A DNA stretch of 64,000 nt, counting the filler, from Folioceros fuciformis (taxonomy: Eukaryota): the NCBI GenBank assembly GCA_049999805.1. It is 15 parts of 15 records of this genome, joined end to end, with 100 filler letters (N's around TTAATTAATTAA, not from the genome) between each part and the next. Parts side by side here need not be neighbours in the genome. Positions count along the whole stretch, not along the records: positions 47,410 to 54,360 come from JBNGIO010000787.1; 14 more parts are not named here. One strand, given 5' to 3'. A program made the translations under genes and the position numbers. A model generated the notes under the pieces. The model saw nothing but the letters and a program-made list of their open reading frames with translations, ran no database searches and was not told the origin of the DNA. This document shows, piece by piece, positions 1 through 64,000 of the stretch (within the stretch, counting starts at the first letter, position 1; each line of letters begins with the position of its first letter).

Positions 1-866
1 TCACGGACCTAGGTGAACTGAGGTTCTTCTTGGGCATTGAAATTATACAAACCAACACAGGCATTTGGCTATCTCATCGGAAGTATGCGTTGGATGTACT
101 AACTAAGTATGGTATGGCTAAGTGCAAGCCAATCTCGATTCCTTTGGATCAAAATCTGAAGCTCAATGCTCATGATGGTGAAGCACTTGAAGATCCAACA
201 ATTTACAGGAAGATTGTGGGTAGCTTGATATATCTCACTCTATCCAGACCAAATTTAAACTATCCCATGGGTCTGCAGAGTTAGTTTATGCAGGCACCAA
301 GAAAGCCACATTTGGATGCAGTAAGGCAAACGTTGCACTATGCTCAGGCAACTATGGATCATGCTCTCTTGTATGCTGCAGATTCATAAACAAACCTGTG
401 TGGGTACACAAATGTAGATTGGGCAGGCAGTGTTACTGATCGTAGATCTACAAGTGGATTCATATTTTCACTTGGGAGTGCAGCAATAACATGGAGTACC
501 AAGAAGCAGCCTACAATGGCTTTGTCTAGTACAGAAGCTGAATACAGAGGCACAGCAATGGCAGCGTGTGAAGTGACTTGGATTTGTAAGTTACTTGGAG
601 ATTTTGGATTGCAAGTCAACGACAAGGTTGTTATCTACTATGACAATCTTAGCAACATACAGTTGGCGCGAAACCCAATGTTTCATGCCAGGACAAAACA
701 CATTAAGTACATTATCATTTTCTTCGAGAAAGGATTTTATCTGGAGTTATTGATCTTGTGTATGTCAACACAGATGAGCAGATAGCCCGATATATTTAGT
801 AAGCCAATGGAAGCAAAGAAGCTGAAGAAATTCCGAGCTATGTTAGGCATACAGATGCTATGTTGA
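1..866 (+). mobile_element. Ty1/copia pol 3' part (RT C-terminus and RNase H), degenerate
   Basis: YRKIVGSLIYLTLSRPNL, DWAGSVTDRRSTSG, ALSSTEAEY and NPMFHARTKHI motifs, with stops and frameshifts. Confidence 0.95.
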
Positions 867-870
867 GCTC

Positions 871-1140
871 AAGGGGGAGTGTTGAGTTATCGAGCTCTAT
901 ACGAGCTAAACTCATGTGGTGTTAGTTATTCCGGTTGGGTTCATACTAGACTAGTTCTAGTTATTAATGAACTTAGGATAGTGTAGATTATCCCATATTG
1001 AACCTTGAAGTTGTGTACCCCTAAATGTACTACTTAAATGGAGACCTCGGACCTCCATAGTAAGACAATGGTGATGTGTATTGTTTTTGGTTGTGACCAC
1101 CAATACCACCCTCTCAGCTTCTCTTCTCTTCTCTCCTACA
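871..1140 (+). mobile_element. Polypurine tract plus 3' LTR of the copia element
   Basis: AAGGGGGAG (871-879) directly followed by TGTTG at 880. The end at ...CCTACA 1140 is approximate. Confidence 0.7.
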
Positions 1141-1204
1141 CTTGCACATAGACTGGAGTCGATTCTATTGACACCTACGTCATTAGCTAGGTTCCGTTCA
1201 GCTT

Positions 1205-1673
1205 AAGAGGGAGTGTTACGGGATAGTTAATTTGACCGTAACCCCGCCCAGTAGTTACTCACTACCCTTAGCAATAGGACACCATGAAAGGGTGTGACTC
1301 TTCGCGAAGGGTCACACGGACTGCCCCATATAAACATACCTTCATAACCCTTCTGTACCCTCCATAACCCTTATGTACCTCTCTTCTAATAATACAATAT
1401 CTGACCCTTCGCGAACATACCTCCATAACCCTTTTGTACCTCTCTTCTAATTATACAATATGTGACCCTTCGCGAAGGGTCATATCGACCGCCCTATATA
1501 AACATACCTCCATAACCCTTCTGTACCTGTCTTCTAATAGTACAATATGTGTCTTACTTACCGCCCTATATAAACATACCTCCATAACCCTTCTGTACCT
1601 GTCTTCTAATAGTACAATATGTGTCTTACTTAGCAGACTAGAGGCATAGCATCCTACTATTATGATCTAAACA
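1205..1673 (+). mobile_element. Second PPT plus LTR (probable host copia element of a nested insertion), with internal tandem duplications
   Basis: AAGAGGGAG then TGTT at 1214, ending ...CTAAACA at 1673. Repeated TATAAACATACCTCCATAACCCTTCTGTACC units inside. Confidence 0.6.
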
Positions 1674-1699
1674 ATTCTTCTAATGTTTCTCTTCAAATT

Positions 1700-2760
1700 T
1701 GCACTAGGAGGTTTGTGTAGCCACCTTGGCAATTTCAATGTCATCCCCTTCATCTATGTCTCACCATCATAGCTAGGTTCCTCCTTTCCTTTCTTCTATG
1801 GTAATTCAACATCTTTAGGTAGATCAGTTTCTTGAGTCTCCACAACTAGTAATATTGGTGGGTTGCAATTGGTCATGGTGATCGTCGTCTCCTCCATAGG
1901 TGGTGTAGGTTCCACCAGCAAATCCGCAAATTGTACCCTTGGGCCAGAACATACGACTCCTTACACTCCAGAATAGCACATATAGCCCATCTTGTGGCCT
2001 AATTCCTTACAAACATGGCGGAAGGTCACATAGCCTACCTTTCGGCATGGCTCAGGACATTTTGGTGAATAATGCCTAGGTGCCCCACATTTATAGCAAC
2101 AACCAGGAGAAGGTTGGGGTGGCCTTTGCAAAGAATCTGGTCTCCAATGGCTTGGTGAGATAGGACGCGGTCCAAACTTCATAACTAGTGGGTTATAGGT
2201 TGAGGGGTCAGCCTCATGGATTGTGGGGGTTGCCCTCAAGTTCCGGACTAGACTTGAAAGGAATCATCTACATACCAATAAGTACCAAGCATGTACATCT
2301 CAACATAGTTGAGTGCATGAGGACCCACTCTATTTCATTCTCGATGTGTATGTCTTGCATGATGGTAGATGGAGCAAAAAACGTGCTGTCTACTCAGCAA
2401 GAGTGTAGGTTGCCGTTGTTGATTTTTCATAGCCTTTACTTCTAAACTAGCCAACCTCTTGGAGAGAGTGTTGATTTGGACATTATACTCATCAAGGTTA
2501 GTAGTTAACCTTGTGAGTGCCTGGGTGGTGACCTCTTCTGCCTTATTTCCCCTAGCCACAGTGTTGCACTCCTTCCTTTTCTACCACAGTTTTATTTACC
2601 GTAGGGCCACCTACCGCAAATTCAGAACCTATCGTAGGTGATCCCACTAGTGGGTCTCCTTGCACTGGGGAGAGAGGTGCGGTGGAACCACTTGTGCTCG
2701 TAGAGTGAGTAGAACACCATAACTCTTTTGTCAACTTAGGGGCTTAGGGTTGAATGAGGC
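1700..2760 (-). mobile_element. Retrotransposon gag remnant with zinc knuckle
   Basis: CYKCGAPRHYSPKC (CX2CX4HX4C) plus a second degenerate knuckle in ORF 1961-2239; coiled-coil-like ORF 2335-2559. Confidence 0.65.
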
Positions 2761-2924
2761 CCTACACCTGAATTTTGTCATGCATGCTACCTCTAGCACA
2801 ACATAGAATAGACAATGGCAGCATGAGGGGTGACCTTACCCAAGTACACCACTCACTCCTTTTGTAATCTTGGGAAGAAGGTAAGCTATCATAATTTGAT
2901 TTTTCTTCCAAAAAAAAACACATC

Positions 2925-3224
2925 CATCTTCGACAAAGCACGATGAAGCATGTGACACATGCATCTTCAACAAAGCAAGATGGAGCATGCAGCACATGCA
3001 ACTTCAATAAAGTAGGATGTTGCATGCAACACATGCACTTTCAGCAGTGCGTGATGGAGCATGCAACACAAGCATCTTCAACAACGCTGATGGGGCATGC
3101 AACATATGCATCTTGGATGGAGCAAGGATGCAAGACATGCATCTTCGACGGAGCAAGGATGCAAGACATGCATCTTCGACGGAGCAAGGATGCAAGACAT
3201 GCATCTTCGACGGAGCAAGGATGC
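2925..3224. repeat. 31-bp minisatellite, increasingly perfect toward the contig end
   Basis: Unit GCATCTTCGACGGAGCAAGGATGCAAGACAT. Confidence 0.9.
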
Positions 3225-3324
3225 NNNNNNNNNNNNNNNNNNNNNNNNNNNNNNNNNNNNNNNNNNNNTTAATTAATTAANNNNNNNNNNNNNNNNNNNN
3301 NNNNNNNNNNNNNNNNNNNNNNNN
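3225..3324. other. Artificial contig spacer (N44-TTAATTAATTAA-N44, stops in all six frames); first of 14
   Basis: Identical 100-nt spacers also at 8986, 10431, 21462, 23863, 34375, 36694, 44099, 47310, 54361, 56427, 57580, 59628 and 62857. Confidence 0.99.
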
Positions 3325-3840
3325 GCGCTACCCGCGCCTACCCAATCTGGCCGCCTGCCCGCACTGCCCCGTGTCTGCCTGCTCTACCCGATCGCTGCCC
3401 GGAAAGCTACCGTCCCACCTCCCTCCCATTTTTCCCATTTCCTTTATTATATTATTATTATTTTGCTATTTTCTGGGAGATAATTCTACAAAGTATGAAC
3501 CTTACCTACCTCACTTGGTCAACAGTTTGAACTATCCCGGGACCCCAGCATCAATTTTCCATGGCCGAGGAACCATTTTGGCTAGAAGCCGATTCTGCTG
3601 AATAAGCTGCCTATTTCAAGCTCGGTTCTAGTTGCTAATCCCACTTCTTCCCACCTCTTCCCTATCTTCTCCCACTACTCATACTCCTCCCGTGGAGGCA
3701 AGCTCAGCCACCAAGGGGGAACAGTTGCAGGGGAAGGCTTTGCGGGCAGCCATCCAGCAAGGAAGAGATGGCGTCTGCAAGAACTTTGAAGATCATGCAT
3801 TGTTCAAAGTCTTAGGGTAGTTTAAGAGGTGGTAGATACT

Positions 3841-4718
3841 TGTGGTGGTAGGGTCAGCAGGTTGTAGGGCCAGCTCATTGGCGACAAGATGTGCTAGGAA
3901 AGTCTAAATACGTGGCTGGTGACAGCCGGCTAGGCTAGTGGTCCTATTAAAATAATATTTGTCAAGTTAGAGAGAGGTGAAGTCAGAGAGAGAGAGGCTC
4001 CTAAAAGATCAGGTGAGCCTGTAGGAGGCAGGTTGTCACTTTGCGAGTTCTCTCAGGCTGTCCCTGCTTGGATACAGCTATGTGTGCCGGCTGTGCATGT
4101 GTGCAACGTCTGGTATAGCTTTGAGAAGTGGTGACCAGGGTTAAGGGCGGGGTCCCTTTTAATTCTTGATCGTGCTCTCCGTGTCGTGTCCCCATGATCA
4201 GTCATTTTCATTTCCTCGCAGGGCTGGAGTGAGTGCCAACCATGCTTGCACGGTGTCAGGTAGGATCGTGGGTGGCGACATGCTTTTCTTTGGGGTTAGT
4301 CAAGTGACTCTTGCCGGGTAGGGGGAGTCAATAGGAAAGCGTAGAAGGTAGAGGTGTCGTTGCTGGTTGCTGGTGCTGGTGCTAGAGTGAGTGAGTGAAG
4401 TGAAGTGAAGTGAAGTGAAGTGAAGTGAGGGAAGTCACAGAGGTTATGGTCGTTGTAGTGACTGGAAGGAGTTTGTGGGCACCGAGAGACGTGCACTTGA
4501 CTGATGGATAGCGAGGACTGTCCCACACTTGATCGGAGCTGGAGGGGAGCCCTCGAATCCGTCATTGAGCCGATTGAGTCCAACCCTCCATCCAGAGCAG
4601 CTAGGAACCCCATCTCTCCTTCATGGGAATGAACCCAATGTCTCAACGACAGTGGGATAAGTGTGGCCGCTAAAGGTTGAACTCGTTGGCAAATAGTGCC
4701 CGGGGTTTTGCCACCACA
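3841..4718 (+). mobile_element. LTR (probably the 3' LTR of a Ty3/gypsy element)
   Basis: 8-bp terminal inverted repeat TGTGGTGG...CCACCACA; purine-rich TTTAAGAGGTGGTAGATA just upstream; internal (GTGAA)n at about 4390-4428; its 3' end recurs inverted at 56309-56426. Confidence 0.75.
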
Positions 4719-4920
4719 GAGAGCACTATCTCCACACCCTTAAGAAGATGAGCAAAGTTCTCTGAGAGCTTCCATCGAAGTTGTTGGGCCATGGATAGCA
4801 CCACCTAGGTAGACACAGGATTGGACAATATCCATTGGTTGTCCATAATAGAGGAACTTGAGATTGTGGTCAACTAGATCCTTAGTAATTGAAAAACATA
4901 ACCTTAGTCTTTAAAGGTTC
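4719..4920 (-). mobile_element. Non-LTR retrotransposon RT C-terminal remnant (RTEX/L2-like rather than L1)
   Basis: KTKVMFFN ... KFLYYGQPMDIVQSCVYLGG across one frameshift. Confidence 0.65.
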
Positions 4921-5687
4921 TCTTCCAAATCGTTTCACTCACAAATGCGCGACAATACATCCAACTACGTTTGGAGGCCCTCAAGGGAATGAGACAAGAG
5001 GGCAATGTTACCTGACAATACCTCCAACTACTTGGAGGCCCTCAAGAGAATGCGACAAGAGAGCAATGTTTTGTGCATATACGAGAATAGCAAAGCACAC
5101 TAAGAAGAGGAGCAACCAACACCCCCAGACTTTGCAATCCAAGACTCTAGTTTATCAATATAGAATCCAAATAAGTTAAAAGATGATGAATCCCTCATTA
5201 CACTCCCATGTTGCACAGCAAATCCAAAAGGTCAAAGATACAATAGAGCAACATAGAGAGACATAGAACCCAAATAAGTTAGGAGATGATGAATCCCTTA
5301 TTACACTCCCATGTTACATAGCTAATCCAAATGGTCAAAGGCAGAATAGAGCAATAAACAACGTCTGAAATAATTTGGGTTTGTTCCTTGACCCTTCTTT
5401 CCTTTTTTTCTCCACACGGCTTTCCCTCTTCCCACCCTTCTTGATCACTTAGTTTGCCGTTTCCGAGTTGGGCTTGCTAGACACATAGTACATCGTGTGT
5501 TTAAAAGTAGACGTTTTTCGAATCTAAGATTACAGACATGCCAAGCTGATGGCATTACCGTCAAACATAAGCATGTATTACAATGATTATAGCCATTCGT
5601 GGCGCGCACATGGGCGCGCCAAAGCTCTTTCACATTTGCACTGCTACCATAGGCCACAATCTACCCTTCATGAGGTGGAGAGTCTTG

Positions 5688-7700
5688 CTACTCTGTCATG
5701 GGGACAATTCCGTCGTCGCTCATTAGCGCGTGGCCCGGTAACAAACAACGGTGTGGGTGGTCTTCTTCTACGGACATAGATGATGGGTTGGACGTAAAAG
5801 TCTCTAGTTGCTCAGGGTCCCAGGTCTCATCATCGGAGTGCCGCGGCGCTGGCTTTCCCAAATCCTCTACAGGTGCATTATTAGACTTCCTTCCCCTTCC
5901 TTTCATATTCGTCTTTGCATGCCCTTGCATTTGATTGAGTTCTCTAAGGTCCATTGGTGCAATCATCCCTTCAACCATTTGCATTACGTGTGCCTTTGGT
6001 TTCACCAACCTTCCACTAGAAAGCTCTCGAGCAAAAAACAGTGAATGCCCTCGTGCGCGAGGTTTTGTCATCAATTCTTTCACATCGGATGGAAATACTT
6101 CATGCCCCGTGATTCTTTGCTTGACCATCTTCATCAAGTAGAGAAGGGTTCACCTAGCGCGCCCCAGTGCACGCCCATCACATGCAATGGCACATTCGTG
6201 TCCGAATACTTACAATGTGATTGAAAACAGGTTGAAACTTTGCATTGTCTTAAGGCGTCGAGTACTTTGGATACTCTAGCTCAACTTCGACAAAGGAACC
6301 GCATCGTAAACCTGAACAAAACACAGTCTGAATGATGTTCAATTTTTTGGCTTTTCATCTTGCTCATCGTCAACTCCCCTTGAACGACTTTCTCTAGCTC
6401 GGACATCATGATCCGATCCCCTGCCTCTCCTGGAGGCATACCATGAAACACCCTTCATGTAGAAGCGTGCATTGGTTTTATTATAAGGTTCGGGTCTCTG
6501 ATTGCTGGCTCAGCAATCGTATTCCCTCTCATCGTTTTCCCCCGTTTGCTCGTGTAGGGTTATTAACGCCCAATTTGCTTAGACTAATGTGTTTAGTCTA
6601 AGATTAGTGTCTAATTAAGTATCATTAGTTTAGATTAGCTTAAGTTAATCAGTAGGAAGCTTCTTGCACAGCTTCCTGTGCGCTTCTTGTGAAGCTTCTT
6701 AGGGAGCTCTTTTAGAGGGTATAAATACCCCCTTAAGCTCCCTTACTAGAGAGACTCTATTGTGAGAGTTTGTCCTCTCTTTTCTCCTCCTCTTTGTCTC
6801 TCCTCCTTTACCATGTAGCTCCTTCTAGCGATCCTACAGCTCGCCTAGGGGCGCGCCTATGCAAGAACATCTTCATTCCAATGGCTGGGCCAGTGCCCCT
6901 GCATTGTCGATGTCGCCCTCCTTGGGACATTGCCTGCTGCTGGACAAGCACCCTTGTAATGCAAAACTTGAGTCAAAAGCTCACCTTGTTCGTTGCCAAC
7001 GCGTTTTCAAAGCCAGTTCGCAAGTCCGCATTGTTGAATCGGCAAGGTATCACCTTGTCGGCAGACAACGTAAGGAGATGATGTACATTGGACTTGCACT
7101 GAAAGAACTTTTGCTTCATAAGACAAATTAGCACTTTCACTCTTACTTGGGCCCAAACCTTGTACTTCCATACCCAAAGGATGTAACCCACAACGGTTTT
7201 TTGGGTCTTGGAAGCATTGAGGTAGCCATTCACCCAAAGAAACGGGATGGGATCAAAGTTGGGCAAGGTGTAATCAGCCCCTTCTTTGTGGACACACCAT
7301 TCCTTGTCCGAGAGATCCTGATCAGGCAAGGCAACATATATGTCTTGCAATGCCTTTTTCTCTTTCCTTGTGAATGGGTTTTCCAAGTCCATTCCTAGTT
7401 CAACACCTAGCTCCTCCAGGAAGATTGTCATCGGGTGCATCTCCAAGGCTGCCCCACTTAGAGTTTCCTATCCCCTGCTCTCGTACCGGCCCTTGCTCCT
7501 AGAAACAAGCATAAAGCTTCCTTCCCTCGTTGACAAAGTCTTCTTGTGCCCAACTTCCGTGTCTTTTGATACTCTTTTCGGTTTGGACTTTCCCATACCG
7601 CTTTCTTGTTGTAGTTAGGACTCCTGTGCAATCCTCCTTTTCTCAGAGCTCTTGGCCTTACCTTTGGGGTCCACTCTCTTTCCGCTTTTCACCTGCGGGC
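5688..7700 (-). pseudogene. Unknown intron-containing gene remnant (probably TE-borne), interrupted by a solo LTR
   Basis: ORFs 6973-7446 and 5688-6137; short GT-AG introns at 7099-7146 and about 6934/6940-6984; no recognisable family. Confidence 0.45.
6553..6838 (+). mobile_element. Solo LTR of a copia family with 5-bp TSD GCTCG
   Basis: TGTAGGG...CCTACA flanked by GCTCG at 6548-6552 and 6839-6843; TATAAATA box; homologous to 36473-36693 and 55656-56044. Confidence 0.93.
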
Positions 7701-8474
7701 ACCGCCTGAACATCAACAACATCGGCGTTCTTGGCTCGAACTTGGCTTGTTGACTGTAACATTTTTGGAGAGAACAATGGCAACCATGATTTCAGAAGGT
7801 AGTTCAGTATCCATATCTCATATCCATCCAAAAACATCACAATTAGGCGTATCTAAGAAAGTTTCCAAACCTGCTATTTCGGTCTCTACCCAATGAAGAA
7901 AAGAAAATCCTAAAGGCATGAATTACCTACTAAGTTGCCCGCACAGATACCATGATATGGTCAACCCTATATGAAATCATCGCTAGTTGCAAGCAATCCA
8001 GCATGGACCACGTCAAAATTTGATTGTTAGCTATCACATGATTCTGGTACACTTCACTGCGCTGCTCCTTGAAACCACAAAAAAGAACCGAGCTCTTACC
8101 CGGATGAGAGCGTGCTTAGCGATAGTGATTATCCGGATATGCCCAACGACAGATACTCATCACATGTGTAGACGCCCAAGGAAGGCCAGCTCCTATAGGT
8201 TTCTTAATCGTGACCAGCACTTGCAGGTTGCTTAATTAAACACAATCAAGAGCACAGCGGCCAGCAACAGCAAGGAACCTGAAGCAATGATGACAGGAAG
8301 TGCTCGCGATAGCAGAAGAGCAAGCGCGAGATCGGATGAGCTAAAAGACCTCGTCGTGCGTCACAAAAGGCCCTAAACGAGAGTGCACCTTGCCTCCTTC
8401 CTTGCTGATCCTTTGCTTTGCGACTATGCTGACCTGCCGCCACTGACCCGATTCACCCGCCCAACGCTATAGCT

Positions 8475-8985
8475 CATGAGCGTTTTGGCGCTGCCTAGTG
8501 CTGTGGCTCAGGAGCGTTTCGGCGCTGCCTCGTGTTGTGGCTCAGGAGCGTTTCGGCGCTGCCTACCTAAAATCCGCGGTGGCTCAGGAGCGTTTCGGCG
8601 CTGCCTACCTAAAATCCGCGGTGGCTCAGGAGCGTTTCGGCGCTGCCTGCCTAAAACCCGCGGTGGCTCCGGAGCGTTTCGACGCTATCTGCCTAAACCT
8701 TGCGGTGGCTCTAGAGCGTTTCGGCGCCACTTGCCTAGAACCCGCCGTGGCTCCAGAGCATTTCAGCGCTGCCTGCCTAAAACCCGCCCTGGCTCCGGAG
8801 CGTTTCGGCGCTGCCTGCCTGAAACCCGCCGAGGCTCCGGAGCGTTTCGGCGCTGCCTGTCTAAAACCCGCCGTGGCTCCGGAGCGTTTCGGCACTGCCT
8901 GCCTAAAACCCGCCGTGGCTCCGGAGCGTTTCGGCACTGCCTGCCTAAAACCCGTCGAGGCTCCGAAAGCGTTTCGCTGCTGCCA
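8475..8985. repeat. 42-bp GC-rich tandem array, about 12 copies
   Basis: Unit GGCTCCGGAGCGTTTCGGCGCTGCCTGCCTAAAACCCGCCGT; runs into the contig end. Confidence 0.95.
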
Positions 8986-9229
8986 NNNNNNNNNNNNNNN
9001 NNNNNNNNNNNNNNNNNNNNNNNNNNNNNTTAATTAATTAANNNNNNNNNNNNNNNNNNNNNNNNNNNNNNNNNNNNNNNNNNNNTTTTGAGCCCTACCT
9101 ACCTATGACTCCCCAACTTTCATGCTCAACAATATGAGAAGGCTTACCTACCACCAACCCGAGGAAAGAAGCACTTCTACGGCACTTGCTCCTTTGTTGT
9201 ACACCACGCTAGGCACCATCCTATACAGG

Positions 9230-9740
9230 CAATGAATACTTTTGGCTAAGAGAATGCCATAAACCAAGGGGGATCATTCCCATTCTTGTACAAGCAATGA
9301 ATACCTTTGGCTAAGAGAATGCCACAAACCAAGGGGATCAATCCCATTCTGTGGACACAAACAATAAATAGCTTTGGTTGAAACATAGCCACAATGAAGA
9401 AAGCAGATCCATCTCAATCTGTGCACACAACCAACAGGCTTGGTTGAAAAAAGACCACATTCTAACAAACAGAGGGTCAATGTAAGCAATGAACACTCTT
9501 GGATCAAAGAATGACAGCAACAAAAAAACAAAGGGATCAATCACAAACTAATAAACAGAGAGCGTCAATGTAAGCAATGAACACTCTTGGATCAAAGAAT
9601 GACAGCAACAAAAAAACAAAGGGATCAATCGTATTCTTCTTCTTCTACTTCCACTTCGACGAGTGTGTAGTAAGCCATGATAACCTAAAATGGCATTCTT
9701 CTTCTTCTTCCACGAGTGTGTGGTAAGCCATGATAACCTA
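9230..9740. repeat. Cluster of local tandem duplications (about 50-90 bp units)
   Basis: GCAATGAATAC..TTGGCTAAGAGAATGCC x2, GTCAATGTAAGCAATGAACACTCTTGGATC x2, CGAGTGTGT.GTAAGCCATGATAACCTAAA x2. Confidence 0.75.
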
Positions 9741-11059
9741 AAGAAGTCCTTGGCTATGGCCCTGCTAGTCTCCATGACATGTATATGAAGGTTTCTACAA
9801 CCGACTATGCACGACACCATTCGTGAATTTTTGCCATAGCTTGTCCTTCCACGGTCCAGCATGATGTATATAATATGCTTGTCAGCAAATATATCCCACA
9901 GCATCCACTACCACCACATGTCCCCGGGAAACAAAGAGATCATGCTCTTGAGTCTTGAGTCTGGGGTACCTACTCTCAAATTCTTGAAGCATGCATCCTT
10001 TCTATACTTATTTGATATATCGAATTTTAATTAATATTATAATCTACATCAAAACTTTATATAATAGGTATATCCCTAGTGATGAATGTACACGTACGTA
10101 CGTTGCTGTATGCTGGGACTGCGGACGATTCACTGCACTCTCGCACACGCAGTCAATCCTGCCCTGCCCGAGCTTATCTCCGCAGAAAGCTCCCATTAGG
10201 TTAGATGCAAGCGATTCCGTGGCTTGATTGCGCAGCGGTGGGGTTCTTGTATCTGAGCAACTAAGGAATCAGGAGCTTAGCGGAGGTAGCACACAGGCCA
10301 CATGATGGACGCACGCGGAAGGGAGGAGAGGACTAGCGGACATAAGCACCGGAAGCGAAGGCTGAGGTCTCCATCACCGGACCAGAGATTTAACACTGAT
10401 TCATCCAGCAGCAGTAGCGGGTCCGACACTNNNNNNNNNNNNNNNNNNNNNNNNNNNNNNNNNNNNNNNNNNNNTTAATTAATTAANNNNNNNNNNNNNN
10501 NNNNNNNNNNNNNNNNNNNNNNNNNNNNNNCGGTGGGTTTCCTCAACTAAGGCTTCTACGCTTAAGAGGGTGGTGCTTGGTGGCCCTTCGGCCTCGGTGC
10601 TACAACGCCTTGGTCTCCATGACCGTAAGCTCTCATCATTTCTCACCCAGCTTTGGACTGGGCATATGGTTATTGGGGCTTAGTTTAGGAGATTCAACAT
10701 TGCAGAGGATCCTTTTTGTCGGAAATGCAGGTCTTCAGAAGAAACTCGTCACCACATCCTTGGCCAATGTATTTCTACTCGCAACACTTGGATCCAAATG
10801 TTTCAAGGCTCTTACTATGATATCTGCCAACTTCTTAGTGTTTCCAAACTCAGGGAAAAACTTCTGTCTTACTTCAAGGCGATTGGCGATTAATTAACTT
10901 AGGCTTATTGACATAGCTATCTAGATTTGCTATTTTGTTTGCTCTAATCCTCTTTCTTTTGCGCTTTCCCAAAGTGTCCATTCAATCATGCTTTTGATTC
11001 ACGTTCCAGCGTCATAGCCTCACGGCTGCATACGCCTAATGATAAATAAATAAATAATA

Positions 11060-12137
11060 AATGTACCTTTCAACTTTCCTAAAGCTCATTCAACTACCAT
11101 GCGTGTTGAGGAGTGCTTGAAATTAAAATAATCTTTCTCTGCAGATATATGCCTTTCAGGGAAGGGTGTAAGGAGCCAAGGCAATGATGGGTATCCTACA
11201 TCACCCACAATATACTCGCGGATGCTGAAGTTTCCCATTGTCATAGAATCCCATTTAAGATATCACCTTGTAATGCTTTCTTGTACAAGCCTGAATTGCT
11301 CAGTATTCTGGCATTGTTCACTGATCCTGGAAATCCAACAAAGACGTCCAAGAAACACATCTCCATATCCACACAACCTTGAATGCAGACACTATAGTCG
11401 TGATTTCGATCGAAGTAGTCCTTAGCCACTCCTCTTGACATAAGCTCAATCTTCACATGTGTAACATCAATAGCAGCACAACAATTTTTTAGACCTTGAT
11501 GCTCCTCAAACTTAGCCTTAGTGGCTGCAAGTGTCTCTCCTTGTGGCCAAGATATGAGATGTCTGGCTCTCCTATTCATTGCTCAAACAAATCGCCATAC
11601 AATCTTTGATGCAGTTGATTCAGCTGATCCAAACAACTCTCCGACAAACTTTAAAGTGTCTCTTGTAGCTAGACGTCTCAATGCTAGGGCTACTTGAATG
11701 TCTACCACCAATTGTCTGTTTGGAGGTGCCGGAGTCTTTCTTGTAAGATCAATAGCCACAAAGTTGCAAATATAAGTGAAAGTTGTGGGCATCATCCTAA
11801 AAAATTGATGGAATTGTTTCGTTTCTTGATGCTAAGTAGCTTCCTGGAACAAAGTCCACCATGCTAAGCATTTGTCCTTAATGTAGAAATCCCCAATCTC
11901 ACGTTTCTTCCTAGACAGTATGGAAACTGTTGCTCTAGATAAGAGGAACATCATGGTTGAAATCCTCATAATGGTACCTTCTCTTGAATTCAAGTAAGCT
12001 GATTGCTGATGTAGCTCTTTAGGTTGCCCCTCCATAAAATTCAAAGCTGCTAGCAATGTCACGGCAGAAGCAAGAAATGAACAAATAGCAAGCTTCTTCT
12101 CCATACCCGGAGGACCACCCTCACAATCGGGTTCCAT
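11060..12137 (-). mobile_element. PIF/Harbinger DDE transposase (HARBI1-like), disrupted
   Basis: QVALALRRLAT, CCAAIDVTHV, FLDVFVGFPGSVNNARIL, YIVGDVGYP and FNFKHSSTRMVVE motifs; several stops and frameshifts. Confidence 0.92.
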
Positions 12138-12139
12138 GC

Positions 12140-12680
12140 CACAGCAAGCTCACAATTTGGGTAGCAGCAAATTCACGTCTTCACGATTTGGATACCAACA
12201 CGCACACAGCAAGCTTACGTTTTGGGTCCCAGCAAATTCACTTCTTGACGTTTTGGATACCAGCATGCACACAACAAGCTTACGGCTTGGGTCGCAGCAA
12301 GCTCACTCACGATTTGGGTCACAGTAAGCTCACTCATGATTTGGGTGACAGCAAGCTCATTCACGATTTGGGTGACAGCAAGCTCATTCACGATTTGGGT
12401 CGCAGCAGGCTCACTCACTTTTTGGGTCATAGCGGGTTGCAAGAAGATCATACGATGTGGGTCGCAGCAAGCTCACTCACGTTTTGGTATGGTCATAGAT
12501 GCACCGGGTCATGTTTGCATAGCGCGTTCGGTCACATTTGCGTGAAAAACGGAGAGTTGAGAAAGTCATATGCCCATGGAAAGCCAACAAACCTAGTGGA
12601 GTTTCGTAACAAACCTAGTGGAGTTTCGTAACAAACCTAGTGGAGTTTCGTAACAAACCTAGTGGAGTTTCGTAACTTGT
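12140..12680. repeat. 30-bp and 24-bp tandem repeats upstream of the Harbinger transposase
   Basis: GCAAGCTCA(C/T)TCACGATTTGGGT units at 12140-12490; AACAAACCTAGTGGAGTTTCGT units at 12586-12676. Confidence 0.85.
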
Positions 12681-15275
12681 TCCATGCAGCCCATATTTTA
12701 TGGGCTCCATGGAACAAGTGCCCGATCCAACCACCGCGTGTTTAAGACGAATCGGTACCTGGGCGCGTTGCTTTCTCAGTGTTGCGGAACACGGCCAGCT
12801 GAGGCCGCAGCAGAATGCCAGCCTGTAGCAACCGATGTTTCTCGTGCTTTGGTGCACTACGCTAAGACCACCATCATTCCGCAGCAGACTATGGGGGAGA
12901 TTCTGGTGAAGGAGAGAGATCTTCGTCCTCAGGGCCATGCAACTTTCTCGTCTTCAGCATCTAATGAATCTCAATCTTCGTGCCTCGGTCCCTAATGAAT
13001 CTCAATCTTCGTGCCTCGGTCCACGAGCGCGTTGTCCTCAAATGCGTTCACAGGGTTGCTCGCAGCACAATTAGAGGCTGAAATGGAAGCATTCATGTGT
13101 TGGGTGAGATGGGAGGGAGGAAAAAAAAAAAACTTGTATTGGGTGATGGCCGGGATGGCTGGATCGGACGCCCCGGAAGCCGCCCACTACCTAAACAGCC
13201 AAGTTGATTAGCTTGAAAAATCGGGACCATATACTATGGTGTCCATGTGGGTATTTCATATAAGTGTCCCTATCATGGTTTATCTCTTTAATAAGTAGAT
13301 GGATTATTTTATTTTATTTTAAAATAAAAAAGTTCGTCTTTTTAAGATTAAGCTATTTCTATCTATGCGTGGTCGCCGATTTGCGCCTAGAATCTGACAC
13401 GAGTGCTTCCTTACCATTTAACACTTCCTAGCCCACCAGGAAAATGGGACATACTTGAGGTCGTCTTGCCATAGAAATGTCTTCGCAGCATATTCTTTGA
13501 TCAGTTGAGGATCGTTGTTGTTGTGATTGTGAGTTTAGGGCACTAGTCAAAGTTCCTGGATGTTGGGAGCCTCTGACACTCTGTGCATTGCTTGTCTTGA
13601 CTGCCGTTCTGGCCAATGATGGCTGCATCGCTTGTCTTGTCTCCCGTTCTGGTCAATGATGGCTGCATCGCTTGTCTTGTCTCCCGTTCTGGCCCATGTG
13701 GGCTGCATCCTATTCTCTTCTGCCTATCGTGCTAGTGTCTGCAACCCTCTTGTGCGGTGGTTGTAGTGAGTGCTCACCCCGTGTTCGGATTCTGACGCAC
13801 TCCCGCCCTTCACCCAAAGGCTTGGTGTCAGGAGCATTGGACTGGATAACAATACTTTTGAAGGAATGCACAGCCGTTCCATGTTTCTTAACTCTGCACC
13901 CAGCACTTCATTCCGAGGCAGGGTGGTCCAGCTGGGTTGGAGTGGGGATGCCGATCGGTCCATGAAAGCTCTTTTGGATGCCGCTGTCAGGTGTTCATCT
14001 CATTTACGTCCGTCCCTGCCGATGTCATAGTGTTTCTTTGACACGTACCAGTAATCTCAGTTTTCTGTTGGGCTAGACAGGTTATTGAATCCAGAGATGG
14101 AGAACTCAGCGTCTCTTCTTGTTGAGACTTTGGTAACGTCCCTTGCACAGCACCTCTCTGCTCAAATGGCACCTCATCGCTGCTGATCTTCGGTCTTGTA
14201 GCACCCATGGAAACTGCTCAACTCCAACTCGTGGGCCTGAAGAGTTCATCGCTGTTTGTATTTTGTCAGGCTGTTAAGCCCCAACCCCAAATCGAGAGAG
14301 AGAAGCATTGATCCTGCTTGAGGATGTGGTTACAGAGTCCCATCCAGCTCAATCTGCTGGCAGCTTCATGTTCACTCCTGTCACATGGAAGCAGATGCAT
14401 ATGAGTGAAACAAGTGTCGAGCGATTTATCGAATTGCTTGTCGTGTTCCTGCTCAAGGTTTTGATAATCCGTTAGCATTTATTATGTCTGAATCGACAAA
14501 GCATCAAAGTAACTCTAGTACAGCATTTCATGGAGATGGGCTTTACTATTACTCCAACCTGTACTGGGGGATATGGAGGAGATACATCTGCCTCATTCTC
14601 ACCTCATTACACGATGACAGTAAGTATGGTAGCTTTAGCATTGCTACTCTTAACAGGGCATTTACAGTTTCCTAACACACACGACCCAGGCAGGGCAAGA
14701 CGTCATCATCAGTATGCTTGTGCCGCATGAAGTTCCTGAAGGAAAGCTGATTGTATTATGGAAAAGCAAAGAACGTGGTTGTTTGGAAAGAGAATTTGTG
14801 TTTCATGTTGTGGAGACTGGTGAACTATCCAGAAAGAGCAGCTGACGGAGACTTCGCAGATGCGTCGAGGCCTACCGGGCTGGCGGAGCACTGAAGTGGT
14901 GAGCAGGAGGAAATGCCATCACGAGAAGTAAAAGTCGATACGATTCCTAGACGAGGAGAAACGGGAGGTCCTATGGCATATGCCGTCGTACACGCCTTCG
15001 CGACGCCAGGAGGGTGGTGTCAAAACCTGGACGTCAACTTCTTACGAAGGATGGAACACTACCTCCTTACTCAGAAGAAGGCCGACAGGTTTTCAAGGTA
15101 TTAATCCGACGGTCGTATTGGCAAGGCATATTTCATGTCTCAGGTCCCCAAAGATTTGAACACGACCGCCCATCAGGTACAAGAAAAGTATTTTCTGAGT
15201 CCGAGAACATGAAGGAACGAACGTTGTTGACGACTCCATTCGGCACCTTCCATCTCCCAAACTCCATCCGGCACC

Positions 15276-18200
15276 TTACGTCTCCCAAAACTTCGTCGGA
15301 TCGGGACTGTAGAGGCTATAGTCTTGTATTTCTACATTGCTGATATGTAAATCAACCACCCAGCATTGCAGAAGATCGCATAGTAAGAGCAAACCCGGGA
15401 ACAGCCACCTAGTGTTCTCTTCCCTGCCATTGTGAGATAATGTTAGTACAGAAGTTAGACGACCCACCAAAGCTAATACAACAAACAAATACGATCGGGA
15501 GATGGAGAGGATAATTTTGAAAATTACGCATTAAAGTGCAAGGATTCTAGGTTCTCGTGTACTGTTGAGATCTGCCCGAGCCTAGAGGTGACAAAACCAT
15601 ATACCAAGGCAGAGATCTGCACAACAACAGTAACCCGACCATGTATGAACAATTTGAAAATCATCCACTTGAACCTGCTTCGGTTGTAACCTCACAGAAT
15701 AGACACGTAATCGTTCTACAGTAAGCAGCCACTCCAATTGGAAATATCATGACAACGGCAGAAATCTTACGGCGTTTGCCATAGACGTGACATTCCAAAG
15801 GGCATAAAGTCGAGTTAGCCCAGGCGCATTACGGCCAAAGCTGAAAAGAGCATTCAGCCCGGCAGCAATGGATAACATCGGAGCAAGTGGAAGTACTAGG
15901 AGGAACAAGAGGAAAGAAATAAAAGAAATAGATAGGTACTGGAAGAATGTAAGCCCTGTTAAGCTTAAGTCGGCCAGTATGAGAAACAAGAGAATTAACC
16001 CCACAAGAGCCTGCAACCAGGAGTTACAAGTTTTGTTAGCCTCTGAAGACGAGATCTAGTGCAAACAGAAAGAAAATCGCAGAACACTTGCCTGATGACC
16101 GGGGGGTTTTGTATTCTGTAATATGCGTGAAAGTGGGAATAGGAGATCCCTTCTGTCCTTCAAAGATACCAGTGACTCTTCATGAATAATACCAACACCA
16201 AGTCTCCTCCGGGACGAACCCAAACTTGAGTAATTTGCACTTGATGACCACTGCTGGGAAGGGAGAAGGGGAGCACTTTCGCTATCTCTGTAGTTAGACC
16301 TGCAAGTTTATCCCAGGTTACAGGTGGACAATATGGAGCACACTATACATCGACGAAGAGTACCTAGCTGAGACAGTCACCTGTCAAACTGTGGTGGGAT
16401 GGATCCTATAAGATTCGAAGGGTCCTGTGACGAATACTCAGCAACATTTACCACGATGCCAAGTTGAAAACTTCTAGAGGAAGTGGCTTGAAACCAGGCC
16501 AGATCTACCCGAACGCCGTGTTCAAGAAACCAGGGGTTCGCATGACTGTCCAGCCATTGTACAACTGGAAGCAGACTGCGGCGCAGACTACCCCTTCGCA
16601 CCACACGAAGCTGTGCATTCAAGCCTGCCACAAACCGATACCACATAGTTGCAGGCATTACCTGCATTAAAAACTTTAAGGAATCAGTACTTGAGAATTA
16701 ACTTTAATTCTTTATCCATTGCTTCATCCCAGCTCAGGACATAGTTGACAACAACCTCAAAAGCACGTTGTCCAGGGACACACCTGCCCCAGAAGACTTG
16801 TAAGCAGATTGTCACTATGCAGACTGTACGGGGCCATATAGCTCCCATCGCCGCCAAAAATAATTGACGTTGGTAGTCGTTGAAGGAGCTTTGGAGGAAG
16901 GTCAGGTCTCTTCTCATCCCCACCGAGAAATACATCGATGTATGCTAGCATTAGATCTGGTGTTGCTGCAACCTGCAACCCACATGCTTCAGTTGAGCTC
17001 AGAAGACATAGCACACGAGAGCACGCCTCAGGCCAACAACTAGCTAGTGGCGTCTGGAGGGGAGGTGAACAGACCTTCAGCCCTTCATACAATGCCCTTG
17101 ATCTACAAGATCGAAGACATGCGTGATCATACTCTGAACGTACAAAGTCCCTGAGCCGCTGGACCTTTTTTCTGCGTCTCCACTGTTGCCAAGACCATGC
17201 AAAAGGGTATGCCAACACTGATAAAATACTATGCACTGAGCCTTCCCACCATGGATATGCAGCCAGCCTATTTAGCTCATCGGCAAATCGATTAAAAGCA
17301 TCCTCATACCTGCTAACACAAAAGCCAGGTCAGACGGTTCCTATGGTGAGCAAAAACTCATGTCTACGAGGTGGAAACATACACATGCTCCTTGATTTGT
17401 TCTGGGGGCGATGGAGGTAAATGCCAGGGTTCACCAAACGAGTTACAACCCATAAAAAAAATCCTGTGCACATGAGAGTGAGATTCTTCCACCCGGTTGT
17501 TTTCCATAACCTACCATCACACAACAGACAATCAGTACCACCCCCACCTACAGGCCGGCTCGTTACAAGCAGTCAAGAAAGAAGGGATTCCAAGGAGGAT
17601 GTAGTCCAGGCAAGAAGAGCTACTAACAACATTTCCTTATTCAAATCATACAATTGTAACTTGGAAATAATTTGCGGTGTTTACATCGTGTTAACACACC
17701 TCATTCAAAGACTCCAGAAACGGAAATGAGTGATCAATATGTGTCCCATGGCGTGTTGGTGTCGGGCCAGAGAAGTCATCTGTCCCGATCAACTTCATGC
17801 GGGCAACACTTAAGACAAGGGCCAGAAGCACCATAGTTCCAGCCAGAAGGACAGTAAACAACCACGGGCCTCCAAGTGCATGGATGACCTCCTCCAATGG
17901 GGTGTAGCAATAGGGCATGCGATACTTGTCTGAAACGCACTGGTAGGGGCAGAAAGGATCTGTTGCTCCACCTGAGCCCATGAAAATGTCAGCACCACTT
18001 TCACCCTTCTACCCATCAAGTCTGTACCATGATCTCTGGAGAAGCAACCATACCACGGATATATGTGAAAAATGCTCGTCGCGGAAGCTGCTCAGGAGGG
18101 CATTCCTTGCACAGAGAGCTGTCTGAACCTGTCACGTTCTTATAAGTACCAGTCGGGCACTCCTGCGTGTTTTCAGAGGCACAGCTGTCAGAAACTGTGC

Positions 18201-21200
18201 CCCAAAGGAATTTCCGAGCCAAACAGAAAAACGCCAGTTTGGATGAAATACATGTCTAGCTAGATTGACCAACTACATGCCGACCTCAAAACACCATGCA
18301 TGTCATGCATTTGAGTCAACAACATACCTCACAAAACACACCATTTAATCCACTGGGACATTTCTTCCCACTAATAGTCCCATCCTCTCCTGGGAGCCCT
18401 TCATCACTTCCGGCTCCTCCTCTGGAAATTCCCACAATCTTTCAAGACATTCCCTTCATGGATACAATTCATGTGTTGCTAAAAATACAGCACATACCGT
18501 GCGTGAATGATTCCTTTCACATTAGCAATAGGGACGAAGTCCTCCCCAGTTGCAATGTTTGACCAATGGAAGTGCACCCTTCCACCAGCTCCGCCACCCC
18601 CTCCTATGGAACCTCCAGATCCACCTGCGCTGGTGACTAGGGAGTTGTTTCCAAGAGTAAGGGTTTGCAAGAAGACCAAGACAGTGCCACCAGAACCACC
18701 TCCCGCACCCCATGTCTCATTCCCGTCTGAAATAATGCTCGCCCCATCAGCAGTTACCGATCCATATACATCCAAGCTGGAAAGGGGGTGGTCTAGTGAA
18801 CCAAGAACTGGATCATATTAAAATGGACAAAATCAATATGAATGTTCCAGAAGTCAGCTATGGCAGGCACTTAAGTAGCTTACAGTAATTACCATCAAAC
18901 TCAATGCCAATAAAAACCAAGAAACCTTACCAACTACTCCTCCGCCTGCTGAACTCTGCCCGGAACTAGAAGTCCCACCGCCACTCCCCAACTCACATGG
19001 AAGGTCCTCAGTACCATACTTAGGGCCGCCTTCAGTCCAAGTGCCATCGAAATACCCACGACCTCCTATTCCTCCATGTCCCGCACCACCCCCCGCACCC
19101 ATGTCTGATGAGCTGCCTTTCCCCACTCCGTCCCTACAACCTGCGCTAGTCAACATTTCATGTAAGAGGAAAGACAATGACGGTCATATGGAAGCACGGA
19201 AATCAGCAAAAACCAACCAACCTAATCCAGATGCAGATATAATTCCTGCAGAAGCCACGGTGATAGTTCTTGCGCGCTGTACATGAACAATACTTCCCAA
19301 CATAGAGCCCTCAACTGCTACATCTTCCACACGACACACCTGGTCCGATGATAAGAAGCCAATTGAATTACATGAGATTCCAGGTCTACAGATTGCAGAT
19401 AAAAATGAACCCATCAATCATTTCCACAGACTCTAAGCCGCACACGTGTTTGTAAATATGATCAAAGTGAAGGAACCAAACCTGGAGAGTGAAGGGAGTC
19501 GAGGTGTTAACCGTGCAGTCTTCCGAAGGGCTGAAAACCTCCACAGGACATATTGCACTCCCACAATACAGTGTTTCTAACCTGCAAATATTACAAATGT
19601 CTTATTACAAATTAGTTCATAGACTACAAATGTCATGCTCTAGGAAAGATTTACCACACATTTCATAACAAGGAAAAACACTTACTCCTCAGAAATTGAG
19701 GAAACTTCATCAAGTGGAGCCTGTAGCAATGCACCAGGTCCTATCTGTTCCAAAGAGAGAGAATTGTCTCAATTTATCATCCCTTGACTATGAATCAGAA
19801 TATCAGACACTCCTTCAACTGGCTACAGACCAACAGGACAAGCTCAATCCCCATGGTAAGCACATGTTCAAGCACAAACAGGACACAGGTTAGCAGAGTT
19901 GTCGTACATGTATAGTGTAGAACAAAGACAAGAAGATGCGTTGCGCAGTTATGGTGTCGCCTAAGTTGGAAAGCTTGAGTAGTCCTTGTCCGTGAATACC
20001 TAGATTTGCATTAGACTTAATCATCGACCCATCCTGCAGAATAGAAAGTTGAAGTTAACAGTAACAATCATTGTAGACCCCACAAAGAGTTTGAAGGTGA
20101 CAGACACAAAAAATTAACAAATAATCCCACTCGGTGGTCACTGTCTTCTCACCTTCAAAACTGCTAGATTGCTCGCCTCCAGTATTGATGTCCCAACTAG
20201 TGCGTCCCCCCGTCCATCGATCTCAACCACTGAATTCCATAACAAAAGCATCTTCACCACGAGCTTCAACGCTCCATACACCTGAGATAGCAATCAAGGT
20301 TAACCGAGAGCCTGTTGGAGAGCAACTCTCTTCACACAGCAGGAATGCAGTTTACCTTCATCGATGCATTATTCATCAGGACTTCATCGGCAGCTAATTC
20401 AAACTCTGAATTTGGATAGCGGGAGAGCCCGAAGCTAAGACTGCTCCGATCTGTCACTGCTACTGCGACCCGCACCTATAGTGTGTTGAAATGCAAAAAT
20501 TAGGCCTTTGACAAAAAAGAACATCAATACTGCCAGTTCTGAATTTTTTTTAGAATCGTAGCACAAACCTGGAATCTGCTCCAAAGCAAGGGGATGGCAG
20601 CCCTTGCATTATCCTCAATGAAGACATTTGCCCAGAGTGGATGACTAGGGAAATCAAGTAAAAGAGTGTCTGTCTGAGTGGATTTATTGCTGTTACTAAC
20701 AAACAAACTCTGTGGCACAACATCAAAGCGAGTGCCTGCTGCACCAGCATTGGCAGGACAAGCAAGACTTTCACCACCTGTTCAATAAAACAAGCATGTG
20801 TAAGGTCCAAGACAACTCCAATGACGAGGCATTGGATGCAGGAAATACAAGGTCGTAGAAACTGCCTCATACTCCAGATATTACCCACATGGGTGATATG
20901 AAAATGACTAAAATTAGTGCAAACTAGCATCCATACAGCAATAAACAAAACCAGCTTACAAGTCAAATGTCTGCAACACAACCCCATGGAAAAAGTCTGA
21001 GGGAAAAACCATGAGCAAATATCCTCACGCCTTCCTGCCTCAAGCAGTCAATTGCTACACGACCTCCTCCACCTCCTCCTCGGCCAGTGCCACCTGCCAC
21101 ACTTATTTCCCCAGATCCCTTTCTGCACAAGTGGGGTGGAAGATCAGGTGGTCACATATTCCCCACAAATCAAGAAAGGAAAGATGCAGATAGCTACCAA

Positions 21201-21461
21201 AACTGTGTCCCCAACAACCATCTGCCTCTGCTGCTGAACGTGAGCTGAACAAGAAAAAACCTAGAAACCTATGCGAACAATTCAAGAAAGACATGTTCCA
21301 CTTCAACATGTGTATAACCACATTTCCAGCTATGACATTTGAGAGTGGCAGTCTACAACATCTTCTGGGGTTCCAAGATGCCTCAAGAAGCTGATCTTAC
21401 ATTATTTCTGCTGATATAGTGATGCTTCCACCTGATCCACCACCTCCTTTCTCCCCAACGG
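15276..21461 (-). CDS. Large multi-exon Gly/Cys-rich membrane protein, At5g11700/At4g32920-like; 5' end lost at contig break
   Basis: GGGSGG repeats, CPTGTYKNVTGSD, CYTPLEE, RSEYDHACLRSCRSRALYEGLKVAATPDLMLAYIDVFLGGDEKRPDLPP and C-terminal EIQDYSLYSPDPTKFWET*; many canonical introns. Confidence 0.92.
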
Positions 21462-21561
21462 NNNNNNNNNNNNNNNNNNNNNNNNNNNNNNNNNNNNNNN
21501 NNNNNTTAATTAATTAANNNNNNNNNNNNNNNNNNNNNNNNNNNNNNNNNNNNNNNNNNNN

Positions 21562-22400
21562 TGTACCTGAGTGTTGTACTTAGCTTCCCTAAGGAGTAGG
21601 AGGTTGTCCAGGATGCACCCTTTTGAATGAACCCTCGTTGCTCTTTCTGAATCCAATCATCAAGAAATGGAGTAATTCGGTTAGCCAATACCTTAGCAAT
21701 CACCTTGTATGTGGTAGTAAGCAAGGTAATTGAGCGCTAGTTGGAGATTGATAAACTGGTGTCTTGCTTAGGGAGCAGGGAGATAACCCCCATATTGAAC
21801 CAGCTCCGCATGCTACCTTCTTCCCAAAACATACTGATAGCCTCCATGAATAACGGCTGCATAAATTCCCAACCCCAAAGCAGGAACTCGGGAGGGATAT
21901 TGTCATGTCTTAGGGATTTATCTCTCGGCATCCCCTTCAGGGCCTCGAACACCTCATCAGCAGTTATCGGCCTATCCAGAGCCCTGCGCTGGTTCTTGGA
22001 CACTTTAGCCGAAAGCGCACCGTAAGAAGAAGACCAAAGCTGTTCCCACCCTGCCACCTTCCCAACACTGGAGAAGATGCCAACAAAGAAGAGGGTAATA
22101 AGTGTCTTTAAACCTTCGAGCGATTCTTGCACCATGCAGTGCGCGTTTGGAAGGGTAGGAATTCACGTCTTATGTTGGTTAGCGGCCACCTTATCAAAGA
22201 AGAATTTAGAGGGGCCATCCCCCTCCCTCACCCACTTAACTTTGGCCCTCTTAAACCATCCCCTGGCCCTGTCTTCTTCCAACTTGGCCAAGGCGCACTG
22301 CACCTCTATTTTTCGAGTCTCTTCCGCACTTGTGAAATCTCGGCCCTCACCGCTCCTTTGTAGCCAACACAATTCCTTCCTCAAAAAACATTCTTGCTAG
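21562..22400 (-). mobile_element. L1-type LINE ORF2 (RT N-terminal region), degenerate
   Basis: KWVREGDGPSKFFF, PITADEVFEALKGMPRDKS and ISLLPKQ...RSITLLTTTYKVIAKVLANR...EQRGF. Confidence 0.92.
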
Positions 22401-23759
22401 CGGTGTTCTCTTGTTCGTTGACCATCTTGCCTCCTCAAATACCTAGTCGCCTCAGTGTTAGCACTCATCAATTTGATTGCTGCATTACCATGTTCAATGC
22501 CTTAACGTTGGTAAGTGTACTTCATGTAGGAACTAATGAGGTTAAAAAGTTGGTCATATCTTCAAACAATGTTATGCATTGTTTCTTTGCTACATTGGAA
22601 GATGTCTTGGGATTTGGAGCATTTGTTCACATAGCCTTGTTGTTTCACACATAGCTCGTCCCAACAAAGAGTTTGCTTCAACTTGTAATTTCTCTAAGAT
22701 GTTGGATAAACTAGTTTCTATGAGTTCTCCAATGTGTGTGGTCATAGATCGAGGTAGGAATTATGGTGACGTGGCAACCAAATCTGACAAAAATTTTGCA
22801 GCTGGTACTTGAAATGCTTTGGCCGTGCCTATATTTCATATGAGTCTTTTTCAAGAAACCCAACCAATTTTTAGTGGACATTAAGCTCTCCACTAAAAGC
22901 AGTTTCCTGTCGATTGCATTTTGCACTAGATCATTGTCATCGACCTCACCATTTAGGTCGATATCGGGCCATGGGTAAGGACCGAGCTCATTACCAGAAT
23001 CGAGATTCAACAATGGGAAGAGACTAGTTGTACTAGCCGAATCAATATCAATCGATGGGTGAGAACCATTTTCACCTACCGAATCCACATCTTGACATAG
23101 GATGCTAGCTCTAGTGCAGAAGCTTAGAGTCTTTGAGCTTGTTTCAAAGTCAAGCTTCAACCTATTTCGTTCCACAACTATCAACATCAAATTGGAGTAA
23201 GAGGTCCTTGTTGTTTGCCTTTCAAATGATTTTGTGGACTCCGTCCAAAACGTGAGTCCCTTGTCAAAGAAAGGGACATGAGTTTGAAGTACAATTGAGA
23301 TATAGTCGCCCAATCTAAGGATGCCAAACACGCTTTTCCATGTGCTTTACTTTACAAAGCAGTAATATCATATCCATAACTCCTATTGGGGAGCCCAGCG
23401 TTCCCGGGCAGAGCCGGGGCGATCTAAGAACACTCAAAGCATCGAACCCCACCTTGGTACGAAGTAGCGTCATCGAGTTGTAATACCCGGACGGGTGCAT
23501 GCAACCAATTATTAAAAGTAAGAACTCCACAGGTAACGCTCTGAGGCCGAGATTGCATCCTTTCAGGATTTGTACATGTGAACACCCTTGAAGTCCATCC
23601 GAACACCTTTGAAGTCCATCCGAACACCCTTGAAGTCGATCTGTAGTAGGATGTGATTCACTCCAATTCTGCATATTAGGCAAGTTGGCCTCACTCCTCG
23701 TGGGTCCCGGGCCCCAACAAGAACGTTTTTTCAAGTACAGTATTTTGGAGGTGCTTCCA

Positions 23760-23862
23760 TTAGCGCTGATGGAACTGTCCCTTCTCTCAGCATTGATGGA
23801 ACTGTCCCTTCTCTTAGCATTGATGGAACTGTCCCTTCTCTTAGCATTGATGGAACTGGACT
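23760..23862. repeat. 27-bp tandem repeat
   Basis: CATTGATGGAACTGTCCCTTCTCTTAG, about 4 copies to the contig end. Confidence 0.9.
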
Positions 23863-23962
23863 NNNNNNNNNNNNNNNNNNNNNNNNNNNNNNNNNNNNNN
23901 NNNNNNTTAATTAATTAANNNNNNNNNNNNNNNNNNNNNNNNNNNNNNNNNNNNNNNNNNNN

Positions 23963-24821
23963 ACAGGTCGCGTTTCTTTCCATTGTAATCCTCAAACTTT
24001 GCAGGAGTTCAAAAACTTGTCTGATGTCCTGTCTTGTTTCCAGGGTATACTGGATGGCGAGATCTGTCGCAAGATCCAATTCTTCTACTCTGTTCCTGAT
24101 AAATTCCTGATTTGAGATAACCAATGATAGGGATTTCTCCACTCTCATAGATGTAGCCAGAGATTTGTCAGCAATGCTCCGGCTGCTACTTTGCTGGTGA
24201 CTGAATTCAGTATGTCTGGAATTTGTAGGCATATCAACAGGTGGTGGATTCTCCTTGTGCTTGTATTTGAAGCCGTCAGGGTTTATCCCTCTCTTCAAAC
24301 AGCGAGATTTGAACTCAGTGTCAGCAATTTGATTCCAATCGGGTTGCTGAGAAGGGGGTTTGTGAAGTCCACACCGTGAATGTTTATCTGCAAACTTCCG
24401 TAGCCAAAGATTAGCGTAGTCCTATTTGTAGAGATCTGAAACTTCTTTTCCAGACAAGCTGTGTGGTAATCTTTGAGGGTATCTCCCTCCGTGACTACCT
24501 CGGCTTCTTTGGTTCAGATCCCTGTTGGGATTACGCGTCCTTGGCATTCTCAAAGGACTTGATCAAGTAGCAGAGCATGAGGCTTTGATACCATGTGAAT
24601 TTACGGGCATGAAATATGCACGCATTTGTGATCGAGAGCTGAGGGGAACAGAAGCACGAAACTCAGGTACACAAAATTGATTAAGTGAATAAACAAATGT
24701 CTCAGGCATGTTTTATACTAAACCCTAATATTGAAAGGATATGAAAGTAATTCTATATATGTCCAACCCTAACCAGACATAACTAACTTAAGCATAGTCC
24801 AGGGTTAATCATAACTTAACA
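23963..24821 (-). mobile_element. 5' end of an LTR element (LTR 24594-24821, tRNA-iMet PBS, first ORF) nested in a copia RT
   Basis: Minus strand TGTTAAG...ATTCACA followed directly by TGGTATCAAAGC (24582-24593). The host RT resumes at 24822 (YQLDVCIAFLYG). Confidence 0.85.
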
Positions 24822-26103
24822 TCTATCAGCTGGACGTTTGTATAGCTTTCCTCTATGGTCACTTGGAAGAAGAGATCTACATGGATCAACCTGAGGATTA
24901 TGAGGATAAGAGATTCCCACATAAGGTGTGTAAACTCTCCTTCGTTCTATTTATGGGCTCAAACAAAGTCCTCGATTGTGGTACAAGAGAATTGACTCTT
25001 ATCTTAAGAAGATTGGCTTCATGCAAAGCAAAGCAGATACTAATCTATATGTGCTACAAAAAGATAGCTCGCTTGTTTTGATAGCGTTATACGTGGATGA
25101 CTTAGTTATCCCCATTAACAATGTGGATTTGGTTAACCAGATCAAGGCTGATCTTAGCAAGGAGTTTGAAATGAAAGATTTGGGTCAAGTTAAATACATT
25201 ATTTGAATGCATGTACACAAAGACAGGTCCACTAGAGCAATCTACCTTCATTAAGGTCGATATGTAGCCGGGATGCTCAAGAGGTTCAACCTGGAGAATG
25301 CACGAGCAACTACCACCCGAGGTGCTGTTGGTGTTAAGCTCTCCTCATCTTCTTGTGCACAGTTTGACGAAGAGAAAAAGGAAATGAAGAGTGTACCCTA
25401 TCGTATGGCAGTTGGTACCCTCATGTTTCCAAGCAACTGGAAAAGACCAGACATATCTAATGCTGTTAATGTAGTTGCCCAATTCTCTGAGAACCCAAGA
25501 AGGGATAACTGGGTAGCACTTAAAAGAATTATGCGGTATCTCAAGGGTACTCCTAACTATGGTCTTTGCTACAAGCTTAGTGGGAAAAGGAGTCTACAAG
25601 TGACTTGCTATGTTGATGCAGATTGGGCTTCCGATGCAGACACCCGAAAGAGTCTATCAGCTTATTGCTTCCTCGCCACCCCTACTATTGTAAATTGGCC
25701 TTGTACAAAACAAGCCTCTATATCTTTATCTTCCACGGAGTCAGAGTAAAAAGCACTCACACAAGCCACAAAGGAGGCTGAGTGAGAAAGGAAGTTATGC
25801 GAAGACTTGGGTATGCAACAAGCAGGACCTACGCTTATTAACTGTGATAATATGTCAGCCATCGCCCTGGTTTCTAACCCTATGTTTCAAGCCCGCACTA
25901 AGCACATTGAGATTCAACATCACTATGTTAGAGATGTTGCTGAGAGGGGCTTAGTGAAGATACATTATGTATCAACAGATGATAATACGGCCAATGTACT
26001 AACAAAGTCTCTGCCCAAGTTTGAACACTGTTTCCATAGTAAAGACCTTGGATTTGTAGATTGTAGTAGCTATGTGACGCTAGACAAATCACTCGTTTGG
26101 TGA
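24822..26103 (+). mobile_element. Ty1/copia RT-RNase H, degenerate
   Basis: EEEIYMDQP, LYVDDL, FEMKDLG, YVDADWASD and FQARTKHIEIQHHYVRD; a PPT-like AAGAGGGAG follows at about 26337. Confidence 0.95.
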
Positions 26104-27380
26104 GGCTCTTGTGTTTGATCCATCATCTACGAAGATAACTTAAGTTGAAGACTTGCTTCTGCTCTGGTCATGACTAGTGCTCCACTACATGAGTTGTTGT
26201 CGATGATAGACTCAGTGTCAGCAAATGCGACTAGAAGATGTGACAATCGAGCCGAAGATGGTAGCCTTCAGTGGCAGTTTCTTTTAGTAGTGATCTCCTT
26301 TTCTTAGTTCAAAGCTCTCAGAACAGTAACGTGTCTAAGAGGGAGAGTTAGAAATAATAGCAGACCACATTGGTTTTGTACCAATATGGTTAGTCAGCCA
26401 GACCTAGTAGTTAGTATAGGTAGTTAGCTAGGCTAGCGAAAGGACATATCCCTTACGAGACCACCTATCAAAGCCCACCTATGAACACACTTAATTCATT
26501 ATTAACATAGCATCTTTGCTTAAGACGCTTCCGCATGCAATTCTAACTCCAAGGTGTTGCAGCTATCATTACTTCTCTAAACCACCTGTCTCCCAAGTTG
26601 GAGTCATGGTGATTTAAGTCAACTTAGGCCGGTATAAAGCAACAATTGTTGGGCGAACAAAATGACCAGATTGGCCATGTTTAGAAATTCCTAGATAAGT
26701 AACAACTTGTTTCATTAGAGTTGTATGCTAAGTAATTGTTGCCTATTGATGTTAAATTGGTGGCTCATGTTAAGTTGATTGCTGACTATTGTTGCATAAG
26801 AGCGGAATTGAGAATTGAGGGCTTAGTTGTGTGATGATTGCAAGTACTTTGTTGATCTCTATCAAGTGAACCATAATCACGTCCCAATCTTGAAGACAAA
26901 GGAGTGCTATAAGTAAACTTGGAATGTCTAAGAGGAACTTGAGGCCTAACAAAATCTAGGAAGGGAACTCTTTCCTCTACATAAGGCACATGGTACCTAT
27001 TTCTAGATTTGTGAGGTTGGGTACACGGCAAGAGTGATTGGTTGGGCACACAATCCAGAATTCCATTGATGATAATGATATTATGATTATGTACTCAATT
27101 TAATTACATTAGCCTAGAACTAAGTGAGACATTTAAGAGTGAGTACAAAAAACGTGTATATACAATACCCATAAGGGCAACCCTAAACAAGTGTGTCCCT
27201 TGGATAAATGATCGAGCATGTTAAATCCTAATTAACTCTAACACAAGTAGAAGCACGAATGATCTACTCCTTCAATGATTTTTTTTCACTAAACACAATT
27301 GTTGTTTCTTCAATTTCTTTTAACGAAAAACGATAAGCAGAGGTGGCACTCCCACTCCCAACTGAAAGCTCTCCAATTTA

Positions 27381-27501
27381 AAATTCTGCCCATCTTTAAG
27401 GGTGGTGGGATCGAGGGCATACTCTTTGGATCCTTCTAATGAAAATTCTGCCCATCTTTAAGGGTGGTGGGATCGAGGGCATACTCTTTGGATCCTTCTA
27501 A
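27381..27501. repeat. 62-bp tandem duplication
   Basis: AAATTCTGCCCATCTTTAAGGGTGGTGGGATCGAGGGCATACTCTTTGGATCCTTCTAA x2. Confidence 0.9.
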
Positions 27502-28013
27502 GCAGCTGGCTCCCCTTTCCTCCCCTTTTATTATCTCTTTGGATTCTTCTAAGGTGGCTCCCCTTTTATTATCGAAAGTGTAGGCACGAGAGGAAGACTA
27601 CCATCACGAATGACCATAAAGGAAGACATTCACTAAAAGGGACCATCTTGGTGAATTGGCTAACCAGGTTGCCCTTCACTATTCCCCCTTTCATCTTGGA
27701 GTGGATGGGTTTTCATCTCTTATTATTAATAAAGTCTATGCTATTTATCTAGAAGTTTTTATATTTCTTACTTTTATTTTTCCTTAAAAATAACATATAT
27801 TATATTAAGCTTCTCTCTCACACCTCGTGAACACACACTCCTTCCAAGTGAGTTATGTAGTAAAGGCTTGCTGATGAATTTGTGGTGTTTCCTTCCACCA
27901 GGCCAACAACGAACCATTTTCATCTTACCAAAAAAGGAGACCTATATATTGTGAAAAACAATGAGTTCAATACTCGTCTATGGATTCACTCTTGGAGGGA
28001 TGAGCAAAATGCA

Positions 28014-31000
28014 TCATAAGTGCCGCTTGAACCAAGCACCAATATTCACAAAACTCTCAAACTCCGACTGTGGTCTGCTATCATTCAAGCGTGCAAAAGA
28101 TATCAATGGATTAATCACATATTTTGATTAGCAAAATGGCCCAGTTCAGTTTGTCAACATATCAAGAAATAGCATGTGTACGACCGACCTGTCAATGGGA
28201 TGAATATCTTTTGGGAACACAATAACCTTCACCTCCAAACCACGCTGTCGTAAAGCTCGTACATACTGAGAAATTGCAGAGTTTTGCCATTCAGCCGTCA
28301 AAATGGCTCTACATGTCCACTAAACTTGATAACGTTACCTGAAGTCCATTGGATATTGGGACTCTGCGATCTTCAGCGCCAAGCAAAAATAACGTTGGCA
28401 CCTTCACCTGAGCGCACAAGAACAAGATAACAGCCATGCACTCTGATTGATAGGCACCATTGCTTGTGTATGTGCTTCTCATTCTGGAAGTACAAACTGC
28501 CAATTGTATTCAAACTATTTCGTCGGATGTAAACCTTTAAAATATGTGCCAAAGGCGAAGACAGGTAAAATCGAGTGACGTCGTTGTCTGTAGGTGCTTC
28601 AGTGTAAATTTGCATTCCATTCTTGCCATACAGCTCCACAAAACACCAATCGGGAATGTCTGTGGTACCAACCATAGATGACAAATTACAGACTGGGTTA
28701 CGTAAAGCAGCAGTTTGAAAACGCTCTGGAGCCTGCAACCACATTACGATTTGTAAAGTGTCAAAATCAACTTCCAATACAAACCAAATGTACATGAAAT
28801 CTGTCCGAAGCTCTTACTAGTAAATGTGTAGTGCAATTACCGTACTACACGTATGCTGTCCAGCTGAAATATGTGCATCAACAATAATGACCACAACACA
28901 ATTTGCACCATTAAACACTTGCCTGACCAACCAGATGAGAGGCAAGGAAGCCACCATGAGAGCCACCCAAAACAGCAACTTTGTTGGGATCCGCAAGGCC
29001 TTCAGCGATAACCTGATCCAGTGCAGCAAGTACATCTCCAACATCCTGCGGATATACTGCGAACTACCACATCAAAGGAAGCTCCCGAACTACGTTCTAG
29101 CAAAATACTTCACAGCTCATCTGGACAAGAAGCACGGCTTGCAATCTTGGGCATGGATATCCACCTGACTTCCGACATTTCCAGGAAGAGACTGCAAAGA
29201 TTCTTCTCCAAAGCCCAGGGAACCCCTAGGACATGAGCAACAAGGCATCCCAGTATTAGTTTGCCCAGGTTCATGACTAATGCGAGTCAATCACCAAGTA
29301 ACCTGAAACCCGTCCCTAGCTTCACAGAACAAAACATACAAAGCACATACCGTAACAGAAATGGAAACGGAAATCCATATCAAACCTGTAGTTTACATGA
29401 AGAAGATTGAAGCCCAGGGCACATAAAAAGGCTGCAGTTCTCGAAAAGGTCGTCTGTGACACGGAATGTGGACCACCATGGAGGGCCAAAATAAGGGGAG
29501 CAGGGCCTTCACCTCCTTGGCTAACAACCTTCCTGAGAGGTTTTGCAAACACTAAAATGGCTTCAAATGGCTCTCTCGCACCTGATTGAGAAAAAGCATA
29601 GGACATGGTTCATGCTCATGGCCATAAGAAGTCCATGTGTGATACTGTCCTATGTTAGGCATCGCCCATCACATAGTAGGATAAACTGAGAGAGCAGCCC
29701 TTGTTGTTAGGGTGGAATACCCCACATTGACAATCAAGATAAGCTATGGCAACGTTGCATACTGTGAGTTGGTTACTTTCCGGAGCAGACAATTTACGGC
29801 CAAGAAAAAGTAAAGTACAAACCTTGGCTAATGGCTGGAACTGCTGTGGGTATGGGAATCTGGAGGATCTCAAAGCTGCTTGACGCCAGGGAAGCTTCAA
29901 CCTGTATGGCATCAAAGACTCAAGTAGCCCAACAAAAACATGACCACCACGCTCACCATGCTCACCATGCAATTGCCAAATTAAAGCGAAGAAGTACTTT
30001 ACTCGCTCTGCATATCTGACATAGGGAACAGAGATATCCGTCCAGATCCACGCCTTACTGATGTCCAACCTTTTCACTCCCTTTGGATTGTGCCCCAGTT
30101 TCAAACTTGGGGGTGCATTTGGAGAGCTCACAGCTGTCAACCAGGCCATCGCATGGACCTTGACAGTTAGTGAAATCCGATATTCAATGCAATTAGACGA
30201 ATGTGAGTTAGCCGGGGAAGAAAATTTTGTTCATGGCATAAATTGAGCTTGAGTTCACCTGTACCTGCAATCACATAATTATCCTGGACTGCTAGTAGAG
30301 ACCAGGATGACCTAGAATTCAAGGGGGTAATTCTCGTCACTTTGCCACTGCGAGAGATCAGTCCACAGGCCCCTTTACCCACCACGCAATGCGAGATTAG
30401 TAGCATAAAAGAATGCGGATAACAATAGCAGCTACTGACCTCTCTACGTTTACAGCCAGAATAACCTGTGTACTTCGCCAACTTGATGAAATCAACAAGG
30501 TTGTTCCGTCTGACAACCATGGGTGAGCAATCAGATTGGCGCAGTAAAGACCTGGAAAACATCCCTCTTCTGGCCGCGACACAACAGGAACCTAAAGAGA
30601 TCACAGGGATTGAGCGTTGAGCGGAGTACATCATTTCCACATGCGTTCTGTAAGTAGATGATAAGGCACATGACACCCTAACTGCCCAACCGCATGCAAA
30701 CGATTGAGAAAAAAAGGGTTCACAAAATTAACTTCCTGCACATGTTCAGGAACAGTCTGTATGATACACCAGTTTCGAACCACAGGATCATTTAAATGAG
30801 TTAGGCAAAGTTACCACATCTCTGACTTGCAGATTCTGCACACCGAAAGGACCATGAGCTGGCCACTGGAGGAAATGAAGGGAGATTGTAGCACAATGTA
30901 CACCACTCTCAACAGCTGCTTTGGATGACAGAAAGACTAAAGAGTTCCCAGCTGGGCTGCACAGGTGCAACGCGTCAAGACTAGAAATGAATAACCTTTC

Positions 31001-32592
31001 AGGGGCCCCAAATGAAAAATTCATAGTGACAGAAGGCCATGATACGCAGCAGCTTTGGGGAATAGGTTATGACAAAGCGAAGGGGAACCCAGAAAACAAC
31101 AATACAGGACTTTCAAAAATGTACGATGGCATAAAGGCCTTAACCTGAAACAAGGTGATAGTGCACTGGTAAGTTCACCAGTCAGTTTCGCTGCCCGGCA
31201 AGCTTGTCTATGTTCCACAGAATCACCCCAGTGATAAACATTTCAAAACAACCTAAATCCTATCAAGAAAGGACAGCAAACAACTGGATCTAGCCTGTCC
31301 CTCATCAATGCAATAAAATGACAACTGGCCTCGTACAAAAGAGGGACAACCGACTCGTGTGAACTTCTACCCGCTGTGTCTTGGAGCTTCCACGGCATAT
31401 AGTGCACATGGCCTGTTGTAACAATACTTCATCCCCAGTTTCCTCGGTGTCCTAAAGTTGCTAGCATGAGATGGCCAACCAACAAAAACAAGAGCCTGGT
31501 AGGCCTCACCGCGAGGGGGCACAGGCGCCCAGATAACTTGCCCAGCACTTAAGTTTTTTGGGACCCCATGGACTTCCTGCACGGTTCCACTGCCCAACGC
31601 CCAAATCACAACAATATAAAAGCTCTGTCGATTGCCTCAGCCAAAGTGATACCTCTTCAGGCTGGCAACAAAGATTATCGGCCGTCTCCTGCCAGTGTAG
31701 TATTCCCCCCAGTCTTCTTTCCAGTCTCCTTGGCCATTCCAGATGCCAACGTTACTCTCCTTCGATGAGTTACCACTGCACATTGGCTCCGATTTACTTC
31801 GACCAAACACGGGATGAGGCTGGGGAGATTCTTCGGCAACGTAAGCTATTGAATCTTCGTTGTGGTTCCAAGACACACCCTCAAACCTGATGGCACATGG
31901 TCAAGTGTCAATCTAAAGCAAACCCATCGACGTTCCGTACCCAACTCTACTTCTAGGCCAAAGGATTGACACCTCAAACTCCAGGACTGGACTTATCGAC
32001 CAGTACCATCCATCTGCATAAAGACAACCGTGAACACTGTCGGGCACGAAAATTTCCTTCAAAAGCTGTCCGGATCCCCAAATCTCCAGTTTGATGGCAG
32101 ATGATGCATCCTTGACTCCCCCATTCATGTTACGAACAATCAAAAGCTTGCTCCCGGTTGGTGAGGGCAAAAACAGGGAGGCCCCAATAACTTCGAAAGG
32201 AAAAGGTGACCAGTGGTGGTCTGTTGGATTTACAAGCGCATCTGGAATGTACAGTGAGGAAATGAATGTCCTCCGTGAATTTGCAACTACATTGATTTGA
32301 CTCATTGCCACGACCACATCCAACGATCTTCCATCTGACAGAAGACACACTCAAAAGTGGTTAATCCAGTGACATAAGGTTGTACAACTCAATCCTGGAG
32401 TCACAGCGACACCGCATGCAGCGTCGGTACACCTCTACGAGTTGTGCAAGTCCAAGCCTTCTCAACGCTGGGAATAGCATTAAATGCATTCAAGAGTCTT
32501 TCCTCGCTAAGGATTTCCAAGTTGCGTGCCCCCGGACCACTTTCGGCACTTGTGCCCGCAATCTGTCCACCTGCATTCCGCGAAAGGTCCAT
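28014..32592 (-). CDS. AARE: Acylamino-acid-releasing enzyme (S9C peptidase), multi-exon
   Basis: IPSVEKAW, WSPFPFEVIGAS, GQGDWKEDWGE, LGMKYCYNRPC, LHGGPHS, nucleophile GGSHGG, RNPVCNL, GAEDRRVP, DIHPID and C-terminal NIGAWFKRHL*. Confidence 0.95.
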
Positions 32593-33989
32593 CTCCGTCC
32601 GTTTGATGAATACTTTAGTCTTAGACCGTTGGCACGCTCAAACCGACGTAACAAGATAGGGACCAACAGCAGGTCCGGCGGCCTCGCGTTCGGTAAACCC
32701 ATCCATAGTGAAGGAGATGACTTGTTTAGAAGACCTAGTTTGTCGCAAACTTGAAAACTGTAACAATGCGTGTACTTTTTATTATATTAGTCTTTCTCTA
32801 TAATTTTCTCGGTATGAATTTTTGTGGTGGTGTATGGAATAGCAATATAAACAACCGACACATCGTGATCTTTTTTTTGAAGTGTATATTATCCAGCTGT
32901 AGTATCTTTTATTCAACTGTAATTTGTGAAGTATTTTTTATTCAGTTGTAATAATTTTTATTCAACTTTTATTCAGCATATTTTTATTCTATTGTAGCAG
33001 CTTCTAGCTTCATACTTCTTTGCACGTCACTTCATTTACAACTGCAGACTATAAAATGTTTAGGGTTTCAAACACCTTCAAGGTTGTAGAGCAACATGGA
33101 GCCTACAAGCTTATTTTTTCCCGTTCTTGTTTGTGTCATAACTATTTTTATACTACCGCAAACGTACACACGCTAGAAAACCTAGTTTAAAATTCCCCCA
33201 TTGTTTGCCATGTACCACAGCTTCCTAGCCCTTTGGGGAGGAAGGTCATACTCTCTAAGCCCTTTGCATGCACATTGTCGCAAGCAACCATTAGTGCTTA
33301 GAAGATGCACACAAGAGTATCCAAATGATTGTCAACAACTACAATTCACACTTGAAATATGCAGCCAACCAACACTTGCGTACACCCAACCGGCTCTCTC
33401 TCATAGGTCAGCTAAGGCTGTCTCTACCTTTATTGCAACATCTAATTTGCTTGAATACCACCCTTTACTAGTCGCTAGACTTTGGCCCTAGTCATCCAAC
33501 TCAAGATTTTGGATCCTATTTGACAAGCTGTTTGCATGCTTTGCCTTGGGCCATCATCCTCTACCTCACATTACATATACTATTGAAGAACTTTGACACT
33601 CAATGTAACCCTAAACCCAAACCAGTTTCCTCTGTTGCATTTGTTTAGTCACAGCCATTTGTTTAGTCATAGCCGATATATCCCTAAGGCAACAATTGAA
33701 GAACCTCATTCAAACTATCTACTTATAGTCTTTCCAACCTTTCTTTCATACAGGCTTGCGGGTAGTCAAGTATGCATTTGAGGTCAAGGCAAACTTAGAG
33801 AACACCTAGCAATCCCTATCTTTGTTGTGTAACAAACAGAGCTTTGCCTCCCTTTGCCCTTAAAACATTTCATGGAGTCCTTTCACGGTACAAGTCAGTT
33901 TCCTCTTTTCACTTCTAAGGAAACACCATTTTTGGCTTACGCTTCACCTTTTAGCTTGGGGGTTAAGGAGTAGGTGTTAAGGATCTACC

Positions 33990-34374
33990 ATTAAGGAATT
34001 AGGGTTGATGGTCAAGGATTGAGGGTTCAGGGTCGAGGATTCAGGATCGAGGATTTCGGGTCAAGGGCTTAAGGTTTACTTTAGGGTTTGGGGTTTATAC
34101 GAATTGGGAATTTTAGGAATTAGGACTTAGGCTTTTAGGGTTTAGGCTTCAGGGTTTAGGGTTGAGCGTTAAGGGGTTTAGGGTTTACGGGTTGAGGGTT
34201 AGGGTTAAGGGTTTAGGGTTACGGGTTAAGTGTTAAGGGTTTAGGGTTTAGGGTTAAGGGTTAAGGGTTAAGGGTTTAGGGTTTAGGGTTGGGTTTAGGG
34301 TTTAGGGTTTTAGGGTTTAGGGTTTAGGGTTTAGGGTTTAGGGTTTAGGGTTTAGGGTTTAGGGTTTAGGGTTT
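33990..34374 (+). repeat. Telomeric array (TTTAGGG)n with a degenerate proximal zone, at the contig end
   Basis: TTAAGGG, TTACGGG and TTGAGGG variants grade into perfect TTTAGGG from about 34310. Confidence 0.95.
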
Positions 34375-34639
34375 NNNNNNNNNNNNNNNNNNNNNNNNNN
34401 NNNNNNNNNNNNNNNNNNTTAATTAATTAANNNNNNNNNNNNNNNNNNNNNNNNNNNNNNNNNNNNNNNNNNNNAGGCCCCCAAGTAGGAGAAGATACAA
34501 CTTTTGTGCTCTGCAGGACATGTGTCACCCAAGGATCTGTGGGACTTCAGTCCCTATGCTGTGGATCCTGACGTTAGGATGGAATGGCTGTACAGACAGC
34601 AATGGTCCTATGCCACCCCAAGATGCCAGGGGCAGCTTG

Positions 34640-35070
34640 ATAGATGTGGAACGCATGGGCAGCCCGATAGATGTGGAACACACATCCGATAGATGTGGAA
34701 CGCATGGGCAGCCCGATAGATGTGGAACACACATCCGACAGACAAGAGATTTTGGGAACACTTGACCCCAGGACGGAAGCTAACATGGATCTGTCGCTTG
34801 TGTGGACGGAAGCTAACATGGATCTGTTGCTTGTGTGGCCTACAGGACAAGAGGAGTCTCCTCCTCCTATGCCTTTGGAGAGCAGCCTAGCAACTGCACC
34901 TCAATCAACCACAAGGAAGAGACCAGCTGATGAGGTGACAGCACAGGAGGACAAGGAGGATAATTGCAGGAGGACAAGGAGGATAATTGCAGCCAGCAAA
35001 AGAGGATAATTGCAGGAGGACAAGGAGGATAATTGCAGGAGGACAAGGAGGATAATTGCAGCCAGCAAAA
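34640..35070. repeat. Short tandem repeats in a probable retroelement accessory region
   Basis: GATAGATGTGGAAC units at 34640-34740; GGAGGACAAGGAGGATAATTGCA units at 34947-35070. Confidence 0.75.
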
Positions 35071-35479
35071 GATCAGAAGGTTCCCGCCCAAGGACACAGC
35101 TGGTGGAGGATTGTCAGGAGTGGAGTCAGACTAGACTTAGGTTATGTTGGCTTGTGGTGATTGGCCTAAATGGTATTGAATAGGTGTTGATTCATTAGGG
35201 TTTGATATTACCTAGATATATGTGGTGTGTATATAGATTTATTTTAGCTTACCCTTTCATTAGGGTTACCCCCCTTATGAAGAGTTATGTTTTTTCATTT
35301 TTAGATTAAGTCTAGCCTTTCTTGGTTATTCAATTAATTCATTCATATAAAAACATATATATATATATATAATGTAATTACCTAATGTAATTTATCTACA
35401 CCATTTCCATATTTGGTCAAATGGTAGGCCCATTAAGACTTCTGACACCAAGTTACTTTCTAGGCAGGCCTAGGTCAAT

Positions 35480-36472
35480 GAGCCAAGAGGTTTATTAATT
35501 TAGTTGATTTTTATATATTGACCTAAGGAGAGAGAGGGCGTGAAGAGATAGGGGATCTCCTATAAGGCTAGAAGAGTTCTCTGAACTCATTTTGTCACTT
35601 GCCGCCCTTTGCCGCCCTTCAGTCATCAGCTCTTGCTTCTTGAGCTTTAGATATGCCTTTGTTCCAGCTGATTGATGTGGTTGATGATACGCTGCGGAAA
35701 TATTCTGTATACAAAAGGAATTGTGAAAAAGCACTTGAATAATGAATGAGATCCAAATATATACAAATAAAAGTATTAACTGTAGTTATGGTAATTAACC
35801 ACTAACCTAAGTTAGATTAACCTAGGGTAAAAGGCATTTACTCTAACACTCCCACTTAACCTGACTGGGTTAAAAGAGGTAAGTAGCCTTTAAACACACG
35901 TAAAATTCCAACCACCACGAATCATCAAAGGAACAATGTGACGCCTATCCAACTTCTCACACGCGTTCACGAACATGAGGAACAAAGGCGCATGCCGGGA
36001 TGGAGGCGGACGCGGGTTTGGCCCTAGGCGCGCACACAGATCTTGGCCTTCACCACCCAGCATCGCGTCCAGTATCCAGCATCAATGGCATGCTCACGCA
36101 TCTCAACCGACGTCATCTCAAGCCAGCCACGGCACAGAATGGAGTGCGGACCATAGGAGAGTTGGGAGCTCTCAGGAGTAGAAGATTCGCCCCCAAGCAG
36201 CCCTGAGCAGCAATCTCCAGTCCCTCAACAGTGCTGCCAACTAAGAACTCCTTCGACATCTGATTCTGGCGAAAGCTCCACGAGATTTTGGCCGGCCCAA
36301 GTTGACAAAAGGCATGTTTTGCACCTGCAAGGCTGGTCCAATTCGCACAGAAGATTAAACAACCCACAGCTTTTGCGTACGGAACCAACGCCATGTCTTC
36401 CTTATTAGCTACAGACTGTGGAGACTGCTCAATGGTAAGCTTATCTCCCACTACAAACGCTGTAGTAGCTGG
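35480..36472 (-). mobile_element. Internally deleted copia remnant: RT fragment, PPT and 3' LTR
   Basis: MALVPYAKAVGCLIFCANWT at about 36330-36400; minus-strand AAGTGGGAG followed by TGTTAG at 35848. The far LTR end is approximate. Confidence 0.7.
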
Positions 36473-36693
36473 TGTAGGGTTATTAAAGCCCAATGTGCTT
36501 AGGCTAATGTGTTTAGTCTAAGATTAGTGTCTAGTTAATGTGCTTAGACTAATGTGTTTAGTCTAAGATTAGTGTCTAGTTAAGTATCATTAGTTTAGAT
36601 TAGCTTAAGCTAATCTGTAGGAAGCTTCTTGCGCAGCTTCCTGTGAGCTTCTTGTGAAGCTTCCTAGGGAGCTCTTCTAGAGGGTATAAATAC
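36473..36693 (+). mobile_element. LTR of the TGTAGGG copia family inserted in the RT remnant (truncated by the gap)
   Basis: Near-identical to 6553-6725, with an internal duplication. Confidence 0.9.
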
Positions 36694-37150
36694 NNNNNNN
36701 NNNNNNNNNNNNNNNNNNNNNNNNNNNNNNNNNNNNNTTAATTAATTAANNNNNNNNNNNNNNNNNNNNNNNNNNNNNNNNNNNNNNNNNNNNAGATCTG
36801 TTCGAATCTCTTCAGATGTTGAAAGGCAAGATCTGTTCGAGCACGACACTGTCGTAAGGTGTCACATCTCCATTGCTAAGGTGGGGGGTACTTACTTAAT
36901 AAGGTAATAAGGTACACATGGTATTCTAGCTAGAAGGTAATAAGGTACGCATGGTGTTCTAGCTAGGATGGGAAGATATTTGCCTTACAAAGTGAGCATT
37001 GTATTCTAGTTAGAGTGGAAAGGCATATACCTTAATATAAGGTACGCATTGTATTCTTGCTAGGCTTGGAAAGGCAGTTGCCTTACAAGGTATGTATTGT
37101 ACACTCTTTGGTTTAAAGAAGATCTAGTGGTTCAGTCAAGATCTAGTCTC

Positions 37151-37434
37151 AAGGAAGTATTGGAGCTTTAAAAGGCTAGAATAGCTAGTTAGAATACAAT
37201 GTGTCAAAATACAATGTGTCAAGGAAGTATTAGAGCTTTAAAAGGCTAGAATAGCTAGCTAGAATACAATGTGTCAAGGAAATATTGGAGCTTTAAAAGG
37301 CTAGAATAACTAGCTAGAATACAATGTGTCAAGGAAGTATTGGAGCTTTAAAAGGCTAGAATAGTTAGCTAGAATACAATGTGTCAAGGAAATATTGGAG
37401 CTTTAAAAGGCTAGCTAGCTAGAATACAATGTGT
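37151..37434. repeat. 55-bp tandem repeat, 5 copies
   Basis: AAGGAAGTATTGGAGCTTTAAAAGGCTAGAATAGCTAGCTAGAATACAATGTGTC. Confidence 0.92.
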
Positions 37435-39807
37435 ATTGTATGAAATCATACAAAATAAATCCACACTTCCTTATCATTATGAGATTATGATATCAACTAC
37501 ATCCTTTTGAGCTTTCCGAATCCAAGCAGACCATTATCCCCTTTCAATACCACTTTATAACCACATCATAAAAATGGAGGCCACAGCACCCAATATTGGC
37601 ACTATGTTTAATGTACACATACTGTATCTAAAAATAGCTTATTACAAGTTTATTTAGAGTAAAAATTCATGTGGTTTAGGGTTTAGGGTTTAAAACCCTA
37701 AATCCAATTGTTTCTTACTAATGATTCACTTCTTTCCCTATAAAGACTCTACTCAATGACATCTTGCTATAAATACAGAGCACCCAAAATTGTGAATGTT
37801 GACACCATGTTTAATGTACACATACTCTATCTAAATAAGAGAGTGATTAGCAGCCGCAATGAGTGACTAGGCTGATGTGAAAACAGAAAATAGCTTATTA
37901 CAAGTTTATTTAGAGTAAGAATTCGTGTGGTTTAGGGTTTAGGATTGAAAACCCTAAATCCAATTGTTTCTTACAAATGATTGGCTTCTTTCCCTTACAA
38001 AGAGTGTCTTTATAATCTACTCAATGACATCTTGCTGTAAATAAACCCTTTCTTTTTTTGACAAAGAAGGACCTAGTTTATTAGTAGATGTGGTAGTCAA
38101 GGATCGCACTCAAGATTCTGTTGATGAGTAGATGATTCTAAGACCTTCAGAGTGGATGGCACATGGATGCACCATGTTGAAGGTTCACAAATACAACACT
38201 TTAGCATAGGGCCATGGTTCCATAGCCCTTGTGTATAGTGTCATGGACGAGGCCTTTCCCAAGTTCATTAAGATTGATGCTAGGGAGTACCATGGCTTTA
38301 GGCTCAAGATTAACCTCCCTCTTTTGTAGATCTTAGCATTCTACACACATGAAGTGTTCATTGCCCTACAAGAGCTTGGAAAACCCAATATGTAGAATAA
38401 AAATAAGTAGAATCTTTACCATGAATGATGAAAAATACCCTTCTAGGGTCTTTGGCCTTCTAGATTATGAAAATGTACATGCATTTGTGATAATGTGACT
38501 TTCTTTACGCTTTATATGTTGTGTGTTTTCTTTAAAAATTGTTCTTCCAAGCTTTTTTTTTTTTTATTCTCTTTAAAGATTGTTCTCTCACGTCTTGGGG
38601 TGAATAGATTTTTTTTCATCTTTTCATAAAAAATATATATTTAAAAAAAAATAACGCGTTTTGAACAAGACTCCGAAGATGAACAAGCGCTACTGTCCGG
38701 GGCGGACCAGGCTAAAGTCCAGACTGCCAGTGCTGCCATACACAGACAACCGGGATTTTAAAACCATTAGACTGGTCGCCCAATTCGCACATACGCGGAC
38801 GCCCCACCAACCGCCTTCTTGACTTTGGTACCCTAAATCACCATGGAGAGGCGTTTTAGCGAATTTTAAATGCGCGCGTATGTCCGAGGCCACTTGCGTG
38901 CTGTGCTGGCTTCAAACCAAACCTTGGTTGACCATCTGTCCGGACAGCAGCTGGGCCCATGCCGCAATTCCAAGGCTCCAGAGAAGGGCACGCAGCAGCT
39001 TTGTCATTCTGACCCGGCCTTTCATGCTCCCTCAAGCATCACTTTCCGTCCCCTCGCGAATACCGCTGGCAGCACAGCACCACTACTCTTCTTCCTGGGA
39101 AGTTTCTGGACAGACCACACGCATTACGTGCGTGACTGAGCCTAGGACGGATAGGACAGGACCCCAATATATCTGCTCAGCCTCGCACAACATTTCTACA
39201 TCCATGCAACAGTAGTCTACCTGTGCAAGGAAACAACACAGTGACTGCTGGCAACCACGAGCAGGCATTAACAAAACGTTCAGCAAAAATGATCTACAAC
39301 AGCAAGTAATGGCGAGTCAGCACTTTCCATCTACATTATGCGAGAAGCAGCACTGTAAGTGGACAAAGCGTCTGGTACAAGAACATAAAACAATCAAGGT
39401 TTGGGCTCTGCAATATTGCCCCAGCGCCACAGAGGGGCTGGCAAACATGCATTTCCCTGCCTTTCCAACAGATATTGCTTGCCATATCTGCATGTCTTGT
39501 CCAACTAGGCTACAGGCTCAACCTTCTGGGTTGTTCACAGTGGCTCTACACGAGCGTCTCTCAACAGAAAAGGCGGCATCACTTGCTCCGCTTTCAAATT
39601 AGACCCTCAATTCCGATTTCCCAATCCAACAGCATTTCCCTACCATCTGCAACAAACAACATCCAGTACTTACTGAGGCTTAGATTGCTTCAAGCCACAC
39701 CATCGCCACTACGATTGGCATGACCATTGCCCTGATATTTACACACTGCTATCTGCCGACAGCCGGCAGTAGCTGTGCAACAGCTATCTACAGACGTACA
39801 GTGTTCC

Positions 39808-42006
39808 TCAACTTATAATACACTCGCGCAGACGCACATAGCTACTACCTTCATCAGAAGAGTCATCGTCCTCGTAGTTGTTAAGTTCCTCATCCCTATC
39901 ACCCTCATATTCCATTCCAGAGTAACTCCGTTGTTCCATGTCACTTTGTGCTTGCCGGCGCTGAAGGCGTAAGACATGCATTATCACATCTGGTGTCAGG
40001 TGGAGGTGACCCAGGTCGTCCCTCCGACGTCTGTTTACCTCCATCACCTGCAGAGCGAATGCAGCGATAAATAGTACTATCACGCAACCAACCACTTCCT
40101 TCGTTATACAGGAACAGATTTCCAGCACACAGCCCCTACAAACCAGTATCAACTCAGCCACAAGGAAACAAGACCCTACCCGTTCTGCATCTGCGGGAAG
40201 TGACTGTATCTCTTCAGCAATAGGAGCCCACACTTTCACATGTTTCTCAACCCCACTTGTGGCAAGAATGGTAGCATAAGGATGAGGTTCCAGGCAGTTA
40301 ACCACGTTACTATCACCTCGCATCATCCGGACCAGATGTCCTCCCCTCTTCTTCCAAATGTAGATATGACCACAGTCAGAACCACTGATAACATACTCTG
40401 TATTCGGACCAAAGAAGTTCACACCTTTCACTGTTTTGTAGTTCCGATGGCCTTTGTACACTTGGGGAGCAGGTTTCTCCGGCTCGTTTCTTTTCTCCTC
40501 TGATGAAGGCTTTGGATTTGGTCCCAAGCCCATATCTTTGTCAAACAGGTATATTAGCTCATCATTATAAGAGACCAGGAGCTCCTCTTGCAAAGAGTAC
40601 GCCACACATGTGATGGTAAACGCTCCCGCACGGGCTCCAACTAAATGAGCTGGAGCAAACACGTCAACTGGCTTGTCTTGAGAACTAGTTGCATCGACAT
40701 CCACTCTACGGATGTCATATACCCTGGCATACTCATCTGATCCCCCGACAGAAAAATAGTTAGGATTTCGTGGATTGATTACTATTGCATTCAGGCGGAC
40801 AGTACTATTTTGCCTGCTGAGCTTCGAAGGATGAATAGGGTGGCAGGTGAACAGCTTTGTAGTTTTGCTCTCCCGTAGATCATACTGGAAACCCACAGCA
40901 AGATCAGCAAAGGCAAGCCGACACAAGGTCATGTAAGGAAATCAAGTCAATCAAACATTCCATTGCTCATCGAGAAGAAAGCAGAAACATTCAGGACGCA
41001 CACAAACACCTCATACAGGGGAGTACAACTCGATGTAACTGCATGCATCTTCCATCCTCTTTACCAACCATAGCCTTCCTTCTTGTCATGTACATAAAAC
41101 AGTTGCAACAGATATCCCACACGCCACGTCAAGAATCCCAAGCTACCGACCATCATGATCTAGAGACTGTGCCTAAAGGCGCTGTCAGATATTTGCCCGT
41201 GCACAATATTCATATTACAATGAAAGTTCCAGTAGACAGCAAAACTCTTGTCCTTCATCAGCAGGGATCATGTGGCTGACAGACCCACTACTAACCCATC
41301 AAACTGAGCCAAACTTACATGTTGCACGACTCCATCCTCCCCACAACTGAAGAAAGTGCGAGGACTTCCAGGCTCTATAGCCAACTTGTGAGCACGCTCC
41401 CTGTGCTTCGCCAGTTTCTTGGTTGCTATCTTCCCGTTCTCCAAAATTTCGGCGTGACGAACCTTGCAATGGTAACGCCAAACACATTTGCCTCGTAAGC
41501 AAGATGGTACTAGTACTGTAGGACCTAGTGAGAAAAACCACAAATCTTGACCAGTACCTGGCCATCTGCACCACAGCTGATGACATGTCTATCGTCCGAG
41601 AATGGCATGATTCTGGCCTGAAAGACATTGCTTTCATGGCCTGAGTCATAGTGAAGTCTCTTCGACCTTGCAGCCCAATCCCAAAACACAATGTCCCTAT
41701 CATCCGATCCTGACACTAGCAAGTCGCCGTTCGGACTGAAGTGCACGGTATTTACACATCCCTCATGATACTCCAGGTTAGCAAACTGGTCGAGGCGCTG
41801 AATAAGATCCTGCATCACCAAGGCCAACCTTAGGTTTTAGCAAATCAGCTGAAAAGCCGGAGAAAAACGCCTCCTGAAATTCATTGTTCCTTCTTCCTTA
41901 CCAGACAGCCTCCAATTTTACGCGAAAATGCTTCAGGTCGAAGGTCTCCAATCTGGCGTCGCCATATCTCCTCTTGGCCACTTTGGTATAGCACGGATTT
42001 ACGCAT
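39808..42006 (-). CDS. DCAF8: WD40 protein, DDB1- and CUL4-associated factor 8-like, multi-exon
   Basis: HEGCVNTVHFS, LVSGSDD, GHESNVFQARIMPF, SCGEDGVVQH, SYNDELIYLF, YKGHRNYKTVKGVNFFGP, SGSDCGHIYIWKK and VVNCLEPHP. Confidence 0.9.
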
Positions 42007-45000
42007 TTTTTTTTTCTGTGGTCGAAAAACCAATTCTAGAGCAGAATCCTCCAAACACACGCCACCTAATTTTCCGCAAGGCGAGGCAGCCCGCGAAGCC
42101 CTCATCAACTGGTCACCTCAACCCCACGCAGTCTTACAAACTCGGGCCTCAATGGCCAACAGTCGACCAGCACCACAGGACTCCAATTCGCGCCTCAGTG
42201 GCACCTGAAGCACGAAAGGTTCTGCCACACGCAGATGCATCCTGCTTCGGAATTAAGCTCCAATCCACCGATTCTATCTCAAAACACAATACACATGCAA
42301 CATCAACCGTGTGCAATGCCTTGCCACACAGATCCCCGTCCCTCTGCTAGCTGTCTTCAATCCTGCACCGCTAGAATGCAATCAAGCATTAAAAGTCATG
42401 AAAATGAAAATTTCCATCGCAACCTCCTAACAAGCTGAGCATCCCGCAGACTGCGGTGCATGCAGTGCGGCTCAATCAGTCGGAACAAAGGAAGACATGA
42501 GTTGCAGGCGATGACTGGAACAGGATTGCGCAGACCTGCAGATCCTTTCGCAGCAAGCACACTACGTCAGCCCCAGAGCCGAGCCGAGCCGAGCCCCCGC
42601 GCGGCATGCCATCAGAGGCCATCAGAGGCTGGCGTTCATCTGCCTTCCGCTTCCGGCACGCACCAGAAGAACCAACGTCGTGCGGCGAAAGAGATTACGT
42701 GTGACAGCGTAGTTGCCGCTGATGGCTCCCTCTAACCATGACAATTTGGCAGCGGTGGACTTGTTTATATCCGACTTTGTAAAATTGTTTACACGAAGTC
42801 TGTGTGCTGTTTTAATATTGATTCATGGAGGGCGGTATCCTGTGGACACCGCCCTCCACTCTCGACCGGGATACGGACCGTCTTTTTCGGCTACCACTTT
42901 GTAAACCAGGATTCTACGACATCCTCAAAATTCGTTCGACCCAGATGTGAATTAGCTCCATTAGTTCATCGTTGTTAAGGATTAGTTTCCTTGAGGTAAG
43001 GGTAATAACAAAGTCACCCTCTTCCGCACAGCCAATAGGAAATTACAATGTTGGCTTCCAAGTGCCTTAGACCTTGTCAATCCCTTTCTCAATTTCTGTG
43101 TTAGGACTCTCAAACAAACATATTAATTAAACTCTTTGCAACTTTCTTATTATTGTTGTGCCCTCCCAACTAACTTTAGTTGTTAACCATCTAGCACGCT
43201 AACTTCAACTAGGTAGTAGTATACATTGAGATCTGTGCGCACCACTCATCTTTAAAAGTCTTCTCAACCACACTAATAGCTGTAACAATTCCTAGGAGTT
43301 GTAGATTAAGCAAGTAACACATACCCATACTACAATATAGGCCCTTTGATGACTTTTATGGCGAGGCGTTTATGACATCCATTGCATAGCGTTTCGACTT
43401 GTGTCATAGTTTAGTCTCCTCAATATAGTTGCTTGTACTTTAAGTATGTATATTAATTTTGCCTTTTATTCATTATTCTCTCGGTGATAGATAACATGCC
43501 TCGTCTAGGTCCTAGCGAAGGGTGAATGGATGCATAGCTAGTGACATTTAGGGAAGAAGTTTTTCTCAAGTGAATTATGGGTATTTTCCAATGGTTGACT
43601 TTAGTGCATTGGGCAAAAATAACCCTCTTATTATGCTTTCCAAAGCTTGTGGTCCATTGCGGTTTATCTATACAAGGTAGGAACAATGCTTAGGGGGCAT
43701 GAACAATGTTTAGGTTATGTTTATTGATGGTATGTACTAGTTGAAGCCATAGCCAGGTAGGTCGAAGCATCAGCATTCCAAAATTTGGAATGTGGGACTA
43801 TAGTGATGGAACAATACCTCTACCCTTAATAAGGGCAGATGTATTGTTCCATCAAAGATCTTAATAAGATATTTAACCTTAAATCATCTACCCTTAATTT
43901 TGTCATCGAAGGAGAGAACTAAGTTACTTTCAAGCTTGAGTTTGTTCCGTGCGGGCAACGAGCAACTCTGAAGGTTGGCATTTAGTACTAGAAGGTGGGG
44001 AGTTTGTAAAATTTTCACTTTATAGGGGGTGTTTGTAACCTTTTCACTCTATACATGGTGTTTACAACGTTTTCACTTTATGGAGGGTGTTTATAACANN
44101 NNNNNNNNNNNNNNNNNNNNNNNNNNNNNNNNNNNNNNNNNNTTAATTAATTAANNNNNNNNNNNNNNNNNNNNNNNNNNNNNNNNNNNNNNNNNNNNCA
44201 CATGGCCTGTGTGTTTGGCTGTCTCTGCTCCTCCAGCATTGAACAGTGCTCATCGCTCAACAACTCTTTCATAATCAATCATCCAGTATCTGTAATTCTG
44301 CAGGTCGCTCAGGAGCCGCGATTTGCATAAAAAATGCGAGGATCCCGCGGACTTTTATGCTGTGATTTTCCGGATGGGTCGAGTGTGTGTACCTTCACTG
44401 GTCCATCCACCCTTGTGTTGGCAGGCGTATTATTCACCTATTTTGGGCGCGGCCCCGAACGGCCACATACGGAAGCTGACCGTTTAAATGTATGCGTGTA
44501 CTGTACATTTCTCGAGGCGTCGCGTGTCGTGTGTGGCCCGGGGGCCGGGCCCCCACCACCTCGCACAAGTCACCCACCACGTATCCTTTGACCGTTATGT
44601 GCAAGACGTACACATGTTAGACGCCGCACAGATATCCGTTAAGTTACGTGCGAGGTTTTTGATTCAGCAGTTTGATCCACAGATGGAACATTCCCAACAG
44701 TTTGATCCACAGATGGAACATTCCAAAGCAAAGAATTGTTTGTGGAAACAGGTCGCCAGACTGCGGTGATCATGCAAGCAAGACGACCGACCATGGACAG
44801 CCAGGGACAGGGAACTAGCAAGTTCTGAAAAGAATTCTGCCTTCACTTCAACAGGTAAGCATGTCTGCCTTATTGTTGTATCTCCTCTTCAGGTCCCTTA
44901 CTTTCCTTAGCACACTGTCTTGCAAGTTGGGCTCCGTCTTCTCTCCCCATGATAGCTGGATTTACACACGGTGATGTTTGTGGGGCGTTTGAGTGAGTAT

Positions 45001-46262
45001 GCATCATCCAAGTTGTATCGTATCGATTCACAAGGTTCTCTGCAAGTTGGGGTATGTCATGGTACAGTAGTTGGACCAGCGCACACCACACTAGTATGTA
45101 CTGCCTTTTCTGTCAACTTGGTCAGCAGGTTTGCTGCCAGGTAACCAGAGACATGTACAGCATCCGATTCGTTTGGCCTGAGGTTACGTGAGTCCTCCAA
45201 ACTCCCTCCACGGCAGCCGTCATGCTGCCTCTCCCAAATGATCAGCACTTTGCAAGTAGATACATACATGTACCCAGAAACAGCATCATGTGGCTAAGGA
45301 AACGTGAATCTTCCGAACTCCACCCAACACTGAAGTGATGCCTCATCTGCAAAGTGGTCAGCAGTTTGCTACTCACCACACCACGATCGTTGGCATGAAC
45401 GTATTTATGTAAGTGAATCTTTTCTCCTCTGCAGGTTCCGACTGTTTTATCTACAATCCAGTTTGTTTCAAGCAAAGCTCTGTGAGCAGAAGAAGGACAA
45501 CCAGTTCGTGAGATCCCATTGGACAGCCACCCTGTTTCCTACCCCTCGTATCGGATCGTTGCGCAGCCATACATACTCCTTCCGCAGAAAGGAGGTCTGT
45601 ACTGTACAGGGTTTCAGTTCCAAAGTTAGGCCAGATTCCACAATGTGGGGAGGCCATGTCGAGCGAACTTCATATCTTCCAAGGCACAAAATTTCCATAC
45701 AAAGGGTGGTCCAAGTTGTACATGGCAAGATACATACGTCAGAAGACGCAGTACGTGACATCCTTGTTAGCTTTTTTGCAAGAGCACGTGGAAGGCATGT
45801 CGGAGATATTCCGTGTGCATACATAGAGTATGCAGCTGCTAACATGGTGACCCCTTTTGTAATGCCATGCTGTTTTAGAGCACACAGTGAACCGAGTTAT
45901 ACACGCAGAAGATGTGCGAAGCATCGCATGCTGGTCACCAGGCCAGGAGAGGCTCGACTCATGCCTCGTGAAAGCCACTTTTTATCAACAACTTGGCTCC
46001 TAAACTTTGAAAAAGAAGAAGGTATTTTTCTGCCCAAAAAAGAAAAGAAAAACCTCTTCAAGCATACGGACCCTGCTAAGTGGCGTGAGTTCGATTCCTA
46101 CAGAACACTGCACCCTATGTTCATCTTATCAGAATAATGATGTTATTCCAATCATCCTAGAGGGTATTCCTTTCTTCGTGTGGTCATGGGGTATTAGTGG
46201 ATCCACTTCCCACGTAGTCTTCCTATGCTCCTCAAGAAGGTCATGACCTATATCGACTCTGA

Positions 46263-46452
46263 GCGGACGCCGTCCAGGTCGCGGCAGAACAACAACATAC
46301 AAAGACTCCTGCGCGGACGCCGTCCAGGTCGCGGCAGAAAACAACAACATACAAAGACTCCTGCGCGGACGCCGTCCAGGTCGCGGCAGAAAACAACAAC
46401 ATACAAAGGCTCCTGCGCGGACGCCGTCCAGGTCGTGGCAGAAAACAACAAA
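46263..46452. repeat. 52-bp tandem repeat, about 3.6 copies
   Basis: GCGGACGCCGTCCAGGTCGCGGCAGAAAACAACAACATACAAAGACTCCTGC. Confidence 0.9.
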
Positions 46453-46928
46453 CACCTTGCGGGTGGCGACCAGGCCGGTCCGGTCGTGCGTGGCAGATGT
46501 GTGCCGGAACGTTGGAGCTTGTCTTTCATCGTCACACTGAAGACGGCCAATTGCGTCATCCCTGGAGGTTTCTGCCGTATCTCACTCAAGGCCTGCTCCG
46601 ATCTCATCCGAGTGCGATACTGTATGTACAGTAATCAGCTGTCACACACGTGGTCGTGGTGGGCGGCAACCCGTTCAACGTCAACTTTCTGTTTATGGAG
46701 TGAGCCAGGGCAAGACATCATCCGCGTGGTGGAACTGGTGGGATCCTACAACCGCACACTCCGGCAGGAAGCTGGAGCGAGAACATTTTGGAGCCGCCCT
46801 TGAGGCCGGAGATTGAGTTGGTTCTTTTCTCAGGAAAGACAACAGCAAACTTCCGTTAGGATTCAATTGATTCTTTTCTCAGGAAAGAAGAAAGGGAGCT
46901 TGCGTTCGTACTACAGGCTGCAACGGAT

Positions 46929-47309
46929 TTAGTACAAACGCAGTGGCAACGTGGGGTGCACCATAACTGTCAGAGGCGTCTTCCTCTGCAGCGTCAGACT
47001 GAACTTCTCCTCCATGTCCAGTTGCTCGTGCTCCTTTCCGTCCGGAAGAGACCAGTCGAAGCTGTGAATGAATCGCACCAGCACGTAGTGTACCATAAGG
47101 CCACCCAGTTTATACCCCGGGCACATCCGTTTTCCGATTCCGAAAGGAATGAATGCCAGCTTCTTTATCATCTCCTCCGCGTTGCTCCCCGCAAACCTAT
47201 CTGGGTCGAACTTCAAAGGGTCCTCCCACATGGCTGGGTCCCGACCCATGGCCCACGCCTGAACCATCAGTGTGCAGTCGGCAGGAATATCATATCCTTG
47301 AATCTGCGT
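46929..47309 (-). CDS. Cytochrome P450 (CYP71 clan), 3' part only
   Basis: GYDIP, AWAMGRDP, FDPDRF (PERF-like), haem motif PFGIGKRMCPG and HSFDWSLP. Confidence 0.93.
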   Translation of the reverse strand, partial: TQIQGYDIPADCTLMVQAWAMGRDPAMWEDPLKFDPDRFAGSNAEEMIKKLAFIPFGIGKRMCPGYKLGGLMVHYVLVRFIHSFDWSLPDGKEHEQLDMEEKFSLTLQRKTPLTVMVHPTLPLRLY

Positions 47310-47959
47310 NNNNNNNNNNNNNNNNNNNNNNNNNNNNNNNNNNNNNNNNNNNNTTAATTAATTAANNNNNNNNNNNNNNNNNNNNNNNNNNNNNNNNNNN
47401 NNNNNNNNNTATACTCCTGTGCCAAGAACCCCTGTCACTGCCTAACCAGGTCAGCACGCCTCAGACAGAACCCTCCACTCGTCAAAACTCGAAACCTAAC
47501 TCCGACCTTATCCTAAACCTAACTCTGACCTAACCCGACTCTAACCTAACCTGACCCCGACTTATGGCCCTGGTTGCTCTTATCAAAATTAAACAAACAT
47601 CTCCAAACTTCCAAAACTCACGAGTGCCTTTCGACACCCTCTTCCCCTCTCCGATCCTCTCCTTCCCCTAAGATCATCTGCAATCCTTCAGAGACCCACC
47701 ATCTTCAGACCCTCCAGTCTGTTGGACGGGCAAGGATAGAGGGGTGCATAGGCAACAAGGTGATAATGTCTCCCCTGCGGACCACATTGAGCACGGCTCA
47801 ACGTAATGCAGCCCTTTCAGACTTCACATCACCCACCTCCATCCTTCTCGCCTCCTGCCTATTAGAGAAACACACACATTTTTCCACCTCTGCCTCCCTA
47901 TCCACCTTCCATTCCCCTGGCCAGTCGGTCACCCCGGACAGCCTTAGCTCAAGCAACCG

Positions 47960-50940
47960 CAGCTAACCTGCCATGCGCCCACAAGCCGGCCTCCTACCAC
48001 CTCCTTCCAGATCCGGCTAGCCATACGACACTCTCCTAGCCGATTAGCCCATGCTGCCTGTCCACCACGATCCAGGCCAACCTGCCTGAATCCTGCCATC
48101 CTGCACTGCCAACCCCTGCTCGGGATCCTGCAACCAGGCCACCGCCCGGTTTCCAAATTCGGCCCCGGCCTGCCATGCCCGGAGTGTCCTACCGGCCAGG
48201 ATCTGGCCAAGCCTAGCTCACCCCGCCAGGCCTGCAGATCGATCCTGCCCACCTCCTAGATTTGCAAGGCTGCCTGGCCGAGCTGTGCTGCCTACTCCTT
48301 AATGAGCTCCTGCTGGGCAGCCCAGATCCAGCCACTTGCAGCCGCTGCAGCCCCTGTCTGGCCCAGCCTCAACCAGCCGACCGGCCCTACTAGCCCGACA
48401 ACCGGCTGCTATTGGCCCGGCCATCCTTCAGGCCGCCTGCCGGCCGGCTTGGCCTCCTGGATCTGGCCAGGCACCCAGCCCACAGGATCACCTGCTGCCT
48501 GCTCGAAGCTGGGGCGGGCTGGGCTGCTGGCTAGACCCCTCAGCTGCCACCTCCAGCCAGCAGACTCTCCCAGCCAGATCTCAACCGCCAGCCAGCCTAC
48601 AGTTGGATCATGCCGAGGCCCGCCTGGCCTAGATCCGCCAGCCTCTAGCTATTTGCCTACTGTGCTGGGTCGCCGGCCAGCTACCTACCGCTACCCACGT
48701 TGCTGGACCGCCTGCAGCTCCCTGGCGACCCGACCTTCAGCAGGCACGCCTTGCTTGATCTGCTCCAGCCTGCCTCAACCCGCCGGAGCGGCCTGCCTCC
48801 GACTGGGGCCTCCCTGGCCAGCTAGCCCCTACTAGCCGGCCACCTGCGAGGCCTGGCTGTTCCTCACCTTGTAGGCAACCCATAAGCTTGGCGGCCTGTG
48901 CAGCCCGCCATACCACTCGCCAGGCCGCCTGCCCGGATCCACCTAGCCCGTCGGCCTGCTGGATCCCACCTTGCACTGCAGCCCGATCTGCTAGGCTGAC
49001 CGCTGCCTGCGCTGCTGAGCCGCCTGCCTTCCTCAGCGGTCGTGCCAGCTGCCGCAGCCCCCTCCTTGCCGATTCGCCCAGGCCGCCCACCTGCTTGGCC
49101 TGTGCTGGGCTGGACCAGCCGCCGCCAGCCTACAAACCCCCTGCAGCTTCCTGGCGACCTGAATCGGCCAACCAACCTGCTGCGTTCCGATCTGCCCCTG
49201 CAGCCGGCCAGCGGCCACCCAACTAGAGCCTCACCTACTAGCCAACCCACCGTCACCTGGTGATCCAGCAAGGCGCCTTCTTATCAGAACGCACCTAGCC
49301 AGTCACTAGCCATCATGGCCTGACTCCTGGATCTGGCACTGCCGCAGCCTCGGAACGCCCTGCCGGCCAGAATCCGGCCTATCTTGGTTCCAAGCCTGGC
49401 CTGCCCAGCCAGATCCGCCTGTCATGCACCCTGCCGGCCGCCTGCCATGCAGGATTGTCGAACTGCCGCCTGCAACCCGATCAGCTGGCTGGCCGGCTTA
49501 GCTTCTACTGCCCAGCTCAAGTCCACCCAGGCCAGCTCCTGCAAGCCAGGCGGCCTACATGCTAGCAGCCCGACCTAGTTCGTTCCAGCATCATCCGTAG
49601 CCCACCTGGTGACAGCGCCTACTTGCAGCCTGAATCAACTTGAGGCCCGCCTAGCCTGGACCCGCCTGCAAGGCCGCCTCCAGCCGGCTAGGCTCTCCCT
49701 CCGGCCAAGCTCTCCCGGCCTCCTGCTTCGCTCAGGGCTGAGTAGCCTGCCAGCCGCTTGGGATCCTGCAGCCGCAGGGAGATGGGTCTCCGCAGTTGCT
49801 CCCACTCAGTCCCTGCCCGATCACTCCCGCCCCTGCTGCTCAGCTCTACCCCCCGCTCAGCTCCGGCAGCAGGCCAAAAACCCTGCACATCCGTGCCTAG
49901 TCGTCCCTGAGCTGGGCTCTGATCCTGACGCACCGATCATGCAACTAGCCCCATCCACGCCGGCCAGGATTCGGTGTCTCCTCTAGCCTACCCGCGTTGG
50001 TGCCCCATCTAGCAGCTGCCTGCCAAGTCGGTCAGGCAGCCAGCCACCAGCCTGCCTAGCCTGCTGCGGCCTCGCCTAGATCCACCCCGTCTGCCAGGCC
50101 GCCTGTCGATACAGCCTCTTGGCTGGCTAGATCCAATCGCCCCCCGCCTGATTGATTCACCCAGACCGCCTGCCTGGCCCGACCTGCCGATCCGACACCA
50201 CCGCCCTGCTCCTAGCCGTGACCAGCCAGGTCGCCCAGCCAAGCCGCCTGCCTGCTGCTTGGCCGGCCTGCTAACCTCCAGATCCAGCCCCAGCTGTCAG
50301 CAAGCCGGGCGACTGCCTGGCTAAAACAACTAGCCAGGCAACGAAACAACTAGCCAGGCCGTTGCCTGGCTTCGGGATCCCCCAACCAGCCTGCTGGGTT
50401 TGTCTGCCAGCCAGCAGGTCTTCCACTCGGCTGCTGCTGGCTCGGCCGACCAGCCGCCAGCAAGCCGGGCTAGATGTCCCCCCCACAGCAGGTGCTGATC
50501 CGGCTCCCGTTGTGTTGTTGTTGCCTGGTCAGGTTTGGCGCTTGCAGCGGGTACTTGCCTGCCTGCAGCCGGACAGGGCTGCCAGCCGCCGTCTCGGGCT
50601 GGCTGCTTCGTGCCCAGCCAGCCCTTGTCTAGCCCATCCTCGACCAGCCAGCCCGTCTGCTGGCTGGCTAGATTTGGCTGCCTTGCCACCACAACCCAGC
50701 CTGCCTTGAGCCACCCTACGGTCACCCGGCATGTTGAATCTTGCCTGGGCTTGCAGCCACCGATCCGTCCGCCCGTCAGGATCCATCCTAGCAGCAGGCC
50801 GGCCCGCCTACCGGCCAGGATCCTCAGCCCCGGCCACCCGGCCGTAGGCAAGCCTAGGCACCCTACCTCCATGCCTATGCCCCGGCCACCCGGCCGTAGG
50901 CAAGCCTAGGCACCCTACCTCCATGCCTATGCCCAACCGC
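47960..50940. repeat. About 3-kb GC-rich low-complexity block ending in a 52-bp tandem duplication (50827-50934)
   Basis: Dense GCCAGCC, CCTGCC and GATCC words; the overlapping ORFs on both strands carry no motifs. Confidence 0.7.
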
Positions 50941-51277
50941 CTTCCACACTCTCCTGAGGCCCCAACTCACCCTCACACGCCCGACTTAGGGTTCCACACA
51001 CACCGGCGTCCCTCTCTACGGGCACATCCTACCCCCTAGTAGGCTTCACATTTTCCACGGCCATGAGTTAGCTAGACGATTGTTGTCTTTTTGCACCACC
51101 ACTATCTCCTGATCATCCTATTTAATCTAGCCTTATCTAACATAGTTTCCTAATTACCTCTCCAAGGAATTCTATCAAAACCCCAAAAAAAACAAATACC
51201 ACCCATTTTCTAAGAGGCCTATCTACCATGTGGTCTCCACAATGATCAACCCCCTCTTCAAATTGTGGCTCATTGCC

Positions 51278-51336
51278 AGAAATTCTAGAGGCCAAGCTGA
51301 GGGCTCGGCGCCCTCAGCCTGGCCTCTAGGATTTCT
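51278..51336. other. Long inverted repeat (27-bp arms, 2 mismatches, 5-nt loop)
   Basis: AGAAATTCTAGAGGCCAAGCTGAGGGC-TCGGC-GCCCTCAGCCTGGCCTCTAGGATTTCT. Confidence 0.9.
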
Positions 51337-51361
51337 AACTGGACAATGGCGCAAGGGGGTT

Positions 51362-52194
51362 TATATTCATGTTCTCGTGGACAAGGACTTGCAAGAAGGG
51401 ATGTTCACCTTCGCAATCCCTGGAGCTGATACTCAAGTACAGTATCAGGTGGTGAGCATGAGTGTTATGGAGATGAAAGGATTTCTCTAACCAAGGAAAT
51501 ACTCCCTCCTCGTTATGGATGTGCTAGGAGGCTATGACATGGGCCCTATGGACAAGCGTTTTGATGAGCCGATGATAAGCACAATGTTGGAAAGTTTTGT
51601 TAAGAAGACGATATGTGAAGAATATTGATTGGTAGTTATGCATGGAGTGGAGGATGCCCATACAGTAAGACATGCCCTCTGGAAATGGTGTCGGGCCGGA
51701 GGCGGGACATCGTTTGTCTGGGACAAGGCAAACGTGTCCAACGACAAGGGCGGATCTGAGACTTTGGAGTACATCACAGTGGCTTGGGGTGCCTAGGAGG
51801 GCAGTGGAAAAGATAGAGTATTCATGCTTCATGGAGTATCCCGTCCACCATTCAACAGAGGGAGGTTTGTCATAGTCTATGACTCGGTTGTGAAGAAGCA
51901 GATCTATCTGTTGCACGACAAATGTGTGGTATGCCCGTATCAACGCCCACTGGGTCTTATGATGAAACTTGTGCTCGGTTTCTCGAGGGAAGAGATTAGG
52001 TGGTGGATACTTGCTCTAGCAGCGGGACCACGACACTTGCAGAGCTGCTGTCGGGGAGGAATTGCATCGCAGTTGAGGCGGACTTGAGATGCGCGGCTTA
52101 CATACCTCAATGAATCAATGGCCACGAGGTTCTGCATAATACGGAAGAGGAACTAACGTTCGATGTGCATCGCAGGGGCCCGTTGCAATTCTAG
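51362..52194 (+). pseudogene. Beta-class amino (N4-cytosine/N6-adenine) DNA methyltransferase, decayed
   Basis: Manual read-through gives YSLLVMDVLGGY (motif IV-like, 51500-51535), FVWDKANV, ETLEYITVAW, CPYQRPLGLMMKLVLGFSRE, then after a 1-nt frameshift at about 51992 D*VVDTCSSSGTTTLAELLSGRNCIAVEAD (motifs X-I-II). Confidence 0.8.
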
Positions 52195-52799
52195 GCGAGG
52201 GAAATTTGTATAAACAATACAAACAGCTTGAAAGCCCAAGTTGTGCCTTTGAATCGGCGAAGCGCTCCAAGCGCTCAGTACGGCCAGTGAAGGAGGTTAG
52301 ACGATGGAGGAGGCGGTTTGGCCAGCACTGCAAGCACCCGATGAGGCGAAGGAAGATGGAGATTTTGTGTATAAGGAGTTGGAAGAGATTGACAACGTCG
52401 ACACAGAAGACCAACAAAGGTTTGCAGGAGTTGCTGTAGTGTATGACTCTCTGTCTGCAAAAGAGGGGTCTTAGAGTTTATAAGTACAAGTGTTTTCGTG
52501 CCGATTGGGCCTAGTGTGATGCTACAATAAAACAATCAATGAGTAAATAGTGCTGGTGAGCCTGACGCCTTGACCATCACTCGGTGTGTCGGCGTCATGT
52601 CACAGTGGACATCTGAGAAAAGGTTGGTGTGCGCAAGGTGGTGGCTCTTTTCGCATAAGTCTATATAGCTCATTCTGGAAGGGTTAAGAAATAGGACATC
52701 ATACTTCACTTCATGTACAAGTGTCCTTCATTATTCAGCCCCTTCCAGCTTTGTCGTGTTCAGGCTAGGCATGTGGCCTATTGGATGGAAATTCATAAG

Positions 52800-53760
52800 C
52801 AACGTTGTCTAAACCTATAGAAATGATAACTTGTGAATATGGGATCTTCGTAGCTTTAACGACTAAGTATTCTATTATTTGTTCTAACTTGCTATTTTTC
52901 ACAAAGCATGCCTTCTTGCATTCCTGATGATACAAGAAGTGTACGTGAACTATGGCCATCTTGACCTGCATGAGGAATTGCTCTCACTGCTTTTGACCAC
53001 ATATAAATAATTCTTCGCCATTATTACTGGAAGTAGGTGATGAATGTAGGGTACACACTCTCATATTGAGTATACAAGGATTCGAGTTTCTCTCTTGCTA
53101 CTGCCTCGGGAATGAGTGAACACTTTTCCATATACATTATCTCTCCCAATTGCTGTATGATGTCTGATCTTGTTGTTGCATTTTTACCTTATGTAGGAGA
53201 TTTCTCAACCATGCTCTTCCACATGCTAAAGGCACAAGAAGACTAACATGTTTGGACCAAAAGTCTGCTTGATTGCATTTATTTCTACTTGGCAGTCGTT
53301 CACAAAAAATGCAGTTGGTTGTCACATGGGAGACACCTCATGTGCCTTATCTCGCAACACTTGCCATCTTGCTATACTTGTTGTATCGGCATCTCTACAT
53401 ATCACCCAAGAAATGGGCAAGCCATTCATGTGGTCATCAAACACCTAGAGACTAATAAGCTGAAACTGCCATTTATTGAGACCAAACGACGCATCCGCAG
53501 CCACAGCAGAGTTATGACCCCACTTTACCAACATTTCTAGCATAAACGGTGTTTGCACACCAAGAATGAAAGTATTTGCAATATGAGGAAGAGGTTTGTA
53601 ATGTCTATATAGGGTAGAAAACTAAGTTAGTGTGAAGGTCTATCCATATACGCACACTATCTGCATCTTGCACATGAAGTTCATAGGTTCGAGACTTCAC
53701 TTTTGTCTCCATATTCTAAACATCCCTCAGACTCAAATAATCATCCCTTGTAAACTTGTA
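52800..53760 (-). mobile_element. Mutator-like (MULE) transposase, decayed
   Basis: RDDYLSLRDV, DADSVRIW, FILGVQT, GHNSAVAADASFGLNK, VFDDHMNGLPISW, PTAFFVNDCQVEINAI, VFLCL*HV/RAWLRNL and FITYF..W..IPHAGQD; stops, frameshifts and a deletion. Confidence 0.85.
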
Positions 53761-54020
53761 GGTTGAATCTACTCATCGTTTGGCATGAACTTTCTCTTTG
53801 TGATCAACAATGATTTGCATCTTTGTCAATTTACACAACAATCCTTGCCTCCACCCCCTCTAACTCCCCCTCTAGCAATCCTTGCCTCCATTCCATCTAA
53901 CTCGCACTAGCAATTGATGATCCTCACAGTGTGCAAATAAACTTTGCAGAGCAAGGGAAAATAAACTTCTCAAATTTCTCATCCCCCCATCCATGGCTTT
54001 TTCACACTCAGTTACATCTA

Positions 54021-54360
54021 GGTAATGCTCTAAACTTTTGTTTACATGGACTCAGGTAATGCTCCTACACTCTATTCACATGGACACGAAAGCTCTAAAC
54101 TTTGTTTACATGGACTCCGGGTAATGCTCCTAGACTCTATTCACATGGACACGAAAGCTCTAAACTTTGTTTACATGGACTCTGGGTAATGCTCCTAGAC
54201 TCTATTCACATGGACACGAAAGCTCTAAACTTTGTTTACATGGATTCCGGGTAATGCTCCTAGACTCTATTCACATGGACATGAAAGCTCTAAACTTTGT
54301 TTACATGGACTCCGGGTAATGCTCCTAGACTCTATTCACATGGACACGAAAGCTCTAAAC
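54021..54360. repeat. 65-bp tandem repeat, about 5 copies, to the contig end
   Basis: GTAATGCTCCTAGACTCTATTCACATGGACACGAAAGCTCTAAACTTTGTTTACATGGACTCCGG. Confidence 0.92.
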
Positions 54361-54460
54361 NNNNNNNNNNNNNNNNNNNNNNNNNNNNNNNNNNNNNNNN
54401 NNNNTTAATTAATTAANNNNNNNNNNNNNNNNNNNNNNNNNNNNNNNNNNNNNNNNNNNN

Positions 54461-55061
54461 CATTGGAACCTTTCGAAGGTTCCATGTTCTTCCTGTTCAC
54501 CTCCTCTATTATTAGGCTACCTTCTACATTTACAACGGTGAGACCACTGGCAGGAGCGGGATTACTCAGAGCGGTACGAAAGGTGTCCCAGCTCTCTGGT
54601 AATGTGACCAACACAAACATAGCTCTCACGTAATATGGGAACGAGATACCTTGAGCTGAGAACTGGCTGGAAATGGTATTGAACTCATTCAGATGATCGG
54701 ACATCCTCATCCCTTCCTTCATCTTCAAGTCCACCAGCTGTTTCAACCAGTACACCTGAGAAGCCGCACTTTGCTTCTCATACAGGTCACACAACTTCTG
54801 CCATAGCTCGTAACTTGTGGTCTTGTCTTTCACATTGAAGTAGACCGACTTCAACAATGTTAGCATGATGGTATACCTAGCAAGCTCATCTAGATCCTGC
54901 CACTCATCCTGAGTCATGCTAACGGGTTTCACTCCTAGCAACTTTATCGGCTTGATCTGCTTCTTTTGCACTAGAACATTGTAGACTTGTTCTTTATAGA
55001 ACGGGAAGTTAGTACCATCTAACTTCTTTATGTTGAACATGACGTTTTCTGAGGACGCCAT
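54461..55061 (-). CDS. Ty1/copia gag (open, truncated by the gap)
   Basis: KLDGTNFPFYKEQV, ELWQKLCDLYE, LKMKEG..MSDHLNEFN and LVTLPESWD. Confidence 0.93.
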
Positions 55062-55641
55062 ATTTCAAAATCGATACAAATCAAGTAAAAAGGCTAGTTT
55101 GAAAACGATCGAAAATGTAATATAGATTCTAAAAGTTACCCTCACGACTGTCCACAATTTAGGCCGACACGATGGGCCCAAGTCCGATTCTGGCCCTCTT
55201 TGCGTTCCAAGATTAACTCGACCGTCTGCGGCCGGAATTCGGTCGCTCCCAACTGAATTCGCCCACGCCCACATCCTAACCTATTGCGCACGACACCCAC
55301 GTTCACGACTAGTGCCGGCGGCGCCCACGGTGTCCGAGCCCGCTGTGCCCATGGCAGTGCCCCCGCGGTTTGGCGCCTTCCACCCGCGCTTGCTGCGGCG
55401 CTCCGGTGCGCCCACATCGCATGCGCCCGCGGCCTGGCACGCACAGGGCCTCGCGATGCCGCTATCACTGCCACAGCCTCAGCAAGGCACGGCTGGAGCC
55501 TCCTGCACTCCGGGCAGCAGGTGGCCTCAAACGGCCACCGGGATTCTGCCTTCACTCCGGAGCCTTCCTCATGCCTTGGTGCACCTCGTCCACAGCACCT
55601 GCCATCACCCTCTGCTCCACAGTCCTAGCTCCACAACCTGC

Positions 55642-55653
55642 GCTCTGATACCA
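55642..55653 (-). promoter_or_regulatory. Primer-binding site (tRNA-iMet)
   Basis: TGGTATCAGAGC, 2 nt after the LTR end. Confidence 0.93.
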
Positions 55654-55655
55654 GT

Positions 55656-56044
55656 TGAAGGATCGGAAAGGGAGCCACATGAAGGAGAAGAGGAGAGGAG
55701 AGGAAGAGAGGAGGAGAGGAGAAAGAGAGGTCTTACAGTGTCTCTCACATCTCTGTTGCAACGGGAGCTCAAGAGGGTATTTATACCCTCTAGAAAAGCT
55801 CCCAAGGACGCTTCACAACAAGCTCACAGAAAGCTATGCAGGAAGCTTCCTAAAGATTCGCTTAAGCTAATCTAAACTAATGATACTTAATTAGACACTA
55901 ATCTTAGACTAATTACATTAGTCTAATTACACTAATCACATTAGTCTAATTACACTAATCACATTAGTCTAATTACACTAATCACATTAGTCTAATTACA
56001 CTAATCACATTAGTCTAAGCACATTGGGCTTTAATAACCCTACA
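55656..56044 (-). mobile_element. 5' LTR of the TGTAGGG copia family with 4 x 23-bp expansion
   Basis: TGTAGGG...CCTTCA; plus-strand unit GTCTAATTACACTAATCACATTA at 55921-56012. Confidence 0.92.
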
Positions 56045-56308
56045 CATCCTACATGCAATGCTTGTCGAGGCAAAGGGCTTTCATTGGAGTGTCAAGCCTA
56101 AAGTGGAGTATTGGGCCTAAAGAGTGGCACCTAATAGGTAGTCACAATATTGAACCACCTCCATAGGCTATCCATTATAGAGGAACATTTTGTTATGAGC
56201 ATTAGGATCTCCCTAGTTGAAGAACATGCCTTTGATCTTCTTGAGATTGACCTCCAACTCCCTTGCCTTGTAGAAACCAAGCAATATGTCTAGTTGCTAT
56301 TGGAGGCC
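56045..56308 (-). mobile_element. Non-LTR RT remnant, same family as 4719-4920
   Basis: GLQ*QLDILLGFYKARELEVNLKKIKGMFFN...MFLYNG*PMEVVQYCDYL. Confidence 0.7.
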
Positions 56309-56426
56309 TGTGGAGGCAAAACCCCGGGCACTGATTGCCGACTGGTTCTACCTTTAGTGGCCACACTTATCCCACTATCGTTGAGACATTGGGTTCCGTT
56401 CCCACGAAGGAGCGATGGGGTTCTTT
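56309..56426 (-). mobile_element. End of an LTR homologous to 3841-4718
   Basis: Close match to the reverse complement of about 4601-4718. Confidence 0.85.
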
Positions 56427-56526
56427 NNNNNNNNNNNNNNNNNNNNNNNNNNNNNNNNNNNNNNNNNNNNTTAATTAATTAANNNNNNNNNNNNNNNNNN
56501 NNNNNNNNNNNNNNNNNNNNNNNNNN

Positions 56527-57536
56527 ATACTTGGCCTGCTATACCTCGCGTACAGAAGAAGGCCACATTTTCCCGTCTAGAAGACTTTGTGGATGCAGAT
56601 TACTTGACGGACTTATTGCAGAGGAACGCAGAATCCTATAAAAGGCAGAAAAATCGCATTGATGAAGCTTCAGCTGAGTTTGTGTCAGCAGCTGTCACCC
56701 AAGCAACGCCTGTCAGCTCTATTCCAGCCCCAACCATTCCTTCACGATCTGTCTCTGATCTCTCCGTGGTCAAAGGAAACACTCCCAGGTACCTGACGTC
56801 ATAGCTAACAGACATTAAGGGCCAGATATCACAGCTAGCAGACACACAGGTCCGTCAACACAAGGAGGTGATGGACCGGCTCCAGGACATCTGGGATGGG
56901 ATTAGGGCAGTTTAAGCAGAGGTTCTGAGGTCCAAACGAGAGACACTGCAGGCTTTGAAGGGTGCCATGGATAAGATTATAGGGTACCATGATTTCAAAT
57001 TCCCCCGTCGCCCTTTTCTGTCTGCAAATGGTGTTTCCTTCAAAGAAAAAATTCTGGCCTCTATCTGGGTAAGCAAGGCCCTTCATTTATATTTCATGTG
57101 TGAAAGTAAAAGTGGGAATCATGTTGTGAAAGGACAGCCTGGTCACCCCATCCTCCTGGGGGACAGCAATTACAAGTGGATTCGAAAACTTAGTGTGACG
57201 AGTGCCAAGATGCTCTTGTTTCTCGTCAAGGCAGGCCTGCATGTGGCTGCTGGTTTGGGTAATGCCATACCCAACTTTGCAGACTGGGATGGAGCTCTTC
57301 CACTTACAGTACTTGCATTGGGTGGGGAAAGCTCAGTACCTACAATTTGACTGACATGGTGACAGTGGATGACAATATGGATGTGGAAGCGTGGCCGAGT
57401 CTGAAGCAGGTTCTAGAACCCCTTCAGGGCCGTATGAGGCAGTTGTTTCGGCTCGAAAAAGTCATGCACCGAAAATGAAGTAGCGTGGCTATGCGATGAC
57501 TGTAGGAGAAAGGCAGCGGGACTTCTAATCCAATGA
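56527..57536 (+). pseudogene. TORNADO1-like (plant Roco-type) C-terminal region, disrupted
   Basis: LHLYFMCE...HVVKGQPG, KMLLFLVKAGLHVAAGLGNAIP, LFRLEKV and VAWLCDDC; stops at 56802 and 56913 plus frameshifts. Confidence 0.75.
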
Positions 57537-58138
57537 TATGAATGTGGAAGGTTTGCCACAGGTTTTACCGTGGTGAAGGNNNNNNNNNNNNNNNNNNNNN
57601 NNNNNNNNNNNNNNNNNNNNNNNTTAATTAATTAANNNNNNNNNNNNNNNNNNNNNNNNNNNNNNNNNNNNNNNNNNNNGCTTAACATCATAGGGTAGTA
57701 ATTGAGAGTATAGAGAGAAATTTGGAAATAATTTTGTTTTTTTTTATTTCTTCTGATTTCACATGTTTGCTCTTGATAAATAAGTATGTTGTTGTTGATT
57801 TTCCCACCTTTTTTTTATAGGTATCTCACTCAAATTGCGCACATTGCACCTAAACGGAATAGACACAGTGCACTTAATGGATGACACTCCACACCAATTA
57901 CAAGGCACTGGCACATCGAGATATGCATGTGACATTGTAGGAAACATATATCAATGGCAGATAATTGTACCTTTGTGTTTAGTAATATTGAAGTCCTCCT
58001 CTTGAGAGCACAACACAGGGATTTATATTATGGGAAAAAGTGCTTTGTGCATATTTGGTGGTCTTTATGCATGAAGAACCATAGTTTATGGGTAGAGTTT
58101 AGGACGAGTAGATTAAGCGTCACCATGAGATAAACAAG

Positions 58139-59074
58139 ATGCAAAACCTCACAATGGAGGTTGAAGAATCAGACAATGTTGAATCCTTTTCATCCTCCAG
58201 TTCATTGGATGATGAATTTGTTTCTGAAAATGAACTCCCAAACAAGAATAAATTCATGAACTCCTACAATGGGTTGTACATTGCTGATGCATCTATAGTA
58301 GATGATCCAGCATTTGTCAGCCCGTTGTCTAGCTCCATATCCACTACTTCGTATCTGCGAAGCCGAAAGGCTCAAGGAAATGAGCTGATACTATTGGATG
58401 GATCCATAGACTTCTACTCTAAAAGATTAGATCCTGTTGATTCAATGGGGATGAATAAAGAAGATAAAGAGACCACCTCAGAGGACTCTTGGGAGAACAC
58501 ACCTTTCATGAATCCAGGTGGTGAGGATGCATATGTAGAGGGAAACACACCATTCACAAATGAGAATGGGGAAGTTGTAGAGGATGAATGGTCCTTCAAT
58601 AGCGCTAATCGTATTGATAAGGGTAAAGCTATATTACAAGTCTATGATTCTCCTCCCACATTTGAGGTGGGATCTAGTAGTCAGCCCTACTTGAGAGAAA
58701 ACTATGGTAGTTTTCAAAACTTTGGGTTCGGTGGAAATGCCATTGCAGATAGCTTCACCAGCGGACATGGAGTTGATGAGCTTGACAACCATGCATTTTA
58801 TCCTAAACCTAGTTTGAACCAATATGCTTATGAGGACATAAATGTGGGTACCCACAATCAGCGGGAAAACTTGGAAACTTTTGAAAGGGATTTTCAAACA
58901 CTTGAAAGTAATAAAGACATAATTGAGCATGATGAAGATGAGGAGTTTGATATCAGCCAATTAGATGTTCAGCCTCGGAGAGGAAGTATATTTGACTTGG
59001 AGAATGCAAATTTTTATGATAAAGGCCCTGTTTATTATCCTTATGGGCCTAATCCTCAGAAGTCTCATGTATGA
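58139..59074 (+). CDS. Acidic 311-aa ORF or first exon of an unknown gene
   Basis: Long stop-free ORF in AT-rich DNA; ends at a donor-like CAT|GTATGA; a possible later exon at about 59404-59627. Confidence 0.5.
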   Translation: MQNLTMEVEESDNVESFSSSSSLDDEFVSENELPNKNKFMNSYNGLYIADASIVDDPAFVSPLSSSISTTSYLRSRKAQGNELILLDGSIDFYSKRLDPVDSMGMNKEDKETTSEDSWENTPFMNPGGEDAYVEGNTPFTNENGEVVEDEWSFNSANRIDKGKAILQVYDSPPTFEVGSSSQPYLRENYGSFQNFGFGGNAIADSFTSGHGVDELDNHAFYPKPSLNQYAYEDINVGTHNQRENLETFERDFQTLESNKDIIEHDEDEEFDISQLDVQPRRGSIFDLENANFYDKGPVYYPYGPNPQKSHV

Positions 59075-61606
59075 CACTCTTTGAATGGTTTCTTGTTGGC
59101 ATATTTCTATAACTTTAGTACACATCTACAAGAGTCTATCTACTTATTTGAATGGTTTCTTGTTGGCATATTTCTATAACTTTAGTACACATCTACAAGA
59201 GTCTATCTACTTAACTAACATCACACTAGTACTGTGCATTAGATAACTTTGTTTGAATTCCTCTATAAACATGATAGGTACAAGGTGCAACATCCAATCA
59301 AGTTGGAGGCCAAGGGTAACAAATCAACACATTGCTTTTAATGTTGTCTTAAACCTCACATGGGTATCTATTGGTTGACAAACTAATGATATCAAAATGT
59401 GCAGAGACAAGACAACTGGAAATCAAGGTCCCAAGAGTCATGTAACTCTTGCAGATTTACGAAGGGCATCTTCTCTCGGGGCGTTACAATCAACTATAGA
59501 AATTGCAATGTCGTACCATGGAGTTGCAATTTCATATGAAGGCTTTGCCAAAAGTCATTTTGCGAACCATTATAAAGGCTTTTGGCCTTTCCACACTTTA
59601 CTGCCCATCAATCAAGTTGTGCAACACNNNNNNNNNNNNNNNNNNNNNNNNNNNNNNNNNNNNNNNNNNNNTTAATTAATTAANNNNNNNNNNNNNNNNN
59701 NNNNNNNNNNNNNNNNNNNNNNNNNNNGCCCACCACAGTTCAAGCATCGCTCCGCGCTCCCGCAGAAGGTCTGAGTGTGTCCAAAAGATTAATTGAAAAA
59801 TGTTGTATAGTAGTATTTAAGTATCTCATTGTATGAACGGTCACGGTTATGACTATTCATATAAACAACTATTCATTTATTAACGTTACCCCAAGGCGTA
59901 AACTCTAACCCTAATGGGGTTACATTCCAACATTATGTCTTACCACTAGACATTATTTGTCATTAGTCATGTATTTTATTGAAAAACAATAGGATATTCC
60001 ATCTACCCAAAAACAAGGAAGAATAACCCAAAAACAAAAACAAGGAAGAATAACCCAAAAAGCGTTGAAGGCCGAAAGCGAACTAGCCCCCTTGAATATC
60101 ACTCCTATGACTAGCCCCCTTAAATATCACTCCTATAACTACCTACCGCTCCTAGAATGCTGTGATGTGAAATGATGAAGGGCCTACTTGCCACAAATGC
60201 TAATGAAGTGGCTAGACCCACATTTATCATGGTCCTAGAAGCCACATTGGCAACCGCCCTTTATGGAGTGATGGAAACATGTTGTGCAAAGAAGGTTGTC
60301 ACCAAGAAACGAGCGAGAACTTGAGGTCCCATTAAGGAAAGAGCGAGAACCTCAACTGCCACCAAGAAAAGATCTAGAACTCCATTTATGTAACTATGAT
60401 ACACTTTTGCACACTCCTTACTAAGTGTTGAAAATTCTTTGCCTTTGGCCCCATCGGTCTCAATAGTAAAGGGATAAAAACATAGTTGCCCTACATGGGA
60501 GAGTACTGGTGGACCTTGTTTGTCGCACATGCCTCTACCACCCAAGCCAAAGATTAGGTTGATGAAAATGTTGAGGGGGTGTTCTTGAACAATATGGTTG
60601 TCCTCTATTATGGCTTTAATCTAATAGCAAGAAAGCATTTAGAGGCCTTTGATAAAAAGGGCATAAGAGACAAGTTTCATAGGTTGTGAGGTTTGATAAA
60701 GACGCCTAGTTACCTCGGGACGGGCAATAGTGAGAATGAATAACATGGGAGCGTAGCCAACCTAGGCTTCTATGACCCAACTGGTTTGTCAACCACCAAG
60801 TGTTGCTAATGTGCCAAAACAGGTATAAGGATAGCTTAAAATCGAAGCGTCGTCTATAAGGAGTGACGTTGTGAAGTACTACACACAATGGCCTTGTAAG
60901 AGATGTGTTGTGAGCTGAAAGTATTGGACATTGTTCATGTTCCCATGTGTTCTTTAGTGTTGAATAGAATGTACATCGGTAGGCAGAAATATTATCTCGT
61001 AGTCTTTTGTAGAATTCCTGTGACCTTGATGGGCAGCACCACTATATAGGTCCTATTCATCAATAGTTTGCAAGTAATGGACAAAGATTTCATAAATATC
61101 CTTCAATGGCCTCCTCTCCCAATTATAGCAAGGTTAATGCTAAAGTGAGTGAGTGTAGTTACCGATTGGTGGCCACTTGTGTGAAAGAGAGTTTCTCCTA
61201 TTCCTATTCATCAATAGTTTGCGGGTAATGGACAAAGGTTTCATAAAGTTCCTTCAATGGCCTCCTCTCCCAATTATAGCAAGGTCAATGCTAAAGTGAG
61301 TGAGTGTAGTTACCGATTGGTGGCCTCTTATGTGAAAGAGAGTTTCTCCCATTAAACAACACGGAATGAGCGCAGCCTAACATTGTGTGTACAAGGATTT
61401 ACTACCTAATGTTGCCTTGAAGGCAAGTAGGAGGCACTGAACTGCTAGCGGCTCTTGCTAGCCACTGTTTTGTTCAAAATTAAATGGTTGGGTTGCTACT
61501 TGGTAGGGATTCAAGCTTCATGTCGAGATGCTTTGTTTAGTGAAAGTTGTTTTCCTTTTTTGGCTAGGTCGCCATAGAATGTGAGAGTGGACAAGTTGTC
61601 AAGCCA

Positions 61607-62094
61607 TTGCGCTCTCCTACGCATGTGGACAAAGGCTTCAATGGTGTTTGACATGGGGCCTATCCTATTGCGCTCTTCTACACATGTGGACAAAGGCTTC
61701 GATGGTATTTGACATGGGACCTATACTATTGCGATCTCCTATGCATGTGGACATAGGCTTCAATGGTGTTTGACATTGGGCCTGTACTATTGCACTCTCC
61801 TACGCATGTGGACATAGGCTTCAATGGTGTTTGACATTGGGCCTGTACTATTGCGCTCTCCTACGCATGTGGACAAAGGCTTCAATGGTGTTTGACATGA
61901 GGCCTGTCCTATTGCGCTCTCCTACGCATCTGGACATAGGCTTCAATGGTGTTTGACATGGGACATGTCCTATTGTGCTCTCCTACGCATGTGGACAAAG
62001 GCTTCAATGGTGTTTGACATGGGGCCTACCGTATTGTGCTCTCCTACGCATGTGGACATAGGCTTCAATGGTGTTTGACATGGGGCTTGTCCTA
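61607..62094. repeat. 61-bp tandem repeat, 8 copies
   Basis: TTGCGCTCTCCTACGCATGTGGACAAAGGCTTCAATGGTGTTTGACATGGGGCCT.TCCTA. Confidence 0.95.
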
Positions 62095-63731
62095 GGGAAA
62101 TTGTACAGGTTGAGAAAACATGCTACCTTACTTTTGTTGTCGGTTCTATAGGTGACCTACAGGTAGGGCACAACAAGAGCATTATTCAAACATTGTTTCT
62201 CACAATACTTGCTAGAAATGTGAATATGTATCTTGTATGTGGGACTCTTCCGCGTTTGGCAGATCCTTCACCCTCTTGATCTTGATTCACCCTCTTGCAG
62301 CTTTTTCTTTTAAGAAAAGAATTTTGCACTCATCAAAATGTACGATTTTCCTGATTGCTCATGCCTTGGCCATGTCAAGGCCCAGGTAGTGCACATTTGC
62401 GAGTAAAGCTCTGATTTCTTGGATTGTTATTGCCACCAAAGTGGAAAGACACAATTTGCCATTATGCATTGGTCTTTTGAAATGGATGTTGCAAACTGAA
62501 ATTAGTTCCCAAGGGAACCCCAATCCGAAATGTAGATACTCCATGGCACATTGCAGGCTGCCCAAATACTACCCCCCAAGTATGTATTTGCACCCTATTT
62601 GCAATAGGACACTCACCATTAATAGGGTGATGGTTGGTCGAAGTGGAAGGAAAAATAGCATACCTAAAATGTAAGCATGTTGAGCAGCAGTGCTATTGGC
62701 ATTTGAAAGTGTGCAGAGTTTGGAAGTGCGCATAGCAAATAGGTTTGAACTTTCGCAAATCTATGTCTCAAAACGGGTTTTAGGCTATTGTATGGTAGGT
62801 TTGCTGCTTGTTCCGTATCATGTTTGATGCTATGTTCCGTATGGTTGGCATGCCAANNNNNNNNNNNNNNNNNNNNNNNNNNNNNNNNNNNNNNNNNNNN
62901 TTAATTAATTAANNNNNNNNNNNNNNNNNNNNNNNNNNNNNNNNNNNNNNNNNNNNCTTATAACCAAACCAACTATTTCCTGGTCAATTAACCTAATTAG
63001 CACAAAGAAAAATAGGAAAAATGACCAGAAAATCAAGGAAAATTAGGGAAAATAAGTTGAAAAAGAAAACCAAACCATAACACTATTAACCCTTTTTCAA
63101 CCAAAACAAACTACTACCCCAAACTTTGGAGGTTCACAGAAGGGTTCGATACCCTTGATTCCATGATTGAGTTCAGGGTGGAGGGACTACGATCAAGCAT
63201 CACCAACTCAGAGGGATCGATTCTTACTCAAATTCGTTGGCAGTCTCTGTTGCTGCAACAGGGTGAACGCTTGATGTTGGTACAGACCCTGATTCGCGGT
63301 GTGCAGAATTCACTCTCTTTTCTGTCAGAGAGATTTGAGCGCCTAGAAATTGGATCCGCGACTACTTCAGTGCTGCACTCACATCAGGCTGCCACTAATT
63401 TATCTAAGCTCTCTGCACATTCGTGAGTATCTGTCCATGGTGCCGATGCGCGGATAGCCAGATCTGTAACAGCGCCCCGCGCACAATGATCCCTCTCTCC
63501 AGAATTGGAGGGGGATCACGTGAGTTGCAGTGCTGGAAGGAGGACGCGCTAGCAAATCTCAACCGGTACTCTTCAGCAGAATGGTGGTTGCTGAGCTCTG
63601 CCACTTGTCACTGCAACGCGTTCATTTGCAACGTTTCATGATTATTTAGATACTTTCATATCTAACCCTAAGTGTGTCGGTTTTAGGCAAAACGGCACAT
63701 ACCTTCCTGTAATGTCGTTTCGCTTTCTTCC

Positions 63732-64000
63732 ATGTCGTTTGGCCTTAGTTGGTTATCTTCAAACTCATATAGTGATCTAGATGAGGACTTAGCAACTGAA
63801 CTTGCGTTTGTCCAATCCCTACAAACTCAATTTCCTACATTCAATCCTCCTCCATTCATATCTACTTCAGCACCACCAATTATCAATATGAATACAACTA
63901 CTAGAGCTGGTAACTATGCTGGAGAATTTAAAGAAAAAGATCGTTTCCATGGTAAGTCTATCAACTATGAAAGTTGGAGAGCCCGGATGCAAGCTTACCT
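63732..64000 (+). CDS. Ty1/copia gag N-terminus (runs off the window)
   Basis: Open frame ending DRFHGKSINYESWRARMQAY (F-x-G-x-NY-xx-W-xx-RM motif); start at ATG 63732 or 63888. Confidence 0.75.
   Translation, partial: MSFGLSWLSSNSYSDLDEDLATELAFVQSLQTQFPTFNPPPFISTSAPPIINMNTTTRAGNYAGEFKEKDRFHGKSINYESWRARMQAY

Follow-up and report, generated by a model that had tools for sequence, protein, structure and literature searches.

The DNA between positions 51419 and 52158 on the plus strand of the window analysed here, a stretch of 64,000 nucleotides from Folioceros fuciformis, holds what is left of a DNA amino-methyltransferase gene of the beta-class PF01555 (N6_N4_Mtase) type, now dead and without introns. 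The gene belongs to a small, divergent clade with intact members in Chara and in public assemblies, and it probably reached the genome as cargo of a transposon or another mobile element; the probability of this reading is estimated at roughly 0.85. N44-TTAATTAATTAA-N44 linkers connect the 15 small contigs of which the window consists, and the relic's own contig spans only positions 47410-54360. The neighbouring contigs therefore give the relic no genomic context, and the preliminary description, which had placed the gene in a plant contig rich in transposable elements, over-read its surroundings.

The relic is composed of two adjacent frames that match one small protein family. The frames and the damage identified in them are as follows.

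51419-51994, plus strand: relic frame A (first two thirds), containing motif IV, W-x-K-x-N, PYQRP and three in-frame stops
51488-51490, plus strand: in-frame TAA at a family Glu position
51626-51628, plus strand: in-frame TGA at a family-invariant Arg (R87), fitting a change of CGA to TGA
51794-51796, plus strand: in-frame TAG in frame A
51973-52158, plus strand: relic frame B (last third), one base back, containing the AdoMet-binding motif I region, the next helix and two in-frame stops
51985-51999, plus strand: frameshift zone (-1 frame); the profile matches overlap at 51973-51994 in different frames
51997-51999, plus strand: TAG after the frameshift, at a family Trp position
52111-52113, plus strand: TGA, a premature end within a conserved stretch, at an Arg (R254) invariant across 20 PF01555 proteins

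A family profile built from 9 family sequences was run, with its filters disabled, on the window of 64 kb in all six frames. Frame A was matched over profile positions 56-247 of 374 with an E-value of 6.7e-35 (109.3 bits), and frame B over positions 241-302 with an E-value of 2.6e-13 (38.2 bits); beyond these two pieces, no third match to the profile was found in the six frames of the window. Frame A is open through its stops from 51146 and includes YSLLVMDVLGGY, FVWDKAN, EYITVAW and CPYQRPLGLMMKLVLGFSREE, while frame B reads D-stop-VVDTCSSSGTTTLAELLSGRNCIAVEAD, the stop being the TAG at 51997-51999. The three stops of frame A, the peptides quoted for it and the continuation after a loss of one base had all been read correctly in the preliminary description.

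In total, the relic carries five in-frame stops and one frameshift, and its domain region is without introns. It is a pseudogene, and its own copy cannot work. Two of the stops fit a change of CGA to TGA, the kind of mutation that the decay of methylated CpG would produce. In a quick tree, the terminal branch of the relic was 1.27, compared to 0.49-0.76 for its three nearest relatives. No RNA data set was present among the listed holders of the relic sequence, and in no part of the window did an Rfam family reach its gathering threshold.

When the read-through of the relic, with X at the stops, was compared by phmmer to 1.84 billion proteins, seven matches were obtained at E <= 0.001, the best with an E-value of 6.6e-13. 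In a word-index protein search with the same read-through, none of the 93 candidates scored, and an exhaustive search was needed to reach the family.

Four conserved blocks were located in the relic.

51518-51535, plus strand: DVLGGY, the motif IV equivalent, aligned with D-L-P-R-G-L or D-I-P-Y-G-F in the family and, in other PF01555 proteins, with D-P-P-Y/F
51719-51733, plus strand: W-D-K-A-N block; W192, K194 and N196 are invariant in the family alignment
51935-51949, plus strand: PYQRP, the counterpart of YQKP in the family and of TQKP in other PF01555 proteins
52006-52029, plus strand: DTCSSSGT, motif I, for which the family has D-x-C-S-G-S-G; the first Gly of G-x-G is Ser here

The order of the blocks is permuted, with DVLGGY (51518) N-terminal to SSSGT (52006), and both blocks align with those of 19 other PF01555 proteins. 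This agrees with the motif assignment made beforehand, in which YSLLVMDVLGGY was taken as the DPPY block, W-x-K-x-N as the invariant block, PYQRP as YQKP/TQKP and SSSGTT as motif I. The canonical motif IV, (D/S/N)-P-P-(Y/F/W), is absent from the relic, which has D-V-L-G; in its closest relatives the motif reads D-L-P-R, in other members D-[I/L/F]-P-Y, and the other aligned PF01555 proteins contain D/S-P-P-Y/F with the exception of P0030 (gapped) and P0034 (divergent). Similarly, the motif I loop of the F-x-G-x-G type is replaced in the relic by C-S-S-S-G-T, with Ser for the first Gly, among family variants that comprise C-S-G-S-G, C-C-G-T-G and F-A-G-S-G. It had been proposed that DVLGGY derives from DVPGGY. 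Judged from the alignment, the ancestral motif IV among the closest relatives is D-L-P-R-G-L instead, which implies that the Tyr of DVLGGY is not the catalytic aromatic residue.

Since the relic pieces remain below the PF01555 cut-off when compared to Pfam directly, membership of the relic rests on its intact relatives by transitive homology. Frame A matched no Pfam family, and frame B matched PF01555 positions 183-213 with an E-value of 0.2 and 12 bits, compared to a gathering cut-off of 26.7 bits. The relatives are sequences from Logan, ENA and JGI and one protein from Chara braunii. Six of the seven reached the cut-off (27.3-50.1 bits), with PF01555 as the top and sole family above threshold, and the seventh is a truncated sequence of 229 amino acids. 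The comparison to PF01555 by HMMER, suggested in the preliminary description, thus failed for the relic pieces and succeeded for the relatives. In the profile search, PF01555 was carried by all 26 matches, and among PDB sequences 11 of the 12 matches to the family profile were beta-class amino-methyltransferases, with CcrM at 8.2e-10. For the frame B piece alone, the best PDB sequence match was an rRNA adenine dimethyltransferase (E 0.31). The family profile and the PF01555 scores of the relatives support the earlier view of a decayed beta-class N6_N4_Mtase-type gene in which motif IV precedes motif I.

A structure was predicted by AlphaFold for the relative P0005 (pLDDT 77.6, pTM 0.80). In a Foldseek search, this model matched CcrM first (8.7e-14), followed by M.MboIIA, M.BceJIV, M1.HpyAVI and M.RsrI (to 3e-11), the last being one of the enzymes suggested beforehand for comparison. 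The class I methyltransferase fold of CcrM and M.RsrI is accordingly predicted for P0005, the model being one of this relative and not of the relic.

In a quick LG+G4 search, to which a long-branch warning is attached, the relic was placed inside the family clade (SH-aLRT 99), beside P0005, P0003 and P0004 (SH-aLRT 84). Long open frames and acidic tails of a eukaryote-like kind are kept by the intact family members, and a long N-terminal extension is present in some. Longer or fused forms were sought among 8,000 scored candidates with lengths of 782-2230 residues, and none reached E <= 0.001; this is a weak negative, as the Chara protein of 1,825 amino acids was itself missed. Scans of JGI metagenome contigs with a single protein, by a method sensitive to close relatives only, identified no relative. 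For the Chara protein, a ParB-like N-terminal domain was considered by eye from G-G-G-H-x-R-E-A and rejected: no ParB Pfam match was obtained at E <= 1, BLASTP against a ParBc-PF01555 protein aligned the methyltransferase part only, and a single-sequence fold of the 245-residue part was unusable (pLDDT 39.9). No paper on this PF01555 clade came up in searches of the literature, and the family is apparently a small, divergent and undescribed one.

The nearest characterized proteins are the beta-class N6-adenine enzymes. CcrM, M.RsrI, M.MboIIA, M.BceJIV and M1.HpyAVI share the permuted motif order and, on the P0005 model, the fold with the family. The sequences of the N6-adenine enzymes are matched by the family profile with E-values of 8.2e-10 to 1.8e-6, and the W-x-K, Q-K-P and D-x-x-x-G-x-G blocks are common to both. 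However, their identity to the P0005 model is only 14-20%, they have D-P-P-Y/F where the family has D-[L/I/F]-P-Y-G-F or D-L-P-R-G-L, and the family differs by its acidic tails and, in some members, N-terminal extensions; the window copy, moreover, is a pseudogene. Across the profile libraries compared, the strongest scores of the family were obtained with the DNA methyltransferases of phages (PHROG families phrog_67 and phrog_498), at E-values of 1e-18 to 1e-22; this group includes adenine-specific enzymes of Streptococcus and Mycobacterium phages. Among phage records, tblastn with P0009 matched 210, all with less than 60% identity, and the best 10 of these 210 showed about 25% identity over 54-61% of P0009. 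In the quick tree, the family forms a clade of its own (SH-aLRT 99).

Enzymes of this kind have been described before in eukaryotes. In Marchantia polymorpha, MpDN4MT1a/b are 4mC methyltransferases of sperm with a TSPPY motif typical of 4mC enzymes (10.1101/2021.02.12.428880). As described there, they provide a case of a prokaryotic-type beta-class amino-methyltransferase in a streptophyte genome. When compared by the published motif, the family and the relic differ from TSPPY in starting with Asp and in missing the first Pro, and no Marchantia protein was present among the family search matches carrying a name, which are a minority of all matches. In bdelloid rotifers, N4CMT is described as a horizontally acquired PF01555 enzyme with a C-terminal chromodomain (PMC8885841). 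Its structure matches the P0005 model with an E-value of 3.7e-10 and its sequence the family profile with 2.5e-6, but it ranks below the N6-adenine enzymes in both the fold and the sequence search, and a chromodomain was found in none of seven family members at E <= 1. PAG2, as characterized in its published description, is a PF01555-SET fusion and an accessory gene of red-algal Plavaka, Mutator and Zisupton giant DNA transposons (10.1101/2025.02.11.637652). It offers an example of PF01555 as cargo of eukaryotic transposons, including Mutator, to which the presence of a MULE relic 1 kb from the methyltransferase relic may be compared. This likeness is one of analogy and not of demonstrated kinship: on that description PAG2 is set apart by its SET domain, and no SET domain was found in family members or search matches. 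For MT-A70 (PF05063), a faint match was obtained in one of the seven relatives only (E 0.032, 14.6 bits compared to a cut-off of 23.9), and METTL3 structures ranked below all PF01555 enzymes in the fold search with the P0005 model.

The relic's own contig of 6,951 bases is unplaced and also contains a satellite, repeats of high copy number and the decayed remains of a MULE transposase. The features bearing on its context are the following.

50890-51353, strand not assigned: high-copy repeat directly upstream of the relic, with a summed contig depth of 300-1075 in its bins
53220-53501, minus strand: decayed MULE/FAR1-like transposase core (PF10551, E 3.6e-4, 21.4 bits, cut-off 27.6, with X at the stops)
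6214-6475, minus strand, on a different contig: decayed, frameshifted trace of an N-terminal extension domain (tblastn with P0011, two pieces, E 1.5e-7)

The MULE relic is convergent with the methyltransferase relic, at a distance of about 1 kb on the same contig, and no terminal repeats bracketing the two were found. Transposon adjacency as such says little where a genome is repeat-rich. No family homology was traceable upstream of about 51340-51419. Exact contigs with a depth of about 10-30 cover the relic in both X1 and X2, the unique contigs beginning at 51214, and the summed contig depth over the relic is 13-34 in these two; being low-copy, it is no part of a recently amplified element. 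The trace on the other contig was also matched by profile (iE 3.9e-5), and the corresponding domain is present in P0011 and in Chara P0008. A six-frame Pfam scan of the GC-rich segment 47410-51146 yielded nothing, nor did a five-frame scan of contig 3325-8985, in which the plus strand was covered only to 8400.

For the intact members, AdoMet would be bound through the C-terminal D-x-C/F-x-G-S/T-G loop, and a flipped base would enter the N-terminal D-[L/I/F]-P-Y-G-F pocket for methylation of its exocyclic amino group. The preliminary description had considered that 4mC and 6mA cannot be told apart here, with which we agree; from the Asp at the start of the motif, adenine N6 appears the more likely target over cytosine N4. 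The window copy is inert on account of its stops, its frameshift, the pocket sequence D-V-L-G and the loop sequence S-S-S-G, and its 5' part has given way to, or lies beneath, the high-copy repeat. The copy also appears to be silenced, with cytosine methylation at CG and CHG sites of the kind seen in plant heterochromatin. It was most likely carried in as cargo by a DNA transposon or some other mobile element whose ultimate source was a phage or bacterium. This route is suggested by the MULE relic 1 kb away and by the second family fragment on another contig, and a mobile, horizontally acquired origin of the relic is thereby proposed.

The strongest competitor, although we consider it rather unlikely, is an old streptophyte gene of vertical descent which is still intact in Chara and other lineages, decayed here and was never transposon cargo. 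It would be in accordance with the fact that the sole named family member, from the charophyte (stonewort) Chara braunii, is a nuclear gene model, with the low copy number of the relic, with the terminal repeats not being found, and with the long frames and eukaryote-like acidic tails kept by intact members. However, the family is very sparse, with 8 clusters among 1.84-5.8 billion proteins, and the Chara model holds two tandem units in one model. The second decayed fragment, the intron-free domain and the nearby MULE relic also speak against a host gene, as does the finding that the nearest relatives outside the family are phage and bacterial enzymes.

A more far-reaching version of the cargo reading is put forward as doubtful. 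According to it, the family would be the third case in which eukaryotes, here streptophytes, independently recruited an amino-methyltransferase from a phage or bacterium, following rotifer N4CMT and Marchantia DN4MT1. It would be carried by DNA transposons, in the manner of PAG2 in red algae, and would still be intact in Chara and others. The D-[I/L/F]-P-Y-G-F form would write 6mA (or 4mC). In the D-L-P-R-G-L form, Arg would replace the base-stacking aromatic residue, and the protein would have been repurposed to bind AdoMet or DNA in a new role. This plant, too, may then harbour intact copies.

It is improbable that a large DNA virus or a virophage-like element with its own DNA methyltransferase integrated here and left the relic behind. 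The gene is intron-free, PHROG matches are strong, and in a language-model search for look-alikes the nearest clusters were mostly viral (Uroviricota) or bacterial, all with PF01555. However, these matches concern bacterial phages, with an identity of about 25%, rather than viruses of eukaryotes, a scan of every frame of the contig detected no further viral gene, and scans of IMG/VR with two family members, by which close relatives only are detectable, identified no relative.

Slightly less probable still is a foreign origin of the contig or of its right half, in which a contaminating or associated alga, fungus or other eukaryote would be the source, or an assembly chimera. The contig is short and unplaced, with a GC content of 0.545 compared to 0.38-0.50 in the other 14 contigs. 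Its GC-rich left half and the right half with the relic meet across the high-copy repeat, a junction spanned by no listed public contig. In X4, which is from another study, 47416-50775 is present and nothing of 51122-54137, and the relic part was found only in runs of one sample. On the other hand, the GC content at 52-54 kb (0.433) resembles that of the window elsewhere, the same contig carries the MULE/FAR1-like relic, the second family fragment lies on another contig, and the multiple stops rule out a live bacterial contaminant. Further evidence came from consensus contigs of X3, a run whose library type is unrecorded and which was called conversion-like from its pattern, since it differs from the reference almost solely by C to T and G to A. 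Among the differences listed, all 14 C to T sites over the relic are CHH; in one X3 contig with 12 differences, the reference has 12 CHH, 7 CG and 6 CHG cytosines. The relic thus appears to carry CG and CHG but not CHH cytosine methylation, like plant heterochromatin, in which the CG and CHG pattern is tied to plant chromomethylases. This retention at CG and CHG argues against contamination.

Finally, chance resemblance or another methyltransferase class (RNA, protein or MT-A70), to which the sub-threshold Pfam scores of the relic pieces, the C-terminal piece that is by itself as Dim1-like as PF01555-like and the one faint MT-A70 match might point, was tested and rejected as very improbable on the two family profile E-values, PF01555 as the top family in six of seven relatives, the lead of five to six orders of magnitude that CcrM and M.RsrI have over METTL3 in the Foldseek results and the location of motif IV before motif I.

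For genome annotation, the relic implies that unplaced, linker-joined contigs can conceal such remnants and that context has to be read contig by contig. DNA methylation in plants is thought to rely on MET1, CMT and DRM/DNMT3. The 4mC enzyme of Marchantia sperm, as reported, indicates that amino-methyltransferases of the prokaryotic type can join this set (10.1101/2021.02.12.428880). The inert relic leads to a PF01555 clade with an unusual catalytic motif, intact in a charophyte and in public assemblies. Should the D-L-P-R-G-L branch lack activity, it would illustrate how a methyltransferase fold can be turned to another use; if the intact members are active, they would be candidates for the enzymes that write 6mA or 4mC in streptophytes or their transposons.

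The relic at 51419-52158 on the plus strand is a dead, low-copy, apparently methylated remnant of a phage-type beta-class DNA amino-methyltransferase gene. As the preliminary description had it, the frame starting at 51146 reads through TAA at 51488, TGA at 51626 and TAG at 51794, and encodes the peptides YSLLVMDVLGGY, FVWDKAN, EYITVAW and CPYQRPLGLMMKLVLGFSREE. The frame one base back gives D-stop-VVDTCSSSGTTTLAELLSGRNCIAVEAD, where the stop is a TAG at 51997; another TGA follows at 52111. When scored directly against Pfam, the first frame (51419-51994) matched no family, and the second (51973-52158) matched PF01555 at E 0.2 with 12 bits, below the cut-off of 26.7, and by itself was equally similar to the rRNA dimethylase Dim1 (E 0.31). 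A word-index protein search with the relic gave no match. When 1.84 billion representative proteins were searched exhaustively with phmmer, using the read-through with X at the stops, seven matches were obtained at E <= 0.001 (6.6e-13 to 5.4e-4). Weak as the direct scores were in the PF01555 check proposed earlier, six of these seven relatives exceed the Pfam cut-off (27.3-50.1 bits); the seventh is truncated, with 229 residues.

The alignment of the relic with the family, the small group of PF01555-type proteins that it matched, is collinear across the whole domain and contains 14 invariant columns, among them the Asp of motif IV, the DPPY-type catalytic block, and W-x-K-x-N. A profile built from nine family sequences was run unfiltered over the window in all six frames, and matched only 51419-51994 (E 6.7e-35) and, in the adjacent frame, 51973-52158 (E 2.6e-13). 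The two matches confirm the homology and the one-base frameshift, described before as a deletion, and show that no intron interrupts the methyltransferase domain. On the upstream side, family homology was traceable no further than about 51340-51419, where the sequence passes into a high-copy repeat. With five in-frame stops, one frameshift, and both motif IV and motif I (the AdoMet-binding glycine loop) impaired, the copy is indeed decayed. The stops at 51626 and 52111, both TGA, replace Arg residues conserved without exception in the family or throughout the 20-protein alignment, which would fit decay of CGA to TGA at methylated CpG.

When 5.8 billion proteins were searched with a profile, five family members were found at E 5.7e-153 to 4.8e-90, followed after a wide gap by 21 non-family proteins at E 7e-8 to 7.9e-4. 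All 26 matches are annotated as PF01555; in many of the 21, it is joined to restriction-type domains. Among the 12 PDB sequences matched by the profile, 11 are beta-class amino-methyltransferases, in the order CcrM (8.2e-10), TTHA0409, M.RsrI, M.MboIIA, M.BceJIV, M1.HpyAVI and N4CMT. An AlphaFold model of P0005, one of the three members nearest the relic (pLDDT 77.6, pTM 0.80), was closest in a fold search to CcrM (8.7e-14), M.MboIIA, M.BceJIV, M1.HpyAVI and M.RsrI, followed by N4CMT (3.7e-10) and M.PvuII (1.4e-9). M.RsrI and M.PvuII are the two enzymes proposed earlier for comparison; METTL3, at about 4e-8, ranks far lower, which argues against an RNA or protein methyltransferase. The PF01555-type identity first proposed is correct. 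A language-model look-alike search returned PF01555 clusters only, chiefly viral or bacterial. A quick LG+G4 tree with 30 rows, which carries a long-branch warning, unites eight family rows and the relic in a single clade (SH-aLRT 99). Within it, the nearest rows to the relic are P0005, P0003 and P0004 (SH-aLRT 84); the end branch of the relic is 1.27, compared to 0.49-0.76 for these three.

Motif IV reads D-L-P-R-G-L in P0003, P0004 and P0005, and also in P0006 and P0011 in a separate family alignment, and D-I-P-Y-G-F in P0007, P0016 and P0009; in the 20-protein alignment, both forms align with D-P-P-Y/F of other proteins. The two units of the Chara braunii member have D-F-P-Y-G-F and D-L-P-Y-G-F. 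The relic has D-V-L-G-G-Y, which was rightly called atypical: it aligns with the DPPY block and differs from both the family and D-P-P-Y/F, and by this alignment its terminal Y does not take the place of the catalytic aromatic residue. Likewise, family Y-Q-K-P aligns with T-Q-K-P, where the relic has P-Y-Q-R-P, and family D-x-C-S-G-S-G aligns with D-P-F-x-G-S-G, where the relic has D-T-C-S-S-S-G. As a rule of thumb, a leading Asp in motif IV, not Ser, points to adenine N6. The Asp at the start of the family motif therefore leans, if tentatively, towards an adenine N6 target for intact members. The Arg in place of the aromatic residue suggests that catalysis may be altered or lost in the branch nearest the relic.

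By cluster look-up, the family consists mainly of single sequences from Logan assemblies; one JGI entry is titled 'DNA modification methylase'. The only named member is GBG86584.1 (P0008) from Chara braunii, a protein of 1,825 aa with two tandem units, each consisting of a conserved N-terminal region and a methyltransferase (PF01555). Between the units lies low-complexity sequence that is Ala/Pro-rich and acidic, and the first unit was seen to be without an intact motif I region. P0011 shares part of this N-terminal region. A ParB-like identity of the region found no support in a Pfam scan, fold or BLASTP comparison. A frameshifted trace of the domain common to P0011 and P0008 was identified at 6214-6475 on the minus strand of the contig at 3325-8985 (tblastn E 1.5e-7, profile iE 3.9e-5), and no adjoining methyltransferase part was found with the family profile over the window or by a Pfam scan of that contig in five frames, on the plus strand to 8400.

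The window is an 'unplaced' pseudomolecule, a chain of 15 contigs (1.0-10.9 kb) with 14 linkers N44-TTAATTAATTAA-N44 across 3225-62956, for example at 47310-47409 and 54361-54460. Features across a linker are thus not genomic neighbours.

Features of the relic's contig and of two other contigs
39808-40941, minus strand: WD40-repeat frame, nearest protein clusters streptophyte; other contig
47410-54360: the relic's contig, GC 0.545
47410-47641 and 50890-51353: two mutually unrelated high-copy repeats, summed contig depth 300-1075 versus 10-30 nearby
47416-50775: GC-rich stretch of 3.4 kb (57-66% GC), no Pfam match in any frame
51278-51336: near-perfect inverted repeat (hairpin) of 27 bases, 93% complementary around a 5-base loop, in locus-specific sequence shortly before the relic
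53220-53501, minus strand: decayed transposase core of MULE/FAR1-like type, interrupted by stops (PF10551 E 3.6e-4, below cut-off; ZSWIM RNaseH-like E 0.016)
54027-54360: 65-base tandem repeat (satellite), 5.1 copies, 96% match, reaching the contig end
54405-55064, minus strand: Copia-type gag (PF14223 E 1.3e-30); other contig

The Copia gag and the WD40 gene are evidence for a plant origin of the assembly overall; lying on other contigs, they are uninformative on the relic's own. The earlier description of a plant TE-rich contig goes beyond this context. Tandem repeats were also observed at 46255-46451, on the preceding contig (52 bases, 3.8 copies, 95% match), and at 8473-9033, where open frames of both strands read a unit of ~16 residues such as GSGAFRRCLPKTRG, and hence a ~48-base DNA repeat reaching the contig end.

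The repeat at 50890-51353 directly adjoins the relic on its 5' side. The MULE core is convergent with the relic; a repeat search of the contig gave no inverted or direct repeats bracketing relic and MULE core. That the relic arrived as transposon cargo is tentatively preferred, at a probability of about 0.4; that it is instead a decayed host gene is somewhat less likely, and that it is viral is highly improbable. PHROG DNA-methyltransferase families match the family at E 1e-18 to 1e-22, and tblastn with P0009 found 210 phage records, none of which reaches 60% identity; the 10 matches listed are at ~25%.

The stretch is present in two public runs of one sample, X1 and X2, at word shares of 0.89 and 0.85. 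Their contigs match the relic exactly, at a depth of about 10-30; these runs may be the assembly's own source and are therefore not independent support. Nearly all differences between the window and X3, another run of that sample, are C>T (24 places) or G>A (44 places). Over the relic (51528-52171), C>T falls on CHH in 14 of 14 sites listed, and cytosines in CG and CHG seem to be retained; a contig at 51949-52082 shows 12 differences, against 12 CHH, 7 CG and 6 CHG cytosines in the reference. This looks like a bisulfite- or enzyme-converted library with CG and CHG methylated and CHH not, as is usual in plant heterochromatin. The X3 library type is unrecorded and the differences are listed in part, so that the methylation reading is a hint, not proof; it is a good hint of silencing of the relic and against contamination, and a foreign contig is very unlikely. 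In X4, a run of another study under the same species label, 47416-50775 is exact at a depth of 47-116, including one contig of 1,598 bases with 0 differences, and no contigs cover the relic half (51122-54137). Its library type was guessed as RNA. The GC-rich stretch could be a non-coding transcript or moderately repeated DNA. None of the public contigs listed spans the repeat at which the left and right halves of the relic's contig meet.

The nearest precedents are Marchantia DN4MT1, with a TSPPY motif characteristic of 4mC enzymes in contrast to the Asp-led motif IV of the family (10.1101/2021.02.12.428880), rotifer N4CMT, which carries a chromodomain (PMC8885841), and PAG2, a PF01555-SET accessory gene of red-algal Plavaka and Mutator transposons (10.1101/2025.02.11.637652). 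A literature search found no published description of the family or of GBG86584.1. The relic alone is of modest interest; the part worth following is the family that it revealed, a small clade, as yet undescribed, with intact members in Chara and among other public sequences.
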